Assembly (NCBI GenBank): GCA_048939995.1 | Contig: JBHLOY010000001.1 | Span: 64,001-128,000 of the forward strand | From: Promethearchaeota archaeon | GTDB lineage: Archaea; Asgardarchaeota; Lokiarchaeia; Sigyniarchaeales; SOKP01 | Direction: 5' to 3' | DNA length: 64,000 nucleotides | In this document: positions 1 to 64,000 of the stretch, one piece after another | Layout: the number at the start of each line of letters is the position of its first letter | Position numbering within the stretch: the first letter of the stretch is position 1 | Notes under the pieces: model-generated | Databases searched by the model: none | The model's input: only the letters and a program-made list of their open reading frames with translations | Told to the model about the DNA's origin: nothing | Translations under genes and position numbers: made by a program

Positions 1-283
1 TAAACTCTACAAACATAATTATTAATTTTTCGTAAGATATTGGTTCCGTTTTATCAATTCTATTCCAATTTAGTATTCAATATAACTTTTTATAGGAGAA
101 GGAACAATTCTCCAATCAGTATACACAAAAACTTAAAGATTTTATCATCTTCAGCTTAGAATTTGAAGAGAAAATCTAAGGTAAACTTAATATATAGGTA
201 TGACATAAATAATATTTGAATCTAAGTAGCTTAAAATACTTAAATTCAAATTTAGTAAGAGTGGTGATTAAAAAAAAAGCATA

Positions 284-1018
284 GTGAGTAAACCCATGAA
301 AATAGATAGAGTTAAGTTGGATCTCTCTATCGTTGCGGGGATTCTGTTAACGTTGGTTGTATCTATTCTTCTGGGATTTGTATTGGTTGGGGGCTTTCTA
401 ATAAATACCGATAATATACATGCTCCGCTTAACTTGGGATACCAAACATCTCAAGTAAATATAATAGGCGCTGATAAATACATATCGGGAAATAACACGA
501 TCGTGTCTGTAGCTCAAGATACCAGTTGTTCGATGGATACCGAAAAGGGTTCAATCGTAATTTATGATTATTACTTGCCTGATGTACTTCCATTGTGCAT
601 CACTCAAGAAGTCTTAAGTAATTATTACGTCGTGGTCGCCGTAACCGGTGGTTATGAACCAATTGACGGGTCTATCACACTCTACCAGAAAGGAGAACTG
701 AAAGGTGTTATTGATGTTGATTGGACATATCGTGGTCATGAGCCATGCTATACAGACTACTGGCTTGCTACATTCGTACTCCCTGACGGAGTCGATTCGA
801 TCGAATTAGAAAGCAATCAGTGGCCTGATGGCGCAAAACCATTATTCCCAGAATATTGTACCATACCTGGTAAAAAAGTATGTCTTGATATTGATACTTT
901 ATGGCAAGGTTGTACCCTTGAGGAAAAACAACGGTTTGAGTTAATACAGATACATCAACTAGTATTGAACAAGTCCCCAACTCCCCATGAGGTTTTTAAA
1001 AGTCTCATCGCCAGTTAA
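284..1018 (+). CDS. Hypothetical membrane-anchored or secreted protein
   Basis: GGTGA SD before the GTG start; N-terminal hydrophobic helix (LSIVAGILLTLVVSILLGFVLVGGFLI); several Cys; no family recognised. Confidence 0.7.
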   Translation: MSKPMKIDRVKLDLSIVAGILLTLVVSILLGFVLVGGFLINTDNIHAPLNLGYQTSQVNIIGADKYISGNNTIVSVAQDTSCSMDTEKGSIVIYDYYLPDVLPLCITQEVLSNYYVVVAVTGGYEPIDGSITLYQKGELKGVIDVDWTYRGHEPCYTDYWLATFVLPDGVDSIELESNQWPDGAKPLFPEYCTIPGKKVCLDIDTLWQGCTLEEKQRFELIQIHQLVLNKSPTPHEVFKSLIAS

Positions 1019-1063
1019 CTATGCGACGATTAATCTTTACTCTTTTTTTTTTTTCTTTTATTT
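1008..1063 (+). terminator. Putative terminator (weak hairpin plus long T run)
   Basis: TCGC..AGTTAACT..GCGA around the stop codon, followed by a long oligo-T tract at about 1043-1063. Confidence 0.45.
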
Positions 1064-1102
1064 TAATATAAAGTAAAATATTTATTTTACTAGCAATAAT
1101 AA

Positions 1103-1636
1103 ATGATGATAATATTGGCAGGTCAAAAAAGTAAAAAGGCAGAGGATATGATTGTTCGATATCTTGATGAAGAGGACTTATTAAATAAAAAAGTATCAGA
1201 CTCTAAGGTCGAATTTGGATACATATTCAGGTTTCCTCCAAATCAACAACGACAATCAATGCAAGTAGTTCACCCTATTAACAGTGATTATGTTGTTATT
1301 TCCTTAGGGATACGAATACCAGATGTTTTTGTACAAGCACTTAATGCTATAGAACCTCATAAGAAAGTACAATTTTATATCGATATAAGAAAATTTTTAT
1401 TTACACAAAATTTCTTATTCCGATTTGAATTAGCATTAAATCGCTTTCATATTAGTGATCAACTATATTTTAAAGAAGGAGGGCAAATTTCCAAGAATAA
1501 ATTTTTTAAGACTGTAAGAAAAATCTATAATGCATCTCAGTATTGCATCCTCCTTTTAGAAGAATATTGCATGGATAAGATTGATAAAAAGTATTTGGAA
1601 CCCAGTGATTTGGCGGATCCACAATTTTATTCATGA
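1103..1636 (+). CDS. DUF2299-like conserved archaeal protein
   Basis: Size and pattern (FRFPP..MQVVHP..YVVISLGI..ISKNKFFKTVRKIYNA) resemble archaeal DUF2299 proteins. Confidence 0.55.
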   Translation: MMIILAGQKSKKAEDMIVRYLDEEDLLNKKVSDSKVEFGYIFRFPPNQQRQSMQVVHPINSDYVVISLGIRIPDVFVQALNAIEPHKKVQFYIDIRKFLFTQNFLFRFELALNRFHISDQLYFKEGGQISKNKFFKTVRKIYNASQYCILLLEEYCMDKIDKKYLEPSDLADPQFYS

Positions 1637-1646
1637 ATCTTTTAAA

Positions 1647-4600
1647 TTAAGTAATGAACATTGCTACAGTGATTAATGTTAATAGTACTATAATCAGTAG
1701 CATGACCCTTTTAATTATATTCTTCTGTTTTTTATCACCAGAGCTATAGTATCTACTTTTCTTCATTATAAGAGGAAATGTTATTGCAACACCTCCCAAA
1801 CATCCTAAAAAGATTAGATCTGTAATCTCAAATGGAAGTGGGATTGGTGTAAAGGGTAAAGTTGGGACATATTTTATTACAACCAATTCACTAAAATTAC
1901 GATTGTTCATTCTATCCTCAGCATAGAAACGAATTGTAATATTACCATTTATAGTTGTATTATCCCATATGGATTCCCATAATGTTTGGTCAATTCTACC
2001 ATACCTCCCAACGAAAGAAACATTCACATTTATCCCAATGATATTATACCAGCTGTAAAATAAATTCCCATCTGTGATATCGACCTCAAAGAACGGTGGA
2101 TCTCTCTCTACATTTTGATTCTGAGCAGGAGATAATATCGATATGGACGGAGCAATAATATCTTTTCGAACCGTTACAGGAGTAGTACGTTGGTTACCTA
2201 TGATATCAAATACATATAAATAGATTGTAATAGACCCATTACTAAATTGATTCCATAAGGATTGATCGATTTCAATTACATGATTATCTATATCATTCCA
2301 GTCGATTATTGATGATGTATTTGATTCACTCGTTAGTCGATAAGATATCTCTGAAACACCACTACCATCATCAATATAGACATAGAGAATAGGGCGTTCA
2401 TGACCGTATAACTCATTTGTGTCAGGATAATATATTAAAACTTCGGGAGCGATGATATCTTTTCTAACGGAAAGGTTTGCATAGGCTAAATTCCCAACAA
2501 TGTCTTCAGCACAAAACATAATTATAACTGTACCATTCCCAATAGTGTTCCAATCTGTCGATAAAATTGATCCTGTCCAAATTCTTGAAGGCGTTATTAG
2601 AACATTGAATAATTGATAAGAAATTGAGAAAATTGAATTTTCATCGTAACAGGTAATACTTACTCCTGGAGGAGTTGTTCCAAATAAAGTAAAAGGAATT
2701 GGAGAGTTAATTAGAAGAGTTGGCGATATAGTATCTTTTCTCAATGAAATAGTATTAAATCCGACATTTCCAAGAGTATCGTTAATATAAAAGACTATAC
2801 TTAGTGTTCCATTTCTAAAAGCTTCCCAAGCGATAGGATCTACGGATCCATCCCAGATTATATTTGATGTCGAAAAAGTAGTGTTATATAATTGATACCA
2901 AATTGTATCTATAGAAGCAGAGCTAATATAAAGAGTAATATTGGGTCGGTTTAATCCAAATAAATCATTATCACTAGGATCTAAAATTATAATGATGGGA
3001 TCGAATAAGTTTTTTCTTAAATTTAGTGTTGCTGAGGCTAAATTATTAACCGAATCATAGGCAATAAATCGGATGATTACACTTCCATTTCCTATTTGAT
3101 CCCAATCTTCTTGATAGATAAAACCTAACCATTCTTGATATGGTGTTATTACAGACCCATTATCCAATTGATACCACACACTTTCAAGATGGGCGTCGCT
3201 TACAGTTACATTAATTATTGGTGCGGTGATTCCATATAATTGACCATCTTGTGGATCATGGATAATAATTATGGGTGAAATGCTATCTTTATATATACTA
3301 ATATTAACTGAAATCATATTATCAAGCGTATCGTTAGCGAAGAAAACAATAAACACAGTTCCATTCGGCATTGTATTCCAATCACTTGTATAGATAAAAC
3401 CGCTCCATTCTCGTAGGGGAGTCGTGATAATACCATTAGTTAATTGAGACCATTTAGAATCTACTCCATTAATATCATAAAAAGTAACTATGCAACTAGG
3501 AACAGGCTTTCCCAGTACTCTATGTGGAGTAGGACTGATTATATTAATATCTGGACCAATTACATCCTTGTAGATTGACACATTGCTCATTCCAATATTA
3601 CTAACTGTATCATTAGCATAAAAAACAATGGTGACTGATCCATTGGACATCATGTTCCAATCATCTAGTTGTATCGATCCAGCCCAGATTCTTCCATTTG
3701 TAGTGGTTATACCATCTGTTAATTGGTACCAAGTTTCATTAACGCCATTTATATCAGTAAATATTACTGTACATGGAGGTGGATTTATTCCAAATACACT
3801 ATGGGGAAGTGGTTCCGCAATGTTAATTTCTGGTCCATAAATGTCTTTATAGATAGATATACTTAGTGCTTCTTTATTTCCCAATGTATCATTAGCATAA
3901 AAGAAAATAGTCACTGTTCCATTAGACATGGCTTTCCAGTCATCAATGTGAATAAAGCCTGTCCATTCACGAATAGGAGTAGAAATTATGCCATCTGTTA
4001 ATTCATACCATACATAATCAATAGAGTTTCTATCATATAGTGTTAAATTACACATAGGAGGAATTTGACCAAAAATTTCGTAAGCTTGAGGGTTATTAAT
4101 GACGATAACTGGAGATCGAATGTCTTTATATAAATTAATTGTGTCAAAATTTAAGTTTCCAACACTGTCATTTGCATATAATATGATAATGAGAGATCCA
4201 TTTCCTATCATACTCCAATCATTAATATCAATTGATCCAGTCCATACTTGTGAATTCGTAGTAATTGTTCCATTAGTCAATTGATACCAGGTGGTATTAA
4301 CTCCATTGGTATCATAGAAAGTCACATCACACATAGGTGGAATAGTCCCCGCGAGATCATACGGATGTGGTTCATTGATATTGATACTAGGTGCAATTAT
4401 ATCCTTATAGATTGATACATTAGATGTTCCAATATTACCTAATGTATCATTAGCATAAAAAATAAGAGTCAATGTTCCATTAGACATAGCATTCCAGTCA
4501 TCAGCGTGAAGAAAACCTGTCCATTCACGAATAGTAGTAGTAAAGGTGCCATTAGTTAATTTATACCATACGTAATCAATAGAATTCCTATCATACAGGG

Positions 4601-7600
4601 TTAAATCACAGTTAGGGGCAATGTGCCCAAATATCTCCTGAAAATTTGGTTCATTAATCGTTATGGAAGGAGATATGATATCTTTATAAACTGAAACATT
4701 AGTGGTTGCTATATTCCCTAACGTATCGTTTGCATAAAAGATAATGAACACAGTTCCATTAGCCATATTTATCCAATCATCAATTTGAATAGTACCAGTC
4801 CAATCACGAACATTAGTAGTTGTTGTTCCATCAGTTAATTCATACCATATATAATCAATGAAATTTATGTCATATAGAGTTAAATTACAATTGGGGGGAT
4901 CTTGACCATATAGATCATGAGCTAATGGTTCATTAATAATTATTGTAGGAGAAATAATGTCTTTATACACTGAAACGTTAGTAGATGCTGTATTACCTAA
5001 AGTATCGTTGGCATAGAAAATGATAATAATCGAACCATTGCCTAATATAGACCAATTATCGAAATCAATTATTCCAATCCATTCCCGTAAAGCGGTACTG
5101 ACTGTTCCATCAGTTAATTGATACCATTTGGCATCTACTCCGCTTATATCGTAAAATGATACATTACATTCGGGCTGCAAAGTTCCGAATACTTCATAAG
5201 AATTAGGATTAATAATAGTAATGATAGGAGCGATGATATCCTTATACAATGATAAATCAGCGGTTGCTATATTACCTAAGGTATCATTCGCATAGAAAAT
5301 GATGGTAACAGAACCATTGCCTAATATAGTCCAATCATTGAAATCAATCATTCCAATCCATTCCCGTAAAGTTGTGCTAACTGTTCCATCAGTTAACTGA
5401 TACCATTTGGTATCTACTCCATTTATATCATAAAATGATACATTACATTCAGGCTGCAGAGTACCGAATACCTCATAAGGATTAGGCTCATTAATGTTAA
5501 TAATAGGAGCGATCACATCTTTGTACACAGAAACATTAGTTGTAGCTATATTACCCAAAGTATCATTTGCGTAAAATATAATAGTAACAGAGCCATTACT
5601 CATAGCAGCCCAATCATTGAGATCAATTGTACCACTCCATTCGCGAAAGCTAGATGTAGTGATTCCGTCAGTTAACTTATACCATACAGTATCAATAGAA
5701 TTAATATCATATAAGGTTATATTGCAATCTGGTGGATTTTGACCAAATAAGTCATGTAATTTTGGCTCATTAATAGTAATATAAGGAGAAATTATGTCCT
5801 TGTAAATGATAACATTTTCAGAATTAATATTTCCTATACTATCATTTGCAAAAAACATGATGGTGACTGTGCCATTTCCCATTATATTCCAATCACTAAT
5901 GTCAATTGATCCTGTCCAAATCCGTGAATTTGTGGTAAAGGTTCCATTAGTTAATTGGTACCAAGTTTCATTAACTCCATTAATATCATAAAAAGACACA
6001 TCACATATAGGAGGGGTAACACTAAATAGATTGTATGGTTTTGGTTCATTAATCAGAATATTGGGTGCAATAATGTCCTTGTAGATTGATATATTAATCA
6101 TCCCTATGTTGCTTATAGTGTCATTTGCATAAAAGAAAATAGTCACTGTTCCATTAGACATTGTGTCCCAGTCATCTGAATGTATAGTACCTGTCCATTC
6201 TCTCTTAGGAGTTATAGTGATTCCATCAGTCAAGTAATACCAAGTTGTATTCACTCCATTTATGTCGTAAAATGACACATTACATTCGGGAGGGGAAATT
6301 CCAAAGATTTCATACTCAGCTGGTCTATTAATTTGAATAGTAGGTGGAATAATATCTTTATATATAGTAACGTTATTCTTTCCTAAATTGCCCATAGTAT
6401 CATTAGCAAAGAAATTGATGATTATAGTTCCATTAGATTGCAGTTCCCATTCACTTTCAGAGATTATTCCATCATTTTGGCCAGAGATTCCATTAAAGTA
6501 AATTGGAGTCCCATTATTTACTGTATACCAAGTTGAATTGAGATTAGACTCAAGGATAATAATAGTAAAATTACAAGTATCATTTCCAAAAATAGAGAGA
6601 AGTCCTGGAAATATAATATCAATGGAAGGAGTTTCAATATCCTTATAAACAATAATTGCTCTGGAATCCTCATATCCTCTACTATCATTTACATAAAAAA
6701 AGATAGTATGTGATCCATTTACTAATAAGCTCCAGACTAAAGCATTAATAGATCCATTTGTATTGAAATGATTTTTGGTTGGATCACTATCAATCATATA
6801 CCACCAACTATGACTCACTCCTTCTTCTAGAGAAACACTGAAATTAAGAGACGAAGATCCATATAACGAATAAGGGATGGGGGATATTATAGTAATTAGG
6901 GGGGCATCCCACCAAACTGGAGAATAATCTTGACTTCCTGCCAAACCAGAAATGATGTATGGAGTATCACCAATTCCATTATCATCAGTATCTTTTCCTA
7001 CATAATCATCCCAAGAATTGCCTTGATCTCCGATATTCCAAGCATTATTCATGCCTGAATCATTAGCATGTATTGTATTATTAATAAAAGTATTACTATA
7101 AATGTTGTTATTGTTAGAATTAGCAACATTAACTCCTTGCAATAAGTTGTCAAAAATATTATTCTCATAAATTATATTTTCACTACTACTCTGGTTTAAA
7201 TAGATTCCATAATTATTTGAAAAAATGTCATTTCCTTCAATCGATGAGTTATGGCTATCAATTAACATGATCCCTACTGAATTGTGATAACATGATATAT
7301 CCATTATCCTGCCATTCTCACTATTTTCCAATCTTATTCCTGCGCTGAAAGAGTCTGTAGAATTGTTGGATAAAATACAATCTCTAATTATAAAGTGAAC
7401 ACTTTGCGAATTATTAATGAAAATAGCTGCAATTGTAGCATTTGTGAAAATATCCACATCTTCTATAATAAAGGGATCATTCCAAGAGCCAGAACCGCTA
7501 CACCAATCATAATTAGCAGCAGTCTCTGTCCAATTATTATCTATATGAATGAATATTTTATTTATATCAGAAAGATTTGGGATAAAATTATCGTGAATTT

Positions 7601-7721
7601 TATTTTTAATTACTCCTTTGGGGATTATATATGGTAGAATTGGAGTGAAATTAAAAATTAAGAATAGAACGACAAGTAAAACGGTTTTAACCGACTTTTT
7701 TCGATATTTTTCCATTTTCAT
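1647..7721 (-). CDS. Giant cell-surface glycoprotein: N-terminal NosD/pectin-lyase-like beta-helix, 18 tandem Ig-like repeats, C-terminal membrane anchor
   Basis: N-terminal TM/signal; WCSGSGSWNDPFIIE and GIxL..S..N.I..N beta-helix repeats ending GNSWDDY..DDNGIGDTPY; repeats start (Y/R)KD..(A/S)P.I.I..P and end FYANDTLGN; two C-terminal hydrophobic helices. Confidence 0.85.
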   Translation of the reverse strand: MKMEKYRKKSVKTVLLVVLFLIFNFTPILPYIIPKGVIKNKIHDNFIPNLSDINKIFIHIDNNWTETAANYDWCSGSGSWNDPFIIEDVDIFTNATIAAIFINNSQSVHFIIRDCILSNNSTDSFSAGIRLENSENGRIMDISCYHNSVGIMLIDSHNSSIEGNDIFSNNYGIYLNQSSSENIIYENNIFDNLLQGVNVANSNNNNIYSNTFINNTIHANDSGMNNAWNIGDQGNSWDDYVGKDTDDNGIGDTPYIISGLAGSQDYSPVWWDAPLITIISPIPYSLYGSSSLNFSVSLEEGVSHSWWYMIDSDPTKNHFNTNGSINALVWSLLVNGSHTIFFYVNDSRGYEDSRAIIVYKDIETPSIDIIFPGLLSIFGNDTCNFTIIILESNLNSTWYTVNNGTPIYFNGISGQNDGIISESEWELQSNGTIIINFFANDTMGNLGKNNVTIYKDIIPPTIQINRPAEYEIFGISPPECNVSFYDINGVNTTWYYLTDGITITPKREWTGTIHSDDWDTMSNGTVTIFFYANDTISNIGMINISIYKDIIAPNILINEPKPYNLFSVTPPICDVSFYDINGVNETWYQLTNGTFTTNSRIWTGSIDISDWNIMGNGTVTIMFFANDSIGNINSENVIIYKDIISPYITINEPKLHDLFGQNPPDCNITLYDINSIDTVWYKLTDGITTSSFREWSGTIDLNDWAAMSNGSVTIIFYANDTLGNIATTNVSVYKDVIAPIININEPNPYEVFGTLQPECNVSFYDINGVDTKWYQLTDGTVSTTLREWIGMIDFNDWTILGNGSVTIIFYANDTLGNIATADLSLYKDIIAPIITIINPNSYEVFGTLQPECNVSFYDISGVDAKWYQLTDGTVSTALREWIGIIDFDNWSILGNGSIIIIFYANDTLGNTASTNVSVYKDIISPTIIINEPLAHDLYGQDPPNCNLTLYDINFIDYIWYELTDGTTTTNVRDWTGTIQIDDWINMANGTVFIIFYANDTLGNIATTNVSVYKDIISPSITINEPNFQEIFGHIAPNCDLTLYDRNSIDYVWYKLTNGTFTTTIREWTGFLHADDWNAMSNGTLTLIFYANDTLGNIGTSNVSIYKDIIAPSININEPHPYDLAGTIPPMCDVTFYDTNGVNTTWYQLTNGTITTNSQVWTGSIDINDWSMIGNGSLIIILYANDSVGNLNFDTINLYKDIRSPVIVINNPQAYEIFGQIPPMCNLTLYDRNSIDYVWYELTDGIISTPIREWTGFIHIDDWKAMSNGTVTIFFYANDTLGNKEALSISIYKDIYGPEINIAEPLPHSVFGINPPPCTVIFTDINGVNETWYQLTDGITTTNGRIWAGSIQLDDWNMMSNGSVTIVFYANDTVSNIGMSNVSIYKDVIGPDINIISPTPHRVLGKPVPSCIVTFYDINGVDSKWSQLTNGIITTPLREWSGFIYTSDWNTMPNGTVFIVFFANDTLDNMISVNISIYKDSISPIIIIHDPQDGQLYGITAPIINVTVSDAHLESVWYQLDNGSVITPYQEWLGFIYQEDWDQIGNGSVIIRFIAYDSVNNLASATLNLRKNLFDPIIIILDPSDNDLFGLNRPNITLYISSASIDTIWYQLYNTTFSTSNIIWDGSVDPIAWEAFRNGTLSIVFYINDTLGNVGFNTISLRKDTISPTLLINSPIPFTLFGTTPPGVSITCYDENSIFSISYQLFNVLITPSRIWTGSILSTDWNTIGNGTVIIMFCAEDIVGNLAYANLSVRKDIIAPEVLIYYPDTNELYGHERPILYVYIDDGSGVSEISYRLTSESNTSSIIDWNDIDNHVIEIDQSLWNQFSNGSITIYLYVFDIIGNQRTTPVTVRKDIIAPSISILSPAQNQNVERDPPFFEVDITDGNLFYSWYNIIGINVNVSFVGRYGRIDQTLWESIWDNTTINGNITIRFYAEDRMNNRNFSELVVIKYVPTLPFTPIPLPFEITDLIFLGCLGGVAITFPLIMKKSRYYSSGDKKQKNIIKRVMLLIIVLLTLITVAMFIT
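1880..6905 (-). repeat. Intragenic tandem repeat, 279-bp (93-aa) unit, about 18 units
   Basis: ATAGGAGCGAT at 5224 and 5503 (279 apart); identical 35-mer at 3895-3929 and 6127-6161 (2232 = 8 x 279). Boundaries approximate. Confidence 0.9.
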
Positions 7722-7867
7722 TTATATCCTTAACCTTGATCGTGAATTAAATATAAATTAAATAATAAAACATACCATTCTAACTTCTTAACCACTTAAA
7801 AATAAAAAAAATTTGGATATTGAACTAAATGAATGCACAATATAAAAAGATTTAAGTGCGGGAATTC

Positions 7868-7889
7868 CCTTTTTTCACGGGAAAAAAGG
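7868..7889. promoter_or_regulatory. Perfect 9-bp inverted repeat in a divergent intergenic region
   Basis: CCTTTTTTC-ACGG-GAAAAAAGG. Confidence 0.4.
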
Positions 7890-7971
7890 AAAGATAGTTT
7901 AAAAAGTGACCTTACCTATATTATTCATACGAATAATTTAATATCTCTTTTACAAACTTCGAGGCTCAACT

Positions 7972-9498
7972 ATGTTTATAGAAGAATTGAGTGGTATAAG
8001 TAAAGAAGGAGCAAAATCTTTAAAGTCGGCGGGAATTACTACTGTGGAACAATTAGCATGTTCAAAAGTTGATGAATTGCGTCTTATTAGTGGGATTAAC
8101 CAATCTCTTGCTTTAGATTATATTGCAAGAGCTAAGATGCTTTTAAATGTGAAAAAGAGGCCAAAAAAGGTTAAACCACTTCCCACACCTGAGCTTAAAC
8201 CTTTCTTTTCTGAAGAACATATGCAACAAATCCGAAACTGTTATCATAAGATAAAAAAACTAGAGGAGAAATTAAAAGATGATACATCAATAATTACTAT
8301 GGAAAATATCAATGATGTATATAAATATATCACTTTACTAAATGTGAATTATAAACTCTATAGCCAAATAAAAATCTTTAAGGATTTAGACATCTATCCA
8401 ACATTTTATGATACTATTGAAGAAAGAGATATAAAGATTTGGGACTTAAATTTCGAATGTGCTCGTGCTCTTTGGATTCTAGCTCAAGCCTATTCATTTA
8501 TGTCTAAAAACTATGAGGAGGAAAATATGATTCAAAATGCCGTATTATGCATGGTACAGTGCAGTAAGGCTTATAAGACAGCATCTTATTTTAGTACAGC
8601 TCATACTCGTCAAGAAGATATCGGTGTTTGCCTGTCTGCTGAATACCTTGAATTAAAATCGGAGGAATCACGATTCTTAGCTCAACATCTAGCTATTAGG
8701 ATTGAAGAGGAAGATAATAGAGATTATGGTCTTACTTCCAAGATGTATTCAGGATTGGTTGCTTTACTAAAACGTTTTTATTACTTAAAGCAACACGAAC
8801 CGAAGAAAATACAACAACTACAAGGTTTAATAAATTATTATTATGGAAAAGCTTGCTTAATGAGAGCACGTTCATTATCAAATTCTTCATTTAATCGAAA
8901 GTATTCCGAAGAGACTCAATTATTTCTTCAAAAAGCAAATTATTATTTTCTTAAAGCAGAAGGTATATGGGAGGATTTAGTTACTCAGTCAGAAGAGATA
9001 TCCGATGAACGTAGAAGGCAATTAATTGGTTATTTATCCTTAGTTAATAAAGAAATTATTGAGAATGACGTTCCTGCCATTAATGCCGCCGATGCTAAGA
9101 TGATAGAGAATCCCGAACCGATAATCATTATTCCAGAAAACGTACCTTTCATCGCTCCAAAGTCTACAATGTACCTAACAAAGTTTCCCTCAACCAAGCT
9201 TGAACAAAATGAATTACAAGAATTATTAAAATTCAATACAGATACAAAATTTAGAATAAATGAATTTGAATCACTTCGTAATGAAAAAGCTGCGATAGGA
9301 CGAGTAATCAAACAATTACAGTTTTTATATGATAATAGGGACATTGATATTAGCACTTTTTCTGAACTATTTGAAAAATATTCAAAAAAGGAAAAAATTG
9401 TTGAAGAAGCTTTACAAAAAGTCAAAAAAAGTCAAAAAAAGTCGAAAAATTCTCCTTTAAGTCAAAAATTTAAGACAACAAGTCCGGTTACTCGATAA
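7972..9498 (+). CDS. Helix-hairpin-helix domain protein with a helical (TPR-like) body
   Basis: IEELSGISKEGAKSLKSAGITTVEQLA..LISGI is an HhH pair of RadA-N/DUF4332 type; the rest is amphipathic helical. Confidence 0.6.
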   Translation: MFIEELSGISKEGAKSLKSAGITTVEQLACSKVDELRLISGINQSLALDYIARAKMLLNVKKRPKKVKPLPTPELKPFFSEEHMQQIRNCYHKIKKLEEKLKDDTSIITMENINDVYKYITLLNVNYKLYSQIKIFKDLDIYPTFYDTIEERDIKIWDLNFECARALWILAQAYSFMSKNYEEENMIQNAVLCMVQCSKAYKTASYFSTAHTRQEDIGVCLSAEYLELKSEESRFLAQHLAIRIEEEDNRDYGLTSKMYSGLVALLKRFYYLKQHEPKKIQQLQGLINYYYGKACLMRARSLSNSSFNRKYSEETQLFLQKANYYFLKAEGIWEDLVTQSEEISDERRRQLIGYLSLVNKEIIENDVPAINAADAKMIENPEPIIIIPENVPFIAPKSTMYLTKFPSTKLEQNELQELLKFNTDTKFRINEFESLRNEKAAIGRVIKQLQFLYDNRDIDISTFSELFEKYSKKEKIVEEALQKVKKSQKKSKNSPLSQKFKTTSPVTR

Positions 9499-9578
9499 GA
9501 GTTAAAATTTTATGTTACTTTTATAAATGGTTTTTTATTACTATAATATACCATTAGAATGAGAACGGCGTAGTAATT

Positions 9579-10127
9579 GTGGACTGGGCTAATAAAGTAA
9601 TATCTATTATGAAGCAATATTGGTTTTATCTTATACTAATCCCAATCATTATATTATTTTTTTATAATAATATAATTTCAATTGTTTTAATTATTATCTT
9701 CTTATTTTTACTTATCATTTATTATTTCTTTTTTCTTAGTTTTAAAAAGAAAATGCTCCCTTTCATGAAAGAATATAAAGTAATTGAAGATCGAGCAATT
9801 GCCCAGGAACTAAATTGCACTTTACAACAAGTTAAGAATACAATGAAGAATCTCATCAATAAACAAGATAAGGAGCAATGGGTTATAATCTCAAATAATG
9901 ATCATTATATTTTTTTTAATGAGGAAATAGTTACTGATTTTATAATATTATATAAACAGGGCAAGAATGAAAAAGAAATATTTGAAGCTTTAAATCAAAA
10001 GGAAGAAATTTTTAAATCTAGGAGAGAAATTAAGATTTTGGCAGAGGAGTTAATGCGGCAGCATAAAATCTTCCAAAAAAAAAGAAGAGGCTCTGAAGAT
10101 AGGGTAACTACAGAAGTAATGGATTAA
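9579..10127 (+). CDS. Hypothetical membrane protein (2 N-terminal TM, soluble helical C-terminal domain)
   Basis: Hydrophobic residues ~15-55, then a charged domain. Confidence 0.7.
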   Translation: MDWANKVISIMKQYWFYLILIPIIILFFYNNIISIVLIIIFLFLLIIYYFFFLSFKKKMLPFMKEYKVIEDRAIAQELNCTLQQVKNTMKNLINKQDKEQWVIISNNDHYIFFNEEIVTDFIILYKQGKNEKEIFEALNQKEEIFKSRREIKILAEELMRQHKIFQKKRRGSEDRVTTEVMD

Positions 10128-10209
10128 TTAAACTTATAATCAAGAAAGTTTAAAAGTTTAAATAATCTGAGTTGAACTTTAAATACATCTCTCATATTAA
10201 GGGATATTT

Positions 10210-10935
10210 ATGGTGCTAAGCGGATTAGATATTTTACATAGTAGTTTTACTTTAGTCGCGGTTGTTATCTCAATTATAATTGGTTTAATTATTAGTTCGA
10301 AATATGTTAAAGTTAAACAAATCAATGTTCTTTTGATCGGTTTATTCTGGACAGGTTTAACATTTCCTTGGTTACCCACAGTAATTACTTTCATAATGCT
10401 ATGGTTTTCTGAAACTGGACTTACTGTTGAAGGATATATTGTTATTGGAATTATTATACTCCCTTTTACAGTTTTATGTGGATTGGCAGCGTTTACTAAT
10501 CTCTTAGGAGTAAAAAAGAAAGAACGACAATTAATTTTACTTTTGGTCCTAGTCTTCAATCTTGCGTTTGAAATAATTATCTTTTACTTTCTATTTACTA
10601 ATGTTTCTATAATTGCTACTTTAGTTCCTCCTTTTAACATTCAATGGAGTCCTATAAGTCAAGTGTATTTTATTATTAATTTAGCGTTTTTCTTAATGTT
10701 TGGTATCCTTTTTTCTCGCAGATCGATGAAATCAGAAAATCGAGAAATTAAATTCAAAGGAAAATTACTTTTTCTAGCATTCATCTCGTTCACAGTAGGC
10801 ACTGTTTTAGATTTTGCCATCTCAACGACTCCTACCTACATAATTGCTAGGTTAATATTACTGTCTAGTTCTATAGAATTTTATATAGGATTTCTATTAC
10901 CTGAACGAATTAAAAAACTAATTTTCAAAGAATAG
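10210..10935 (+). CDS. Stand-alone ~7-TM membrane protein
   Basis: About 7 hydrophobic segments; ends YIGFLLPERIKK, the same architecture as 23707..24456. Confidence 0.75.
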   Translation: MVLSGLDILHSSFTLVAVVISIIIGLIISSKYVKVKQINVLLIGLFWTGLTFPWLPTVITFIMLWFSETGLTVEGYIVIGIIILPFTVLCGLAAFTNLLGVKKKERQLILLLVLVFNLAFEIIIFYFLFTNVSIIATLVPPFNIQWSPISQVYFIINLAFFLMFGILFSRRSMKSENREIKFKGKLLFLAFISFTVGTVLDFAISTTPTYIIARLILLSSSIEFYIGFLLPERIKKLIFKE

Positions 10936-11033
10936 CAATATTTTTTTCTTTCTTTTAATATTGAAGATTCTCTCTAAATTTGAGTTGCATAAAAATGTAA
11001 ACTGATAAAGAGATTTAAATAAGGATTAAAAAA

Positions 11034-12326
11034 TTAATCCCATTTTGAAGCTGCTTTTTGATTTACTGAACTATCATCATCTTCGGTATGGATTCTCTTT
11101 AAGTCTATATCTGAATAACCAGGTATCATATTAAGTAGTTGTCTTGTTGAATTTTTGATATCCTTAGATGAAGTTATATATCGTCCAATGATTAGTATAT
11201 CTGCTCCCATTTCGAGAGCATATCTTCCAGTAGAAGGTTCAATTCCTCCAGCAACAGCAATGAGTACACGATCTTTTCCTGAGGCTAATTTTTTATCTTT
11301 ATACAATTGCTTTATTTCAGGTACTAATGCCCATCTAGCTCGTTGTTCTGCATCTGGTGACTTTGATTCTGTAGCAAGTTCCACATCAATAGCTCTATGG
11401 AGAATTACTACATCAGGTATCTGCTTTAATAGTTTCAATTTACTAACTGGATCCGCAACTTCCATTGTATCTATAAAAGCATAAATTCCAAGTCTTTGAG
11501 CTTCCAAAATAAATTTGTCAAGAGAAGAGGCGGAAGCTAATCCACTAGCGACAACTGCATCTGCGGTAGCATCAAATGCAAAATCAACCTCTAATTTTCC
11601 AACATCTAGTGTTTTTAAATCAGCAACAATAAATTTATCAGTCTCTAGTTCTCGAATTTTTTTAATTGCTTCTACACCATATTTTTTTAAGAAAGGTGTT
11701 CCTATTTCCAAGAGGATCCTGTCACTTTTAGGTAATTGTTGTACCACTTTCATTTGATGGGAGAGTTCTGGATGATCTAGGGCGATTTGAAGATAGGGGG
11801 GTCTCCACAATCTTGGAACTCGTAGCCCAGCAACAGGATGCTTAGCACGATCTTTATCATAAAAGATTTTTTCTATAGGGGGATAATTTTTTAATGCTCT
11901 TTGGATAGCTAATTTTGTCGCCCCATAGTTATACTGATAAATCTTTCGATAATCAGTTGCGTCAGGGTGGATAAATACGCTTACAATTAACAACCAGTCA
12001 TCGAGTTTATTCATCGGAATTAGGTTTTCCTCAACAGCGTCAGCTATAGCTTTTGCCACAGCTGCTTGTGCAGGTCCAAATATTTTATTTGCTTCTTCCA
12101 TTTTAGAAACGGTGACTTTTGGGATAACAAGACTAACAGGTTTAGATAATAAATTTGGTCTTATGCATGCTAATAGTCCACCATGTCCAACGGAAGGCGA
12201 ACTCAATGCATTCGCAAAAGAAACTCCAACAGGGCCATCTTTTGAGCCGATAATTAAATCAATATGAGCGAGATCAGGAGCCTCTCCAATTAGAGCCTCT
12301 CCGATAAAATATTCCGGTTTTGCCAT
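11034..12326 (-). CDS. fae-hps: Bifunctional formaldehyde-activating enzyme / 3-hexulose-6-phosphate synthase
   Basis: Fae: IGEALIGE..AHIDLIIG, FGPAQAAVAKA, YNYGATKLAI. Hps: YLQIALD, EIGTP, DLKTLDVG, VAGGI, GADILIIGRYIT. Confidence 0.93.
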   Translation of the reverse strand: MAKPEYFIGEALIGEAPDLAHIDLIIGSKDGPVGVSFANALSSPSVGHGGLLACIRPNLLSKPVSLVIPKVTVSKMEEANKIFGPAQAAVAKAIADAVEENLIPMNKLDDWLLIVSVFIHPDATDYRKIYQYNYGATKLAIQRALKNYPPIEKIFYDKDRAKHPVAGLRVPRLWRPPYLQIALDHPELSHQMKVVQQLPKSDRILLEIGTPFLKKYGVEAIKKIRELETDKFIVADLKTLDVGKLEVDFAFDATADAVVASGLASASSLDKFILEAQRLGIYAFIDTMEVADPVSKLKLLKQIPDVVILHRAIDVELATESKSPDAEQRARWALVPEIKQLYKDKKLASGKDRVLIAVAGGIEPSTGRYALEMGADILIIGRYITSSKDIKNSTRQLLNMIPGYSDIDLKRIHTEDDDSSVNQKAASKWD

Positions 12327-12558
12327 ACAAAAACACTGTGCTTATCTTCTTTTTATTTTATTGTATTTTATGGATAATATGATTAATCCAATATCCACAT
12401 TAAATGAGAGTTAATTCTCTCTTAATAAAATTATGTAACGAATCATCTTAAAAATAGTATTAATAATCAATTTTGATGAGTATAATAAATTATAAATAGC
12501 GAAATTTTTTTATACATTAAGGTAGAAAATTTTTAAAACATAATTAGGGTGAGAAAAA

Positions 12559-12873
12559 ATTAGTAAAGTAACACTAAAAAGATATTCAATATCTCAAGGA
12601 AAAGATCCAAAAGATCCAAGAGAAGGCAATTTTTTAGAGATTTGCAATAAAGATTTTAGGAATTTTAAAGAGAAAGACGGAGATCAGATTATAAAACTGT
12701 TAGATAAGTTGATCAAAGCCCGCGAGATTAGAGGCAATAAATTAGAACCATTCAAGCAACAGAAGATCAATTTAATGAATGTAAAACATTTGATTCATGA
12801 GGGCAAAGAAAGAGAGGCTTTTACAAGTTTCTATAGGGCATTTCCATATTGTATGCCATATAGATCTCTCTGA
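12559..12873 (+). CDS. Unannotated 104-aa hypothetical protein with probable ATT start
   Basis: Open frame ISKVTLKRYSISQGKDPKDPREGNFLEICNKDF...AFTSFYRAFPYCMPYRSL*; GGGTGAGA SD directly upstream; fills an otherwise empty gap; not in the ORF track. Confidence 0.6.
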   Translation: MSKVTLKRYSISQGKDPKDPREGNFLEICNKDFRNFKEKDGDQIIKLLDKLIKAREIRGNKLEPFKQQKINLMNVKHLIHEGKEREAFTSFYRAFPYCMPYRSL

Positions 12874-12879
12874 ACTTTT

Positions 12880-14202
12880 TTAATTTTTAAAATTTAATTC
12901 AATGTCTTTAGCTTTTTGATATAATACTTGAAGGAGATCTTTGTTTAGATCAGGGGTTTCAAAAATAATGTGCTGACAATCATACTTTGTAAAATCATTT
13001 TCGATAATCTTTATGTTAAACTCCTCTTTTTTTTCCCATAATCTCGAGCCTGGATAAGGAGTTGCTATAAAATAGTTAATTTTATCGTCTCTATTAAACG
13101 GTAAATTCTTAATATATTCAATAGTCTCTTTAAATGTTTCATTAGTTTCTCCAGGCAGTCCCAACACAAAATAAGCTTGGATAGGAATTTTGTATTTTTT
13201 TAAAGATATAATCCCTTTCCTCACATCATCCGGATTCTGATATTTCAAGTTTTGTTTTAAGATTTTGATGCTTGCCGATTCAATACCGGTAGCTACTAAA
13301 CAGCAACCTGCTTTTTTTAAAAAGTAAGCCTCATCTTCAGTTATATTATCTACTCTTAATTCACATCCCCAAGGAATATTTATGTTATTTTCAATGAACA
13401 TATTAAGGAATTTTTTGAAGAATTCTCTTGTAATATTGATATTGTCGTAAAAGTTAATATAATCATAATTTTGATATGAAATTATATCTCTTATTTCCGA
13501 AAGTATTGAATCTATGCTTCTAATCCTCACTTGTTTAAATAGATTTTGTCGTGAGCAAAAAGAACATTGATAAGGACATCCTCGATTTATAATGATATTA
13601 GCAACCTTATAATAGTTGAAAGAATTTTTTAATTTATATCGCGCTGGCGGGGGAATTCTTTCGAGATCAATTGGGTCTGGATGACCTGTAAAGATTAATT
13701 TACCATTTGAATTAATAAAGGCTAATCCTTTAATACCTTGTATCTTAGATTCGTAAAACATTGGTTTTTTTCTATTAAATTCTAATAAGAATTGCGTTAA
13801 TTGCAAAAATGATTCCTCCGCCTCTCCTATGCATATATAGTCAATATTTTTCTTGGAATGCAAAATTTCTTTATAAAGGAATGAAACATGTGGACCTCCT
13901 AATACAATGAATTTTTCATCACTATAATTCTTGATAATATCAACAATTCTAAGTACTAGGTTAAAAGTATTTGTCAGGGAAGTTATTCCGATTATAGTTT
14001 TATCCTTAATGTTTTCGATTATTAGATCTCTTAAACTAATATCATTCAAATCAGAAAATTGCTCTAAATCTAAAATATCTACATCTAATCCATATTTATC
14101 TAAAACAGCAGCTATGTAAAGAAGACCCAAGCTGGGTTCTCTAAAGAATTCAGTCTGATATTCTGAAGGTTTAGTTGTTTTAGGATTAATGAGTAAAATC
14201 AT
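12880..14202 (-). CDS. Cobalamin-binding radical SAM protein
   Basis: PSLGLLYIAA and LGGPHVS (B12-binding domain); RGCPYQCSFC; GIES; GLPGET; PYPGS. Confidence 0.92.
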   Translation of the reverse strand: MILLINPKTTKPSEYQTEFFREPSLGLLYIAAVLDKYGLDVDILDLEQFSDLNDISLRDLIIENIKDKTIIGITSLTNTFNLVLRIVDIIKNYSDEKFIVLGGPHVSFLYKEILHSKKNIDYICIGEAEESFLQLTQFLLEFNRKKPMFYESKIQGIKGLAFINSNGKLIFTGHPDPIDLERIPPPARYKLKNSFNYYKVANIIINRGCPYQCSFCSRQNLFKQVRIRSIDSILSEIRDIISYQNYDYINFYDNINITREFFKKFLNMFIENNINIPWGCELRVDNITEDEAYFLKKAGCCLVATGIESASIKILKQNLKYQNPDDVRKGIISLKKYKIPIQAYFVLGLPGETNETFKETIEYIKNLPFNRDDKINYFIATPYPGSRLWEKKEEFNIKIIENDFTKYDCQHIIFETPDLNKDLLQVLYQKAKDIELNFKN

Positions 14203-14203
14203 A

Positions 14204-15004
14204 TTAATCTACACTATGATTTTCATCGGTTATTTTCTCAGGAATATTAAATGATTTAATTAAAGAATTAATTTTACCTTCTTTACTAAACTTCTCTTCA
14301 GTAATTATAGGGATATTTAATACTATAGCTTCGTACTTTTCATAATTAGGAATAAAAAGCTCCAATCCTTGTATAGCACGATCCTTTACAACAAAACGTA
14401 TAGAATAATTACGATCATTAAAAAATGTAAATCCATTATTAAGACGTCCCATTTTTACAAATTCTTTATTTATGGTTTCTTCCTTTAGAAAAGTTTCTGT
14501 AACTTCTTCTTCTGAATATAAGATACCACCTATTATTACAAATATTCTTTTAAAATCCTTAGGGAGATGATAATTTTTTATGGTTTCAATTGCATTTTTT
14601 AATCGTGGGTTGTGTATTATTAAATCTCCCGTAGTAGAACTGGATTTAGTTTCAATAAAATCACTTTTCTCAATAATTCTAGCTCTTCCTTCTCCCAATG
14701 GTTTGTTTAAGATTTCTTGATACTCTATATCTTCTGTTGTATACATGTTTAAAGGATATATTCGATAAAAAAGTCTAAGTTGTTTCCGAAGCATATTAGC
14801 GAGGATTCCACCAAAAATTTGCAGTTTTAAGGCACTATTTGGGCCATTATAACTCCAAATTCTTTTAGTGTCATGATCTACTAACAAATAGACCTTATAA
14901 CTGTTATATTCAGTTAATATATCTCTTACAGTTTCTCCTTCTGTAACGTCTACGGTCAGAAAAAATGGGCTCTCTCGCAATTCAAGAACTTCAAAAATTT
15001 GCAT
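14204..15004 (-). CDS. Asgard gelsolin-like domain protein with extra C-terminal domain
   Basis: YLLVDHDTKRIWSYNGPNS..A..LR matches the gelsolin core pattern (hhD...IW.W.G..S). Confidence 0.5.
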   Translation of the reverse strand: MQIFEVLELRESPFFLTVDVTEGETVRDILTEYNSYKVYLLVDHDTKRIWSYNGPNSALKLQIFGGILANMLRKQLRLFYRIYPLNMYTTEDIEYQEILNKPLGEGRARIIEKSDFIETKSSSTTGDLIIHNPRLKNAIETIKNYHLPKDFKRIFVIIGGILYSEEEVTETFLKEETINKEFVKMGRLNNGFTFFNDRNYSIRFVVKDRAIQGLELFIPNYEKYEAIVLNIPIITEEKFSKEGKINSLIKSFNIPEKITDENHSVD

Positions 15005-15163
15005 TTAACCAAATCCTAAATATTCTATAATTTTATAGGTAATGATCGTTAAAATAAATTTTATTATTTTTATTAAAATGAAAGAAAACGTTGCGAAATC
15101 AATAAAATTTTTAAATTTTAGGATATTTTTCATAGTAGTTCTCTCTTTAAAAGTTTGATATAT

Positions 15164-15571
15164 ATGAGTTCAGAGAAAAGAACATATAAGCTGAATATTT
15201 CTGGTGGAAAGACCGGTCCCGGAAAAGGTTTATCTAAATTAGTTGAAATTGATGAAAAAAAATTTAGATTTGAAGGAATGAAAATTGGAGATACGATTAA
15301 TGGAGGTCTAATAGGTTTCCCGAACTATGAATTTAGAATCACAGGTGGTTCTGATTCAAGTGGATTTCCAATGAGGAAAGATGTGCACGGTCCAGTTAAA
15401 AAAAAGATATTGGCTACTAAACGTGGAACAGGATATAAGCCTAAAAGAAAGGGCCAAAAGCGGAGAAAAATGGTACGGGGAAATGAAATTACTTTTGACA
15501 TGACTTTGATAAATCTTAGCGTCGTTACCTATGGAGATGTTGAACTGTTTAAAGCTAAAGAGGAAGAATAA
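15164..15571 (+). CDS. rps6e: Ribosomal protein eS6 (S6e)
   Basis: FRITGGSDSSGFPMRKDVHG; GQKRRKMVRGNEI; ATG at 15164 preferred. Confidence 0.95.
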   Translation: MSSEKRTYKLNISGGKTGPGKGLSKLVEIDEKKFRFEGMKIGDTINGGLIGFPNYEFRITGGSDSSGFPMRKDVHGPVKKKILATKRGTGYKPKRKGQKRRKMVRGNEITFDMTLINLSVVTYGDVELFKAKEEE

Positions 15572-15601
15572 ACTTTTTAACTAATCTGAGATGATATAAC
15601 G

Positions 15602-15784
15602 ATGGTAAAGGTAAAGAAATGTTCTTTTTGTGGTTACGATATCCCTATTGGAAGAGGACATATGTATGTGAAACGTGATGGGACTATTTTAAATTTTTGT
15701 ACGCCAAAATGTCGTAAGGCAATGTTAAAATATAATAAAAACCCACGAAAAACTCGATGGACCTCATTTTATGGAAAACAATAA
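15602..15784 (+). CDS. rpl24e: Ribosomal protein eL24 (L24e)
   Basis: CSFCGYDIPIGRGHMYVKRDG..FCTPKC..NPRKTRWT. Confidence 0.96.
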   Translation: MVKVKKCSFCGYDIPIGRGHMYVKRDGTILNFCTPKCRKAMLKYNKNPRKTRWTSFYGKQ

Positions 15785-15937
15785 ACTGATTATTAAGATC
15801 AGTAAGGAAAATTTCCTTTACATCTCAAAAAAGCAATAAAGCTTATTGGAATCGTGAAAATTTTAATAAAACCATAAACTATCTTTTTAAGACGATTAAA
15901 CAAAAGAATTTTATAGTTTCTTTCCCCTCTAAATAAT

Positions 15938-16447
15938 GTGAAAAAACGATATTTCTTCTACATATTTTTGATAGTTACCTTAAGTCTTGAATTATTAATA
16001 ATTAAAGGGTATGCTAATCCAGTGGTAGGAGGATGGTCAGAAGATCCCATTACACGAACTATCTTATTAACTGGATTTTTCCTTATAGGTACTTCTATTG
16101 AATATTCAATATTTAAAATCCGTATAATATATAAGCAAAAAAACCGTAGGTTACTATTTTCTTGCTTTAAGATTAACATTATAACTTTTCCTCTCACTCA
16201 AATTCTTGCTTATATTATTTATCGATATTTATTTTATTTTTTCTGGATTTACATTTTAGTAATAGAAATTTTGGTGATATTTCTAGAATGGTCTCTGTTT
16301 AGAATTGAATTAAATAAAATTTTTCAAAACTCAATAATAAATCGTAATATTTTAGAAACAACGATAATAGCTAATATTGCTTCATTTTTGCTTGGACTTT
16401 TGGCTCTATTTTTTCCGTTATATCCTTTGTTTCAGATTTTTTTTTAA
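15938..16447 (+). CDS. Hypothetical multi-pass membrane protein
   Basis: 5 hydrophobic segments; EILV..E and ANIASFLLG motifs. Confidence 0.7.
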   Translation: MKKRYFFYIFLIVTLSLELLIIKGYANPVVGGWSEDPITRTILLTGFFLIGTSIEYSIFKIRIIYKQKNRRLLFSCFKINIITFPLTQILAYIIYRYLFYFFWIYILVIEILVIFLEWSLFRIELNKIFQNSIINRNILETTIIANIASFLLGLLALFFPLYPLFQIFF

Positions 16448-17839
16448 TTTTGGTTTTAAAATTAAAAATAGAGATATTATTGAAATGGCGCTTACTATTC
16501 CTAAAAATATAAATATGTAATAATCACGAAAACCATAACTTAGATATGGAGGAGGTTCTCCATTTGGTAGAGGATTCTTAATTAATACTGTATACGTTAC
16601 AGGCTCTGTCCAAACATGGTAATATTCAGCTTGGCATATTATAAATAAATTATCGCCTAAATCTATGTCAAATGCGCTAGTCGTATCATCATAAGGACCA
16701 CCCCAAAAGTACATTTCTGTCATTTGTCCTGAACTATTGAGTGTTAGAACACCAATATCACTACCATTCCTTTCAGCATCATAAATAAAAATAATATCTT
16801 GTTGAGAATCTAACCTTAGATTAACGTAAACAGAGATAATATTTGCAAAGTTCAGATTCATAGTAATATTCCAATGAAGGCTTAAATTAATATCATATTT
16901 TAATAGAAGAGGACTTCTAGTTTGAAAAAAAACATAAATATCATTAAGAAACCATATATAAAGGTCCTGACCAGTAGTAAAATCTATCTCACAAATTTTA
17001 GTTTTTTCAAAAACAAAACCTGAAGTATTAAGCTTCATAATCCATGTGGCCAGATCATGCCATGTATCAAGAGTATCAAAATATACCGCCAGAATGATAT
17101 TATCATTATATAATTCCAACTCAACTACACTTTCATTTATAGTCCATAAGAGTGATCCCGATTTATTATATTTTGATAAAGGGGTGTTAGATCCATAAAG
17201 ATATATATTACCTTCTCCATCAATTTTTGTACTTCCATAATCCATATTAAATTCTTTAATCCATAAAAGATTACCAGAACTATTTAGCTTCAACAAAATT
17301 GTCTTTCTATTTAATTGGCTGTAGCCTTTAATATACAAAGTAAGATTGTTGCCTAATTGAATTCCAGATGTTTCAAAAAAATCGTATAAATCTAATAATT
17401 TTGACCAAATTAATTCTCCTGAAGGACTGATTTTTAACAAAGAGGGATACGAACCATAATCGTAATTAAAGGCATTTCCTATTAAATAAAGATTTTCGTT
17501 AGAGTCAAATTCAACATAATAATAAATAGAGGATATCTCCTGATTAATCAAATCCCAGATTTTTATGCCTGAGGTATTGTATTTAGCTATGTACATGTAA
17601 TACTCGTGAATACTAAATGAATACACTAATCCTATGACATAAATGCTATTATTTATTAATTTTATAGTAGGCTCAGTTAACTGACGTTCTGGGGTTATTA
17701 TTTTTGACCATGAGTCTACATTGGTTAAATCCTGGTTTATAGTTTGATTATAATAGAATGCAAAAACTGGTTGTAGGAGAGGATTTAAATATAACATTAA
17801 GACGACAAGGACAAGACAGGTAGTTTTAAAGTTTCGCAT
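16418..17839 (-). CDS. Surface beta-propeller (SBBP-like) protein with C-terminal TM anchor
   Basis: Repeated KYNTSG..W / D..GNIY..G blades; N-terminal signal; C-terminal TM followed by a basic tail. Confidence 0.7.
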   Translation of the reverse strand: MRNFKTTCLVLVVLMLYLNPLLQPVFAFYYNQTINQDLTNVDSWSKIITPERQLTEPTIKLINNSIYVIGLVYSFSIHEYYMYIAKYNTSGIKIWDLINQEISSIYYYVEFDSNENLYLIGNAFNYDYGSYPSLLKISPSGELIWSKLLDLYDFFETSGIQLGNNLTLYIKGYSQLNRKTILLKLNSSGNLLWIKEFNMDYGSTKIDGEGNIYLYGSNTPLSKYNKSGSLLWTINESVVELELYNDNIILAVYFDTLDTWHDLATWIMKLNTSGFVFEKTKICEIDFTTGQDLYIWFLNDIYVFFQTRSPLLLKYDINLSLHWNITMNLNFANIISVYVNLRLDSQQDIIFIYDAERNGSDIGVLTLNSSGQMTEMYFWGGPYDDTTSAFDIDLGDNLFIICQAEYYHVWTEPVTYTVLIKNPLPNGEPPPYLSYGFRDYYIFIFLGIVSAISIISLFLILKPKLKKNLKQRI

Positions 17840-17917
17840 TAATTTTGAATTAATTCATTCTAGTAGTAGAATTATTAGTATATGGATCTTTAAATTTCTT
17901 TTTCTTTTTTGATTTTC

Positions 17918-18118
17918 TTACTGGAGCCGAGAAAACTTTAATAAATCATCCATTAGATCTACATGGCTAACAATCATTCTGCGACAACAAAACCTCTTAA
18001 TTCCAAGTTGATTAAAAGCATCGTCTGAATTTTCTCCCTTCTCAATAAGTTCAAGATAGGGTTTATATACATGAGCAATAAGTTTCCCGCAAGAAAAACA
18101 TCGAATTGGTATTATTAT
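17918..18118 (-). CDS. rpoN: RNA polymerase subunit N (Rpo10)
   Basis: IIPIRCFSCGK..RFCCRRM. The family starts MIIP, which maps to ATA at 18118 behind an AAGGTGA SD; the ORF track uses TTG 18145. Confidence 0.93.
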   Translation of the reverse strand: MIIPIRCFSCGKLIAHVYKPYLELIEKGENSDDAFNQLGIKRFCCRRMIVSHVDLMDDLLKFSRLQ

Positions 18119-18167
18119 AATAAATTCACCTTTAAGAATATGCAAATGAAATAATGTTTAGGATAAA

Positions 18168-18220
18168 AAAAATTTTTCGAAAATATTCAAAAATTTTTTG
18201 AAAATATCCAAAAATTTTTT
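18168..18220. repeat. 2.5 copies of a 21-bp tandem repeat in the rpoN / L7Ae divergent promoter region
   Basis: AAAAATTTTTCGAAAATATTC / AAAAATTTTTTGAAAATATCC / AAAAATTTTTT. Confidence 0.7.
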
Positions 18221-18302
18221 TTACACCGTCTATTTTGTATCCTATCACAAATCGATGAATTATGATAATATATTAAAAATCATATATTTGAAGGAGAAAA
18301 AT

Positions 18303-18674
18303 ATGAGTTATGTAAAATTTAAAGTTCCTGATGACATAAAGAATGAATTAAAAAACGCATTGGGCGCTATAGCAGAAGCAAGAGACTCTAAAATAAGGAA
18401 AGGAATGAATGAGGTCACTAAATCTATTGAAAGAAGTAATGCTAGGATTGTTGTAATGGCTGAAGATGTAACTCCTCCTGAAATTCTTTTTCATGTACCA
18501 TTATTATGTGAAGAGAAATCAATCCCTTATGGGTATCTTTCTACAAAAAAAGAATTAGGGAATACCGTTAGGATTAATGTAGGAGCCTCTGCGATTGCAA
18601 TTGAGAATTTAGGAACTGGAAATGATAATATCTTAGATAATATAATTAAAAAGTTAGAAAGCTTGAAGAAGTAA
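18303..18674 (+). CDS. rpl7ae: Ribosomal protein eL8 (L7Ae)
   Basis: KIRKGMNEVTKSIER..AEDVTPPEI..LCEEKSIPY; ATG 18303 after an AAGGAG SD. Confidence 0.96.
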   Translation: MSYVKFKVPDDIKNELKNALGAIAEARDSKIRKGMNEVTKSIERSNARIVVMAEDVTPPEILFHVPLLCEEKSIPYGYLSTKKELGNTVRINVGASAIAIENLGTGNDNILDNIIKKLESLKK

Positions 18675-18687
18675 ATTGGTGAGATAG

Positions 18688-18933
18688 TTGGTTAAGTTAG
18701 ATAAGTCAAAAGGAGCTCAGGTTGATGATGATTCTATTCCAGCAGAAGTAATACAAATTGTTGGAAGAACTGGTTTAACAGGTGAAATTAGCCAGATTAA
18801 GGTAAGAATTTTAGACGGTCCAGATAAAAATCGAATTTTGACAAGAAATGTTAAAGGTCCTGTAAGAGAAAATGATATTGTAATATTAAGAGAAGTTGAA
18901 AGAGAAGCTAGAAAAATCAGAAAAAGAAGGTAA
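18688..18933 (+). CDS. rps28e: Ribosomal protein eS28 (S28e)
   Basis: [27 protein letters not shown]; GGTGAG SD. Confidence 0.96.
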
Positions 18934-18948
18934 AATTAAAGAACCAAT

Positions 18949-19149
18949 TCATTCATCAAAATATCCTAATAATTTCAAATTTTTATATTCATTATGTAAG
19001 AATTCTCGTAACGCTGTTCTTATTGCTTCAGAGCGGCTTGGTATAATTTTCATCTCGATTAATTTTTGTATATTTTTATCATAGCATTCTGGAATATTAA
19101 TTGTTATATTCTGCATTGAAGGTTTTTTCTTTTTTTTTTTATCTGACAA
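18949..19149 (-). CDS. Ribbon-helix-helix (CopG/MetJ-like) DNA-binding protein
   Basis: NITINIPE..IQKLI....PSRSEAIRTALREFL. Confidence 0.85.
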   Translation of the reverse strand: MSDKKKKKKPSMQNITINIPECYDKNIQKLIEMKIIPSRSEAIRTALREFLHNEYKNLKLLGYFDE

Positions 19150-19412
19150 AGCTGCTTACTCTCGTCTTGTTATTTTTTTGCGATAATGACAGATAGATAT
19201 TTTAGAGTAAAAGGGATAACAAAAATAATTGGTGCCCTTAACATGTTCCATCTTTTTAATAATAAATTATAAGTAAAACTTGTTTATAAAATTATCTCTC
19301 CCTATATAAAGTATTTAAAGCATTCTAAATCAGATGTAAATTATTTCGATAAATTTAATTAGAATTTGAACGATTATTAATGGATATATATACCTTGGAT
19401 GAAAATGTTTTA

Positions 19413-20090
19413 TCATAATAATCGATGTTCTTTTTTTACATATCGCCCTCTAGTTTCTATAATGGAGATATTCTTTATTATCTCATTACAATTTCCTAAT
19501 CCTCTTTTTCTATACTCTGAACGATAACCATCTATAAAGGCTCTAAAACATAACTTAAAGTTATCTCCGTGCGAGGAAATTAGGACTCTTTTTAAAAGAT
19601 GTAAATCAACGCTTTTATCTTCTATAGAATCTGAGTACTCATGAAGGCCAAAATCAATAAGAAAAATCTCCCCAGATTGTGTTACAATTACATTACTTGT
19701 TGTTATATCACCATGAATATGGCCATTAATATGTAAGATAGCAATGATATGTCCAAGTTTAGAGAATATATCTTTTTGTTCTTTGAGATTTAGAGATGTG
19801 ATTAAATTTTTCAGTTTAATGCCCCTGATATACTTCATGATGATTGTTGAGTTTTTTACATCAATTTCATACACTTGTGGAGTGTTCACTCCGTATTCTT
19901 TTACTTTGATAAGAGCACGTGATTCATTTAAGATTCTCGTTGTACGAATTCTGCTATCAAGTAATTCTATTCGGTACTTTTTAGGAATACGTTGCTTAAA
20001 TATTACTTCTTTATCAAACCAATGACCATAAAATAAACTCGCCTCTGCCCCTTTATGAATCAACTTCTCTTTACTAATATTAAAAGCCAT
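19413..20090 (-). CDS. bud32: KEOPS kinase Bud32
   Basis: KGAEA, RIPKKYR, HGDITTSN, LIDFGL, EDKSVDLHLL, RGRY; start moved to ATG 20090 (AGAGGT SD). Confidence 0.93.
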   Translation of the reverse strand: MAFNISKEKLIHKGAEASLFYGHWFDKEVIFKQRIPKKYRIELLDSRIRTTRILNESRALIKVKEYGVNTPQVYEIDVKNSTIIMKYIRGIKLKNLITSLNLKEQKDIFSKLGHIIAILHINGHIHGDITTSNVIVTQSGEIFLIDFGLHEYSDSIEDKSVDLHLLKRVLISSHGDNFKLCFRAFIDGYRSEYRKRGLGNCNEIIKNISIIETRGRYVKKEHRLL

Positions 20091-20104
20091 TTTTATCAGA
20101 CCTC

Positions 20105-21139
20105 TTAGTCTCTCCTCCAAGGAATGGTAATATTATCCATCCGTTCTTTAGGATTAATTATTGTTTCTGAAATTTTTTGCTCTCCACTATTTTTATATTT
20201 TAAAATACCTGTCCATGCGATCATTGCTCCATTATCCCCAGCAAACTTCAATGGAACTACCTCAAATCTGGCATTATGATCATCACTAATAATTTTTATC
20301 ATTTCTTGTAACCTTTTATTTGCTGCTACACCTCCAGTGAGTAAGACTTCTTCCTTTTCTGTGTGAGCAAGAGCTCTCTCTGTGACTTCTGTAAGCATTG
20401 AGAAGGCGGTTTCTTGTAAGGAAAAAGAAATATCTTTTAAGAAATAGTCCTTATTATAATCTTTCGAATCTAAAAGCCGTTTAGCGGCGGTAAATAAACC
20501 GGAAAAGGATAAATCCATTCCTTTAACAATATAAGGCAGAGGAAGGTATTTTTCTGAAGTTCTTGCAAGTTCCTCTATTTTAGGGCCACCTGGATGAGCT
20601 ATACCTGCTTCCCTTGCAAATGAATCAAGTAAGTTACCTATAGGAATATCTAACGTCTCTCCGAAAACTTGATATTTCCCAGATTCATAAGCACTAACTA
20701 TTGTATTTCCACCTGACACATAAAGAGTAAGTGGGTCCTTAATATCACACATTAGTCTTCCGATCTCTATATGTGCAATACAGTGGTTAACTCCAACAAT
20801 GGGTATACCTAGACTCTGACTTAGTAAACGTGCTACAAGGGCTCCTATTTTTAATATAGGCCCAAGACCTGGACTTTGACTAAAAGTGATTAGATCAATA
20901 TCTTTTATCGAACATCTAGCTTGAATTAGAGCCTCATTCAAAACACTCATAAAATTATTTAAATGTTGCTCCCGAACTAATGCAGGATGCAATCCACCTC
21001 TTTTAGGTATAAACGTGTCATTAACTGAACTTAAAACTTGTCCGTCATAATCAACGATTCCAACACCCCATGTGTGAGCAGTAGATTCAATACCTAGGCA
21101 AAGCTTTTTACTTAATTTCATTATAGTCGCCAAATACAT
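20105..21139 (-). CDS. kae1: KEOPS tRNA threonylcarbamoyltransferase Kae1
   Basis: LGIESTAHT, HCIAHIE, LYVSGGNT, GETLD, HPGGP, DNGAMIAW. Confidence 0.96.
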   Translation of the reverse strand: MYLATIMKLSKKLCLGIESTAHTWGVGIVDYDGQVLSSVNDTFIPKRGGLHPALVREQHLNNFMSVLNEALIQARCSIKDIDLITFSQSPGLGPILKIGALVARLLSQSLGIPIVGVNHCIAHIEIGRLMCDIKDPLTLYVSGGNTIVSAYESGKYQVFGETLDIPIGNLLDSFAREAGIAHPGGPKIEELARTSEKYLPLPYIVKGMDLSFSGLFTAAKRLLDSKDYNKDYFLKDISFSLQETAFSMLTEVTERALAHTEKEEVLLTGGVAANKRLQEMIKIISDDHNARFEVVPLKFAGDNGAMIAWTGILKYKNSGEQKISETIINPKERMDNITIPWRRD

Positions 21140-21190
21140 TTATTAGCGAAATTTAGAAAAAATAGATAAAGAGCAAAAGAAAATTATACC

Positions 21191-21412
21191 TTACTCCTTT
21201 GATTTCATACGTTTTCTGGGAGTCCGTCTAGAAGCAACCTTAGCAGCTCCTTTAGTTCCTTTTCTTTTGAATACAGTGTAACCACACTTCCCACAAGAAG
21301 ACCGATCATAATGGTCAGCAAGAAAATAGGCAGGTCCGCATTTAGGACATGTTCTATGAGTTCTAATTAGTTTGTTTCCTTCAATTTTATATAAGTTTGA
21401 TGCATTAGCCAT
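21191..21412 (-). CDS. rps27ae: Ribosomal protein eS31 (S27ae) with basic C-terminal tail and no ubiquitin fusion
   Basis: [25 protein letters not shown]. Confidence 0.95.
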
Positions 21413-21431
21413 AATAATTTCAGTTTATTCA

Positions 21432-21785
21432 TTAATATTCAAATAAATGCTTAAAAGGTTCATTTCTCTTTTTTAATTTATATATTTCTGTCCGTTTTTC
21501 TTTTTCTAAATTCCTTGTTTGAATGAAAAATGGCTCAAAATATTGTAATTCATTAGCATTCTCATATATATGTGCTATACCTATATCATAAGCTGAACCA
21601 AAATGGGTTTTAACATTTCTAATAATTGTTAATTTTTCCTTTGATTTTTTCATACTAGCAATCTTTTTCTTTAATTCTAGCCTGCTTGGAGTTCCTGATC
21701 CGAAATGATCGATTTGAAATTTCACTTCGGTTCTATCAATTAAAGGGTTTTTTTTTTCTTCGATAATTTTAATATCAAATGACAT
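21432..21785 (-). CDS. rps24e: Ribosomal protein eS24 (S24e)
   Basis: NPLIDRTE..H..GTPSR..KTHFG..IY..EP. Confidence 0.92.
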   Translation of the reverse strand: MSFDIKIIEEKKNPLIDRTEVKFQIDHFGSGTPSRLELKKKIASMKKSKEKLTIIRNVKTHFGSAYDIGIAHIYENANELQYFEPFFIQTRNLEKEKRTEIYKLKKRNEPFKHLFEY

Positions 21786-21906
21786 TATGAACCTTTTTTG
21801 ATCAGTTAATTTAAATAATGTTATTAAACATTAAAGAACAATAAGAAATAAAATTTTGTTTTTTAGATATTTTTAATGAAATTTAGAACAAGAATCAATA
21901 TAAGAA

Positions 21907-22494
21907 ATGACTGAAAGAATACATTTACCCGAAAAGGAGAGACACAAATTTACCACACCGTTAGGGAAATTAATTTCTGGTAATAGGTCAGAAACTATTC
22001 CTAAAGTTGAGAAAATTGTTAGAAATTTTTTAGATTCTGGCTTTAAGGTCAATATATACCTTGTAGGAGATATTGTATCTAATGATTTTATTGAAAATAA
22101 CTTTTTGAAGAATTACGTTCGCGTATGTGTTGTTGATGAAAAAACTCAGAGAAATCAAATTATTATTAAATCTCAAGAGCAATTTGAGGAGATAATTGAA
22201 TTGAAGAATCCAAAAGCTACGATCAATAAAGTAAGTTTCAGTCTATTCAAGAAGATTATACTTTCAAAAAGAAAAACTTTAGTAAAAATTATTGAAGGAG
22301 AAGAGGATCTTTTAGTACTCCCACTCATTTTTGAATTAGAATATGACAAAAACTTAAAAAATTTAATATTTTATGGACAACCTCCTATCACAGATGCAAA
22401 GCAACCGATTCCAGAAGGAATAGTGATGGTGGAATTAAATAGGAGAACTAAAAAAGCCGTTAAAAAGTTTTTGTCAATATTGCAAAAAAGCTAA
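21907..22494 (+). CDS. GTP-dependent dephospho-CoA kinase (DUF359 family)
   Basis: PLG, VGDIV, VVDEKTQR, NP..I, GEEDLLVLP, FYGQP..EGIV; located between spt4 and S24e. Confidence 0.88.
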   Translation: MTERIHLPEKERHKFTTPLGKLISGNRSETIPKVEKIVRNFLDSGFKVNIYLVGDIVSNDFIENNFLKNYVRVCVVDEKTQRNQIIIKSQEQFEEIIELKNPKATINKVSFSLFKKIILSKRKTLVKIIEGEEDLLVLPLIFELEYDKNLKNLIFYGQPPITDAKQPIPEGIVMVELNRRTKKAVKKFLSILQKS

Positions 22495-22512
22495 TTTTTT
22501 AGTTTAACCATA

Positions 22513-22704
22513 TTAGCGTACTCTTAATGCATATTTACCAGGAAAATGAATTTTCAAATATTCTGCAAATTTTGACTCTTGAGGTTGTATAATTATAACT
22601 TCTCCGGTAAAATCATCACTTAAACTGTGTGTTTTACATTTAGGGCAAATTTGTTCATTTTTTGTTATTAAGTGACAATTCTTACATGCTCGTTCTTTTG
22701 AAAT
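22513..22704 (-). CDS. spt4: Transcription elongation factor Spt4 (RpoE2); missed by the ORF track, ATT start
   Basis: (I/M)SKERACKNCHLITKNEQICPKCKTHSLSDDFTGEVIIIQPQESKFAEYLKIHFPGKYALRVR*; no ATG/GTG/TTG between the upstream in-frame TGA and the conserved N-terminus. Confidence 0.92.
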   Translation of the reverse strand: MSKERACKNCHLITKNEQICPKCKTHSLSDDFTGEVIIIQPQESKFAEYLKIHFPGKYALRVR

Positions 22705-22718
22705 GATGATACACTTCC

Positions 22719-23306
22719 TTATTTTTCATTATCATCTACCTTCTTTTCCTCTTTTTTCATAAACTCATCATCAATATCTTGTTCTATCCATTCTTCCTTC
22801 CCTAAGAATTTTTGCCTCATAGTCAATCCTAATTTACCACTTCTACCTGTGCCAAGTGAGACAGCAATAATTTTAGACCTTACTACATCATTAACTTCAA
22901 GAATTTTTCCCGTTTCCTTACCTATAAATCGATTTCCCACTTGTTCATATGAAATATAATCATCACAGATTTGAGACACATGTACTAATCCATCTAATGG
23001 GCCTAATCTTATGAAGGCTCCGAAATCAACAACTTCTACAACCTCTCCTTCTACAACTTCAGAGATAACAGGTTTAAAAGCGAGAATTGTAAACTCTACC
23101 TCATGAAATGTGTTAGCGTTTCCAGGGATTATTATTCCAGGCCCAACATCAACAACATCAACAATTGCGATTATGAATCCATAATCTTTGGTGATTATTC
23201 CTTCATAATCCTCAGATAGAATTATACGAGCCGATACTTCCTTAGGTTGGTCAAATAAAAATGGAGGAATCTCAATTTTACCTTGAATTTGAAAGAGTTT
23301 AAAAAT
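22719..23306 (-). CDS. rpoE1: RNA polymerase subunit E' (Rpo7); full gene is 195 aa with ATT start
   Basis: The frame extends upstream of the 86-aa ORF call: (I/M)FKLFQIQGKIEIPP...EVVEGEVVEVVDFGAFIRLGPLDGLVHVSQI...GLTMRQKFLGKEEWI; GGTG SD 7 nt before the ATT. Confidence 0.93.
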   Translation of the reverse strand: MFKLFQIQGKIEIPPFLFDQPKEVSARIILSEDYEGIITKDYGFIIAIVDVVDVGPGIIIPGNANTFHEVEFTILAFKPVISEVVEGEVVEVVDFGAFIRLGPLDGLVHVSQICDDYISYEQVGNRFIGKETGKILEVNDVVRSKIIAVSLGTGRSGKLGLTMRQKFLGKEEWIEQDIDDEFMKKEEKKVDDNEK

Positions 23307-23468
23307 TGTGGGACACCAGATAAAAAGATTAAATATAATTATCCTATAAAATATACCATAAAATTAATAATTTTTGGTTTTCCTCCAAAAAGAGAGAAAT
23401 AAATGCGAATATTTAAACATCACCAAAATACGGGTATAAAATTATTATTTTAAGAAATTATGAGTATT

Positions 23469-23621
23469 TTAAGAAATGAGCGCAATTGGATTGGCAAAAA
23501 GCAAAATCCAAATTTCATATGTTTTAAAAGAAAACAAACTAATAATTAAGCTTAGAATTCCGTATGAAATAATCAATATCCATAAAGCTAGGAATGATGT
23601 AGCTACTAAAGTTACTTTCAT
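23469..23621 (-). pseudogene. Possible small or decayed membrane-protein gene (50 aa)
   Basis: MKVTLVATSFLALWILIISYGILSLIISLFSFKTYEIWILLFANPIALIS*; the stop lies in a short duplication (TATTTTAAGAAAT twice) and hydrophobic coding-like sequence continues past it. Confidence 0.3.
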
Positions 23622-23706
23622 AAAAATTTCCTTTATAGCAATAAAAAATTGAGTGTTTTTGGTAATTAAATTTTGATGATTAATAAATTAGAAAAAAAAA
23701 GTATTA

Positions 23707-24456
23707 TTATTCTTTTATCCTCCTTATAAGCCATTTAGGCATCACAAGTGATAAATAAGTCAAAATATAAAAAGCTACAGCAAAAATCCAAGCAATATAT
23801 ACGAATATAGAATATCCAGGATGATCCAATAAAACAATCATTAAGGTATCTCCTATAAACATTAGAAAAAATAGAATCATGCAAATCATTGCATAAAATA
23901 ATAATTTTAAACCAGTTAAAGCTATTTTATCCTTGGTCTCTTTTATAGCTCTTCTACAAGTCAAAGCAATAGAGATATAGACTAAGTATGAATATAGAAC
24001 CAAGCTTAATGTAGAATATAATCGGATATTTAATTGACCTGCGTAATCTCCCGGTGGAACACCCCACCAATTCCAAGGTAAAAATAGTAATATAATTATT
24101 GATATTCCTATTAAAATCAATGGGATGAATAACCTCTTCCCTTTATTTGTAATTTGACTGACAAACTTATATAGGAAAATATCTGCTAAAATGACCATGG
24201 AATAAGCGAATGGTAAAGAAAAACGATATATTTCTTTAAAATAGTTTGTAATAATTGCTTCAGCTAAACCTATTGCTAACATTATTAACGCTAAGGTAAA
24301 AAATGTAAAAGAGATCGAAAGATAAAGTGGAGGATCAACTTTTCTCTCACGCCATTTAAAGTACATCTTTAAAGTTAATATAATCCCAAAAACAGAAAGA
24401 ATAATGTAATAAGGAAATATAGGTAAAATTCGAATCTCAAATGGAGTGTATGTCAT
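23707..24456 (-). CDS. Stand-alone ~7-TM membrane protein
   Basis: About 7 TM; ends YLSLVMPKWLIRR, like 10210..10935. Confidence 0.75.
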   Translation of the reverse strand: MTYTPFEIRILPIFPYYIILSVFGIILTLKMYFKWRERKVDPPLYLSISFTFFTLALIMLAIGLAEAIITNYFKEIYRFSLPFAYSMVILADIFLYKFVSQITNKGKRLFIPLILIGISIIILLFLPWNWWGVPPGDYAGQLNIRLYSTLSLVLYSYLVYISIALTCRRAIKETKDKIALTGLKLLFYAMICMILFFLMFIGDTLMIVLLDHPGYSIFVYIAWIFAVAFYILTYLSLVMPKWLIRRIKE

Positions 24457-24561
24457 AAAGCATTAATAAAATTAGTTATTTTTAAATCTTCTTAGAAGAA
24501 AATGTTTTTTTGTTTTGGATGAAAATTTGAACCTAAACTAAGTTAAGAATTTTGCTTTTAT

Positions 24562-24954
24562 CTAAATTAATTGAGCTATTTTTTCACACGTTCTTCTACA
24601 ATCTAATAAGATTAACCCAAGTCGTACATCCTTATCTGCAGATACAGTTAAGACGGCATTCGGGCCAGCTTGTAGGATTAAGAGATAACCGTCACTTCCT
24701 TTAATGTATAATTGGTCAAAATCTCCTTTATTCATTTCGATAATAGCTCTTTCAGATAAGGAGAGCAAAGCAGCAGTCATCGCGGCTATTCGTGTTTCGT
24801 CTACATCTCGGGGTAGAGCTGATGCAATGGGGAGCCCTTCAGCAGAAACGATTGCTGCCGCTTTTACTTCGGGAATAGCTGCTAAAAGTCTTTTTAAAAG
24901 ATCGTCAAGATTTTCAGGCGTACTTGGATCCATTTCGCTCAATTTCTCCTTCAC
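24562..24954 (-). CDS. Roadblock/LC7 (MglB-like) protein
   Basis: AAIVSAEGLPIASAL..ETRIAAMTAALLSLSER..G..GY...AG..AVL......LGLILL. Confidence 0.92.
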   Translation of the reverse strand: MKEKLSEMDPSTPENLDDLLKRLLAAIPEVKAAAIVSAEGLPIASALPRDVDETRIAAMTAALLSLSERAIIEMNKGDFDQLYIKGSDGYLLILQAGPNAVLTVSADKDVRLGLILLDCRRTCEKIAQLI

Positions 24955-25212
24955 TTTTAGTTATCTTAAAGAAACTTGATAATTTATTAGATAATAATTA
25001 TCTTAAACCATATTTATATTTAAAGTAGATTGTGTTATTTATTTTTTTTTATTCGTTTTATATATAAAAATGTTCTTTATTATTAGTTTATTAAGTTGTA
25101 TAATATCTGGATAAATTTACTTAAAATTTCTTCCTAATTATTTAATATAGAGAATCAACAGATTTTTTCAAATATAAATAATCTAGTATTAGTACAAATC
25201 TGAATAAGTAAT

Positions 25213-25368
25213 ATGAGAAATAATTCAATATCACTAATTAATTATATGAAAGAATATCTACTAGAGGATGAAAAAATCTTATGGAAACAGGTTAAGATTC
25301 TAAATCTTAATATGTTTAGACTTTTCACCCTTCTTTCGGTTTTAATAATAATTATACCACCCATTTAA
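25213..25368 (+). pseudogene. Short ORF resembling the N-terminus of bacterial-PH-domain membrane proteins (probable remnant)
   Basis: MRNNSISLINYMKEYLLEDEKILWKQVK..LFTLLSVLIIIIPPI*; L..DE.ILW motif plus one TM, then it stops at the convergent gene. Confidence 0.35.
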
Positions 25369-25372
25369 TTTA

Positions 25373-26437
25373 CTATAAATCAAAATTATAAGATTTAGTA
25401 GTATCAATCATAATTTTAATATTTTCAGGGATGACTTTCGCGTTTATTTGTTGAGTTGGGCTAATAATCAGAGATACATTACTTTCCCTTGCTTTTTTTA
25501 TTAATTTTGAAACATAAGTTTTAACTTTGTTTTCAATTCCATATGTTAAGTGAATAGTATTATCAAGATTGCCAATAAAACACATTTTGTTTACAAATTT
25601 CTCAAAGAGCTGAAAAATGTTAACGTCTGCACTTGGCTCTAAGCTTTGGATCGCATCGAATCCAATTTCTACAAATATCTCCATTAGGTTTGAAATATAA
25701 CCATCAGAGTGGAGAATGATCAAATTTTTCCTATTATGAATGTTTGCAACTATTTCTTGGTAATGCTCAAAAAATAATTTTTTCCATAGTTTAACTGATA
25801 TAAATTCATTTTTTTTATATCCACAATCATCAGCTACTAGGAAAAGATCGACTCCCACTTTATTAAGAATTGAAATTAATTTCTTTAAATATTCTGAAAA
25901 GAAATCTATGACGCTATAAATAAGAGAAAAGTTTTCATTTTTTAAGCATTTTGAAAAATAAATAAATCCCATTGATTGCCATGTTTTTTCAAATAATCCC
26001 GGCAATGATAAAACAATATCTAACCTTTTTTTAATTTTAGGTAACATTTTTTCTAATAAAGCTAAATCTTCATTTGAAGGAGGCTGCAAATGCTCCCAGT
26101 TATCAATTGTATTCTCATCTTTGAAAACACCATCCCATAGGTACCAATCGTCCTTATAGACTCTTCCCCACCCATCCACTCTTATTTGCTCATTTACTTG
26201 ATAACCCCCTTTTCCTCTTCTGAATTCCCATAAAGAAAGAGCATCAAATCCTATTCTTTTTATTACATCTAAATTCTTTTGATTTAAAGTAAGATCTGAG
26301 GGTTTGACATCAACTTTATATAAATCGATATATTTATTTAAGAATTCAATTTCAGGGTATCCAGGGCAATATAATGGAACGATGGATGTCGCTTTTCTTT
26401 TTAATACTTTAATGAAATCAGTTTCTAATTGACCCAT
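25373..26437 (-). CDS. Uroporphyrinogen decarboxylase / corrinoid methyltransferase (MtaA/CmuA) superfamily protein
   Basis: VDGWGR, ADDCG, LHSDG, G.DAIQSLEP, FIGNLD. Confidence 0.82.
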   Translation of the reverse strand: MGQLETDFIKVLKRKATSIVPLYCPGYPEIEFLNKYIDLYKVDVKPSDLTLNQKNLDVIKRIGFDALSLWEFRRGKGGYQVNEQIRVDGWGRVYKDDWYLWDGVFKDENTIDNWEHLQPPSNEDLALLEKMLPKIKKRLDIVLSLPGLFEKTWQSMGFIYFSKCLKNENFSLIYSVIDFFSEYLKKLISILNKVGVDLFLVADDCGYKKNEFISVKLWKKLFFEHYQEIVANIHNRKNLIILHSDGYISNLMEIFVEIGFDAIQSLEPSADVNIFQLFEKFVNKMCFIGNLDNTIHLTYGIENKVKTYVSKLIKKARESNVSLIISPTQQINAKVIPENIKIMIDTTKSYNFDL

Positions 26438-26509
26438 ATCAAGTATCTTTAGAAACCAAAGTATAATTATTTGATTATTAATTATTAAAATAATTAGATT
26501 GTTGTTTAA

Positions 26510-27649
26510 ATGATAAATATGGACTTCTGGGATCTTATTAATTTTTCATACAATTTAGCATTATCATCGATTCTATTTGTTTTTGCATTTTTAATGGTTT
26601 TTATTGGGTATGGGGGACATAAGGCAAAAAATCGATATGGGGCAATTTCTACTGTTCTCAATGGAGCTTGCTTGGTAGCTTTTGGATTATACAATCTTTT
26701 TTTCAGATTTTTTCCTTATCCTTATAATGGTTTCATGGTCTGGTGGATAGGTTTAAATCTACTTCTCAATGGTATCTTTATTATAGTTATTAAGCTAAAA
26801 ATAAAGAAATATGATCTAAAATCCAAGAATGCTGATAACATTCAAGAATCTATGGAAAAGAAGTCTCGCTTAAGAAAATTTATCGAGAAAATGACAATAG
26901 AAGATCCTTATAAAGAGGATATTCCTTTCAAGATGGAGTTAATAAGAAAAAGTTTTCATTTAATGGGATTGCTTGTAGTATTTGCTCCAACTCTTACTTT
27001 ACTCATTAGTGATGGAGTAATCATGTTAATAAATCAAGTACAACCATCATATGAGCTCCTTTGGGGTAGTGTCTCCCTTTTTCCTTACGTAATAGGTGAC
27101 CAACAAGCAATTATAGGTCTTACTATGATGGGTTTATTAGGTGCGTTAATATTTACGCTTATATCTGATTTAATCCGAGTATTAAAAGGTCCAGAATATT
27201 CACTTTTTAATTTTATAAGTCGTTCAATTCTTAGAAATAAAGAAAAAAATGCACTAGGTCCGCAGATTTATATCATTACTGGCATTGTATTTTCTTATAT
27301 GTTATATATGGCAGGAATTCTTGAGATTAGGGCTTTCTATGCAGGGATTCTGATTGCCTGCTTTTCTGATGCGGCCGCTGCTCTAATAGGTAGAAAATTT
27401 GGAAAACATAAGGTTATTTTAAGAAGTAAAGAGACAAAATCTGTTGAAGGTTTCATAGCTGGAACCGTTGTAGCATATATAATTGGACTAATCTTTGTGG
27501 GACCCATCTATGCAATAGTGGGAACTTTAATCTTTTTCATAACAGATTACTTACCCGCTGTTACAGCAGATAACATATTAAATCCAATTTTTATTCCAAT
27601 AGGAATTCAATTTTTTATTTTACTATTAGGTTTACCTGTAGGATGGTAA
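26510..27649 (+). CDS. CTP-dependent polyprenol/diacylglycerol kinase family membrane protein
   Basis: RKSFHL, LRNKE, SDAAAALIGRKFG, KSVEG, DNILNP. Confidence 0.8.
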   Translation: MINMDFWDLINFSYNLALSSILFVFAFLMVFIGYGGHKAKNRYGAISTVLNGACLVAFGLYNLFFRFFPYPYNGFMVWWIGLNLLLNGIFIIVIKLKIKKYDLKSKNADNIQESMEKKSRLRKFIEKMTIEDPYKEDIPFKMELIRKSFHLMGLLVVFAPTLTLLISDGVIMLINQVQPSYELLWGSVSLFPYVIGDQQAIIGLTMMGLLGALIFTLISDLIRVLKGPEYSLFNFISRSILRNKEKNALGPQIYIITGIVFSYMLYMAGILEIRAFYAGILIACFSDAAAALIGRKFGKHKVILRSKETKSVEGFIAGTVVAYIIGLIFVGPIYAIVGTLIFFITDYLPAVTADNILNPIFIPIGIQFFILLLGLPVGW

Positions 27650-27656
27650 GTTAATA

Positions 27657-28496
27657 ATGCCTGATTTAATTAAAGAACTTAAGGGTATTCAATTAGCGAT
27701 TTTTGATTTAGATGGAGTTATTTATAGAGGTAATGAATTAATTCCTGGCACTGATAAAGTTATTCAACAATTGAAGCAAATTTTAGTAAAAATAGTCTAT
27801 AATTCAAACAATTCCACAGCTTCCCGGCAGATGTATGTTGATAGATTGAAAAGTTTTAATATTACTAGTCAGATTAGTGACTTCTATACTAGTGCTTCAA
27901 TTGCAGCCACTGAAATTTCAAAATTAAAGGATAAAGCAAAAATCTTTGTAATTGGTGAAATTGGGTTAAAAGAAGAATTAAGAGCTTATGGACATGAAAT
28001 AGTAAATATAACACCAGAATATAGAGATGTAGATTATGTAATTGTTGGATTAGATCGTGATTTTAATTATAAAAATCTTGCATTTGCACAAAAGTGTATT
28101 TTAGAAGGAAAAGCTCAATTTTATGCCACAAATGCAGATGCTACATTGCCAATTGCGGATGGATTTTTACCAGGTGCAGGAGTAATGGTAAATGCTGTTG
28201 AAGTTTGTACTGGAATTAAACCAATAAAAACTTTTGGAAAACCTGAGCCAACTGGCATTCAACTAATTCTAAAAGAAGCTGAAGTTGACCCTAATAATGC
28301 TGTTATCTTTGGTGACCGCTTAAATACTGATATTCTAGCAGGAAATTTAGCACACATAAAGACAGTATTGGTATTAACTGGTGTTACTTCACGAAATGAA
28401 TTAAATCAGAAAAAATTAAAGAAAGTAAAAGATTTTGACAAGAATCTATTACCAGATATTGTTTTGGAAAAATTAACAGATATTTTTATACCATAA
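27657..28496 (+). CDS. HAD-IIA (NagD-like) phosphatase
   Basis: DLDGVIY, NNS, ATNAD, GKP, GDRLNTDI, VLTGV. Confidence 0.92.
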   Translation: MPDLIKELKGIQLAIFDLDGVIYRGNELIPGTDKVIQQLKQILVKIVYNSNNSTASRQMYVDRLKSFNITSQISDFYTSASIAATEISKLKDKAKIFVIGEIGLKEELRAYGHEIVNITPEYRDVDYVIVGLDRDFNYKNLAFAQKCILEGKAQFYATNADATLPIADGFLPGAGVMVNAVEVCTGIKPIKTFGKPEPTGIQLILKEAEVDPNNAVIFGDRLNTDILAGNLAHIKTVLVLTGVTSRNELNQKKLKKVKDFDKNLLPDIVLEKLTDIFIP

Positions 28497-28625
28497 TCTC
28501 TACTTGATCAAGAGAATTTAATATTATTTTATTGAAAGTTTAGGTATATCTAATTATCTAAAAGAGAATTTTTTTAATCTAGAATTTTTATTATATAGGT
28601 GCATTAAGCTTTTGAGGTTATAGGT

Positions 28626-28955
28626 ATGGAGAAATATGACATAGAGGATGTAGAAGAATCAGATATAATTGGGGAATTAAATATAATTGTAAAAGATAAT
28701 TGTACCTCTTTTTCGAAAGAATTAGAACATGTAATAGAAACAGCTCGTACTCATCAAAAAAGAGTTGAATATTATTCTGATAACGTAATAGTTTATTCTT
28801 ATAAGAAAAATTTAAATTTAGGACAAGAAATTTTAATATTTGAAACGATTTATCGAAATGAAAATAGAGTCGAGTTATCTTATATCGCCAATAAAAGCAT
28901 GTATGGATCCCATTTACTTTATTTAATTAACAGAGCGGAAATAAAATCGAAATAA
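28626..28955 (+). CDS. Hypothetical protein
   Basis: ORF with an AGGT SD; no motif recognised. Confidence 0.6.
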   Translation: MEKYDIEDVEESDIIGELNIIVKDNCTSFSKELEHVIETARTHQKRVEYYSDNVIVYSYKKNLNLGQEILIFETIYRNENRVELSYIANKSMYGSHLLYLINRAEIKSK

Positions 28956-29017
28956 TAAACAGTAATTATAGGAAGCGCATAAGGAATAGTATGAGTTAAT
29001 TCCCAATATGGTCTAGT

Positions 29018-29554
29018 TCATGAAATTCCAGATCTATGCAACATAATTTTACCAATTTCAGTAAAAATTTCTTCTACATTACGCCCATCCTTAGATGAAC
29101 ATTCAATATACCCATATAAGTTATAACTTCTTGCAAGATCATAAGCGTCTTGGGTAGATACTGTTCTTTTGTACTGTAAATCTAATTTACCACCAACCAT
29201 AATGACAGGCAACTGTCTTTTATCTCCAATAAATCCCCTTTTGAAAATTTCTATCCAATCTTTAAAGTTTTTTAAGCTTGAATAACGTGTGATATCATAC
29301 ATGAAAATCCCCCCAGAAGAGCCCAAAACATAGCTTGGTAATAGAAATCTGAAGCGATCCTCACCAGCAAAATCCCATATTTGTAAACTCACTTTTTTGC
29401 CTTCCACTTTAATTTTCTTTATGTGGAAATCAACACCAATAGTCATCGTAGAGTTTCCTGTAAAGACACCTGTAAGGTATCTAGTTATCAAAGTTGTTTT
29501 ACCTACACCTCCGTCCCCAAACAGGCAAATTTTGTACATCGCATCACTTTCCAT
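29018..29554 (-). CDS. Rab-like small GTPase
   Basis: GDGGVGKT, TIGVDF, WDFAGEDRF, GKLD, CSSK; ATG 29554 follows a GAGGT SD. Confidence 0.93.
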   Translation of the reverse strand: MESDAMYKICLFGDGGVGKTTLITRYLTGVFTGNSTMTIGVDFHIKKIKVEGKKVSLQIWDFAGEDRFRFLLPSYVLGSSGGIFMYDITRYSSLKNFKDWIEIFKRGFIGDKRQLPVIMVGGKLDLQYKRTVSTQDAYDLARSYNLYGYIECSSKDGRNVEEIFTEIGKIMLHRSGIS

Positions 29555-29717
29555 TTTCCCATACCTCATATAAGAGATTATTGAAGATTAGTGTTTTCTT
29601 CAAAAATTTAACAACTATAACTTTATAGTCAAAAAATGTATTTTAAATTAAATAATTTATACTTAATTCTCAATTTTTTAATTTAGATCAAGTTAATTTT
29701 ATTTTAAAAATTTGTTT

Positions 29718-31115
29718 TTAAAAACTTTTAGTATAATAATTCAAAAAATAGTAATAAGAAAGACGCATATTCAATATTGAATCGACTTGAATGAATTCAT
29801 TAGGAGAATGAGCATAACCACCAACTCCTAAACCACCAGTTATAAAATCTAAGCCCAATTCTTTCTGGATTTCGCTTAATGGTGCTGCTGCTGCACTTAA
29901 AGGCCAGACTTCGGGTTCAACTTTTAGTTTTTCGAAACTTCTGACTAAACTTTGTATGAGTTTTGAATTTAGACCTACTCGAGAACCTTCATAACTAATA
30001 TTTTTAGTTAATTTGATTTCTAATTTCGAATTTTCAGCAAATTTCTCAACAATATTTTTTATTTCATTATAAATTTTAATAAGAGAAACTTTATGAGCAA
30101 CTCGAATATCTATATTACATTCTGCATTATTAGGAACTATATTTTTTATACCTTCTCCTAAATAGCCCGATTTTAAAGTGGAAATATTAAATGTTGGTTC
30201 AAATAGAAGATCTGTAAATGCTTGTCTTGCATTTTCTTTTAGAGTTTGAATTATGCCTGCTTTCATTTTGATTTTATTGATATCGAGTTGATTGCCTAGA
30301 GTTTCAATCATCATTTCTTCTTGATTATTTAATCTATATTTATTTTTTAATGAGGGAACATTGAATTTATTCTCGCTATAAATAAGATTTATCAAACTGA
30401 CTAGTTCAACTGCTGGATTTGGTATGAATGAACTATATGCTGAGTGGGTTTCTTCATTGTCAGAAAATAGCTTAATATTGATTGATAGGATACCCTTATA
30501 TCCTAATTTAAGTACGGCTTTACCTTCTAAGTCTTGTTTAGCTGCAGGATAATATGCACTGACACAATTTTTAAATACTTCTTTATTAGTCTTCAAATGG
30601 TTTATTAATGTGGGGGAACCAACCTCTTCCTCTCCATCAAATATTAAGATTAAAGAAATTGGCAATTTTTCATATTCTTGTAGTATCTTTATTACATTCA
30701 AAAAACAGATAAGAGGAGTTTTTGAGTTGTAAGCCCCTCTTGAGATAATGCATTTCCCTAACACGTTTAATGGTTCTGGCAAATATCGCAGTTCAGCAGC
30801 AAAAGGATTAGAAATCCATTTAGAAGCATCATTAACAGGTTGAGTATCATACATCATGTAAATTAGCAGAGGGGTCCTACTTTGACCTTCTATCTTTGCT
30901 AAGACGAGTGGGTTGATTTTACCCTCAATTTCTTCAATTTTTTGGCAAAATGGTGATAGATATTTGATTATGTATTCTATTGTTTGTTCTATCCCTCTTT
31001 TATTGAGAGTATTGCTCGGGATTTTTAAGAAATTAATTAAATCTTCTTCTATAAATCTACTGTTTGATTCTGTTAATAATCTCTCTATTTCTTCGTCATC
31101 CTTATCATTCTCCAT
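29718..31115 (-). CDS. M20-family peptidase/deacylase with variant metal ligands
   Basis: YMMYDTQP, RGAYNSK, GEEEVGS, GYKG, HS, AHSPNE. Confidence 0.85.
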   Translation of the reverse strand: MENDKDDEEIERLLTESNSRFIEEDLINFLKIPSNTLNKRGIEQTIEYIIKYLSPFCQKIEEIEGKINPLVLAKIEGQSRTPLLIYMMYDTQPVNDASKWISNPFAAELRYLPEPLNVLGKCIISRGAYNSKTPLICFLNVIKILQEYEKLPISLILIFDGEEEVGSPTLINHLKTNKEVFKNCVSAYYPAAKQDLEGKAVLKLGYKGILSINIKLFSDNEETHSAYSSFIPNPAVELVSLINLIYSENKFNVPSLKNKYRLNNQEEMMIETLGNQLDINKIKMKAGIIQTLKENARQAFTDLLFEPTFNISTLKSGYLGEGIKNIVPNNAECNIDIRVAHKVSLIKIYNEIKNIVEKFAENSKLEIKLTKNISYEGSRVGLNSKLIQSLVRSFEKLKVEPEVWPLSAAAAPLSEIQKELGLDFITGGLGVGGYAHSPNEFIQVDSILNMRLSYYYFLNYYTKSF

Positions 31116-31178
31116 ATATTAAAAATTTATAGAAGGATTAATTAATTTATTTATTAGAAATATTCTCCATTAGGAAAA

Positions 31179-31574
31179 ATGAATGATACTGAACCAACAA
31201 ATGAACAAAAATCGAAAATTTTAACCCAGATCTTAAAAGAAATAAAAACTGAAGGTAACTTAAAAGGAATAATATTCTCATTCAGAGAAGGAAACATTAT
31301 TGCCGAAAATTTAGCTGAAGAATTTCCACAATTTAACGCTGAAGAATATTCCTCCATGTCTGCCTCTGTAATAGAAAGTATAATAGGTTTAGGAAAAACA
31401 ATAGGAGAAAAAACAATTAATAAAACGATTGCAGAATTAGAAAATTTTACTATAATTCTTATTGAGTGCGACGAAAAAACCTTTATCTCATTCATTTTAG
31501 ATGAAAAGTCAAAACCCAATTCATTTTTTACCAAAATTGAAGATTATATTAAAAAATTTAAATTATTATATTAA
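31179..31574 (+). CDS. Divergent Roadblock/LC7-like protein
   Basis: GIIFSFREGNIIAENL..SSMSASVI..IG; size about 130 aa. Confidence 0.65.
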   Translation: MNDTEPTNEQKSKILTQILKEIKTEGNLKGIIFSFREGNIIAENLAEEFPQFNAEEYSSMSASVIESIIGLGKTIGEKTINKTIAELENFTIILIECDEKTFISFILDEKSKPNSFFTKIEDYIKKFKLLY

Positions 31575-31585
31575 AAGTTATATGA

Positions 31586-32851
31586 TCAGTTCTGGTTTTT
31601 TGAATCTATTAGGCTTAAATATTCTATACCTATTTGGACTGCTTGACCTAATGCTTCTTCTTCAATAACTTCGGGTTTATCTTTTCTGGTATGGTAATAA
31701 GGAGCAAGTTCTTCTTTTAAATTTAGACCAAGGATCGAAGTAGCAGGAATCCCTTTTTTGCTAAATGCAGCAGCATCAGTCGCTCCAAAAGGAAGTGGTC
31801 CAATTTTTGCATTTTTATTAATACTTTTGGCAATGTTAAATAAAGGCATAAAGGTGTTAGGATCATGTTTCGCACCAATTCCAGGTTCTTTATCTATGCA
31901 TAAAAGAATATCTTTTTCAGCTATACTATCGTAGTTAATCACAATTGTTTTATTCTCTTTTAACTCTTGAAAGTGCGATTTGATATATCTTTTGGATCCT
32001 CTTAATCCAGCTTCTTCTCCTGCAAAAGATACAAGAATGACTTTAGTATTTAAAGGATATATACTTTTATTTTCAACGAGAGATTTTCCTATTCCTATTA
32101 GAATAGCAGCTCCCGATAAATTGTCAACAGCTCCAGGAACAGGTTGATAGCTATGAAAAAATATATAAACAAATCCTATTGGAGTAAAAGCTAAAAAAAA
32201 AATTCCAAAAGAGAAGAATAAAATCTCGAATTCAAATGTTAAAAATTGAAATATCATTTTGATAATAAGAATAATAAATATTATCGCTACTCCAAAGTAG
32301 CCTAAATTAATTATAATTTGCCCAATTCGACCTAAATAATAGAATGTATTAAACTCAAACGCAGAATCATGGTGAGCAGAAAAGATTATGGTATTCTTTA
32401 TTTCTTCAGAAGGATTCATAATTCCTATTATATTTTTTGACTTCTTTTTTGGAAAAAGGAAATCAAAAGCTTCATAATATTTCATCACATTTAGAATGAA
32501 GTAACAAATTGCTACTGTAACCAGTATAAGCGCAATAATAATGAACAATATACTATAAAATGATTCAATTTGCCAAATATTTATATCAATTAATAATGAA
32601 AACCAATATAAAACAATTGCAATCAAAACTGAAATCGCACCATAGCGTATTCCACCAAGAAAAGCATGAGGATGGCTAATATATTCCTCTTGATAAACAT
32701 TATCACAGAATTTTTTAAATTCCTCTTCTATTTTATTGCCTGCCATTATTTCTTGTTCTGTTCCAGATTCTCTTGGCCCAATCTCAGTACAGACGTCTTC
32801 AATAATTTGATACATATACTTATTTAACTCTTTATTCATTACTATCATCAA
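31586..32851 (-). CDS. Membrane-embedded M28-family peptidase
   Basis: GPRESG, AHHDS, GAVDN, GEEAGLRGS, YDS, TDA, YHT..D; 4 TM insertions. Confidence 0.88.
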   Translation of the reverse strand: MMIVMNKELNKYMYQIIEDVCTEIGPRESGTEQEIMAGNKIEEEFKKFCDNVYQEEYISHPHAFLGGIRYGAISVLIAIVLYWFSLLIDINIWQIESFYSILFIIIALILVTVAICYFILNVMKYYEAFDFLFPKKKSKNIIGIMNPSEEIKNTIIFSAHHDSAFEFNTFYYLGRIGQIIINLGYFGVAIIFIILIIKMIFQFLTFEFEILFFSFGIFFLAFTPIGFVYIFFHSYQPVPGAVDNLSGAAILIGIGKSLVENKSIYPLNTKVILVSFAGEEAGLRGSKRYIKSHFQELKENKTIVINYDSIAEKDILLCIDKEPGIGAKHDPNTFMPLFNIAKSINKNAKIGPLPFGATDAAAFSKKGIPATSILGLNLKEELAPYYHTRKDKPEVIEEEALGQAVQIGIEYLSLIDSKNQN

Positions 32852-32880
32852 GTTTTTCCATCTTTTCCAGAAATTAAAAT

Positions 32881-33405
32881 TTATTTAATTTTTTTAAAAT
32901 TATATTGCTTCTCCTTTTTTTCATTTAGTTCAAATAGATTATTTGAAGTAAATGTTTCAATTATTTCGTTTTCTCTCATATGATGATCATCAAAAGATAA
33001 AATGGAGTCGGGTTTTAAAACGCGAAGAAATTCTTTCAAAATACATTCTTTATCACCAATCCCATGTAATACATCAAAACATATAACTACATCAATAGAA
33101 TTATCCTCAATGTTTGTTTTACAATTAGTTTGAATAGTTTCTATATTGTTTAAATGTTTTTTTTTTGCTTTTTTTTCAACTTTCTCAATTGCCAATGGAT
33201 GAATATCTGCAGCAAATACTTTACCGGAACCTCCAACTTTTTCTGCAGCGACTATTGTATAACTTCCAGGTCCACATCCATAATCAAGTACAAAATTTCC
33301 CGCTTTAATTCCTGCTTTCTCAACTTTTTCTAGGGGAGGATGAAATTTGTCTCGAATTCTAAAAAGAAAGCTCATTCCACGAAAATCTAGATTCAATTTC
33401 TTCAT
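32881..33405 (-). CDS. Class I SAM-dependent methyltransferase
   Basis: VLDYGCGPG, DI, DVLH, RVLKP. Confidence 0.9.
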   Translation of the reverse strand: MKKLNLDFRGMSFLFRIRDKFHPPLEKVEKAGIKAGNFVLDYGCGPGSYTIVAAEKVGGSGKVFAADIHPLAIEKVEKKAKKKHLNNIETIQTNCKTNIEDNSIDVVICFDVLHGIGDKECILKEFLRVLKPDSILSFDDHHMRENEIIETFTSNNLFELNEKKEKQYNFKKIK

Positions 33406-33461
33406 TTTCTCTCTACTAAAATATTATTTTTTTATAATATTAATTTTAATTTTCAGAGCAA

Positions 33462-33953
33462 GTGAAAACTCTCCTAGAAAAATATATGAATCTTTGTTTA
33501 ATTAGAAGAAGTATGAACCAAATGGATAAGGTAATTACTTTTTTTAGTCATGGTCATAACTGCTCTCAAACGATACTTAAGGCTTATGGTCCAAAATATG
33601 GTATTAATGAAAATTTAGCATATAAAGTAGCGAGTGCTTTTGGAGGAGGAATTGCGAGAACTGGAAATACATGTGGAGCAGTTACAGGGGCTTTAATGGT
33701 TATAGGTCTAAAGTATAGAAATTTGGATATTGAGGATCAAGAAAATAAAGATTTTACATACGAGGTTGGGAAGACTTTTATTGATCAGTTCAAGAGTATT
33801 AATGGAACAATTATCTGCCGAGAGCTTCTTGGTTGTGATATCAGCACTCTAGAAGGAAGAGATAAAGCTGAAAAAAACAATTTATTCGATGAATTGTGTC
33901 CAAAATTTATTAAAAGTTCTGCAGAAATATTAGAATCTATTTTAGAAGAATAG
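33462..33953 (+). CDS. C_GCAxxG_C_C family putative redox protein
   Basis: NCSQ, FGGG, CGAVTGA, ICRELLG, C; true start probably ATG 33513 or 33522. Confidence 0.88.
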   Translation: MKTLLEKYMNLCLIRRSMNQMDKVITFFSHGHNCSQTILKAYGPKYGINENLAYKVASAFGGGIARTGNTCGAVTGALMVIGLKYRNLDIEDQENKDFTYEVGKTFIDQFKSINGTIICRELLGCDISTLEGRDKAEKNNLFDELCPKFIKSSAEILESILEE

Positions 33954-33962
33954 CAAGGAAAA

Positions 33963-34406
33963 ATGAAAAACCTCTCAACTGATTTAATAAAACAAGTTAA
34001 GGATTTATATTCTGAGTACGATGCTAAGGAAAAAGTTGGAATATGCTTCAAGCTTCAACGAGAGAAAAATCCTTTAGATATTATTGGAGTATTAGAATTC
34101 CTAAAATATAAATTGAAATTATGGGGTAATTCAAATTTATTCTATTATCAAGGAAAACTCTTTCTTGACGATTATATTCTTGTTGTGGGATCAAATTATT
34201 TACAAGAAGCAAAGGACATTATAATGTTTATCTTTCTTAAAGAAATCTTAGAAAAAGAAGATTTTAGCATTTTAGAATATTTAAAAAATAATCTTAAGGA
34301 CTATTTAGATAAAGAAATATCTAAAGGTTTAGTTAAAGGATATCCCAATGATTCTAAGTTGGAAAAAGAAATTATTAATCATATTAAAGAATTGATAAAT
34401 GATTGA
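33963..34406 (+). CDS. Hypothetical protein
   Basis: In-operon ORF with an AGGA SD. Confidence 0.65.
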   Translation: MKNLSTDLIKQVKDLYSEYDAKEKVGICFKLQREKNPLDIIGVLEFLKYKLKLWGNSNLFYYQGKLFLDDYILVVGSNYLQEAKDIIMFIFLKEILEKEDFSILEYLKNNLKDYLDKEISKGLVKGYPNDSKLEKEIINHIKELIND

Positions 34407-34424
34407 AAATATTTCTTATAAAAA

Positions 34425-35279
34425 ATGAATCTCAACATTAAAGAATTAAAAGAAACAGATATCACAAAAGGAATAGAAGTTGTCTATTCATCTTTTGGTA
34501 GAAACATCACCAAGAATCAAATAATTGATGAAAAACGAAATTGGAAGAAGATGATGAAACAAAATTTCGGGAAATTTATCGTTTCTGAAGTAAATGAGAA
34601 TATAGTTGGTATCGGTGGTGTGTTTTTTTTTGGGAATGTATGTAGTTTTGGTTATATGGCTGTATTACATAATTATAGATGGAAAGGATTAGGAACCAAA
34701 ATTTTCGGAAAACTATTTGAAACGGCAATTGATGTGGGATGTAAGAAGATGATTCTTTATGCTTCACCGTTAGGAGAACCAATATATAGAAAATTTGGAT
34801 TTATAAAATCATACTATGGTTCAATGTATAATTTACCAAAAACTATCCCAAATTTAGATTCTACAGATAAAAAAGTTAAATTTTTGAATCATCTTCCGAA
34901 TTGGCTTTTAGATCTTGATAAAGAAGCTACAGGGTTTGACAGGAAGGAATATTTAAAATTGTTGATAGATTTAGGTTCGAAAGTTTTTGTTATTGAAAAA
35001 GAAGCTTTTGGGTTTTTATCAAAAGTGTTAGACAATTTACGACTGGGGCCATTAATATCAAAGAGTTTGGATCCTGCCTTAAAGATTATGGCGAAAAGTA
35101 TAGAATTACAAGCTAATCAGATTATTTTAACAGAACATAATAAACTTCCTAAAGAGATATTTGATGTAATTAACTTAACGAGGGTTGAAAATGGATCAAA
35201 TTTGAGAATGATATATGGTGATAAGATATTAGAAAGCTTGGATTTAGTATATGCAACTGCTACTTTTGCTAAAACATAG
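34425..35279 (+). CDS. GNAT acetyltransferase (YitH-like two-domain type)
   Basis: V..YRWKGLG, AS..G..Y.K.GF, D..ATGFDR, LGPL. Confidence 0.85.
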   Translation: MNLNIKELKETDITKGIEVVYSSFGRNITKNQIIDEKRNWKKMMKQNFGKFIVSEVNENIVGIGGVFFFGNVCSFGYMAVLHNYRWKGLGTKIFGKLFETAIDVGCKKMILYASPLGEPIYRKFGFIKSYYGSMYNLPKTIPNLDSTDKKVKFLNHLPNWLLDLDKEATGFDRKEYLKLLIDLGSKVFVIEKEAFGFLSKVLDNLRLGPLISKSLDPALKIMAKSIELQANQIILTEHNKLPKEIFDVINLTRVENGSNLRMIYGDKILESLDLVYATATFAKT

Positions 35280-35287
35280 TTTTTAAG

Positions 35288-35920
35288 GTGACATCTATTA
35301 GTAATAAAATTAAATGGAATAATCGGTTAATATTTGTACTTAAAATAATTTGTGTCTTCTTACTAGTTCCGTTTGTTGGTACTCTACTTCATGAATTAGG
35401 ACATTATGCAGTAGCAATATTAAGTGGATATCAAGCTCAAATTCATTTTAATTATACTACATCTACAATTCCTGCCTTTAGCGAACCATTACTCTACTTT
35501 ATTTTTATTTTAGGAGGACCTATTTCAACATGGATGCTGTGTTTAATTCCTTTTGCTATATTATTAATACTATACAATAAAAATAGTAAAAGAGAAATTC
35601 TACACAATCAATTTCTGAATAAAGGTTTTATTGTACTTCTTTTTTTCGTTTCTATGGCTGGGAGGTTCATATTCACTGCAATAACCTATATAATCACCCG
35701 ATCTAATGCAATTGATGAATATAAAATGGCAGATTACTTTAATATATATCCCGAAACATTTTTAATTTTATTTTTAGTTGTAAGTTTAATAATCTTGATA
35801 ATTACAATTTATAAAATTCCCACAAATTATCGTTTATTCACTATCTTAGGAGCTCTTTCTGGTGCTACCGTAGGATACTTACTGTGGAACAATCTTATAG
35901 GCCCTCTTCTATTGCCCTAA
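35288..35920 (+). CDS. Membrane metalloprotease-like protein (M50-like HExxH)
   Basis: HELGH in a TM helix, GGP motif, later D. Confidence 0.65.
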   Translation: MTSISNKIKWNNRLIFVLKIICVFLLVPFVGTLLHELGHYAVAILSGYQAQIHFNYTTSTIPAFSEPLLYFIFILGGPISTWMLCLIPFAILLILYNKNSKREILHNQFLNKGFIVLLFFVSMAGRFIFTAITYIITRSNAIDEYKMADYFNIYPETFLILFLVVSLIILIITIYKIPTNYRLFTILGALSGATVGYLLWNNLIGPLLLP

Positions 35921-35974
35921 TTTATTATATATTATAAATAAAAAATTTAAAGTTTTTTTAGCCAATATTCAATT

Positions 35975-36244
35975 ATGGTTTCATTAGGGAAAAGAATTAA
36001 TTTAGCTGAAAAAGTTATTTTATTCACGGGTATTTTACTTATTATTTTATCTTTTATCAGTGAATTTAATTTTCACTATTTCCAAGGATTTATGCCTGAT
36101 TTGATAGATTCCGCTATTTTTTGGAGAGCAGAAGCCACTGAAGTGTTTAATTCTATGAGTTTTCTCTTAATAGGGATTAGTTTATTGATAACTGTGTTTT
36201 TAATATCGAGGAAAAGACATAAAGGTAAATTTGAAAATAATTAG
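35975..36244 (+). CDS. Small 2-TM hypothetical protein
   Basis: Two hydrophobic helices. Confidence 0.6.
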   Translation: MVSLGKRINLAEKVILFTGILLIILSFISEFNFHYFQGFMPDLIDSAIFWRAEATEVFNSMSFLLIGISLLITVFLISRKRHKGKFENN

Positions 36245-36254
36245 CAGATTTCTT

Positions 36255-37628
<1,374 letters not shown>

Positions 37629-37670
37629 TTATTATTCTTTATCAGCTAAGTATTGTATAAATAAACAATA

Positions 37671-37883
37671 TTGATCACCCTTCATAAGGTGTTACGTGGA
37701 TTTAAGAGAGTTGCTTTAAAACCAAAAGAAACAAAAACCATATCAATTGAAGTAATGAAAAAAGATTTAGCTTGGTACAATCCTAATAATAAAAAATGGG
37801 AAGTTGAGGATATCAAATATACTATTTACGTTGGATCTTCTTCAAATAATGAAGATTTACTCACTACACAGATATCTTTATAA
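37671..37883 (+). pseudogene. Orphan C-terminal Fn3-like domain of a GH3 beta-glucosidase
   Basis: K.LRGFKRV.L.P.E...LAWY....W.VE...YVGSSS is the GH3 tail; no catalytic domains upstream. Confidence 0.75.
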
Positions 37884-37921
37884 TGAAATAATTTTACTTC
37901 TCATTTATTTTTACAAAGAAG

Positions 37922-38320
37922 TCATTTTAAGGGAGGAGGTCCTTTTTTAATGCGAGCTTTGATTTTATTCAAATCAGGTGTAGTCCAGTTTGATTCGATC
38001 CACCAAGTAGCTCCAGCTTCAGCAAAAGGTCTAATAATTGATTCTGTGGTGCCTAAATCATCCATCAGTGTTTCGCCTTCAACGATTATGTCAAATGGTG
38101 AGTCTACAGTCCGATTCTTTTTAATATAATCTTTTATTTCTCGTATACATTCTGGCGTAATATCCTCGAACTTGCCTTGTTTGTATTTAATCGTAGGAAT
38201 TAATCCATCATATTTCAATGCTCGTTGCATGGATTTATTATAAGGTCACGCACCTACCACCCAAATTGGTATTCTTGGATTTTGAATTGAATTTGGAGGG
38301 GGATGTCGCTTAAAGAATTC
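37922..38320 (-). pseudogene. Luciferase-like (LLM) monooxygenase, 3' half only, with an internal TGA
   Basis: EFFKRHPPPNSIQNPRIPIWVVGA*PYNKSMQRALKYDG...AEAGATWWIE..RIKKGPP; TGA at 38246-38248 where Trp is expected. Confidence 0.75.
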
Positions 38321-38378
38321 TCCGCATTATCTTTCCGCTTCTTGTTTTAGGTAAAGCGTCGGCAAATTGAATGACATC
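38313..38378 (-). pseudogene. 66-bp fragment of an acetyl-CoA synthetase paralog
   Basis: Translates DVIQFADALPKTRSGKIMRRIL*; 54/66 nt identical to acs 55882-55947. Confidence 0.85.
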
Positions 38379-38389
38379 TAAAAAATTAC

Positions 38390-39391
38390 TCAGATATCAT
38401 CTGGTAAAAATAGAATGAATAGACAACAATCATCACCTTTCATCAGAGTTTTCGGTTGTTTAAATCTTACTTTAGGATTCCAAGCAGGATGATCCCACCA
38501 CGCATAGTCTGAGTGGCAATGAATTTCATAGCCGATTTCAGGAAATCCCAACTCGCGCCAAATTTCAGCATATCGACAACCTGTTATTTTATTTACAAAA
38601 CGATTATTCGTTGCTTCTACTGTTTCAATATCTTGTAATCCATATGCTTCATTATTCTCCCATCCTTCTTCATTTATTAATTCTTCCCATTTAGCAAAAT
38701 CTTTTAAACTTTCAGGATTTAGATTAAATCTATCAAATGATTCAAGATCTTCTTTTCTTCTTTCTTCTCTGGACTCTTCTGCCATGTTAAGAACAGCATT
38801 GAAATATACTTCCCACAATTCATCTCTATATTTATTGTAGAGTTTTGGTAATACACGAGCTAACCCCTCAATCTTTCCTTTTAAATGAATTTCATTATGC
38901 TTAATTTTCATTTTCTTTTCATAATCTATAATATAGTTATAGACAAAATCCCAATTACCTTCAAATTCTTTTAGTATAATACTTAAACATCCTAATTCCA
39001 AATGTAGTTCATTATCATCCCATCGATCACCTATTCCTGCGAGAAAATTATACTTCTTTTTTATTTCCTTTATAATTTTAAGACGTTTTGTTTGAGTTTC
39101 TCCTAAATACACATCACCTTCAGGAAATCCTTCTTGATCCAACCATTCTTTTGTGAAATCTATGGTAAAGTTTGGTCTTGCACCAATATACACAATTTTA
39201 TAATGATTTGATAAAGTGTTTAAATAAGTTACACTATTAGGTACCGGTTTATCTTTGAGGATGGCTTCTCGTGTATTAAATTCTAGTGATTCCACTCCAT
39301 AATGATGTCTCTGCCTTGTATCACAAATAGTCCCATCAATAAAAACTAAAATTGATTTCATTAGATCTATATCGATTAACTTTTTAATCAA
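38390..39391 (-). CDS. HAD-like domain fused to an ATC-hydrolase/V4R-like domain
   Basis: FIDGTICDT..GAR..IGDRWDD, then CRYAE..E.GY..HC..D..TLMKGDDCC. Confidence 0.7.
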   Translation of the reverse strand: MIKKLIDIDLMKSILVFIDGTICDTRQRHHYGVESLEFNTREAILKDKPVPNSVTYLNTLSNHYKIVYIGARPNFTIDFTKEWLDQEGFPEGDVYLGETQTKRLKIIKEIKKKYNFLAGIGDRWDDNELHLELGCLSIILKEFEGNWDFVYNYIIDYEKKMKIKHNEIHLKGKIEGLARVLPKLYNKYRDELWEVYFNAVLNMAEESREERRKEDLESFDRFNLNPESLKDFAKWEELINEEGWENNEAYGLQDIETVEATNNRFVNKITGCRYAEIWRELGFPEIGYEIHCHSDYAWWDHPAWNPKVRFKQPKTLMKGDDCCLFILFLPDDI

Positions 39392-39476
39392 TTTTTCGTT
39401 TTATTAAAGCAATTTCTACAAGAAATGGAAAAAATGAAAAGATTAATATAGCTAATAAAATAGAATTTGTATAAAG

Positions 39477-40913
39477 ATGTCATACAAAGAAAAGATTGTC
39501 AATAAACTAAGAAAGGGTTATTCTCCTATAGAAGTTAGCCCAAAGGATGAGCTTACCTCCACTTTTAAAAATATCTTTAAGCCTATTGTAAATAGAAAAG
39601 ATTTAGACTTTTTTCTTGACCTTTTCGAAACTAATGATGTAATTCTAAGGGCTTGGAGTTTCTTAGGGATATATTATATTTTAAAGGAGATCAAAATTGA
39701 GCAAACAGATAAGCAATTAAGAATTCAAAATATCGTTTTAGAAATCTTAAATGATAAAAGAGAAGTATATTATTACGGGGGTTCAAGTGAGATACACACT
39801 CCTCTAAGAGAACACCATGTTAGGAGAATTTGTGAATTAAATAATACTCTAATCTTAAAACCTGTCCTTGAATATTGCGAATCGTATGAAAGTGAAATAG
39901 ATAATGTTATAGGAGAACTATTAGAAAATATATTAGCTAATTCAACAGATCCAACAATAGAACCGCTGATTCTAAGATATGCTAAAAAAGTTAGTAAAGG
40001 AGACTATAACTTAAAATCTCATATAGTTAAAGCTTTTGAAAAATTAGGTCAATCTGTTGAATTGAAAGAAAAGGGCTCTATCACGGAATTATTTAAGAAT
40101 TTTTTAGTTGAAATTAAAGAGCACAATAAAAATGATCAGGATACTTTGACCAACAAATTACAGCTTGAAAAGAATATTTTTAGAGCGGCAGCTGTATTAG
40201 ATCTCCCTTTTGAAAATGAGACTTTAGATTTTATAAGTTCATTAAAATATCCTTTTGATTCTTTAGAGCAAATCGCTAAAAAATATAAAAATAATGACAA
40301 ATTTAAAACGATTCTTTTAAACAAGTTAGCTGAAAGCAGTAATGCTCGGTTAATAACTGATATTCTCATGGCAATTTTAATATTGAAAGAAAATATTGAT
40401 AACTGGAAGGAATTAATTATTGACAATATGCAAAAATATCAGATTATTGATGGACCACTTATTGTAGAAATGCAAGAAGCTAATCTCTTAAATGAAAACA
40501 TGATAATTAATTTTTTTAACTCCGGAGATAATTGGTGTTTGAATTTTATTCGAGAATTTCTGGTGAACAATTCTGAAATCCTTGATAATTGGCAGAGCTT
40601 AAAAAATGAATTCATAAAAACTTTGGAATTATTCGAGAAAACAGAAAAAAATTTGGAAAAGAAAAAAGAATTAATCTTAAAGCTTATCATAGATTTAAAA
40701 AAAGATGATCTAGTTAAATATTGCCTCGATAATTTTTTATTTTTTAAAGATGAGAATTTAAAGAAATTATCACTCTTTCCAATCCTAAAATTTGGAGAAG
40801 AAAGCTTATTACTCAAACTAAAAGAAGTAATGATAACTGATAAAGAAATCGCAAAATTTGTAAGGAATTTTTGGAACAGATTGGAGAGAAATGAATGGAA
40901 ATTTTTTTATTGA
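39477..40913 (+). CDS. Alpha-solenoid (HEAT/ARM-like) hypothetical protein
   Basis: Leu/Ile-rich amphipathic helical repeats. Confidence 0.6.
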   Translation: MSYKEKIVNKLRKGYSPIEVSPKDELTSTFKNIFKPIVNRKDLDFFLDLFETNDVILRAWSFLGIYYILKEIKIEQTDKQLRIQNIVLEILNDKREVYYYGGSSEIHTPLREHHVRRICELNNTLILKPVLEYCESYESEIDNVIGELLENILANSTDPTIEPLILRYAKKVSKGDYNLKSHIVKAFEKLGQSVELKEKGSITELFKNFLVEIKEHNKNDQDTLTNKLQLEKNIFRAAAVLDLPFENETLDFISSLKYPFDSLEQIAKKYKNNDKFKTILLNKLAESSNARLITDILMAILILKENIDNWKELIIDNMQKYQIIDGPLIVEMQEANLLNENMIINFFNSGDNWCLNFIREFLVNNSEILDNWQSLKNEFIKTLELFEKTEKNLEKKKELILKLIIDLKKDDLVKYCLDNFLFFKDENLKKLSLFPILKFGEESLLLKLKEVMITDKEIAKFVRNFWNRLERNEWKFFY

Positions 40914-40915
40914 GT

Positions 40916-41563
40916 TTACTCATGAATAATTAGTATTTCAGGAGTTATTGAAGGATAAAGTATTCCTAATTGTTTCCAAAAGTCAATAAATACCCATTCA
41001 TTCCCTAGTGGATACTGATCTGCTTCATGAGCTTTGCTAAATTGATAATCAAGTCGATTTTCTGAATTGAATTGCACGAAGTAGGGTTCTATAATCTTCT
41101 CTTCAGTATCAAAATAAAAAGCTATTTTTTTAATGTTCCCTTTGAATGATTGCCAATCTCCTTTTTTCTCATATTCCTCTGGATATGAACAAAATTGATC
41201 TACTTGATTACCATTAAAATATACGTAATGATACCAGACGTCAGAATCATATACTTCGATTAAAGAAACAAGGGTTTGTAATTGAATTGACGTAAATTTA
41301 CAGATTTCTTTCTCTTCAAAATGACAATTATTATAAATAACTACAGACCAATTATTTTGCATTGGATAAATTGCTGTCATCGAAATTGGCTGACTGATAA
41401 TATCATGAATATCAAAGTCTTTTTTTTGTTTAGAATCTATCCAATCAGAAAAAGACATAATTCTAGTAACCATATTAGCACGAGCCAAATATGACTTAAT
41501 TGAAGCTGTGATTTCAATTGGAGTCTTATTTTTTACTGCTGAAACAAAAAGAAATAATCCCAT
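40916..41563 (-). CDS. Hypothetical protein
   Basis: W..I, YDSDVW.., D.F.S.P, DFW..LGI.Y pattern; function unknown. Confidence 0.7.
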   Translation of the reverse strand: MGLFLFVSAVKNKTPIEITASIKSYLARANMVTRIMSFSDWIDSKQKKDFDIHDIISQPISMTAIYPMQNNWSVVIYNNCHFEEKEICKFTSIQLQTLVSLIEVYDSDVWYHYVYFNGNQVDQFCSYPEEYEKKGDWQSFKGNIKKIAFYFDTEEKIIEPYFVQFNSENRLDYQFSKAHEADQYPLGNEWVFIDFWKQLGILYPSITPEILIIHE

Positions 41564-41654
41564 ACAACTAATTTCTATATACTACTCCAATCTTTTATAA
41601 GTTAACTATTTTAACTTATTCTTCTACTATTCAATCATCAGATAAAATCGAATT

Positions 41655-43679
41655 TTATTTCCTTAATTTTAAAAATCTGGCATTAATAGCAACAATCACC
41701 GTACTTAAAGACATAAGAATGGCTCCAATAGCAGGATTTATTAATATTCCAAGACTAAATAACACTCCTGCAGCTAGAGGAATCGTGAATACGTTATATC
41801 CCGTAGCCCAGATAAGGTTTTGAATCATTTTTTTATAGGTCGCTTTACCAAATCCTATTAAAGAAGTCACATCTTTTGGATTACTATTTACTAAGATTAT
41901 ATCAGCAGTTTCAGCAGCAACATCAGTACCAGATCCAATTGCAATTCCAACATCTGCTTGAGCTAATGCAGGAGCATCATTAATTCCATCACCAGTCATT
42001 GCTACAAATTCACCTTTAGATTGTAGCTCTTTAATTTTTTCTAACTTTTCATGAGGAAGCACTTCAGCATAATATCCATCAAGATTCAACTCCTCTGAGA
42101 CTGTTTTGGCAGTTTTTTCATTGTCTCCTGTTAACATCCAACATTTAATACCCATAGACTTTAATTTCTTAATAGCATCATGAGATTCTTCCCGGATTTG
42201 ATCTGAAAGACTAATAGCACCAATTAACTTATTCTCACCAAGGATTACAAATACAATAGTATCTATTGGACCCCGTCTCATATTTTCAGGGGTAGGAATA
42301 TTCAGTTCATTTAGATAGTTTGGACTAATAACGCTAACCATCTCTCCATTGACAATTCCTTCAACTCCCTTACCTTTAATAGCTTTAAATTCTGTGGGGG
42401 ATTCCAGAGAAAGATTCATGTTGTGTGCTTTTTCAACAATTCCTTTAGCAATTGGATGTTCAGAATTTTGTTCTAACGAAGCAACTATTTGAATAATGTT
42501 CTGTTCGTTATAATTATGATTAAAAGATTGTACAACATTTACACCGAAAGTTCCTTTTGTCAATGTTCCAGTTTTATCAAATACTATAGTGGAAATTTTT
42601 CTAGATGCTTCAAAAGATGTACGATTTCGAATCAATAATCCACTTTTTGCGGAAAGGGAAGTAGAAATTGCAACAACTAATGGAATCGCTAACCCAAGTG
42701 CGTGTGGACAAGTAATAACCATCACAGTAGCCATTCTCTCTATTGAAAAATTAAAAGATTCTCCCAATAACAACCATGTTAGTAATGTAGTAAATCCAAC
42801 AGTCAATGCTATAACAGTGAGCAAAAAGGCAGCTTTATCAGCAAGTCTTTGGGTATTTGATTTAGAGGCCTGTGCGTTTCTCACTAAGTTAATAACTTTT
42901 GATAAATATGAATCTTCTCCTGTACTTTCTACTTGAATCTCAAGAGACCCATCTCCATTAACAGAACCACCAATCACCTTGTCTCCGCTTTCTTTTTCAA
43001 CAGGTACTGATTCTCCTGTTAACATAGACTCATCAATATAGCTCGAACCATTCAGAATTAAGCCATCAGATGGTATTTTCTCACCAGGTCTTATCAAAAC
43101 CTTATCTTGTATTCTTAATTTACTAATCTCAACATCCACAATCTCTCCATCTCTCATTAAATGGGCTGTTGATGGCATTAGTTCCACTAACTTCTCCAAT
43201 GCTCTAGAAGCTCCTAAAACTGATTTCATTTCAATCCAATGCCCTAAAAGCATAATATCTATCAATGTTGCTAATTCCCAGAAAAATGGAGTTCCTTCTA
43301 ATCCTAAAATTGTTGCAGCACTATAAATGTATGCAACAGAAATAGCCACGGCAATCAAAGTCATCATTCCAGGAGCTTTTTTCCTTAATTCATCTATAAT
43401 TCCTTTAAGGAATGGCCATCCACCATAAAAGAAAATGAAAGAAGCCATAATCAGAAGAATATAATCTAAACCAAGAAAGCTAAAACTAAATCCTAGCCAA
43501 CCCTGTATTGTGGGAGATAATATAAGAATGGGAACAGTGACGATTAAAGAAACATAGAATCTTCGTCGAAACTCTTTTATCATCATTCTATGATGAGCGG
43601 ATTGATCTTTATGGCTTTTATGTTCTGTCTTATTCGATACGTGAGTATTATGAGAATGCATTCGATGATTATTTTTCAA
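41655..43679 (-). CDS. copB: Copper-exporting P1B-3 ATPase (CopB type)
   Basis: His-rich N-terminus, TGES, CPHALG, DKTGT, SEHP, GDGIND, YN, MSLST. Confidence 0.93.
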
Positions 43680-43759
43680 TTCTTTTATTAATATACCTTT
43701 TTTAATATTTTAAAAATATTTTATTTATATTTTAGAATTAATTAGATTGAAAAATAGTT

Positions 43760-44725
43760 TTAATCTAATCCTATTTGTTCAATTACATTTCTCAGCTTTT
43801 GAGCAGAATTTTTTAAATAATATTCTTCCTCCGAATTTAGATCAAGTTTTAGTACACTTGATACACCTAATTTATTTAAAATCGCAGGTAAACCTAAATA
43901 AACATTGTTTATTCCCAAATAATCTCTTACTAGGGATGAAACAGGTAAAATCGTATTCTCATCATGTAGAATTGCTTGTGTTATTTGGGCAAGAGCTAAA
44001 CCAATTCCATATGATGTCTCACCTTTCCGTTCAATAATCTTATTTGCTGATGTTTTTACTTCTACAAATATCTGATTCAATTCTTTTTCATTATCGCAGA
44101 ATTTCTGTTTATTACAGTTTAAGCAGTAATCTTTAATTAATATACCTGCAAACATAGCACTACTCCAAACTGCTAATTCAGTATCTCCATGCTCTCCGAT
44201 AATGTAAGCATGAATATTTTGAGGATTTATATTACACTTCATTCCTAAAAGGTATCTAAACCTAGCTGTGTCTAATACAGTACCAGATCCAAAAACTTCA
44301 TTTTCAGACTTTTCTGAAAATTTATAAGTTGCATACGATAATATATCAACGGGATTTGAGACAATTAAAAATTTTGCAGAGGGAGTTATATACATTATCT
44401 CTGGAATAATCTTTTCATATAATTTTATATTATCCTTAATCAAATCAATTCTTGTCTCGTTAGGGCGCTGATTTCTTCCAGCAGTTATTACTACTAGGTC
44501 TGAATTCTCAATATCAGAATAATCACCAGCCTCAATTTTTACTGGTAATACATAAGGACCTGTATGGGATAAGTCCATTACTTCACCTTCTACCCGTTTT
44601 TTATCAATATCGACCATCACAATATGACGTACTAATCCTTTAATTATTAAAGCGTAAGCAAATCGAGTACCAACATTCCCGCATCCAATAATAGATATTT
44701 TTGGTTTCAGATTAATCATTTTCAA
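43760..44725 (-). CDS. ldh: L-lactate dehydrogenase
   Basis: GCGNVG; AGRNQRPNETR with Gln at the specificity site (LDH rather than MDH); NPVD, LDTARF, GEHGD, KG.TSYGIG. Confidence 0.88.
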   Translation of the reverse strand: MKMINLKPKISIIGCGNVGTRFAYALIIKGLVRHIVMVDIDKKRVEGEVMDLSHTGPYVLPVKIEAGDYSDIENSDLVVITAGRNQRPNETRIDLIKDNIKLYEKIIPEIMYITPSAKFLIVSNPVDILSYATYKFSEKSENEVFGSGTVLDTARFRYLLGMKCNINPQNIHAYIIGEHGDTELAVWSSAMFAGILIKDYCLNCNKQKFCDNEKELNQIFVEVKTSANKIIERKGETSYGIGLALAQITQAILHDENTILPVSSLVRDYLGINNVYLGLPAILNKLGVSSVLKLDLNSEEEYYLKNSAQKLRNVIEQIGLD

Positions 44726-44885
44726 TACCCCTTTATATTTCTTTTATAATTATTTTATTTTTAAAAGTATGTCTAGTTATTTTATGAAATCCAATTTGAT
44801 TTTTTATATTCAAGTTCTTGATATATTCATAATTTTAAACCCTTTATGTTATATTTCAAAAAAGTTATTAATGAAAAGAAATACA

Positions 44886-44911
44886 TTTAAATATATATGA
44901 TGCAATATATA
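44886..44911 (+). promoter_or_regulatory. Candidate copper-regulon promoter/operator, copy 1
   Basis: TTTAAATATATA-TGATGCAA-TATATA upstream of the His/Met peptide. Confidence 0.6.
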
Positions 44912-44968
44912 CTTAAAGGTATATACCCTCAAAAAAAAGAAAAATTAAATAAAAAAAGAGGAAGAATT

Positions 44969-45079
44969 ATGAATAAGAATGAAGAAAAAGAGCAAGAAGA
45001 TAAAGAAAAAATGGAACATATGCATGAGCATAAAGATAAAAAAGAAATGGAAAATATGCACAAACATCATGATATGTAA
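44969..45079 (+). CDS. 36-aa His/Met-rich peptide
   Basis: MNKNEEKEQEDKEKMEHMHEHKDKKEMENMHKHHDM; AGAGGA SD; internal 12-aa duplication; the ORF-track start at 44897 falls inside the operator. Confidence 0.55.
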   Translation: MNKNEEKEQEDKEKMEHMHEHKDKKEMENMHKHHDM

Positions 45080-45286
45080 TCCCATGAAGATAATGAGTTA
45101 AAAAGTTAATCTAAAAATTTTATTTTTTTTGAACTTTACTTCGGCTTAAATAATCAATTGGTTTTAAAATATTCTCCAAAGTTGATTAGAATGTACTTAT
45201 TCTAACCTTTTTCTTCGAGTTAAAAACACAATTTATGAAAAATCGTTAAATTTAGTTTAACATAAAAAAAAAAGTATTCGTAATAG

Positions 45287-45613
45287 TTATATAGTGCTTC
45301 CACAGAAGGGACAATACTTTGATGTCTCACTATCTACTTTTTCTCCGCAATTTGGGCAGAACTGCGTAGTACTATATGAATTTTCTACATCATTTTTAAC
45401 TGAAGTATTTTTTTGATAATCCTGATCGGCTATTTTAGAATTTTTATCAATATTTTCTTCGCTATGATTTCGAGATAGAAAATACAATAGAATTAAAACC
45501 ACAAAAAGAAAGAGAAGCCCTCCTAAAAGTAAATATATCCATCCATTTGGACCCAAATCCATCATATGATTCATATAATCATAACCATTATCCAAAATTA
45601 TTAACTCACCCAA
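45287..45613 (-). CDS. Small membrane protein: extracellular HMM motif, 1 TM, C-terminal zinc ribbon
   Basis: MNHMMD, TM, FCPNCG..KYCPFCG. Confidence 0.75.
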   Translation of the reverse strand: MGELIILDNGYDYMNHMMDLGPNGWIYLLLGGLLFLFVVLILLYFLSRNHSEENIDKNSKIADQDYQKNTSVKNDVENSYSTTQFCPNCGEKVDSETSKYCPFCGSTI

Positions 45614-45627
45614 TAATTATGTAAAGT

Positions 45628-45912
45628 CTATTCCCTTTTAGCTATTTCACTTGATTGCCTTTGATTGTAATTTCCTCTGATAATTAGATAAAGAACTAGA
45701 CCAAAAATATTAAAAATCAAAGCAATTATTAACCATACCTCAGAATTAATGATTCCCCTTCTTACAGCATCCCTGTGAACGTAATAGGCAATAATGACGC
45801 TAGTTATTATATAAAGACTCATTCCAAATATCATTATTAGCCATGAAAATGGACCAAATTTAGCAAACCACCAATCCATCATGTGCAAATCTCCATACGT
45901 ATTGAAATACAA
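45628..45912 (-). CDS. Small membrane protein (PLDc_N-like) with HMMDWW motif
   Basis: HMMDWW; YVHRDAVRRG..W....IFGLVLYLIIR; GAGGT SD. Confidence 0.75.
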   Translation of the reverse strand: MYFNTYGDLHMMDWWFAKFGPFSWLIMIFGMSLYIITSVIIAYYVHRDAVRRGIINSEVWLIIALIFNIFGLVLYLIIRGNYNQRQSSEIAKRE

Positions 45913-45955
45913 TTTAAGACCTCTTGTTTGACTTTTTATTGTAATATAATCTTAG

Positions 45956-45988
45956 GATATATATGTAATAGTATATATTTAAAAGTTG
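45956..45988 (-). promoter_or_regulatory. Candidate copper-regulon promoter/operator, copy 2
   Basis: GATATATATGTAATAGTATATATTTAAAAGTTG; 29/33 identical to 50678-50710. Confidence 0.75.
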
Positions 45989-46071
45989 GTATTATTAAAT
46001 ATTATGATTATCAAGTATCATGATCTAAAAATTTGGCAAATATTTCTGTCTTTAAAACAGGTAGGAAATCA

Positions 46072-46695
46072 TCATTTGGTGCCAGTAGCTATATAGTAGG
46101 AAGTTAACAATCCGGATATTTCTACTTTTGTTACATTCTTTAAGTATTGCCTCATTTTCTTCCAAGTTTCACGGGTTACGTCTTGATATGTGATTCTGAA
46201 TAGTAATTTATATATGGGATTTAAAATTACACCCTTATTCCCAGTAATGAGCTGAAAATCTAAAACAACATATTTTCCACCTTCTTTTAAGAATTCAATA
46301 GAGTTTTTCAACGAGATATCATAATCTTGAATAGATACCATCGCCCAAGTACAAAGAATAGCGTCTACTTTCTCATTCAGCTTAAAGTTTGAAGCATCCT
46401 TTTTAAGAAGACTTATGTTCTGCCATCCAAATTTGATCAGCCTATCTTCAGCTTTTTTTAACATTTCTGGAGAGTAATCCAAAGCTAAGATTTTCCCTTC
46501 CTTTCCTATTTTTCTTTCAAGATATTCAAAATTAAGACCTGTTCCACAAGCGAGATCTAGAACAGTTTCACCTTTGTTAAGTTCTAATTTCTCAACAGCT
46601 TGTTCACGAAACATTGCATCATAGCCTACTACTGAAAGTAAAATATCCCATATTTTTGCCCATCTATCCCAAATCTTGAGGTAATTATTTGTCAT
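46072..46695 (-). CDS. UbiE-like class I SAM methyltransferase
   Basis: VLDLACGTG, LDYSPEML, DA, LKEGG..LDF. Confidence 0.88.
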   Translation of the reverse strand: MTNNYLKIWDRWAKIWDILLSVVGYDAMFREQAVEKLELNKGETVLDLACGTGLNFEYLERKIGKEGKILALDYSPEMLKKAEDRLIKFGWQNISLLKKDASNFKLNEKVDAILCTWAMVSIQDYDISLKNSIEFLKEGGKYVVLDFQLITGNKGVILNPIYKLLFRITYQDVTRETWKKMRQYLKNVTKVEISGLLTSYYIATGTK

Positions 46696-46739
46696 TAAGC
46701 ATTCTGGATATAAAATATTTAATTATACTTTTTTAAAAT

Positions 46740-47297
46740 TCAAATAAAACGTCTAACTTCTCTACAATATATATCATATTCCTCTTTAAATTGCTCTTTT
46801 AACCATGGCTCTTCTGTAAAAGGAGTAAGGAAATTCCACAATATTCCTAAAATACCTGTTATCAAAGTAAAAAAAGAATTGGCAAGAATTATCAATCCGG
46901 CATATAATATTATATCAGCTAAATATTGGGGATTTCTTGAATATTTGTAAGGACCATCTTTGATTAATTTCCCTTTTAATCCAAGAGTTGAGTGAACACT
47001 TAAAGTTCTCACACCCCAGATAAGAATAAATAATCCAATTACGATTAATGATATTCCTATTGGGTAGCGAAACCAGTGTATAAAAATGAAATTTTTCCAG
47101 TCTAAAACGCTCAATATGATTGTTCCTACGAATGAGATGATTGTGACAACCCAACTGATCCAAAATTGCCATGATTTTTTACTGGGTGGAGGCCAAATTC
47201 TATATTTTGGCATGATTAATGTAAATATCAACCCTCCCACAAGCAATATGCTTGCAGTAAGAGTTATTATAAATATAATTATCGTTATAATTCCCAT
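46740..47297 (-). CDS. ICMT/PEMT-family membrane methyltransferase
   Basis: L...GPY.YSRNPQY; EE..L...F.EEY..Y...V.RF. Confidence 0.88.
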   Translation of the reverse strand: MGIITIIIFIITLTASILLVGGLIFTLIMPKYRIWPPPSKKSWQFWISWVVTIISFVGTIILSVLDWKNFIFIHWFRYPIGISLIVIGLFILIWGVRTLSVHSTLGLKGKLIKDGPYKYSRNPQYLADIILYAGLIILANSFFTLITGILGILWNFLTPFTEEPWLKEQFKEEYDIYCREVRRFI

Positions 47298-47302
47298 TAT
47301 TG

Positions 47303-47647
47303 TTATTCCCTCCTATTCTGAACGCTTTTTTTTCTGCACTCCCTCTTCATATCCTTTTCACTTAATAATCCATTATTCTCTAAGGGGATATTGAGTTCAA
47401 TTTCAGAACTTCTTATTTTTCTCATGAGTTGTCTAAGACCATAATCATTAAATATCAATTCTAGAAAATTCTGATATAGCATCTTAAGATTATCCATACA
47501 TAATTTAATAAACAGATCATTTTCTTTAGAATCCATAATATTTAGAATTGCTTGAAGCCCTTTTATGGCATCCTTAATATTTTCAAAGTTATTAATTACT
47601 TTTTCAGTCGATTCCATTGAAAATTTTGTAATTATAATAATTTTCAC
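47303..47647 (-). CDS. Hypothetical helical protein in the copA operon
   Basis: Overlaps the upstream gene (GTGA); start uncertain. Confidence 0.6.
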   Translation of the reverse strand: MKIIIITKFSMESTEKVINNFENIKDAIKGLQAILNIMDSKENDLFIKLCMDNLKMLYQNFLELIFNDYGLRQLMRKIRSSEIELNIPLENNGLLSEKDMKRECRKKSVQNRRE

Positions 47648-47892
47648 ACCCCATCTAGTTTAGATTGATTGGAATTGACCAATTTAGCTATTTTGGTTTC
47701 ATAGATTGAAAGACATCTGTAGCAACAGAAATATGAAATTTTTCCATATTTATCTCTATATCTTGGTGCCGATAGATAAGCTGGAATTCCCATACCACAT
47801 AATGTACAAGATTCATGTATATCTGCATCAGATCTTATAACTTTTCTACAAATGGGACATAATTTTTCTTTCAAAAATACAACACCTTTCAA
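47644..47892 (-). CDS. TRASH/YHS-like metal-binding protein (candidate Cu chaperone) with an extra CxxC-H
   Basis: CPIC..H..CTLCGM..YFCCYRC; true start probably TTG 47874. Confidence 0.75.
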   Translation of the reverse strand: MKGVVFLKEKLCPICRKVIRSDADIHESCTLCGMGIPAYLSAPRYRDKYGKISYFCCYRCLSIYETKIAKLVNSNQSKLDGV

Positions 47893-47931
47893 GCATTTTA
47901 ACTTAAAAAATTAAAAAAAATATTTTTATTA

Positions 47932-48099
47932 TTAAATAATACTCATTTGGTGACCACAGTGCTCAGGGATGGGTTTAGTTCCACAGTGAGATCCCATCCA
48001 ACAAATCAATTTATCGCCTTCTTTATGCATAACTACACCACAATGTTGTGGTATATCCATTTCATAACCACACATAGAACATTTTAACTTTTCCATCAT
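47932..48099 (-). CDS. Unannotated 55-aa Cys/His/Met-rich metalloprotein
   Basis: MMEKLKCSMCGYEMDIPQHCGVVMHKEGDKLICWMGSHCGTKPIPEHCGHQMSII*; AGAGGTG SD; 21 bp downstream of copA. Confidence 0.85.
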   Translation of the reverse strand: MMEKLKCSMCGYEMDIPQHCGVVMHKEGDKLICWMGSHCGTKPIPEHCGHQMSII

Positions 48100-48120
48100 A
48101 ATACACCTCTTTTTTTAATT

Positions 48121-50622
48121 TTAATTACTATAATTTGGAAGTATTTTTGACCTGCGAAGGAGATTTGCATTAGATACTACCGTTATCGAACTTGTAGCCA
48201 TAGCTATTTCCGCAATCAGTGGATGAGCTAATCCTAGCATGGCAGCTGGTAATGCTATTAAATTATAAAAGAATGCCCAAAACAAATTTTGTTTGATTTT
48301 CTTAAAAGTATTTTTTGATAATTTTATTGCTGAAATGACTCCAGATAAGTTTCCACTAACTAATGTAATATCTGCTGATTCAATAGCGATATCTGTTCCA
48401 GTGCCAATTGCTATTCCTACATTAGCAGCCGTTAAAGCAGGAGCATCATTAATTCCATCACCTACCATAGCTACTTGTTTTCCACTCTCTTGTAATCTTA
48501 GAATCTCATTTACTTTTTCATCTGGTAACACCTCCGCTATAACTTGTGAAATACCTATTTTTTTTGCAATTGCTTCTGCTGTACGTTCATTATCTCCTGT
48601 TAACATGACGGTTTGTATTCCAAAATCTTCCAATTCTTTAATAGCAGGTATTGAGTCCTCTTTGATTGTGTCTGCTATTGCTAAAATTCCAGCTAATTCA
48701 TTATTAACTGAAACTAAGATCACCGTCTTAGCCTCGCTTTCTAAGGTTTCAATTTTATGATTATAACTTTTATAGTCAATATCATTCTCAATCATCAATT
48801 TCTTACTGCCTATAAGAATTGATTTTTCAGCACTTAAGGCAATTTTTGCTTGAACACCCTTGCCTGTCAAGGATTCAAAATTACTAATATTGAATAAATC
48901 AAAATTATAATCCTTTGATTTCCTCAAAATAGCATCTGCTAATGGATGTTCAGATCCAGCCTCGACGCTTGCAGCATATTTCAGCACCATTTCAGTTGAG
49001 AAATTCTCTGTTGTAATTATGTCAGTCACTTCAGGTGTTCCTTTTGTAATAGTTCCGGTTTTATCAAATACAATAGTGTTTATTCCTCGTAAAGTTTGGA
49101 TAGCCTCACCATGTCGAATGAGAATTCCATGTTCCGCACCCATCCCACTCCCAACCATTAATGCTGTGGGAGTTGCTAATCCAAGAGCGCAAGGGCATGC
49201 TATAATAAGTGTAGCTATTAAAGTTAAAAACGCAAGAGTTATAATGTTTAGACTAGGATCCACCCAAGGTATAAATTGTTGTACCGCAGCTAAAATTGAC
49301 GTTAAAGGCAAAAATATCCAAATTATGAATGCGACTACAGCAAGAAGCAAAACCACTGGCACAAAATAACTTGTAATTCTGTCTGCAAATTTCTGTATAG
49401 GAATTTTTGATCCTTGAGTTTCTTCCACCAATTTAATAACTTGAGACAAAAATGTATCTTCACCGACTTTAGTGGCCTTCACTTTCAGTAATCCTCTTTG
49501 ATTAATTGTAGCTCCAATTACTTCATCTCCAACTTTCTTCTTAACAGGCATCGACTCTCCAGTCGCCATTGATTCGTCTATAGCACTTTGGCCCTCAATA
49601 ATGATTCCATCTGTAGGTATTTTTTCTCCTGGTTTTACAATCATAATATCATTTTCTTTTAGCTGTTCAATTGGTATCTCAACTTCTTTTCCATCTACTA
49701 AAATAAAGGCACTTTTTGCTCCAAGCTCTAGTAATTTACGAATTGCTTGGGAAGCCCTTCCTTTAGCTTTAGTTTCAATATATCTTCCTGTTAGATGAAA
49801 AGTCATTATCATTGCAGCTACTCCTGAGTAGTTGAAAAGAGGTGAAATATAGGATAAAGGACCGGTTATAAATGCCGAAATTGTTCCAAGAGCAATTAAT
49901 ACATCCATATTTGCATTAAGATGACGCACAGCTTTAAAAGCTGAGATGTAAGTACTGTATCCCACTATAAATAGGGGAAATAAGGATAACAGGATTATTC
50001 CGAAATTATATATGAATTCATCTGGCCAATAAATCCCTCCAATCATTTCTACAAGCATCCAACCAATTATAGGTACTGTAAAAATCCAAGAAATTAACAT
50101 TCTTCTTTTAGCAATTCTATATTTTTTCTCTTCTTGTTCTATCTCACGATCATATTTTGACTTTCCTGAAACTTTTTCTTCAATATCCAAAGCACGGTAT
50201 CCTGTATTATTTATTATTGCAAGCATATCATCATATCCCAATTCATCTGTATCATATACAATCGTGGCTTTTTCTGTCGCTATATTTACAGTTGCACTTA
50301 TTATACCTTCACTTTTCTTAAGTGCCGATTCTACAGTTTGAGCGCAAGATGCACATGTCATACCTTCAATTTTTACGACAATTTTAGTTGAATTTGGTAT
50401 CGCTCCATAACCAGTGTTATTCACAATTTCTATAATTTCTGATTTTTTTATTATCTTAGGATCGTAGGTGAAATAGGCTTTTTCAGAGGCTAAATTAACA
50501 TTTGCATCTCTAATTCCTTCATGCTTGCTAAGTGCTTTTTCGATAGTCTGAGCACATGATGCGCAATGCATTCCTTGTATGTTTAGAAAGGTTACTTTTC
50601 CTTCTTCAACTTTTTCTACCAT
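48121..50622 (-). CDS. copA: Cu(I)-exporting P1B-1 ATPase with two HMA domains
   Basis: GMHCASC, GMTCASC, TGES, CPCALG, DKTGT, SEHP, GDGIND, YN, MATSS. Confidence 0.95.
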
Positions 50623-50677
50623 TTTTTCTTCCTTTGTCCATTAATTTTTAATTAAATTTTAAAAAATATTATTCTGA

Positions 50678-50710
50678 GATATATATGGAGGAGTATATAT
50701 TTAAATGTTG
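50678..50710 (-). promoter_or_regulatory. Candidate copper-regulon promoter/operator, copy 3 (copA promoter)
   Basis: GATATATATGGAGGAGTATATATTTAAATGTTG, between copA and the divergent regulator. Confidence 0.75.
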
Positions 50711-50808
50711 CTATTTGAAAATATATATTTATAAATTATAACAACAATTATTAATACAATGAATTTCTATTATTAAACCAAGAAATACGAAATTAAGGAG
50801 TTTTTTAA

Positions 50809-51246
50809 TTGAGTGATACTATAAAAATTCAAAATCTCACAAAATTTTATACCATAACGTTATTAAAGTCAAAAAAATCGGTTAGTGGGTACTATATTTT
50901 AAAACAACTCAAGTCGGATTTAGGGATAACTGCAAGTCCAACATATATATACAACTTCTTGAATAAGCTTCAAAAAGAAGGATATATTGAACCCACCCCA
51001 AATCCCAAATCAAAAAAGTCGAAAGGATTTCAATTAACTTCATTAGGGAATGAATTTACTGAGCATATTTTTCAACGTTTTAGTAATTTAATAGAAGCTG
51101 CTATAGAATCAAAATTGGAAGTTTGTGCAAGCTGTGGAGTAAAATTGTATAATGATTTTCATACTGAAAAAATTGGAGCAAAAGAGATGAAATTTTGTTG
51201 TATACACTGCGCAAAAGCATATAAAAATTCTCATCAAAAGAAATAA
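50809..51246 (+). CDS. PadR-like wHTH regulator with C-terminal TRASH domain (CopT/CopR analogue)
   Basis: SGY.I...L....SPTYIY.FL..L...GYI...F.LT..G; CASCG..FCCIHCA; divergent from copA. Confidence 0.88.
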   Translation: MSDTIKIQNLTKFYTITLLKSKKSVSGYYILKQLKSDLGITASPTYIYNFLNKLQKEGYIEPTPNPKSKKSKGFQLTSLGNEFTEHIFQRFSNLIEAAIESKLEVCASCGVKLYNDFHTEKIGAKEMKFCCIHCAKAYKNSHQKK

Positions 51247-51278
51247 TTTATCTTATCCTCTATTCAACAAATTTAGCT

Positions 51279-52241
51279 TTATTCTTGATTATAATTAAGG
51301 GCAAGAATTATTGTTGAAAAATTTCTTTTGAATCCTACTTTAGAATATAATTTATGTGCAGGAACATTTTCCAGTGCCACATCTAAATTTATATATTTAT
51401 AACCTTCTTGTTTTACCTTTTCTAAGCAGTAGAGTAATAGTTTTTTTCCTAAACCTTTCTTGCGATAATCTGGAAGTAACCCAAAAGAATTAATTTGTAC
51501 ACCATTTTTGAAGGGGCGTAATATTAAGAATCCAATAATTTTTTCGTTTCCAAATAATATTGAAGAATTGTTAATCATAATTTTTTCTATGTTAAACCAT
51601 TCAGTTGCTACAGTATTTTTTAATTCATTATTTAAATCTAAATACATTACATCTTGGCTATTTTCATATATTTTTTGAGACACAGTAATTAATTCATCAA
51701 TATCTACATATTTTATAGTTTTAATTTCGATCTTTTCAGAAAACGATAATGGTTCAACTTTAATTGTATCTAAATCTAAACTCATTGAGACTTCTTCCAT
51801 TACTTTATAAAAACCTGATGCTTCATACCATCTAATGTATCCTTGATACCTTTTCTTATCTTTATCATGCTCCATTGGAAAACATATTTCAAATCGGATA
51901 ATATCGTTTTCCTCACCATATTTAATAGCTTCGTCTATTAATTTTTGCGCAATCTTATCTTCATGAATATTAGGTAAAACTGTAGGTTGCCATTCCCAGA
52001 TGATACCAAATTTTGGATAACTAGTACATAATAAAAGCAGGCCCATTAGTTCGTCATTAGAATATGCATAAAATATGATGAATCTATAAGAATTTCTAAG
52101 TTCATCTAGGTCTCTTCTGATTACCTCAATGGTTATAGATTCATTGATTTCACGTCGATCATAATATACTTTGAAAATAAATTTAGATAGTGTTTCAATA
52201 TCCACTTTTTCATCCAAAAGTTCGAATTTGATATCTAACAT
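51279..52241 (-). CDS. Tandem GNAT acetyltransferase
   Basis: C-terminal YRKKGLG..LDV..EN.PA..LY..VGF; degenerate N-terminal GNAT. Confidence 0.85.
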   Translation of the reverse strand: MLDIKFELLDEKVDIETLSKFIFKVYYDRREINESITIEVIRRDLDELRNSYRFIIFYAYSNDELMGLLLLCTSYPKFGIIWEWQPTVLPNIHEDKIAQKLIDEAIKYGEENDIIRFEICFPMEHDKDKKRYQGYIRWYEASGFYKVMEEVSMSLDLDTIKVEPLSFSEKIEIKTIKYVDIDELITVSQKIYENSQDVMYLDLNNELKNTVATEWFNIEKIMINNSSILFGNEKIIGFLILRPFKNGVQINSFGLLPDYRKKGLGKKLLLYCLEKVKQEGYKYINLDVALENVPAHKLYSKVGFKRNFSTIILALNYNQE

Positions 52242-52390
52242 TGCTTTATTATGATAATAATATGAGATTTAGTATTTAATCTATTAAATCATCCTGATAA
52301 TAAAAAAAGTAAAGAAATAAAGCAAATTAAAATTAAAGAAAAAGTAAAAAAGTAAGAATAGTAAAAACAATATAATAAAAGAAAATTTAT

Positions 52391-53404
52391 GTGAAAGTTA
52401 TGGTTGAGTTTGAAATATGGAAACTTTATAAAAGCATGCTATATAGTCGCTTTTTTGAGAATGCTGTGAAAGATTTATGGGAAAAGGGAAAGATTTCCGG
52501 TGAAATGCATCTTGGAACAGGAGAAGAAGCTATTATAGCATGCGTAGTTTCACATTTAGAAAAGGGGGATGCTATAGCAGTTGACCATCGCGGAACAGCA
52601 GCATTTATAATACGAGGAGTTGATCCAGTTTTGTTATTATTAGAATTTTTAGGTCATCCTAAAGGGCTCTGCGCTGGGCAAGGAGGCCACATGCATCTCT
52701 TTTCAAAAGAACATTTGATCGCATCATCAGGTATTGTGGGGGCATCAGGTCCAGCAGCTACAGGATTTGCTTTAGCTTTAAAATACAAAAAGCAAAGAAA
52801 TATCGCTGTTGCATTCTTTGGAGAAGGTGCAATGAATCAAGGTATGATGCTTGAGTCAATGAACTTAGCTTCTGTTTGGAATTTACCTGTCCTCTTCGTC
52901 TGTAAAGATAACAATTGGGCAGTTACTACAATTACAAATGAAGTTACAGGAGGTAATTTAATAGATAGAGCAAAGGGTTTTGGCATTGAAGGATATGAAG
53001 TTGACGGGAAAGATTTAGAAGCAGTTTGGAAAGTAGCAAACGAAACAATCTCCAAAATACGTAATGATGATGGACCTAAGTTTATTCATGCACATTGTGT
53101 ACACACAGAAGGTCATTTTCTTGGGGATCCACTACTCAGATATTATCGAAATCCTAATCTGTTAACAGAAGTTGCTGATTCTCTTAAAGAGTATGCTGGG
53201 AAAAATTTAGATGAGATTCTTTTATTGTTACGGAAAATAGGGGGTCAAACTAAGAAAAAACTAGATCCTATAGCTGATGTTCAGAAAAAGTTGAAGAACG
53301 AACAAGATCGCCTTAGACAAATAGAACAAGAAGTAACAAAGGAAGTTGAGCAGTCAATTAATAGAGCATTAGAAATTTTTGAAGGAGGGATGAAAAATGG
53401 TTAA
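52391..53404 (+). CDS. TPP-dependent 2-oxoacid/acetoin dehydrogenase E1 alpha
   Basis: HLGTGEE, HRG, GGHMH, GIVG, GEGA..NLA..W.LP..NN, GHF..D. Confidence 0.9.
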   Translation: MKVMVEFEIWKLYKSMLYSRFFENAVKDLWEKGKISGEMHLGTGEEAIIACVVSHLEKGDAIAVDHRGTAAFIIRGVDPVLLLLEFLGHPKGLCAGQGGHMHLFSKEHLIASSGIVGASGPAATGFALALKYKKQRNIAVAFFGEGAMNQGMMLESMNLASVWNLPVLFVCKDNNWAVTTITNEVTGGNLIDRAKGFGIEGYEVDGKDLEAVWKVANETISKIRNDDGPKFIHAHCVHTEGHFLGDPLLRYYRNPNLLTEVADSLKEYAGKNLDEILLLLRKIGGQTKKKLDPIADVQKKLKNEQDRLRQIEQEVTKEVEQSINRALEIFEGGMKNG

Positions 53405-54410
53405 AATGGGATTCGCACAAGCAATAGAAAGTGTAATTGCTAAAGCTATGGAAGAAGATGAAAATATTATTATTATGGGAGAAGATGCTCATGGATTACG
53501 ATTAAATCTTTTTGTTCGATTTGGAAAAGAAAGAGTGAGGTCTGCACCTATAAGTGAGAGTGCGTTTGTGGGTGCTGCAGTCACAGCTGCAATGGCAGGA
53601 CTACGTCCCATTGTAGAAATTATGTTAGTGGATTTCGTTGGTGTAACAATGGATGCCATCCTTAATCATGCAGCAAAAATAGCATTTTTTTCGGGAAATA
53701 AATGGAATGTTCCAATAGTTATAAGAACTGCTTGTGGTGGTGGCTATGGTGATGCTGGACAACATGAACAGAGTTTATGGGGTTGGCTAGCACACATACC
53801 TGGGCTGAATATTGTCATCCCATCCAACCCTGCAGATGCAGGAGGCTTGATGCTCTCTTCCATATATGAAAATAACCCAGTAATTTATTTTGAACATAAA
53901 TTGCTTGCAGACTACTGGTTAGACTCTATGGGAAGCGGTGGTAGAACCACAGTTTCTTATGATGTTCCAGAAAAAGGACTAGAAGGAGAAATACCTGATA
54001 AATGGGAACCAATCCCTTTAGGTAAACTGAATCGAATGAAGGAAGGAAGTGATATCACCCTAGTTAGCGTTGGAGTTGGGGTTCACCGTGCTTTAGAAGC
54101 AGCTAATAAATTAGAAGAGAAAGGTATTTCTGCTGAGGTTTTAGACTTAAGGTGTGTGGTTCCATTAGATGTAGAAGGATTGAAGAATTCCGTAGAAAAA
54201 ACTGGAGTACTTTTAATAATTGATGAAGACTACAAAAACTTCGGACTTTCTGGAGAAATCTGTGCGATGCTTCTAGAAAGCGACATCTCATTTAAATTCG
54301 GTCGTGTTTGTACTGAAACTACCATCCCCTATTCAAGAGATTTAGAAGACCAAGTACTACCGAATACAAAAAGGATTATGAATGAATCACTTAAAATTTT
54401 AAAGAGGTAA
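53397..54410 (+). CDS. 2-oxoacid/acetoin dehydrogenase E1 beta
   Basis: GED, PISE, GLRP.VE, QHEQS, HIPG, FEHK, DLR..PLD; overlaps the alpha gene. Confidence 0.9.
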   Translation: MVKMGFAQAIESVIAKAMEEDENIIIMGEDAHGLRLNLFVRFGKERVRSAPISESAFVGAAVTAAMAGLRPIVEIMLVDFVGVTMDAILNHAAKIAFFSGNKWNVPIVIRTACGGGYGDAGQHEQSLWGWLAHIPGLNIVIPSNPADAGGLMLSSIYENNPVIYFEHKLLADYWLDSMGSGGRTTVSYDVPEKGLEGEIPDKWEPIPLGKLNRMKEGSDITLVSVGVGVHRALEAANKLEEKGISAEVLDLRCVVPLDVEGLKNSVEKTGVLLIIDEDYKNFGLSGEICAMLLESDISFKFGRVCTETTIPYSRDLEDQVLPNTKRIMNESLKILKR

Positions 54411-54436
54411 AGACTAGAGATTTCTTCATCCGTTTA

Positions 54437-55576
54437 TTAAAATATATCTTTTCCACAAACTGGACAAAATTTATGCCCTTTAGATAATTTATACCCACAA
54501 TACTGACAAATAAGCTCTTTTTTAGGTTCTTTTTCCTTAATGATTACTCTTTGAGCTTGAGGTGCAGGCTTTATATCATCAGGCGGTTCGGGTGGTTTGT
54601 ACACATAGGGATATGGAAATCGATCATCTCTATCATCGGGTGGTGGAGGAGGCTTGTAACCATACAAAGAACCTAATAAATCATCGTCTCTATCATCCTT
54701 ATCAAATTCATCCATAATTTTTTTCGCTTTTTCAACCATTTCTTTTTCTGCAGGGTTTAACCTTACATTATTAGGTACTTCTACCTTTGGGGGGTATATA
54801 AATGACACATTGAGATGTTTTTCAATAAGCTCTTTTATTCCTCTAAAGTCTCTTATATTTCCATGAAACTCTTCAATTAGCTTCCCATAGTATTTATAAA
54901 TATCGTAAACTAATAACTCGACACCATGAATAAAATCTTTTGAGGGTGATTTTTTCATGATTAAAATGAGGCGAATATTTACAAATTCAGTCATTATTAT
55001 TATTGAATCTTTATAAGGGATTTGTATCGTTTTAGACTCTCTATCAGCAGAGATTTCTGAACCAAAAGCACGAACGGCTTGTAGAAAACCCGATATTAAA
55101 GTGGGGTCTAGCTCTTTTTCCTCAAAGGATTGGGAATGTAAATCGATTCCGGTTTTTGAATGCAGTACGATTATATATTTTAAATTCATAACATCATTAT
55201 ATTGTTCTATAAATGTTTGTAGCTTGTCTCTTTTACGAGATTCCCTCTTCTTAAACACTACATAACTCGAGTAACCTATAGCCACACCGCCAATAATAAT
55301 ACTTCCAATTATTATAAGTAACGTGAAATCTGGTGGTGTTATGGTAACGTTATTTGCGATGTTCCACTCTGTAGAGACCAAACCCAAATTAAATGCTTGC
55401 GCACTTAATTCTGTACACTTCATATTGGATGATTCTTTAATGGCAAACTTGTTTTGAATGGTTAAAGGTATCCCATTAGGCTGAGTTTTCAATAATATAA
55501 TATTATTTGTAAAAATCATAAAGAAGAGTAATAAACCAATGATAAACAAACCTGTTTTTTTCAAGTCTTGAGCCAT
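54437..55576 (-). CDS. Membrane protein with cytoplasmic longin-like domain, Pro-rich duplication and zinc ribbon
   Basis: Signal plus TM; IIVLHSKTGIDL..DPTLISGFLQAV.AFG.E; YKPPPPP/YKPPEPP; CQYCG..CPVCG. Confidence 0.7.
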   Translation of the reverse strand: MAQDLKKTGLFIIGLLLFFMIFTNNIILLKTQPNGIPLTIQNKFAIKESSNMKCTELSAQAFNLGLVSTEWNIANNVTITPPDFTLLIIIGSIIIGGVAIGYSSYVVFKKRESRKRDKLQTFIEQYNDVMNLKYIIVLHSKTGIDLHSQSFEEKELDPTLISGFLQAVRAFGSEISADRESKTIQIPYKDSIIIMTEFVNIRLILIMKKSPSKDFIHGVELLVYDIYKYYGKLIEEFHGNIRDFRGIKELIEKHLNVSFIYPPKVEVPNNVRLNPAEKEMVEKAKKIMDEFDKDDRDDDLLGSLYGYKPPPPPDDRDDRFPYPYVYKPPEPPDDIKPAPQAQRVIIKEKEPKKELICQYCGYKLSKGHKFCPVCGKDIF

Positions 55577-55770
55577 TTTACTACCATATCTTAAATATTA
55601 TGTCATTGCATTCGAACTCAAGTAATAATAAGGATAAAATGTTATATAACTCTATTTTTTAGAATAGTCTGTATTTTAAAGTAGTAGAAATCACTCTTAT
55701 TCTATAAATATATACCAAAATAAACGAACTCAGGATTAATTTAATAAAAAATAAAAAATAATAATTTCAG

Positions 55771-57753
55771 TTAAGCTGTTTTTACATCCATCTTTTTGCG
55801 TTCTTCTATAAGCTGTTCTACGATTTCTGGATTAGCTAAAGTCGTGACATTTCCAACATCTCCACCTGTCGCAATTGCCTTCAGAATTCGCCGCATTATC
55901 TTGCCACTCCTTGTTTTCGGTAACTCGTCCGCAAATTGTACTACATCTGGTTGAAATACCGGACCAATCTCTTTCCTAACATGCATTCTAATGTCCTTAG
56001 ATAACTTTGCAGACTTTTCAGCTCCTTGGATTAGCGTTACGAATGCCCAAATCGCCTGTCCTTTTATCTCATGTGGAAATGGTGCAACTGCGGCTTCAGC
56101 GACTTTAGGATGGCTTACGATCGCTGATTCAACTTCCATTGTCCCAATTCTATGCCCGGATACTTTTATGACATCATCAAGTCGACCAAGAATCCAATAA
56201 TAGCCATCTTCATCTCGCCGAGCTCCATCCCCTGTATAATAATACCCGGGATACTTATTGAGATAGGTGGATTTAAAACGTTCCGTATCACCCCATACGT
56301 CTCTTAGCATACCTGGCCAAGGTTTAGCTATCGCAAAGTATCCACCTTCATTTGGTTCAGTGATTTCTTCTCCTTCAAGATCAAATATCACAGGTTTTAT
56401 CCCGAGAAAGGGTAGGCAGCAAGAACCTGGTTTTGTTGGAGTCGCAGTAGCGATGGGAGTCATGATAAAGCCTCCTGTCTCTGTCTGCCAATAAGTATCT
56501 ACTATTGGCGCTCTCTCTTTGCCAACCACCCGATGATACCAAGTCCAAGCCTCGGGATTGATTGGCTCGCCAACGGTTCCTAAGACTTTCAGTGAATCTA
56601 AATTATGCTTTTTAACTGGATCATCTCCGTATCTCATTAATGCTCTAATTGCCGTCGGGGCGGTATAGAAATGAGTTACCTTATGACGTTCTACAATATC
56701 CCAGAATCGATCTACTTCGGGGAACGTAGGAACTCCTTCGAACATAAGAGATGTTGCTCCATTAGCTAATGGTCCGTAAACGATGTATGAATGCCCAGTA
56801 ATCCAGCCAATATCTGCAGTACAATACCAAACATCTCCGTCTTGATAATTGAAAACCACTTTATGGGTATAGGAGGTATATAGGATGTATCCTGCGGTAG
56901 TGTGTTTAACACCTTTTGGTTTACCGGTGGTTCCGCTCGTATAGAGAATAAAGAGAGTGTCTTCAGAATCCATATGTTCTGGTTCACAATCTTCACTCAT
57001 ATCTTTGATGAAGTCTGAATACCAAATATCTTTACTGGTATGAGATACTTCATTTCCAGTTCGTTTAACAACAATAACATGCTCAATGGTGGGTACATCA
57101 TCAATAATTTGGACTACATCACTCATTTTAGGATAGAATTTACCTGCTCTAACGGTTTCATCACTAGTAAACAAAAGTCTTGAATTAGAGTCATCGATTC
57201 TATCCTTTACAGCTTCTTTAGAGAATCCACCAAAAACAATTGAATGAATGACGCCAATTCTTGCGCAGGCTAACATTATAATGGCTAATTCAGGGATCAT
57301 TGGGAGCCAAATTGTGACCCTATCACCTTTCTTTAGACCATTTTTTTTCATAGCATTTGCGACTTTATTAACTTCCTTTAATAATTCATTGTAAGTGTAT
57401 TTCTTGACTTCTCCTGGAGCATCAGCCTCCCAAATTAGCGCAACTTTATCACCATTCCCATTTTTTACGTGTCTATCTAAGCAATTATATGCCACATTAA
57501 GTTTTCCCCCAACAAACCACTTTCCTGGGAATAAGTCTGTCTCTTCCCATACTTTTTCATAAGGTTTAAACCAATCGAGTGATTTAGCTTGTTCAGCCCA
57601 AAAATCTTCCATGTTTTCAATAGATTTGTTGTATAACTCTTGATATTCCTTAAATGACATTCCAGTTTCAGCAAATTTCGAGTTTAACTTAACAGGATCG
57701 AAAACACGAGTTTCAATAAGTATACTTTCCATCTTTTTATCTTCTTCTGACAT
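55771..57753 (-). CDS. acs: AMP-forming acetyl-CoA synthetase
   Basis: YTSGTTGKPKG, ADIGWITGH, GEPINP, DTYWQTETG, GRLDD, LPKTRSGKIMRR. Confidence 0.97.
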   Translation of the reverse strand: MSEEDKKMESILIETRVFDPVKLNSKFAETGMSFKEYQELYNKSIENMEDFWAEQAKSLDWFKPYEKVWEETDLFPGKWFVGGKLNVAYNCLDRHVKNGNGDKVALIWEADAPGEVKKYTYNELLKEVNKVANAMKKNGLKKGDRVTIWLPMIPELAIIMLACARIGVIHSIVFGGFSKEAVKDRIDDSNSRLLFTSDETVRAGKFYPKMSDVVQIIDDVPTIEHVIVVKRTGNEVSHTSKDIWYSDFIKDMSEDCEPEHMDSEDTLFILYTSGTTGKPKGVKHTTAGYILYTSYTHKVVFNYQDGDVWYCTADIGWITGHSYIVYGPLANGATSLMFEGVPTFPEVDRFWDIVERHKVTHFYTAPTAIRALMRYGDDPVKKHNLDSLKVLGTVGEPINPEAWTWYHRVVGKERAPIVDTYWQTETGGFIMTPIATATPTKPGSCCLPFLGIKPVIFDLEGEEITEPNEGGYFAIAKPWPGMLRDVWGDTERFKSTYLNKYPGYYYTGDGARRDEDGYYWILGRLDDVIKVSGHRIGTMEVESAIVSHPKVAEAAVAPFPHEIKGQAIWAFVTLIQGAEKSAKLSKDIRMHVRKEIGPVFQPDVVQFADELPKTRSGKIMRRILKAIATGGDVGNVTTLANPEIVEQLIEERKKMDVKTA

Positions 57754-57839
57754 AAAATTTCACAATTTTGAATTTCTATTTTTTTACATGATTTACAAGT
57801 TTTTTTAATTTTAAAAATGAATTAAAGCTTTTTGTTCGA

Positions 57840-57866
57840 TCTTATAACACTTAAGACGTTATAAGA
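57840..57866. promoter_or_regulatory. 9-bp perfect inverted repeat between divergent acs and CoA-transferase-GNAT genes
   Basis: TCTTATAAC-N9-GTTATAAGA. Confidence 0.55.
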
Positions 57867-58028
57867 CCATCAAAAAAGGAAATTCTAAATAATTTTTAAA
57901 CATTTTATTTATAAATAATATATAAATTAGTTTGTTGAGAATTCAAAAAAAGTTAAATGAATACAGAAATAAATAATAGAAATATAGAACTCTTTAGTAA
58001 CAATTAGGATTGATATTTTTTATTTAAA

Positions 58029-59939
58029 ATGGAAAAAAAAGATTTATTAGATAAAGATTGGCGAAATAAATGGAAGAATAAGGAAATTACGGTAGTAGAG
58101 GCAATCAAAAAAATTATACCTGGAAATCGTGTCTTTATCGATACAGCATGTTCTGAGCCCCAAGCTCTAACCAATCAATTGATAAAATCTTCTGAGAGTT
58201 TATTAGATACGGAACTTATTCATTTTTTAACAATATTTCCCGAGAAGTACTTTAAGGATAAAGCAGAAGATTTATTTAGACATAATGCTTTTTTTATCGG
58301 AAAAACATTAAGAGAAGAGATTAATAAAGGACAAGCAGATTATACACCAATTTTTGCCAATGAAATTCCTTCTCTATTCGTAACTGGAAGAAAAAATTGT
58401 GATGTAGCACTCATTCAAGTTACTCCCCCTGACAGAAACGGTTTCTGTTCTTTTGGTACAAATGTAGATGTTGCTAAACCGATTGCTAAATCAGCTTATA
58501 TTACAATCGCAGAGATTAATCCCCAGATGCCCAGGACCTTAGGAAATAGTTTTATCCACATGAAGGAAATAGATTTTTATGTATATAATGATACTCCATT
58601 ATTGGAATTTCATTTTAAGGAGAAAAATCCAGAAGTAATGGATCGTATTGGGAGAAATGTCGCTGATTTAATTGAAAACAAGTCAACAATACATATTGGT
58701 AATGGCTATTTACCTAATGCTTGTTTGAAATATTTGATGAATAAAAAAGATCTTGGAATGCATAGCCATTATATCACAGATAACATAATACCCTTAATTA
58801 AAAATACCGTTTTAACCTCAAGAAAAAAGAACTTTCATCCTGAGAAGATTGTCACTAGCTTTGCATTAGGTACCAAGAAATTATTTGATTTCATCGATAA
58901 CAATCCATATATTGAGTTTTATCCATCAGATTATGTATGCAACCCCAAATATATTGGCATGAATAAAAAAATGGTGTCAATAAATCAAGCCTTACAAATA
59001 GATTTGACTGGACAGGTCAATGCCTCTACTAAAGGATATGATTTTTATTCTGGAATAGGAGATACTGTTGATTTCATGCGCGGTGCGGCATTTTCTAAAG
59101 GAGGAAAACCGATAATTATATTACCTTCAACAACAAAGAATGGAGAACAATCTACAATAGTAGCTCATTTGGATGAAGGAGCAGGAGTTATGTTATCTCG
59201 AGCTGATATCCATTATGTAGTAACTGAATGGGGTCTAGCGTATTTACATGGTAAAACCATAAGAGAACGAGTTCTTGAATTAATTTGTATTGCCCATCCT
59301 AAATTTCGTGAACAATTATTGGAACATGCTAAGAAACTAAACTATGTCTATTCCGACCAAATTTTACCTTGTGATGAAGATGGTAAAATTTGTCGATATC
59401 CAATTGAGTATGAAACCTCATTCACAACTCGAGACAATATAAAAGTAAAGATAAGACCTGTAAAGCCTACAGACGAGCCTTTATTGAAAGAGTTGTATTA
59501 CTCGCTTAATGAAAGGGATAGATACTTAAGATTTTTTGAAATTAGAAAAGAATTTACTCATTCAAGAACACAGAATGAAGTTAACATTGATTATAATAAA
59601 ATTTTTTCTATAGGGGCATTTGTAGGAGATATTGGAAAAGAGGAGATGGTAGGAAATGCGGCTTATTATTTGAATCCTAATAATAATATGGCAGAATATA
59701 GTTTTTTGGTAAGAGAGAACTATCGAGGAAAAGGTATTGGTTCTTATTTATACCATGCTTTAATAATCATTGCTAAAGAAAAGGGAATAAAAGGTTTTTT
59801 TGGAAATATACATGTCCAGAATAAAAAGACAATTCAAATTATAGGGACCGGTGGTTATACAAAAATAACTCCACCCGAGGAAGGAGAAAAAGAATTATTT
59901 TATGAAGTCTTTTTTGATAAAGAAAATTCAATGGAATAG
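58029..59939 (+). CDS. Acetyl-CoA hydrolase/transferase-like domain (degenerate active site) fused to a GNAT
   Basis: ADYTP, DVALIQV.PPD..G.CS.G, DLTGQV, DF..GA..S.GGK, VVTEWG.A.L.GK; C-terminal IRPVKPTD..RYLRFF..YRGKGIG. Confidence 0.9.
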   Translation: MEKKDLLDKDWRNKWKNKEITVVEAIKKIIPGNRVFIDTACSEPQALTNQLIKSSESLLDTELIHFLTIFPEKYFKDKAEDLFRHNAFFIGKTLREEINKGQADYTPIFANEIPSLFVTGRKNCDVALIQVTPPDRNGFCSFGTNVDVAKPIAKSAYITIAEINPQMPRTLGNSFIHMKEIDFYVYNDTPLLEFHFKEKNPEVMDRIGRNVADLIENKSTIHIGNGYLPNACLKYLMNKKDLGMHSHYITDNIIPLIKNTVLTSRKKNFHPEKIVTSFALGTKKLFDFIDNNPYIEFYPSDYVCNPKYIGMNKKMVSINQALQIDLTGQVNASTKGYDFYSGIGDTVDFMRGAAFSKGGKPIIILPSTTKNGEQSTIVAHLDEGAGVMLSRADIHYVVTEWGLAYLHGKTIRERVLELICIAHPKFREQLLEHAKKLNYVYSDQILPCDEDGKICRYPIEYETSFTTRDNIKVKIRPVKPTDEPLLKELYYSLNERDRYLRFFEIRKEFTHSRTQNEVNIDYNKIFSIGAFVGDIGKEEMVGNAAYYLNPNNNMAEYSFLVRENYRGKGIGSYLYHALIIIAKEKGIKGFFGNIHVQNKKTIQIIGTGGYTKITPPEEGEKELFYEVFFDKENSME

Positions 59940-59988
59940 ATAATCACAATTTTTATCTTTCTTTTTAAATTTTTATACTTGAAAATAC

Positions 59989-60801
59989 ATGAGATTTAGG
60001 TATACTGATTATCATATTCATTCTCGTAATTGGAGTACAGATGTTAGTGAAGATGGACCAATTTTTGCAGACTATATTAAGATTGCGGAAGAAGAGCGCA
60101 TAAATATTTGCTTTTTGGAACATTTTGAACTTTATTATGTTGAAAATGATAAAAAAAATCCCTTTTATAATGGCAGAATTAATGATTACTTAGAGGAGAT
60201 AGATATTCTCAAAGAATCCTATGATTTTATACTTGGAGGCCTTGAAATTGAGTATTATAAAGATAAAGAGATCGAATTAATGGAATTTATGGATGACTAT
60301 GGTAAAGAATTAGATTTCATTGGAGGTTCAATTCATGAATGGATTATTGATTATCCTATAACAAATAGGGATAGATTAGAAGATTTGACTAAAAAATTAA
60401 CTATAAAACAAATTATTGATGACTATTTCGAAGTCTTTAAAGACATGATTAATTCTAAAATCTTTAAAAATGTGTGTCACATAGATACAATATTTCGCTA
60501 TATTAATGAGAATGATATAAAGCCTACAGAAGATTGTGATACATCAGATGAGAGAATTTTAGAATTAGGGCGTTCATGTATTAATAATAAGATTCAAATT
60601 GAATATAATCTGTCAGGTGAAAGATTTTCTCTAGGGCGAACCTTTCCTTCGAGAAATATAGTAATGAATCTCTTAAAAGAAGGAGCATCATTTTTTGTTG
60701 GTTCAGATTCTCATTCAATAAAACATTTCAAAGATCAAATCCCAAATGTTATAAAAGCATATGATTTAATTAAGTCATTTCAGAGATTAAAAGGATTTTA
60801 G
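59989..60801 (+). CDS. PHP-family phosphatase (histidinol-phosphatase HisK/HisJ-like)
   Basis: DYHIH, EH, GLE, GSIH, HID, EYN, GSDSH. Confidence 0.85.
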   Translation: MRFRYTDYHIHSRNWSTDVSEDGPIFADYIKIAEEERINICFLEHFELYYVENDKKNPFYNGRINDYLEEIDILKESYDFILGGLEIEYYKDKEIELMEFMDDYGKELDFIGGSIHEWIIDYPITNRDRLEDLTKKLTIKQIIDDYFEVFKDMINSKIFKNVCHIDTIFRYINENDIKPTEDCDTSDERILELGRSCINNKIQIEYNLSGERFSLGRTFPSRNIVMNLLKEGASFFVGSDSHSIKHFKDQIPNVIKAYDLIKSFQRLKGF

Positions 60802-60807
60802 CATATA

Positions 60808-61521
60808 ATGGAGTCAAAAGAGTTTTTAAATCGATTAAATCAATGGGATAAAAGGTTTATTTTAAGATATAATGGAATAGGAGGAAAAGGATTTACATAT
60901 ACCTTAAAACTTATATCTTTTACTGGACGAGAAACTATTTGGTTAATCTTAATGGTGTATTACCTATTTATTTGGTATGATCCCTATGTATTGGCTCATA
61001 TAAGCATAACTTTTTTAATTGGGCTCATTATTATTACTCCCATAAAAAGAATATTTAATCGATCTCGACCATTTGAGCAATTAGAAAGTATCAAAATTCT
61101 GGAGAGGAAGCCCACCTCAAGAAGTTTTCCATCTTGGCATGCTTATAACGTTACATCGCAAGGATTGTTAATTGGTTATCTGTTGAATTCATTATTTATA
61201 ATGATCCTGTTTCTTTTATTTGCTGTAATCGTTGGGTTCTCAAGAATTCAACTAGGCGCTCATTATCCTAGTGATGTTATTTTTGGATATGTTATAGGAT
61301 TAATCGGGTTTATGATATCAGTATTTCTGTTTTCACCATTATTTTTTGAATTAATTAAGCTTCTAGAGATGATTATACCATTTGAAATACAATATTTTAG
61401 AATTAATCCTTGGTTATTTGAACATATTTGGTATATTATTTTGTGTATAGGAATGTTTTGTTTAATATTTGTTATCTCTAGTTATAAAATTTTAAAAAAT
61501 TTCTTTAAAAATAGGGCTTAA
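60808..61521 (+). CDS. PAP2 membrane phosphatase
   Basis: K......RP, SFPSWH, SRIQLGAHYPSDV. Confidence 0.9.
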   Translation: MESKEFLNRLNQWDKRFILRYNGIGGKGFTYTLKLISFTGRETIWLILMVYYLFIWYDPYVLAHISITFLIGLIIITPIKRIFNRSRPFEQLESIKILERKPTSRSFPSWHAYNVTSQGLLIGYLLNSLFIMILFLLFAVIVGFSRIQLGAHYPSDVIFGYVIGLIGFMISVFLFSPLFFELIKLLEMIIPFEIQYFRINPWLFEHIWYIILCIGMFCLIFVISSYKILKNFFKNRA

Positions 61522-62741
61522 AGATTAAGTCTTTTTTTCTTATCAAAAAGTTGTTTTAATTCATCAAGAACCTTCAGTCGAGAATCAGCTGGATTAACTC
61601 GTGCTTGTCTTTGATCAGGGTTAGCTATGCTAATTGGAATTCCACTTTGAGCAACTTGAAATGCTCCACTCTCAATTGCTCTCAATCTACTGTCAAGATC
61701 ACTTAATTGTTTCGATATACTTTCTGAAAGGCGAATTACAGCATTCATTGTTTCTTCCAAAGTTTTACCTAAGCCTTCTACTTTTCTTAAAGTTGGATTT
61801 GTTAATGAATCCGTAGTTTTCATAACATCTTTAATATATTTTGAAAATTGAGGTTCATTTGATATTAATGAGTAAATAGATGTAAGATAAGCTTCATAAT
61901 CAAATCCAAATTGATTCATTAATGTGTTAATATTATCCTTTAACAATTCTATGCTCAACAGGATTTCAGGTTCAGTTTTTATATCTGGATCTACCTTATG
62001 AATATAAATTACAATAAATGGATTTTCTTCTAAAGTTAATAACACATTTAATATTTCTTCAAAATATTCAAAAGACTCAGCAAATCTTTCTGAATCTTGA
62101 ATATCAATAACATATATTAATAGATCTATTTGAAGGAAATAATATTCTGGGTGTTTTAAATATTTATTACGATATTGTTTTTGACCCCCCATATCCCATA
62201 TAAAAACATCAAGTGCAGATTCTTCGGTTTTTATAAATTGACGCTGTACCCCTTTGGTTGGTTTTAGATTTACTAAACCAGTTATCCCCAATTTTCCTCC
62301 GTATTTAGATAATATGGCAGTTTTACCAGCATTATCTAACCCGATGATCATAATCTTTTGAGCTTTTTTTTCAAAAATCTCTTTATCTTTTGCATTAATT
62401 ATTATAGAACTAATAGCAATAGCTTTCTTTAAGTTTTTTTCGAACTCAGGGTAATTTTGTTTTAGATCCTCAATTATCTTGTTAATTTCTAATTGATCTT
62501 CAACACTTTTCTTATTTATAGTTTCAAAGGGATCTTCTTTATTAATTTTTGAGAGTTCTTCGATATTTGTGACATTAAAAATTTCTTCTAAGAATTTAGA
62601 GATAATTTTATCAAAGAATTTAAAAGAATGAATGGGTAATTGCCTTATATCATCCATAGTGGTTAATTTACTTATTTTGGCTTCTTTAGGGTCTAAGAAT
62701 CTCGAAAATATATTAATAATATTTGAAATATCTGTTGACAT
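61518..62741 (-). CDS. Arf/Rag-like GTPase with N-terminal extension and C-terminal coiled coil
   Basis: GLDNAGKT, PTKG, WDMGGQ, HKVD, TSIY. Confidence 0.88.
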   Translation of the reverse strand: MSTDISNIINIFSRFLDPKEAKISKLTTMDDIRQLPIHSFKFFDKIISKFLEEIFNVTNIEELSKINKEDPFETINKKSVEDQLEINKIIEDLKQNYPEFEKNLKKAIAISSIIINAKDKEIFEKKAQKIMIIGLDNAGKTAILSKYGGKLGITGLVNLKPTKGVQRQFIKTEESALDVFIWDMGGQKQYRNKYLKHPEYYFLQIDLLIYVIDIQDSERFAESFEYFEEILNVLLTLEENPFIVIYIHKVDPDIKTEPEILLSIELLKDNINTLMNQFGFDYEAYLTSIYSLISNEPQFSKYIKDVMKTTDSLTNPTLRKVEGLGKTLEETMNAVIRLSESISKQLSDLDSRLRAIESGAFQVAQSGIPISIANPDQRQARVNPADSRLKVLDELKQLFDKKKRLNL

Positions 62742-62948
62742 TGTCTTTTTTGCTCCTAATTTTAAATATTAGTAGTTTTGATAAATTTTTATTATTATCT
62801 ATTTACTTTTTATGATAATAGTTAAATATTTAAGATTTAAATTTTCACTACCGATTTAAATTAATTAAAATTTAAATATCTGATTTATTTTAAATACTAT
62901 ACACTAGAATAAAAAATTCCAATAAAAGTATGTATTAATCCAATATTT

Positions 62949-63857
62949 ATGCCATCAAAATTTGAAGAAGATAACTTTTTTGAAGAAGATGTTGAACAGT
63001 GTTGTGATTCCCCGAAAATCAGTGAGGAAGATGGCTTTAACGTTTGTTTAAATTGTGGTTATGTATATAGTAGAATACTGGATGATTCACCAAGAAGAGC
63101 ATTTACTCAAGAGGAAATTCAGAAAAGAAAAAGCAACGAACGTGTTTATAGCCCTATAGGACCCAGAACTATCATCCGGGGAAGTCGTGATGCAAGGGGA
63201 ACATTACTTAGTCCAAAATTTAAATCAAAGTTTAATAGATTAGCCAAAATTCATCGGTCTTTAACTACGAGTTATGAACGGAATCTATGGATTGCTTTAC
63301 CAAATCTCCAAAGATTGCAAAAGCGATTAGGAATCCCGGATACGGTTGCTGAAGATGCTCTACGGATTTATACTCAAACTGTTAAGAAGAAACTGACTAT
63401 GGGAAGAAGCATTGATACGTTACTCTCAGCTTCAATTTTTTGCGCTTTACGTGTTCATGGTATTCCTAGAACTGTAGAAGAAATAACAAAAGTGGCCCAA
63501 ATTCCCAAAAAAAAAGTAATAAAAAGTTATAGATTAATTCTCATGGAAGTTTTACCTAATTTAAATTTAAAAGTCCAACATTTCTCACCAGATCGGTACG
63601 TTGATAAGTTTAATGACGAATTAAAATTATCTATGCAATGTAGAAATGTAGCGGTAAAAATTATTGAGAATGCGAAGGAGCATGGATTTAATTCAGCTGG
63701 GAAAGATCCAAAAGGTATTGCAGCAGCGGCAATTTATATTGGATCAAAAATTTGTAATGAAAATAGAACGCAAAAAGAGATAAGTAAGCTAGCTCGCGTA
63801 ACTGAAGTAACTTTACGAATGAGAGTTAAAGATCTAATGAGATATGCGGACATTTAA
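62949..63857 (+). CDS. tfb: Transcription initiation factor IIB
   Basis: Zn ribbon (CC..CLNCG), ERNL..A, GRS, PRT..EI, GKDP.G.AAA.IY, RTQ.E..VTEVTLR.R. Confidence 0.95.
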   Translation: MPSKFEEDNFFEEDVEQCCDSPKISEEDGFNVCLNCGYVYSRILDDSPRRAFTQEEIQKRKSNERVYSPIGPRTIIRGSRDARGTLLSPKFKSKFNRLAKIHRSLTTSYERNLWIALPNLQRLQKRLGIPDTVAEDALRIYTQTVKKKLTMGRSIDTLLSASIFCALRVHGIPRTVEEITKVAQIPKKKVIKSYRLILMEVLPNLNLKVQHFSPDRYVDKFNDELKLSMQCRNVAVKIIENAKEHGFNSAGKDPKGIAAAAIYIGSKICNENRTQKEISKLARVTEVTLRMRVKDLMRYADI

Positions 63858-63877
63858 TTTTTATTAAATTTAATGAA

Positions 63878-64000
63878 TTAAAGTTCTATGTGTTTTAGTT
63901 TATTCTCTTCCTTGAATAAAGGTAAAACTTCTAACATTTCATTTATTGGGGCTAAATATTTCTCAAGTTTATTCTCTACCACTTCTGAAATGAAATTTAT
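63878..64000 (-). CDS. 3' end of a gene running off the window
   Basis: Open frame INFISEVVENKLEKYLAPINEMLEVLPLFKEENKLKHIEL*. Confidence 0.5.
   Translation of the reverse strand: MNFISEVVENKLEKYLAPINEMLEVLPLFKEENKLKHIEL

Follow-up and report, generated by a model that had tools for sequence, protein, structure and literature searches.

Translation of two adjacent transcription genes, rpoE' (Rpo7) and spt4, very probably begins at ATT codons in this lokiarchaeal genome. Comparison with related genomes and a genome-wide census of start codons support a lineage-wide tolerance of near-cognate starts guided by Shine-Dalgarno (SD) sequences as the apparent cause, rather than a device specific to transcription. 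Positions are those of the window, i.e., the whole stretch of 64,000 nucleotides that was analysed.

The rpoE' and spt4 reading frames

The rpoE' frame is open on the minus strand from 23363 to a TAA at 22721-22719, and its first in-frame ATG, GTG or TTG is a GTG at codon 110. The spt4 frame is open for 70 codons, none of them a methionine codon, GTG or TTG. The initial annotation had described both genes as lacking a canonical start where the protein begins, and the upstream in-frame stops (TAA at 23366-23364 and TGA at 22728-22726) confirm this. It had also placed an ATT at the family methionine position of each, and indeed the ATT at 23306 falls on profile position 1 of rpoE', while the one at 22704 corresponds to an ATG at the same site in relatives of spt4. 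It had noted an SD-like element just before each ATT; these elements (GGTG and GGAAGTG, respectively) precede the two ATT codons by 7 nt. In the list of ORFs opened by ATG, GTG or TTG, rpoE' is cut to 86 of its 195 residues and spt4 is omitted. The features of the locus are as follows.

22719-23306, minus strand: rpoE'/Rpo7 coding sequence, 195 codons plus TAA (NF006333, 217.5 bits)
23304-23306, minus strand: ATT, very probable start codon of rpoE', aligned to profile position 1
23314-23317, minus strand: GGTG, SD core of rpoE', with a spacer of 7 nt to the ATT
23358-23373, minus strand: A/T-rich block AAATTATTAATTTTAT, candidate BRE/TATA element, about 52-67 nt 5' of the rpoE' ATT
23364-23366, minus strand: in-frame TAA closing the rpoE' frame upstream, with 19 codons to the ATT and no ATG, GTG or TTG among them
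22513-22704, minus strand: spt4 coding sequence, 63 codons plus TAA (22515-22513)
22702-22704, minus strand: ATT, very probable start codon of spt4, with ATT or ATG at the same site in close relatives
22712-22719, minus strand: AGGAAGTG, SD-like element of spt4 that overlaps the stop of rpoE', with a spacer of 7 nt to the ATT
22726-22728, minus strand: in-frame TGA upstream of spt4

Read from the ATT, residues 1-181 of the rpoE' product align to positions 1-183 of the 188 of NF006333 (217.5 bits; cut-off, 143), and the match to TIGR00448 is also full-length (181.7 bits; cut-off, 124.2). The product has the domain order of Rpo7, SHS2 followed by S1 (PF03876 [SHS2_Rpb7-N], residues 10-62; PF00575, residues 82-153). 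The spt4 product matches both Spt4 profiles (NF041664, 76.8 bits with a cut-off of 50; PF06093, 53.4 bits with a cut-off of 25) and retains an intact zinc ribbon with its four cysteines (CKNC...CPKC). Its start lies 14 nt past the rpoE' stop. The archaeal cluster rpoE'-spt4-DUF359 (opposite strand)-eS24-eS27ae-kae1 is intact, with its ORFs at 20105-23306, and it recurs in the nearest relative, judging from Pfam labels. The four other genes of the cluster (DUF359, eS24, eS27ae and kae1) have ordinary ATG starts.

The block AAATTATTAATTTTAT upstream of rpoE' is at least 80% conserved in an alignment of 20 upstream regions of the genus. It looks like the promoter of rpoE', which would leave an mRNA leader of about 30 nt bearing the SD. 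Other putative starts near the two genes were rejected. An out-of-frame ATG 53 nt 5' of rpoE' was weighed both as a start codon and as the donor of a frameshift, but the frame that it opens has only six codons and is unconserved in relatives. The GTG that forms part of the rpoE' GGTG belongs to another frame, which ends at a stop; a 1-nt insertion brings it in frame in genome G022 alone. For spt4, ATA at 22722 and ATC at 22710 and 22707 have no SD at a working distance.

Start codons and SD sequences among relatives

We searched 40 related genomes and read the homologous rpoE' codon in each, with 22 readable genomes in the genus. In these, codon 1 is ATT 15 times, ATC three times and ATG four times; in genomes beyond the genus it is ATG, TTG or, once, ATA. 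In-frame canonical starts 5' of this codon were found in a single genus genome with an AUY (ATT or ATC) start. Two other AUY relatives have an in-frame stop only 1-2 codons before the start codon, which pins the start of rpoE'. In a maximum-likelihood protein tree, the four ATG genomes are separate tips within ATT/ATC clades, so that ATT is ancestral to the genus and ATG was regained four times. When codons 2-70, all located 5' of the first canonical start, are compared with those of the two nearest relatives, 24 and 20 synonymous changes are seen, respectively, and no non-synonymous change in either comparison. Such a pattern clearly points to a region that is translated in frame and kept under purifying selection.

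Both genes are present in a single copy per genome. The start site of spt4 is ATT in four genomes (G000, the assembly studied here, G010, G021 and G018) and ATG in two (G019 and G013), and it is ATG or TTG in more distant species. The site is narrowly delimited in G021, where just CAA-ATT separates an in-frame TAA from the conserved SKDRAC (the family motif being SK(E/D)RAC). The spt4 genes of relatives carry (GA)GGTG at 7-8 nt. The comparison of 5' ends in relatives (ATT or ATC in 18 of 22 genomes for rpoE'; four ATT and two ATG for spt4) is thus in line with the reading of the initial annotation.

The SD of rpoE' varies together with its start codon. The GGTG at positions -11 to -8 is retained in all 16 AUY genus genomes with readable upstream sequence, whereas it is absent in three of the four ATG genomes, replaced by AGCG, AGTG and GGAT. 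A sister-genus pair shows the same opposition, ATA with GGTG versus ATG with GGTT, and so does rpoN of the window in the genus, ATA behind AAAGGTGAA versus ATG with no GGTG. Since the SD has mostly decayed where ATG returned, these five contrasts suggest a trade-off between the strengths of the SD and of the start codon, which would keep output similar. Across the genome, AUN sites carry longer SDs than ATG sites, 18-29% of the former having at least 6 nt versus 12% of the latter (Mann-Whitney test; p = 0.008).

A genome-wide census of AUN and CTG starts

The census covered the whole assembly (3.75 Mb, 38 contigs, 30.5% G+C), in which 3,437 non-overlapping ORFs were picked by codon usage. An in-frame sense codon was eligible if canonical starts were absent both from the stretch back to the upstream stop and from the 15 codons that follow it. 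The SD cores GGAG, GAGG, AGGT and GGTG were set in one register, and their distance to the codon was scored against a phase-matched background. As expected, SD spacing peaked at 6-9 nt for the first ATG, GTG or TTG codons. ATG starts in the genome have a mode of 7 nt, equal to the spacer found before the ATT codons of rpoE' and spt4.

Among sense codons, only ATT, ATA, ATC and CTG showed a sharp peak of SD spacing, at 7-8 nt. The observed and expected numbers at a spacing of 6-9 nt were 48 and 17.7 for ATT, 31 and 13.6 for ATA, 13 and 6.7 for ATC, and 8 and 0.8 for CTG. When pooled, ATT, ATA and ATC gave 92 observed versus 38 expected (p = 9e-14), whereas all the other sense codons together gave 187 versus 227, with a dip at 7 nt. 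Codons with a mismatch at the middle position (ACG, AAG and AGG) showed no excess at SD spacing in this genome-wide census. Under the strict rule, the excess of AUN and CTG codons corresponds to about 61 genes; it rises to about 82 if a canonical start is permitted nearby. The excess of SD-led canonical starts is about 410. By these figures, AUN and CTG serve as the start in about 2% of genes and make up 13-17% of the starts led by an SD.

To these counts we added a scan of 20 AUN/CTG candidates against NCBIfam or Pfam, which gave a family match in 19. In about 15 of the 19, the N-terminus of the family or an essential domain lies 5' of the first canonical start. These genes are listed here by candidate start codon.

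ATT: PheRS beta (profile 1-551 matched from residue 1), ABCE1/RLI, an SDR, pterin-4a-carbinolamine dehydratase, an Fe-S/CCG protein
ATA: aldehyde:ferredoxin oxidoreductase (AOR), an XPD-type helicase, a sulfhydrogenase beta-like subunit, APS kinase
ATC: a CooC/MinD-type ATPase
CTG: HdrA2, a flavodoxin
AUN or CTG: ABC ATPases and small GTPases

The functions of these genes are mutually unrelated. The census and the 19 family checks fit a broad tolerance of SD-driven AUN starts in the lineage, one of the two explanations that the initial annotation had put forward.

An SD at 6-9 nt precedes 8 of the 33 in-frame CTG codons that were eligible. Three CTG starts behind strong SDs belong to HdrA2 (C7:86060-88459), the flavodoxin (C16:15506-15964) and a TusA-like protein (C38:143415-143681); profile 1-774 of HdrA2 is matched from residue 2.

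A 760-kb sample (C1:1000001-1760000) of the closed genome G032, from another family of the order, gave a weak signal, with 4 ATT versus 0.7 expected and 7 AUN codons in all versus 2.4 expected. Start codon of rpoE' in this genome is TTG. AUN starts thus seem to be most frequent in the genus of the assembly studied here, on the basis of a G032 sample that is small. G032 has a similar G+C content (31%) and an AUN signal per megabase that is much weaker, so how often AUN starts are used seems to depend on more than AT pressure.

Initiation mechanism, regulation and known systems

A GGTG-type SD located 7 nt upstream would pair with the 3' end of 16S rRNA and thereby bring the near-cognate AUU to the P site, in which initiator Met-tRNA (CAU) would pair with its first two bases. 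Rpo7 and Spt4 would in that case begin with methionine. Both genes would be normal, expressed and essential, with no special status among the AUU, AUA, AUC and CUG starts that appear to be used genome-wide behind SDs stronger than average. Two published observations count against an AUU start supplying an essential polymerase subunit at the level needed. One study of E. coli gives a range of 0.01-2% of the AUG level for initiation at non-canonical codons (10.1101/063800), and in vitro the aIF1 of S. solfataricus rejects a model mRNA that carries AUU (PMC4705826).

Ribosomes terminating on rpoE' may also aid spt4, 14 nt past the stop. A possible, if somewhat doubtful, extension of this idea is that spt4 is translated mainly by termination-reinitiation, ribosomes ending at the rpoE' TAA and restarting 14 nt further on, which would make the start codon less critical. 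The short gap and the overlap of the spt4 SD with the rpoE' stop agree with it, as does the equally tight arrangement of the two genes in relatives. However, relatives with equal spacing use ATG or TTG, and reinitiation leaves unexplained rpoE' itself, which is the first gene of the unit, as well as many AUN genes that have their own SD. Reinitiation would therefore complement SD-led AUU initiation rather than replace it.

The other explanation in the initial annotation was that the transcription machinery is tuned through aIF1. In this scenario, selection retains the AUU starts so that the output of Rpo7 and Spt4, and also of Rpo10, tracks the start-codon stringency set by aIF1, in the manner of infC and IF3. 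Its appeal comes from the ancestral AUU of rpoE', kept as AUY in 18 of 22 species, from the precedent of infC (PMC4705826) and from a third transcription gene of the window that probably uses ATA.

17918-18118, minus strand: rpoN/Rpo10 (PF01194, 96.7 bits), probable start ATA at 18118-18116, 8 nt behind AAAGGTGAA

The family methionine site of rpoN reads ATG-ATT-ATT-CCx, with no GGTG, in 19 of 23 genus relatives. It reads ATA-ATA-ATA-CCx, 8 nt behind AAAGGTGAA, in G000 (where the last codon is CCA), G010 and G019, and the frame of G019 has no canonical start at all. The rpoN gene of our assembly thus probably starts at ATA, judging from this comparison; an in-frame TTG 11 codons upstream makes the assignment less certain. 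The remaining transcription genes have canonical starts available: GTG/TTG for Spt5, GTG for Rpo4, ATG for Rpo6, TTG for Rpo5 and ATG for Rpo11. A search for Rpo12 with the PF03604 profile gave nothing above the cut-off. The start of Rpo4/RpoF (C11:203519-203845, minus strand) is ambiguous: its sole in-frame canonical start is a GTG within AAGGTGG, and an ATA lies 6 nt behind GGTG. An enrichment of AUN starts drawn from three of eight transcription genes was rejected, given that two of the three had defined the finding. When rpoE' and spt4 are set aside, one of six further transcription genes has an AUN start, which is no evidence of enrichment.

The factor itself adds to the case for regulation. 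In six relatives of the genus, the aIF1 gene opens TGA AGA AAG AAC ATT AAA GAC, with no canonical start. In our assembly, which is 98% complete, neither the profiles PF01253 and TIGR01158 nor tblastn with the proteins of 12 relatives recovered aIF1/SUI1, and it was likewise not found in six other genomes of the genus. The stretch orthologous to the aIF1 neighbourhood of relatives was also not found in the assembly; with the flanks missing too, an assembly gap is likely, rather than loss of the gene. An infC-like feedback acting on aIF1 itself is possible, and a link from it to rpoE' and spt4 would be hypothetical.

Nevertheless, we regard tuning of transcription through aIF1 as improbable. AUN and CTG starts are scattered across unrelated functions (PheRS beta, ABCE1, HdrA2 and AOR, among others), and Spt5, Rpo4, Rpo5, Rpo6 and Rpo11 can start at canonical codons. 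The flips between ATG and AUN in spt4 and rpoN of close species resemble drift buffered by the SD. Slightly less probable still is a complete fidelity-sensing circuit, in which the AUU starts of Rpo7, Spt4 and Rpo10 and that of the genus aIF1 would act together, aIF1 limiting itself along with dispensable or limiting accessory subunits of the polymerase. If true, it would link translation stringency to transcription in an Asgard archaeon, in the way of infC or eIF1.

It is very improbable, with nothing in its favour, that a dedicated decoding device makes the starts cognate, whether an additional initiator tRNA whose anticodon reads AUN or an editing of U to G in the mRNA. Four codons (ATT, ATA, ATC and CTG) are in use and swap with ATG at the same sites, and mismatches are used at the first and third positions and not at the middle one, which is the expectation for a single CAU initiator. 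ARAGORN recovered 20 tRNAs from the assembly, most of which have predicted introns and none of which is a tRNA-Met. Nothing tRNA-like came from a pattern search of the assembly for the anticodon arm of the initiator. The 3' end of 16S rRNA was also not found in the assembly. Least credible of all is an artefact or decay, whether an ATG-to-ATT error of assembly or consensus, pseudogenes, or the production of the S1 half of Rpo7 alone from the GTG at codon 110: nothing beyond the missing canonical start and the 38 contigs of the assembly speaks for it, and it conflicts with ATT or ATC in rpoE' of 18 of 22 independently assembled genomes, with intact single-copy frames that match their profiles over the full length, with strong purifying selection on rpoE' codons 5' of the GTG and with an spt4 frame devoid of any canonical start.

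SD-guided near-cognate initiation, the reading that we prefer, has partial parallels in known systems. ATT, ATC and ATA are among the alternative initiation codons of NCBI translation table 11, and pcnB of E. coli has an AUU start codon. One likeness is with bacterial infC (IF3), an essential or regulatory gene with an AUU behind an SD that is conserved among relatives (PMC4705826). There, however, the discriminator is IF3 and the gene is autoregulated through IF3, whereas here discrimination would fall to the archaeal aIF1/aIF2 and a feedback is only hypothetical. Moreover, infC and pcnB are one or two bacterial genes, versus about 2% of genes here. Archaeal GUG and UUG starts share with the codons described here a single mismatch to the initiator anticodon and SD-led mRNAs. 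Reviews give AUG, GUG and UUG as the start codons of archaea; the mismatch at the third position (AUU, AUA and AUC) or the C at the first position (CUG) is absent from them (PMC7531240, PMC4705826). We found no paper on ATT starts in Asgard archaea or Lokiarchaeota in a literature search.

Near-cognate initiation in eukaryotes takes place under the control of eIF1, the homolog of aIF1, and the aIF1 of the genus has no canonical start. This resembles eIF1, which is autoregulated through a weak start. The two situations differ in that there is no scanning here, the start presumably being placed by SD pairing, and in that ACG, which eukaryotes use as a start, showed no excess. Among known prokaryotes, Asgard archaea are the nearest kin of eukaryotes, and their initiation factors are of the eukaryotic type. 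If about 2% of genes, core polymerase subunits included, indeed start at AUU, AUA, AUC or CUG under the guidance of an SD, the stringency of start selection in this lineage would be looser than reviews state for archaea, with a bearing on the origin of strict AUG selection in eukaryotes.

The initial annotation had also anticipated that such genes are systematically missed, which holds in part. Callers restricted to ATG, GTG and TTG cut these genes, at a practical cost in distorted marker-gene sets, protein families and completeness estimates. On the other hand, in the GenBank entry for the nearest relative (GCA_048940445.1, JBHLON010000021.1) the homologous ATT is already taken as the start of both genes, with products of 198 aa for rpoE' and 63 aa for spt4; homology-guided annotation therefore copes where ATG/GTG/TTG-only callers fail. 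These calls are a product of such annotation and not the description of a phenomenon. Another NCBI record begins rpoE' at an upstream ATC. Within the window, a frame of 104 codons at 12559-12873 (plus strand), with no Pfam family, opens at an ATT behind TAGGGTGAG and fills a gap in the list of canonical ORFs; it could be noise or one more overlooked gene that starts at ATT.

Follow-up and report, generated by a model that had tools for sequence, protein, structure and literature searches.

The TRASH regulators characterized in P. furiosus and S. solfataricus are copper-dependent activators, and in the CopR/CopT systems the motif TTNNCAWWWTGNNAA lies upstream of the BRE and copA is activated under copper (PMC7830388). 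The canonical operator of the PadR family, ATGT-N8-ACAT, spans 16 bp (PMC3506622). The CopR/CopT set with which we compare our locus comprises P. furiosus PF0739, T. onnurineus CopR, S. solfataricus CopR and CopT, and Halobacterium VNG1179C. Our searches of the literature on PadR combined with TRASH, on HVO_1752, on Asgard promoters and on copper regulators of Lokiarchaeota found no description of a PadR-TRASH copper system. The locus described here lies in a 64,000-nucleotide stretch of the genome of an uncultured Asgard archaeon (the window), in which copper-export genes stand behind one short palindromic switch that is fused to the TATA box and is, judging from its sequence and setting, very probably read by the neighboring PadR-TRASH protein. 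The features on which the argument depends are as follows.

41655..43679, minus strand: copB, encoding a P1B-3-type ATPase (His-rich N-terminus; CPH and MSxST signatures)
43760..44725, minus strand: ldh, located between copB and the tandem operator and encoding L-lactate dehydrogenase (TIGR01771, 365.8 bits; cut-off 303.55)
44886..44925, no strand assigned: tandem double operator, with units 44892-44911 and 44906-44925 in a 14-bp register
44970..45079, plus strand: 36-aa peptide rich in His and Met, with the repeats MEHMHEH and MENMHKHHDM
45287..45613, minus strand: 108-aa protein with an N-terminal HMMD, one TM and a C-terminal zinc ribbon
45628..45912, minus strand: 94-aa protein with two TM segments and an HMMDWW motif at the N-terminus, of an unnamed Asgard-only family
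45958..45983, minus strand: promoter of the membrane-protein pair, TTTAAATA fused to operator TATATACTATTACATATATA
46072..46695, minus strand: UbiE-type SAM methyltransferase (Pfam)
46740..47297, minus strand: PEMT/ICMT-like membrane methyltransferase (Pfam PEMT, E = 2.7e-16), in the same order in locus L050
47303..47647, minus strand: 114-aa protein, its gene overlapping the 82-aa gene by 4 nt, with the same gene order in L050
47644..47892, minus strand: 82-aa CxxC...FCCxxC protein, TRASH-like, a possible metallochaperone
47932..48099, minus strand: 55-aa Cys/His/Met miniprotein, 21 bp past copA and a conserved copA partner
48121..50622, minus strand: copA, encoding a Cu(I)-type ATPase of class P1B-1 (two HMA domains; CPC, YN and MxxSS signatures)
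50680..50705, minus strand: copA promoter, TATA box TTTAAATA (50705-50698) overlapping operator TATATACTCCTCCATATATA (50699-50680)
50722..50735, plus strand: probable promoter of the regulator gene, a TATATA hexamer followed by TTTATAAA
50809..51246, plus strand: PadR-TRASH regulator, 145 aa, divergent from copA

The operator and its promoters

The initial annotation had reported three exact copies of the 26-nt pattern TTTAAATATATA-N8-TATATA, at 44886-44911 (+), 45958-45983 (-) and 50680-50705 (-), and had noticed it at no other promoter. Both statements hold for the whole genome of 3.75 Mb (3,754,348 bp, 30.5% GC), where the pattern occurs three times, all within the 6-kb copper locus, and at 3 of about 2,900 promoters. 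Shuffles of the window yielded on average 0.18 matches with up to two mismatches against the 5 that are observed, and the three-copy motif is far above chance expectation. The TATATA-N8-TATATA core occurs at 6 places genome-wide and its extended form five times in 3.75 Mb, in each case with four occurrences in the copper locus. When the spacing TATATA-Nk-TATATA was varied over k = 0-20, giving 2-13 genome-wide matches per spacing, the copper locus was matched by k = 8 only, with 4 of its 7 matches. Only one further exact extended core exists, at C17:107217, embedded in a TA run ahead of a 273-aa ORF; no search identified the product of this ORF, and we judge the core a chance match. A scan of this genome (G000) that allowed one mismatch gave no convincing additional regulon member, the matches being mostly intragenic or without the TTTAAA fusion.

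The dyad symmetry originally claimed for the two hexamers is trivial because TATATA is self-complementary, but a genuine inverted symmetry emerges from the inner flanks, with Y at +7 and R at -7, these being C/G in two thirds of 60 sites. On this sequence pattern the refined operator is TATATAY-N6-RTATATA (20 bp), fused to a TTTAAA TATA box. The position of the first site was likewise borne out, although it is not a single operator but a tandem pair sharing the middle hexamer, flanked by TTTAAATA on the plus side and by the TATA-like TTTAAGTA on the minus side, and the same tandem operator is present in two relatives (L048/G042 and L051/G041).

With TATA boxes assigned from the consensus alone, the first T of the box lies 83, 71 and 84 nt before the start codon at the three sites. 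The operator ends 58, 46 and 59 nt (45 nt for the end of the tandem) before the start codons, close to the 45-60 bp first proposed, and it overlaps the 3′ half of the TTTAAATA TATA box. By this geometry, the operator would occupy the interval from the TATA box to the expected transcription start. The TATA-to-start distance of 71-84 nt exceeds the genomic mode of about 55-60 nt, and the positional k-mer profile upstream of 2,888 crude ORFs has only a broad TATA-like peak from -60 to -50 and a Shine-Dalgarno peak from -20 to -10; tRNA genes, as a calibration of the TATA-to-TSS geometry, were too few (9 found). On the regulator side, 42 bp (3 x 14) separate the hexamer at 50722..50735 (+) from the operator start, with TTTATAAA about 75-85 nt 5′ of the regulator start codon. 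In 76-80% of loci (n = 46) a hexamer at +40/+42 departs from TATATA by no more than one base. This element is probably the regulator gene's own promoter, a role assigned from its position. A second, weaker operator facing the regulator was considered and rejected, since the in-phase +42 hexamer is more simply the TATA box of the regulator gene.

Target genes and conservation of the operator

The ATPase gene directly 3′ of the operator at 50680..50705 encodes all the features of a CopA, namely CPC in TM4, YN in TM5, MxxSS in TM6 and an N-terminal HMA domain with GMxCxxC. The 55-aa gene follows copA in nearly all related loci, often in two or three tandem copies, and its product has no Pfam family and falls into Asgard-only clusters. 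The N-terminal part of the 108-aa protein is paralogous to the 94-aa two-TM protein, and in most relatives the operator is followed first by a gene of the 108-aa type. In L048 and L051 the tandem operator likewise precedes micro-ORFs (40 and 44 aa) that are homologous to the His/Met peptide. Five genes are secure members of the regulon, namely copA with its 55-aa Cys/His partner, the membrane-protein pair and the His/Met peptide. The 9-11 genes of the initial annotation are an upper estimate, and it is uncertain whether the four or five further genes belong, as they would do so only given read-through past T-runs.

The 82-aa gene, which has T8 and T6 runs 5′ of it, is probably included by read-through; its homologues have their own operator in L079 and lie behind copA in L050 and L098, and its product gives a weak profile match to the TRASH tail of the regulator (E = 0.002). 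The 114-aa protein has no family match in profile searches. Membership is uncertain for the PEMT/ICMT-like gene and also for the UbiE-type gene, which has no operator linkage in the loci of relatives. The copB gene is part of the island with no operator directly upstream, and copB-type genes with an operator occur in L079. At the ldh position L048 and L132 retain only a 3′ relic; membership of ldh is doubtful and that of ldh-copB as a unit, which lacks an operator of its own, uncertain. We rate expression of ldh-copB from the minus side of the tandem operator as somewhat unlikely, given that it would need a leader of about 190 nt and that a TATA-like box lies closer to ldh. The TATA-like TTTAAGTA is present on that side and the arrangement in G042 is similar.

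The operator is conserved near regulator orthologues and upstream of copA and HMMD genes in about 50 Asgard genomes, as the original reading requires; all those checks suggested with that reading which lend themselves to computation favored it. Of the 52 Asgard loci that encode an orthologue, 45 have the exact core at 50-122 bp before the regulator gene, 42 of these 45 with the TTTAA fusion. Across these regulator-adjacent operators the half-sites are exact while spacer and flanks vary. Of 62 TATA-fused instances, 24 have a ZnRib homologue as the next gene, 12 a memb homologue, 7 copA and 3 a His/Met peptide, and all six operator-linked ATPases of relatives carry CPC, YN, MxxSS and HMA. The three copies could instead be recent duplications of one promoter cassette without separate operator function, and copies 2 and 3 do share flanking bases (29/33 by the earlier count). 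We consider this very improbable: the half-sites stay exact while spacer and flanks diverge across about 50 genomes, selection on the half-sites alone argues against it, and the motif precedes non-homologous genes and two different CopA lineages.

In a set of 41 relatives, all 11 genomes that encode the regulator carry the motif, against 2 of the 30 that lack it, and such counts overstate independence because the genomes are kin. In both exceptions the site stands at a truncated contig end ahead of the same target genes, and the reversed control pattern gave one match in the 41. For more distant PadR-TRASH proteins of other phyla (32-41% identity), 16 of 23 loci show ATATATC-N6/7-GATATAT no more than 300 bp upstream, a related palindrome found with homologues of Thorarchaeota and DPANN, and in Thorarchaeota operator triples phased at 14 bp precede copA. 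The recognition helix of these proteins varies in step with the operator.

These data bear on whether the PadR-TRASH protein is a mere neighbor of a real copper promoter element that has another reader or is read directly by TBP/TFB as a TATA-rich promoter class. The hexamers are TATA-like and TATATA is self-complementary, as such a class would have it. We nevertheless regard this as quite improbable, as the inner C/G flanks give a true inverted symmetry, the motif is on just 3 of about 2,900 promoters and its presence tracks that of the regulator, no other regulator is consistently adjacent in related loci, and the diverged regulator of Thorarchaeota (41-46% GC) goes with a shifted palindrome. 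With little more than even confidence, we suggest that PadR-TRASH proteins make up a second class of copper sensor that is spread across the archaea, in Asgard, DPANN, Hadarchaeota and other lineages, and that the 14-bp-stacked, TA-alternating palindromes of their core promoters may be the first decipherable transcription-factor code of the Asgard archaea.

The PadR-TRASH regulator and a proposed mechanism

That the protein at 50809..51246 joins a PadR domain to a TRASH-type Cys cluster, as initially read from its translation, is supported by a Pfam PadR match, by Foldseek hits to LmrR and PadR and by the Cys pattern. PF03551 matches with 33.3 bits (cut-off 27, E = 4.9e-8), as it does all 31 family members. 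The AF2 model (pLDDT 87.6) has helices at 10-21, 27-38 and 44-56, a wing (E60-63/E73-76) and a long helix at 78-101, and its top Foldseek matches are LmrR and the PadR-DNA complex (5x11; probability 1.0, target TM-score 0.65-0.76), so that the modeled fold is that of a PadR-s2 (LmrR-like) winged helix. The tail, C106-x2-C109-x20-C130-x3-C134 with the additional invariant C131 and H133, matches the TRASH signature C-x2-C-x19-22-C-x3-C, and the four Cys of the signature do not vary among 31 close and 13 distant homologues. The regulator itself scores 20.8 bits with PF24273 (TRASH_HVO_1752_C), under the cut-off of 27, while 30 of the 31 relatives match PF24273 and PF11494 (Ta0938) at E ≤ 0.01 (best 1.5e-5 and 3.8e-6), 4 of the 31 match PF08394, and PDB 2fqh is matched by the regulator at E = 0.0025. 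Domain-profile and Foldseek searches found no Lrp/AsnC domain in the regulator, and in G000 a search for rival sensors with the CsoR and PF24273 models gave no CsoR match and no further PF24273 match. Against the PadR-type criterion ATGT-N8-10-ACAT, the TATA-N8-TATA geometry is compatible, with an inner span of 16 bp, and the bases differ.

Archaeal repressors typically have sites that overlap the TATA box or lie downstream of it, and characterized members of the PadR family, LmrR among them, are ligand-released repressors. We propose, with a probability of about 0.7, that TATATAY-N6-RTATATA is the operator of the PadR-TRASH protein, the apo-dimer of which represses the three promoters and is countered by Cu(I); we infer the binding, its sign and the metal. 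Specifically, the copper-free dimer would occupy the operator and block recruitment of TBP/TFB or of RNA polymerase, so that copA and the 55-aa Cys/His gene (probably with downstream genes), the HMMD membrane pair and the His/Met peptide would be repressed, the last controlled through two operators in phase. The four-Cys TRASH tail attached to the dimerization helix would bind Cu(I) and probably Ag(I), and metal binding would lower the affinity for DNA and derepress the genes. It is the operator position that points to promoter occlusion relieved by copper.

The same protein at the same site could also act with the opposite sign, the copper-bound form activating by MerR/CueR-like remodeling or in the manner of P. 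furiosus CopR. We think this unlikely, as the operator is on and downstream of the TATA box while the CopR site is upstream of the BRE, and characterized PadR members such as LmrR are released by their ligands, even though phased tandem operators could support higher-order assemblies. The characterized archaeal TRASH regulators do activate copA under copper (PMC7830388).

The analysis supplies a regulator together with its exact 20-bp site and a defined set of targets, for which recombinant protein is all that a test requires, and several unannotated Asgard-only small proteins are given a copper context. If PadR-TRASH proteins do form a second class of archaeal copper sensor, the extracytoplasmic HMMD-motif membrane proteins, the His/Met micropeptides and the 55-aa Cys/His protein would be new copper-handling components.

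Comparison with known systems

Like CopR/CopT, the regulator has a C-terminal TRASH metal-sensing domain on a DNA-binding protein, its gene adjoins copA divergently, and one motif is common to a small copper regulon. It probably does the same job, but with a PadR domain and no Lrp/AsnC match it is not a member of that group. The CopR/CopT proteins are of Lrp/AsnC type and form an octamer, whereas the fold modeled here is PadR-s2, and the TA-alternating palindrome appears on and after a TATA-like box, with repression the likely mode. The TRASH sensor has here been recruited to a different DNA-binding scaffold, probably with a regulatory logic opposite to that of CopR.

From its Foldseek matches, the regulator is predicted to share with B. 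subtilis PadR and L. lactis LmrR a winged HTH and a C-terminal dimerization helix, and the proposed operator is compatible in geometry with that of the PadR family, a palindrome with a 16-bp inner span but other bases (TATA-N8-TATA here, ATGT-N8-ACAT there). The effectors of PadR and LmrR are phenolic acids or drugs in the dimer interface, whereas our regulator has an appended 40-residue TRASH Cys cluster, half-sites of TATATAY and an archaeal (TBP/TFB) host machinery. The Cys-rich tail matches Ta0938 (PDB 2FQH, PF11494) and the C-terminal TRASH of HVO_1752 (PF24273) in 30 of 31 members; these are structural or database families without an assigned regulatory role, for which we found no paper on function in the literature. 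By analogy, the proposed logic resembles that of CopY and CsoR, in which an apo-repressor sits on a palindrome of the cop promoter and Cys-bound Cu(I) releases it, yet the fold of the regulator is unrelated both to CopY, a BlaI-like winged helix with a CxCxxxxCxC tail, and to CsoR, a four-helix bundle.

Layout of the locus and make-up of the regulator

The copper locus lies within the window, which is G000:C11:64001-128000 of a 3.75-Mb genome (30.5% GC, 38 contigs), and contains the following genes.

Features of the copper locus
41655-43679, minus: copB, CPH-type ATPase with a His-rich N-terminus
43760-44725, minus: L-lactate dehydrogenase gene (ldh)
44970-45079, plus: His/Met peptide, 36 aa
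45287-45613, minus: small membrane protein (zinc-ribbon type)
45628-45912, minus: small membrane protein (two-TM)
48121-50622, minus: copA, CPC-type CopA with two HMA domains
50809-51246, plus: regulator, 145-aa PadR protein with a Cys-rich tail, divergent from copA
Also between 41655 and 51246: two methyltransferases, a 114-aa protein of unknown function, an 82-aa CxxC...FCCxxC protein and a 55-aa Cys/His protein

The regulator, a putative copper sensor, had been described in the initial annotation as PadR-like with a TRASH domain, and this make-up holds: it matches Pfam PadR above the cut-off, and its tail (C106-x2-C109-x20-C130-x3-C134, with C131 and H133 invariant) fits the TRASH signature. 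In the AF2 model (pLDDT 87.6) a winged HTH is followed by long helix 78-101 and then by a small domain rich in beta structure that closes with a helix; LmrR and DNA-bound B. subtilis PadR are its top PDB matches, and PDB 2fqh matches the regulator at E = 0.0025. The regulator itself falls under the Pfam cut-off for TRASH models, while 30 of 31 relatives match Ta0938 and TRASH_HVO_1752_C. Searching the window's genome, G000, gave no further match to PF24273 (TRASH_HVO_1752_C) and none to the CsoR model. PF08394 (Arc_trans_TRASH) has only weak matches there, all in one 1004-aa open frame on contig C7 (C7:44573-44860; two matches, E = 8.7e-5 and 0.006) with no operator nearby. Databases name PadR-TRASH proteins only ‘PadR family’ or ‘TA0938 family’, and a literature search found no paper joining PadR with a TRASH domain and none describing copper regulation in Asgard archaea.

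Specificity and conservation of the operator

The initial annotation placed TTTAAATATATA-N8-TATATA at 44886-44911 (plus), 45958-45983 (minus) and 50680-50705 (minus), in front of the His/Met peptide, the membrane-protein pair and copA, respectively. Each copy lies exactly there, and the whole-genome scan it had suggested returned exactly these three copies in 3.75 Mb, all in the copper locus and none elsewhere. The core TATATA-N8-TATATA occurs at six places in G000, four of them within the locus, and site 1 consists of two tandem copies (44892-44911 and 44906-44925) with one hexamer in common. When TATATA-Nk-TATATA was scanned across G000 for k = 0-20, there were 2-13 occurrences per k genome-wide and only k = 8 landed in the locus (4 of 7 hits). 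The TATA-plus-hexamer 12-mer by itself occurs 22 times in G000, and the specific feature is therefore the second hexamer at a fixed distance. The dyad symmetry noted earlier is trivial for the hexamers, because TATATA is its own reverse complement, but is borne out by the inner flanks of 60 unique sites, where the unconstrained position +7 shows 40 C against 20 T and the likewise unconstrained -7 shows 41 G against 19 A. From these counts the operator is TATATAY-N6-RTATATA; the outer flank is T in 51 of the 60. Five exact copies of this pattern are present in G000, four at the locus and one in a TA run on contig C17, which was put down to chance.

The regulator's closest homologues are 81-82% identical and carry the source label MAG: Promethearchaeota archaeon, which puts the window within the Asgard archaea. 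In 40 relatives searched, close orthologues (59-70% identical) turned up in 10, with two more at 37-40%, and an exact core motif lies within ~110 bp of the gene of each close orthologue. Conservation at orthologous loci, another check named in the initial annotation, was also found: among 52 Asgard loci with a regulator orthologue at at least 56% identity in a collection-wide scan, 45 have the exact core 50-122 bp upstream of the regulator. TTTAA lies on the regulator side of the core in 42 of the 45, and thus the conserved unit is TTTAAATATATAY-N6-RTATATA, read away from the regulator; its six spacer bases vary freely across the Asgard loci. As for the other seven, a copy with one mismatch occupies this position in four, and the remaining three (L079, L098 and L099) carry exact copies at other points of the locus. 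Cores number 1-7 per whole genome in five relatives, similar to the reversed control; their locations are nonetheless the regulator locus. Across 41 genomes the TATA-fused motif is found in 11 of 11 with a close regulator orthologue versus 2 of 30 without, numbers that overstate independence as the genomes are kin, and the reversed control pattern occurs once in total. In the two exceptions (G006 and G022) the motif precedes membrane-protein homologues at a contig end, with the regulator expected just past it.

Genes behind the operator and extent of the proposed regulon

Of 62 TATA-fused instances, 24 have as their next gene a zinc-ribbon membrane-protein homologue (usually with copA and the 55-aa gene after it), 12 a two-TM homologue, 7 copA and 3 a His/Met micro-ORF. 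An N-terminal HMMD(W) motif is kept in both membrane-protein families, and the two-TM family is Asgard-only and unnamed. At 45882-45912, public gene calls begin the two-TM protein at ATG ATG, giving 84 aa and losing the conserved His of HMMDWW; starting instead at a TTG, which has a GAGGT Shine-Dalgarno 6 nt before it, yields 94 aa. The His/Met peptide gene is real and conserved, and peptides of 40 and 44 aa with KKMEHMHE repeats lie behind the same tandem operator in two related loci (L048 and L051).

The operator-linked ATPases form two lineages, mutually only ~40% identical, both with the Cu(I) signature (CPC, YN, MxxSS and HMA). Window CopA is 60-83% identical to the CopAs of L049-L051, L098 and G032, whereas the CopA behind the same operator in same-genus relatives (L037-L045) is only ~40% identical to it; the Cu(I)-ATPase under this switch has thus been exchanged between two lineages. 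In some genomes (e.g. L079) the operator also fronts CopB-type pumps, but no copy lies directly at the window copB. In nearly all related loci (e.g. L059, L064 and L074) copA is followed by the 55-aa Cys/His/Met gene (47932-48099), at times as a tandem of two or three copies; its product falls in no Pfam family, and the single lead, desulforedoxin-like, is weak (0.82). In L130 (G012:C64), a TATA-fused operator at 21-45 fronts a 266-aa secreted or membrane-anchored protein (92-892) with no obvious copper link; it could be a regulon member specific to that lineage, or the match could be due to chance.

The regulon of about 9-11 genes first proposed is an upper estimate. Five predicted members are secure (copA, the 55-aa gene, the membrane-protein pair and the His/Met peptide) and two are probable, the 82-aa TRASH-like gene and the 114-aa gene, which keep the same order in L050, the former having its own operator in L079. 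Membership is uncertain for the two methyltransferases and doubtful for ldh and copB, neither of which has its own operator; on its minus side the tandem operator offers a TATA-like TTTAAGTA, but ~190 nt from ldh. After the 55-aa gene, T8 and T6 runs in the 39-bp gap 47893-47931 may be a partial terminator within the putative copA operon, ending part of the transcripts. ldh is intact between the tandem operator and copB, while the closest relatives keep only a 3'-end relic of ~18-55 codons in the same place (L048:2460-2520; L132:3682-3846), and it was therefore lost there by deletion.

Proposed mechanism and comparison with known regulators

Beyond this clade, PadR-TRASH proteins of 32-41% identity adjoin copA in Thorarchaeota, Heimdall- and Hermod-labelled bins, DPANN and Hadarchaeota. 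ATATATC-N6/7-GATATAT (at most one mismatch) lies within 300 bp upstream of the regulator in 16 of 23 distant loci, and Thorarchaeal loci hold three-operator arrays in 14-bp register between regulator and copA. In L103-L105 (4449-4496 and equivalents) these are three overlapping copies of ATATATC-N6-GATATAT in exact 14-bp register, the register also of site 1 in the window. The recognition helix varies by clade (SPTYIYNF versus SAGTLYPF and similar) and the TRASH cysteines are invariant. A shifted palindrome and a diverged regulator thus occur together in genomes of 41-46% GC, which is hard to explain unless the PadR-TRASH protein reads the predicted operator.

If TTTAAATA is taken as the TATA box and the start site is assumed to lie ~25 nt from it, the usual archaeal distance, then the operator takes in the 3' part of the TATA box along with everything up to about -5. 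A third TATATA-like hexamer, 42 bp from the operator start in ~78% of loci, is read most simply as the TATA box of the regulator gene itself. Sites at the operator's position are typical of archaeal repressors blocking TBP/TFB or polymerase recruitment, and PadR proteins are typically repressors released by ligand. Moreover, TATA-N8-TATA has the same 16-bp inner span as the canonical PadR operator, ATGT-N8-10-ACAT (PMC3506622). On these grounds we favor, by analogy, a mechanism like that first proposed, in which the apo-regulator would repress the promoters from the operator and Cu(I) binding to the TRASH tail, which directly follows the predicted dimerisation helix, would release it. That the regulator instead activates remains a rival, since CopR of P. 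furiosus, the characterised TRASH regulator, is an Lrp octamer that binds upstream of the BRE and activates (PMC7830388). The favored apo-repressor differs from CopR in scaffold, in site position and, as inferred here, in sign.

Follow-up and report, generated by a model that had tools for sequence, protein, structure and literature searches.

A CoA-transferase-like domain fused to a Pat-type GNAT and encoded divergently from acs: a candidate lysine acetyltransferase of acetyl-CoA synthetase in Asgard archaea

The window (the whole stretch of DNA analysed, 64,000 nucleotides) carries a divergent gene pair at 58029-59939 (+) and 55771-57753 (-), separated by 275 bp, in which the gene of an acetyl-CoA synthetase of the AMP-forming type (Acs) faces that of a 636-aa fusion protein. 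This fusion can be considered, with reasonable though not high confidence, a lysine acetyltransferase dedicated to the neighbouring Acs and equipped with a putative non-canonical regulatory domain, and probably represents a novel kind of switch inactivating Acs via lysine acetylation. The features of the locus are as follows:

55771..57753, - strand: acs, AMP-forming acetyl-CoA synthetase, 660 aa, proposed substrate (TIGR02188; Pfam ACAS_N, AMP-binding, AMP-binding_C)
55900..55902, - strand: codon of Acs Lys618, proposed acetylation site (alignment to Salmonella Acs Lys609; codon checked)
57754..58028, no strand: divergent intergenic region, 275 bp, common to acs and the fusion gene
57895..57914, + strand: TTTAAACATTTTATTTATAA, a conserved element resembling a promoter, located upstream of the fusion gene
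58029..59939, + strand: H-type gene for the 636-aa fusion of a CoA-transferase-like domain with a Pat-type GNAT (Pfam; structure-chain alignments; 120 orthologues, 73-96% identity)
58053..59336, + strand: CoA-transferase-like domain, residues 9-436, with a rebuilt catalytic core (E 5e-112 to 3eh7)
59394..59903, + strand: Pat-type GNAT domain, residues 456-625 (E 9e-15 to PatZ, 9it0 and 9isq)

The assignment of acs is at equivalog level (955.6 bits against TIGR02188, with a cut-off of 724.95). Its A10 Lys motif, PKTRSGK, is intact, as an earlier note on this DNA had read it, and the last Lys of the motif, Lys618, corresponds to Lys609 of Salmonella Acs in an alignment with chains 1pg3, 2p2f, and 5jrh. 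The element TTTAAACATTTTATTTATAA, almost identical in loci L045, L049, and L005 and found in a variant form in L041 and L044, may represent a BRE/TATA promoter.

The C-terminal part of the fusion has a GNAT fold (PF00583, 4.7e-10; Pfam limits 473-609), and its best solved relatives are PatZ (9it0 and 9isq, E 9e-15) and the GNAT of Streptomyces PatA (4nxy, 7e-14), while MtPat and Sulfolobus Pat (SsPat) also head its PDB matches; all of these closest solved relatives are Acs-acetylating enzymes. The match to NCBIfam ActPatMycb56 (1.5e-14) lies under the equivalog cut-off. Moreover, the motifs RP..D, RYLRFF, and YRGKGIG can be aligned to both E. coli PatZ and the GNAT of Streptomyces PatA, and the Pat-specific N-terminal YP...E extension is present. 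Two functional elements of the domain can be located:

59694..59696, + strand: Glu556, putative GNAT catalytic base (aligned with PatZ Glu809, AEF vs AEY)
59724..59741, + strand: GNAT motif A, R566-G-K-G569-I-G571, acetyl-CoA pyrophosphate loop (PatZ K-G-L-G-L-G aligned)

Glu556 lies in MAEYSF, which aligns with DAEFAV of 9it0 (809 being the alignment numbering), and is conserved in at least 90% of alignment A1. With the catalytic Glu and motif A both kept, the domain is Pat-type, which agrees with the earlier reading. A search of the genome with this query brought up no Pat-type GNATs besides the two fusion paralogues.

A model of the Acs C-terminal domain with the GNAT reached an ipSAE of 0.74 (0.72, 0.75, and 0.74 in the individual runs), the best control giving 0.00; 58 of 80 solved complexes attain the ipSAE mark, as do 2 of 110 mismatched pairs. 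The runs share at least 88% of contacts, with a partner pLDDT of at least 86, and Acs Lys618 is predicted to lie in the GNAT active site, touching residues 501-504 and 556-558 and the catalytic strand, while Glu556 contacts the Lys618 region in the model. This high score may be a recall of the solved complex 4U5Y (the GNAT of Streptomyces lividans PatA together with the C-terminal domain of Salmonella Acs), both chains of which are homologous to the partners discussed here, and it indicates likeness and not binding. The 4U5Y interface and the predicted one centre on the same Lys, although 4U5Y is bacterial and chimeric, unlike the archaeal pair.

The H-type gene was found in one Asgard family only, where 81 genomes carry it on one contig with acs, no more than 6 kb apart, and about 55 of these show the two genes directly head to head; the apparent exceptions are contig ends or unrelated inserted genes. 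The conservation of this synteny, anticipated earlier, is thereby borne out. Four genomes of genus g6 (89-100% complete) contained neither the H-type gene nor acs at the thresholds used. The H-type gene is a duplicate of an older, widespread fusion present in Asgard archaea and bacteria, and a paralogue in the same genome keeps the Glu, GGQ, and LQxGIG and is not near acs; the earlier idea that the switch was built here from a dead enzyme does not hold. No acs was found within about 6 kb of the Glu-retaining paralogue at eight loci (among them L002, L016, L017, and L020-L023) or of the f3-type relative at two loci, and in two closed or nearly closed genomes of family f3 a distance of more than 1.5 Mb separates acs and the fusion gene. 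In general, loss of the Glu does not track acs adjacency: four further fusion lineages devoid of it are likewise not near acs. The association of Glu loss with acs is a single evolutionary event, the pairing having arisen once, so that the many genomes count as one, and adjacency could also reflect common acetyl-CoA metabolism and not regulation. The broader CoA-transferase-GNAT fusion family occurs in Asgard archaea, Desulfobacterales, and Myxococcales.

Genus g2 offers a natural deletion of the CoA-transferase-like domain, the GNAT-only gene being still divergent from acs. The GNAT-only protein is 60% identical to the H-type GNAT and nests within the H-type GNAT clade (SH-aLRT 98), and in G145 the CoA-transferase N-terminus has left a 40-codon relic directly upstream of the GNAT-only gene. 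Since g2 has deleted the domain, it is not indispensable.

Both halves of the CoA-transferase fold are recognizable in the N-terminal part of the fusion (AcetylCoA_hydro, PF02550, residues 9-188, 1.8e-28; AcetylCoA_hyd_C, PF13336, residues 281-434, 5e-61), and residues 12-436 match the 4-hydroxybutyrate CoA-transferase 3eh7 with E 5e-112; this half descends from a 4-hydroxybutyrate-type class I CoA-transferase. In a residue-by-residue alignment to the solved enzymes 3eh7, 9vag, and 2oas, LGIHTE has become LGMHSH, GGQ(V/L/M)D(F/Y) has become GDTVDF, and LQLGIG has become IHIGNG. The replaced core positions are the following:

58692..58694, + strand: His222, for the Gln of LQxGxG (AarC Gln267; AarC mapping by motif spacing)
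58767..58769, + strand: His247, for the catalytic Glu nucleophile (AarC Glu294, RipA Glu249)
58938..58940, + strand: Cys304, for the presumed equivalent of the internal oxyanion-hole Asn (AarC Asn347)
59061..59063, + strand: Asp345, for the presumed equivalent of the external oxyanion-hole Gly (AarC Gly388) of GxGG(Q)xDF

The role of this Glu as the CoA-transferase nucleophile is described for AarC and RipA (PMC3180442, PMC4876117). In the H-type alignment, comprising the window protein and its 120 closest database homologues (n = 121), Glu at position 247 occurs in none of the sequences (His in 115, Tyr in 4, Leu and Phe in 1 each); therefore, the Glu-to-His replacement noticed earlier is neither chance nor a sequencing slip. 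Position 222 is His in 121 of 121 and Gln in 90% of active-like homologues. Position 304 is Cys in 121 of 121, and Ser in G274 and the sister protein P0123. Position 345 is Asp in 66 and Glu in 55; Gly occupies it in 84 of 84 active-like homologues, a count given by how that set was chosen, and class I CoA-transferases are described as strictly conserving this external oxyanion-hole Gly (PMC4876117). Positions 304, 345, and 349 are spaced as AarC 347, 388, and 392, a spacing that suggests the equivalence of Cys304 with Asn347 and, from G388/F392, indicates that of position 345 with Gly388. What would have spoken against the earlier reading, another Glu in the active site, is half realised: a conserved Asp/Glu stands in for the oxyanion Gly at position 345, and His222 and Cys304 are also fixed.

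The domain retains 51 of 58 family-conserved positions and its mean orthologue identity (80.5%) is on par with that of the GNAT (78.8%); it is still under strong purifying selection. With its catalytic core fixed or nearly fixed in new residues, the site is rebuilt and not decayed. Since neither the nucleophile nor either of the two oxyanion-hole residues is kept, canonical glutamyl-CoA chemistry appears to be lost and, presumably, CoA-transferase activity with it, although the domain would be dead for the canonical mechanism only. The conservation of the rebuilt site (His222, His247, Cys304, Asp/Glu345, and Lys218) might reflect a catalytic or metal centre of a new kind instead of a passive sensor.

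In the proposed mechanism, the Pat-type GNAT would take the acetyl group from acetyl-CoA, the product of Acs, and transfer it to Lys618 in PKTRSGK. In characterised Acs enzymes, the adenylation half-reaction is blocked once this Lys is acetylated. The modification would be undone by deacetylases of the sirtuin or HDAC type with genes elsewhere in the genome; the genome contains three SIR2-type and four HDAC-type genes, unlinked to the acs/fusion locus. By analogy, the CoA-transferase-like domain is most likely a regulatory and scaffolding module, whose rebuilt pocket may act as a putative sensor binding a CoA species or another small ligand, and which may form dimers and contribute to the shape of the site where Acs docks. 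The model for this role is the dead regulatory domain of PatZ, which binds AcCoA and shapes the Acs pocket (PMC12184503).

A bolder version of this proposal, rather unlikely but worth entertaining, is that the old active site has become a conserved His/His/Cys(Ser)/Asp-Glu centre, either a catalytic triad forming a thioester or ester acyl-enzyme from acyl-CoA or a metal/redox site, that gates the GNAT. If true, Acs activity would be tied to a signal not sensed by any known lysine acetyltransferase, and CoA-transferase-GNAT fusions would constitute an unrecognised major class of prokaryotic protein acyltransferases. It is improbable, in turn, that the N-terminal domain has remained catalytic by means of a nucleophile that is new or has moved, forming an acyl-enzyme from acyl-CoA through a Cys304 (Ser in two relatives)/His222/Asp-Glu345 triad or the Asp/Glu345 carboxylate. 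Such a bifunctional protein, e.g., a thioesterase or acyl-relay combined with an acetyltransferase, would be linked to acs through acetate/acetyl-CoA cycling, besides or in place of regulation. The four core positions lie within a few angstroms in AarC structures (PMC4876117), the replacements are typical of catalytic triads and fixed or nearly so across the 121 orthologues, and the Cys-to-Ser exchange in G274 and P0123 falls at a nucleophile-like position, all in a domain conserved as strongly as the GNAT and in an architecture which, as the Glu-retaining paralogue indicates, can carry a seemingly live transferase. However, 6 of 121 orthologues have Tyr, Leu, or Phe in place of His247 and P0123 has Phe, Asp and Glu are about equally frequent at position 345, an unusual latitude if a nucleophile or triad acid has to be precisely placed, loss of the strictly conserved oxyanion Gly should disturb thioester binding, and genus g2 manages without the whole domain.

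That the GNAT acts not on Acs but on a different protein, the N-terminus of a protein, or a small amine, with acs nearby only as a supplier of acetyl-CoA, is distinctly improbable. Many GNATs are promiscuous and adjacency alone is weak evidence; moreover, no acyl-CoA synthetase gene lies close to other members of the fusion family and, thus, the ancestral substrate was probably not Acs alone. Nevertheless, the nearest characterised GNATs all acetylate Acs, the Pat-specific extension is retained, pairing with acs outlasts the deletion of the CoA-transferase-like domain, and the model places Lys618 at the catalytic Glu. Finally, a metal (Zn/Fe; two His, Cys, Asp/Glu) or redox-sensitive pocket, either structural or tying Acs acetylation to metal or redox state instead of acyl-CoA, is very unlikely: the positions of His222, His245/His247, Cys304, and Asp/Glu345 point towards each other in homologous structures, metal ligands normally tolerate a switch between Asp and Glu, and changes of N to C and of Q to H turn up again in other fusion lineages, but this recurrence depends on uncertain alignments of distant lineages, Ser replaces Cys304 in two relatives, and His247 is not invariant.

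Among known systems, the Acs-directed acetyltransferase proposed here most invites comparison with PatZ/Pat (type I; Salmonella and E. coli), for which Acs Lys609 is the classic substrate. The C-terminal GNATs are homologous, with the same catalytic Glu and motif A, and both proteins possess a large N-terminal domain taken from an enzyme interconverting acetyl-CoA and acetate that has lost its catalytic residue. However, the PatZ domain is a homologue of ADP-forming acyl-CoA synthetase (ACD) of about 700 aa, whereas that of the fusion comprises about 440 aa in an unrelated fold, that of class I CoA-transferases, with new conserved residues in the old active site, and the fusion gene, unlike that of PatZ, is paired with acs. 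In place of the ADP-forming acyl-CoA-synthetase-like regulatory domain that is the hallmark of types I and II, the fusion contains a CoA-transferase family domain. By layout, it resembles type III acetyltransferases (cAMP-MtPat, ACT-GNAT AAPatA, and NADP-MxKat), in which an N-terminal effector domain of 300-400 aa is followed by the GNAT and Acs is a substrate; reviews up to 2025 list cAMP, ACT, and NADP+ as the only type III effector domains, a CoA-transferase-derived one being absent. Compared with 4-hydroxybutyrate and other class I CoA-transferases (3eh7, 3gk7, 9vag; RipA; AarC), to which it is homologous over both Pfam halves, the fusion is devoid of the Glu nucleophile, both oxyanion-hole residues (Asn and Gly), and the Gln of LQxGxG, and is joined to a GNAT. 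A similar gene arrangement is found in Bacilli, where acsA is divergent from acuABC (PMC13121692) and a GNAT encoded by the divergent operon inactivates Acs through acetylation of the same Lys (PMC13121692, PMC11255334). Nevertheless, AcuA is a single-domain GNAT of another subfamily, and Bacillus encodes the deacetylase AcuC and the sensor AcuB in the operon, whereas in the archaeal locus the candidate sensor is fused to the GNAT and no deacetylase is linked.

The locus comprises two divergent genes separated by a gap of 275 bp:

55771-57753, minus strand: acs, AMP-forming acetyl-CoA synthetase (TIGR02188, 955.6 bits against a cut-off of 724.95)
58029-59939, plus strand: fusion gene of 636 residues, assigned by Pfam domains (AcetylCoA_hydro at residues 9-188, AcetylCoA_hyd_C at 281-434 and GNAT at approximately 473-609)

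The fusion is rather likely to be an Acs-specific lysine acetyltransferase, in which the N-terminal domain would, by analogy with known systems, play a role in regulation and scaffolding without performing canonical CoA transfer. An inverted repeat of 8-9 bp in the intergenic region (57841-57865; perfect over 8 bp, CTTATAAC-N9-GTTATAAG) was considered as an operator and dropped, since it is missing from the orthologous intergenic regions. The surroundings of the pair also encode the E1 alpha and beta subunits of a TPP-dependent 2-oxoacid dehydrogenase (52391-54410, plus strand), a 379-aa protein with a zinc ribbon at its end (54437-55576, minus strand) and a 407-aa small GTPase matching Arf and Gtr1/RagA models alike (61518-62741, minus strand). 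This GTPase and the labels of the near-identical fusion proteins (Hodarchaeota, Promethearchaeota and Lokiarchaeota) mark the host as an Asgard archaeon.

The Pat-type character of the GNAT and the intact regulatory Lys of acs, both proposed in the earlier note, are upheld. The best solved relatives of the GNAT are E. coli PatZ (9e-15), the Streptomyces lividans PatA GNAT (7e-14), mycobacterial Pat and Sulfolobus Pat, each of which acetylates Acs. These relatives have in common with the fusion the YP...E lead-in, while Glu809 of PatZ is aligned with Glu556 of the fusion and motif A with its RGKGIG. In the partner, the motif PKTRSGK is present and Lys618 is aligned with Lys609 of Salmonella Acs. 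Moreover, only two Pat-type GNATs were retrieved from the genome with this domain as the query, each within a fusion paralogue, and the deacetylase genes (three SIR2-type and four HDAC-type) all lie away from the acs/fusion locus.

The C-terminal domain of Acs (residues 520-660, 6-row alignment) was modelled together with the GNAT (residues 444-636, 48 alignment rows), giving an ipSAE score of 0.74 (0.72, 0.75 and 0.74 in individual runs) versus 0.00 for the best control; 58 of 80 solved complexes attain the score mark, as do 2 of 110 mismatched pairs. Contacts agree from run to run to at least 88%, the pLDDT of the partner is at least 86, and Lys618 of Acs is placed against GNAT residues 501-504 and 556-558, the catalytic Glu among them. 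However, each of the two modelled chains has its homologue in the solved complex 4U5Y and, therefore, the pass may be a recall of that structure; what the model shows is likeness, not binding.

Regarding the N-terminal domain, alignment to solved 4-hydroxybutyrate CoA-transferases (3eh7, E 5e-112; 9vag; 2oas) bears out the catalytic motif changes first read from the sequence, namely LGIHTE to LGMHSH, GGQxDF to GDTVDF and LQLGIG to IHIGNG. In a reference set of 84 homologues with Glu and GG kept, 58 positions are shared by 85% or more of the members, and 51 of them are retained in the window fusion protein. At five of the seven others, a new residue has become fixed, or nearly so, among the H-type sequences, i.e., the window protein and its 120 closest homologues:

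Changed core positions in the H-type alignment (n = 121)
Position 218: family Gly, H-type Lys (116/121)
Position 222: family Gln, H-type His (121/121)
Position 247: family Glu, H-type His (115/121; Tyr 4, Leu 1, Phe 1)
Position 304: family Asn, H-type Cys (121/121)
Position 345: family Gly, H-type Asp (66/121) or Glu (55/121)

In published AarC structures, the nucleophile is Glu294, which is buttressed by Asn347, the residue of the internal oxyanion hole. The external oxyanion hole is provided by the amide of Gly388, a Gly strictly conserved throughout class I, and Gln267, Glu294 and Gly388 each sit approximately 4 A away from the same ligand atom (PMC4876117). In RipA, the G-V-G loop of LQxGxG adjoins the catalytic Glu (PMC3180442). 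Because the spacing of residues 304/345/349 in the fusion equals that of 347/388/392 in AarC, we infer that His222, His247, Cys304 and Asp345 map onto the AarC catalytic core, by spacing and not by superposition, and the published AarC and RipA structures suggest that these four residues cluster.

Orthologues are as similar to one another in the CoA-transferase-like domain as in the GNAT (mean identity 80.5% versus 78.8%), and the H-type diverges no faster than the intact paralogue in the same genome pairs (whole-protein identity of about 76-82% versus 79-84%). Both comparisons argue for a rebuilt, constrained site rather than a decaying one. In-frame stops in some H-type matches were discounted: in genome G192, the one case inspected, the stop is codon 3, before a likely later start, and no stops fall inside the BLAST alignment in the other fetched H-type genes. 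Two rival explanations, both unlikely, concern this pocket. The His, Cys and acidic residues could form a new Cys/Ser-His-acid catalytic centre or, alternatively, a metal or redox site; the first has to be set beside the natural loss of the whole domain in genus g2, where the GNAT persists.

The synteny with acs, on which the earlier note's proposal depends, is conserved in the H-type. Coordinates from two genome-wide searches place acs on the same contig and at most 6 kb from the H-type gene in 77 genomes, with 4 more from the fetched loci. About 55 of these pairs are directly head to head, and the rest contain one to three unrelated genes in between, two being convergent instead of divergent (G274 and G276). 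The H-type genomes without an acs match (G239, G265, G271 and others) are not true exceptions, since in the fetched loci acs is cut by the contig end or lies 1-6 kb off behind inserted genes unrelated to the pair (for a TPR protein, a Rce1-like protease and a 1248-aa protein). No acs was found near the Glu-retaining paralogue at 8 loci or near the fusion type of the neighbouring family at 2 loci, and in two closed or nearly closed genomes of that family the acs-fusion distance exceeds 1.5 Mb. By contrast, a general correlation between Glu loss and acs adjacency across lineages, also raised in the earlier note, is rejected on account of four other Glu-less fusions:

Fusions without the catalytic Glu, each on a contig without a nearby acyl-CoA synthetase gene
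P0123: Phe; sister of the H-type
P0284: Gln; Desulfobacterales
P0132: Cys; Heimdallarchaeota
P0130: Gln; Myxococcales, with an N-terminal ferredoxin-like part

The H-type/acs association is real, yet a single event.

In genus g2, the gene divergent from acs encodes a GNAT of only 175-193 aa. This protein shares 60% identity with the H-type GNAT (versus 38% between the two paralogous GNATs of the window's genome) and falls inside the H-type GNAT clade with an SH-aLRT of 98. In genome G145, a 40-codon ORF matching the transferase-like N-terminus lies just upstream of the GNAT, behind a conserved promoter-like element. The two g2 reading frames are:

L044:9976-10098, plus strand: relic of the transferase-like N-terminus, 40 codons
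L044:10109-10636, plus strand: GNAT-only ORF, 10 nt after the relic

Such an arrangement might allow translational reinitiation. The locus thus displays a clean deletion made by nature, in which the transferase-like domain was lost while the GNAT-acs pairing was retained and, therefore, the conserved functional pair is GNAT and Acs, the N-terminal domain being accessory. A further unlikely rival, a GNAT acting on another substrate, has this retained pairing and the Acs-acetylating relatives to answer.

In four related genomes, acs is interrupted at one shared site, between YWQ and TETGG, by an insert that measures exactly 30 nt and contains an in-frame stop:

L045:1251-1280, minus strand: 30-nt acs insert
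L046:1078-1107, minus strand: 30-nt acs insert
L047:1026-1055, minus strand: 30-nt acs insert
L048:1036-1065, minus strand: 30-nt acs insert

The four sequences are unlike, yet each folds as a hairpin with compensating changes, and the insert is a candidate mini-intron within a protein-coding gene. The window acs is free of it, the site lying between codons 423 and 424 (approximately 56482-56487).

The window's genome encodes, in addition to a stand-alone CoA-transferase, a second fusion of 637 aa with 49% identity to the first and with LGVHSE, GIGGQVDF and IQMGIG intact:

L002:1465-3378 (G000:C11, some 330 kb beyond the downstream end of the window), minus strand: Glu-retaining fusion paralogue, core intact

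Its GNAT motif A has Thr at the end (RNLGIT), and its neighbours encode a HhH-GPD glycosylase-wHTH protein and a radical SAM protein. In 400 genomes from the phylum, H-type orthologues (70% identity or more) are confined to the GTDB family of the window, and the Glu-retaining fusion has a far broader distribution. In the transferase-domain tree, the H-type clade is sister to P0123, and both together are sister to the "LA(I/L)YSE" type of the neighbouring family. The Glu-retaining paralogue lies outside them all. This order and spread indicate that the fusion arose first and that its core was rebuilt later, in one branch; the earlier idea of a switch newly built here from a dead enzyme is not borne out.

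Among 1.8 billion cluster representatives searched, the architecture proved to be broad, with named members in Promethearchaeia, Heimdallarchaeota, Desulfobacterales and Myxococcales. The best 150 matches comprise 82 fusion clusters at 50% identity, so far with generic annotation only. The complete Q/E/N/GG core is present in 25 of the 82 fusion representatives versus 43 of 66 stand-alone enzymes. Two bacterial fusions, P0128 (967 aa) and P0130 (960 aa; L030:6001-8883), begin their CoA-transferase-GNAT part at about residue 335-345 and have a degenerate core, with Val or Gln replacing Glu and GG missing; the cluster of P0130 includes a Myxococcales member, and its extra N-terminal part matches ferredoxin-like 4Fe-4S domains. 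In nine of the 66 stand-alone representatives (P0224, P0225, P0230, P0232, P0236, P0247, P0256, P0260 and P0265), Gly takes the place of the catalytic Glu (LGIHSG) with the oxyanion GG kept; several also show His at the Asn position, and the nine may constitute a subfamily with a different nucleophile.

Reversible Acs acetylation is the classic example of central metabolism being controlled post-translationally, and the enzymes responsible are classed by their regulatory domain. Acetate and acetyl-CoA handling is also central to syntrophy models of eukaryogenesis, and the acs/fusion locus would provide a concrete, testable regulatory node of Asgard metabolism. The reviews consulted and the 2025 PatZ survey name only ACD-like, cAMP, ACT and NADP+ domains as regulatory, and no published description of the CoA-transferase-GNAT architecture was found in the literature searched. 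A CoA-transferase-derived regulatory domain would add a class, and a widespread one, for which the intact-core paralogue, the rebuilt H-type and the deletion variant offer a natural series for experiments. It would also be the second, independent recycling of an acetate/acetyl-CoA enzyme as the regulatory half of a Pat, a convergence that bears generally on the evolution of metabolic sensors from pseudoenzymes. Among known systems, the dead ACD-like regulatory domain of PatZ is the analogue of the N-terminal domain of the fusion (PMC12184503), and the divergent layout of acsA/acuABC in Bacilli is that of the fusion/acs arrangement (PMC13121692).
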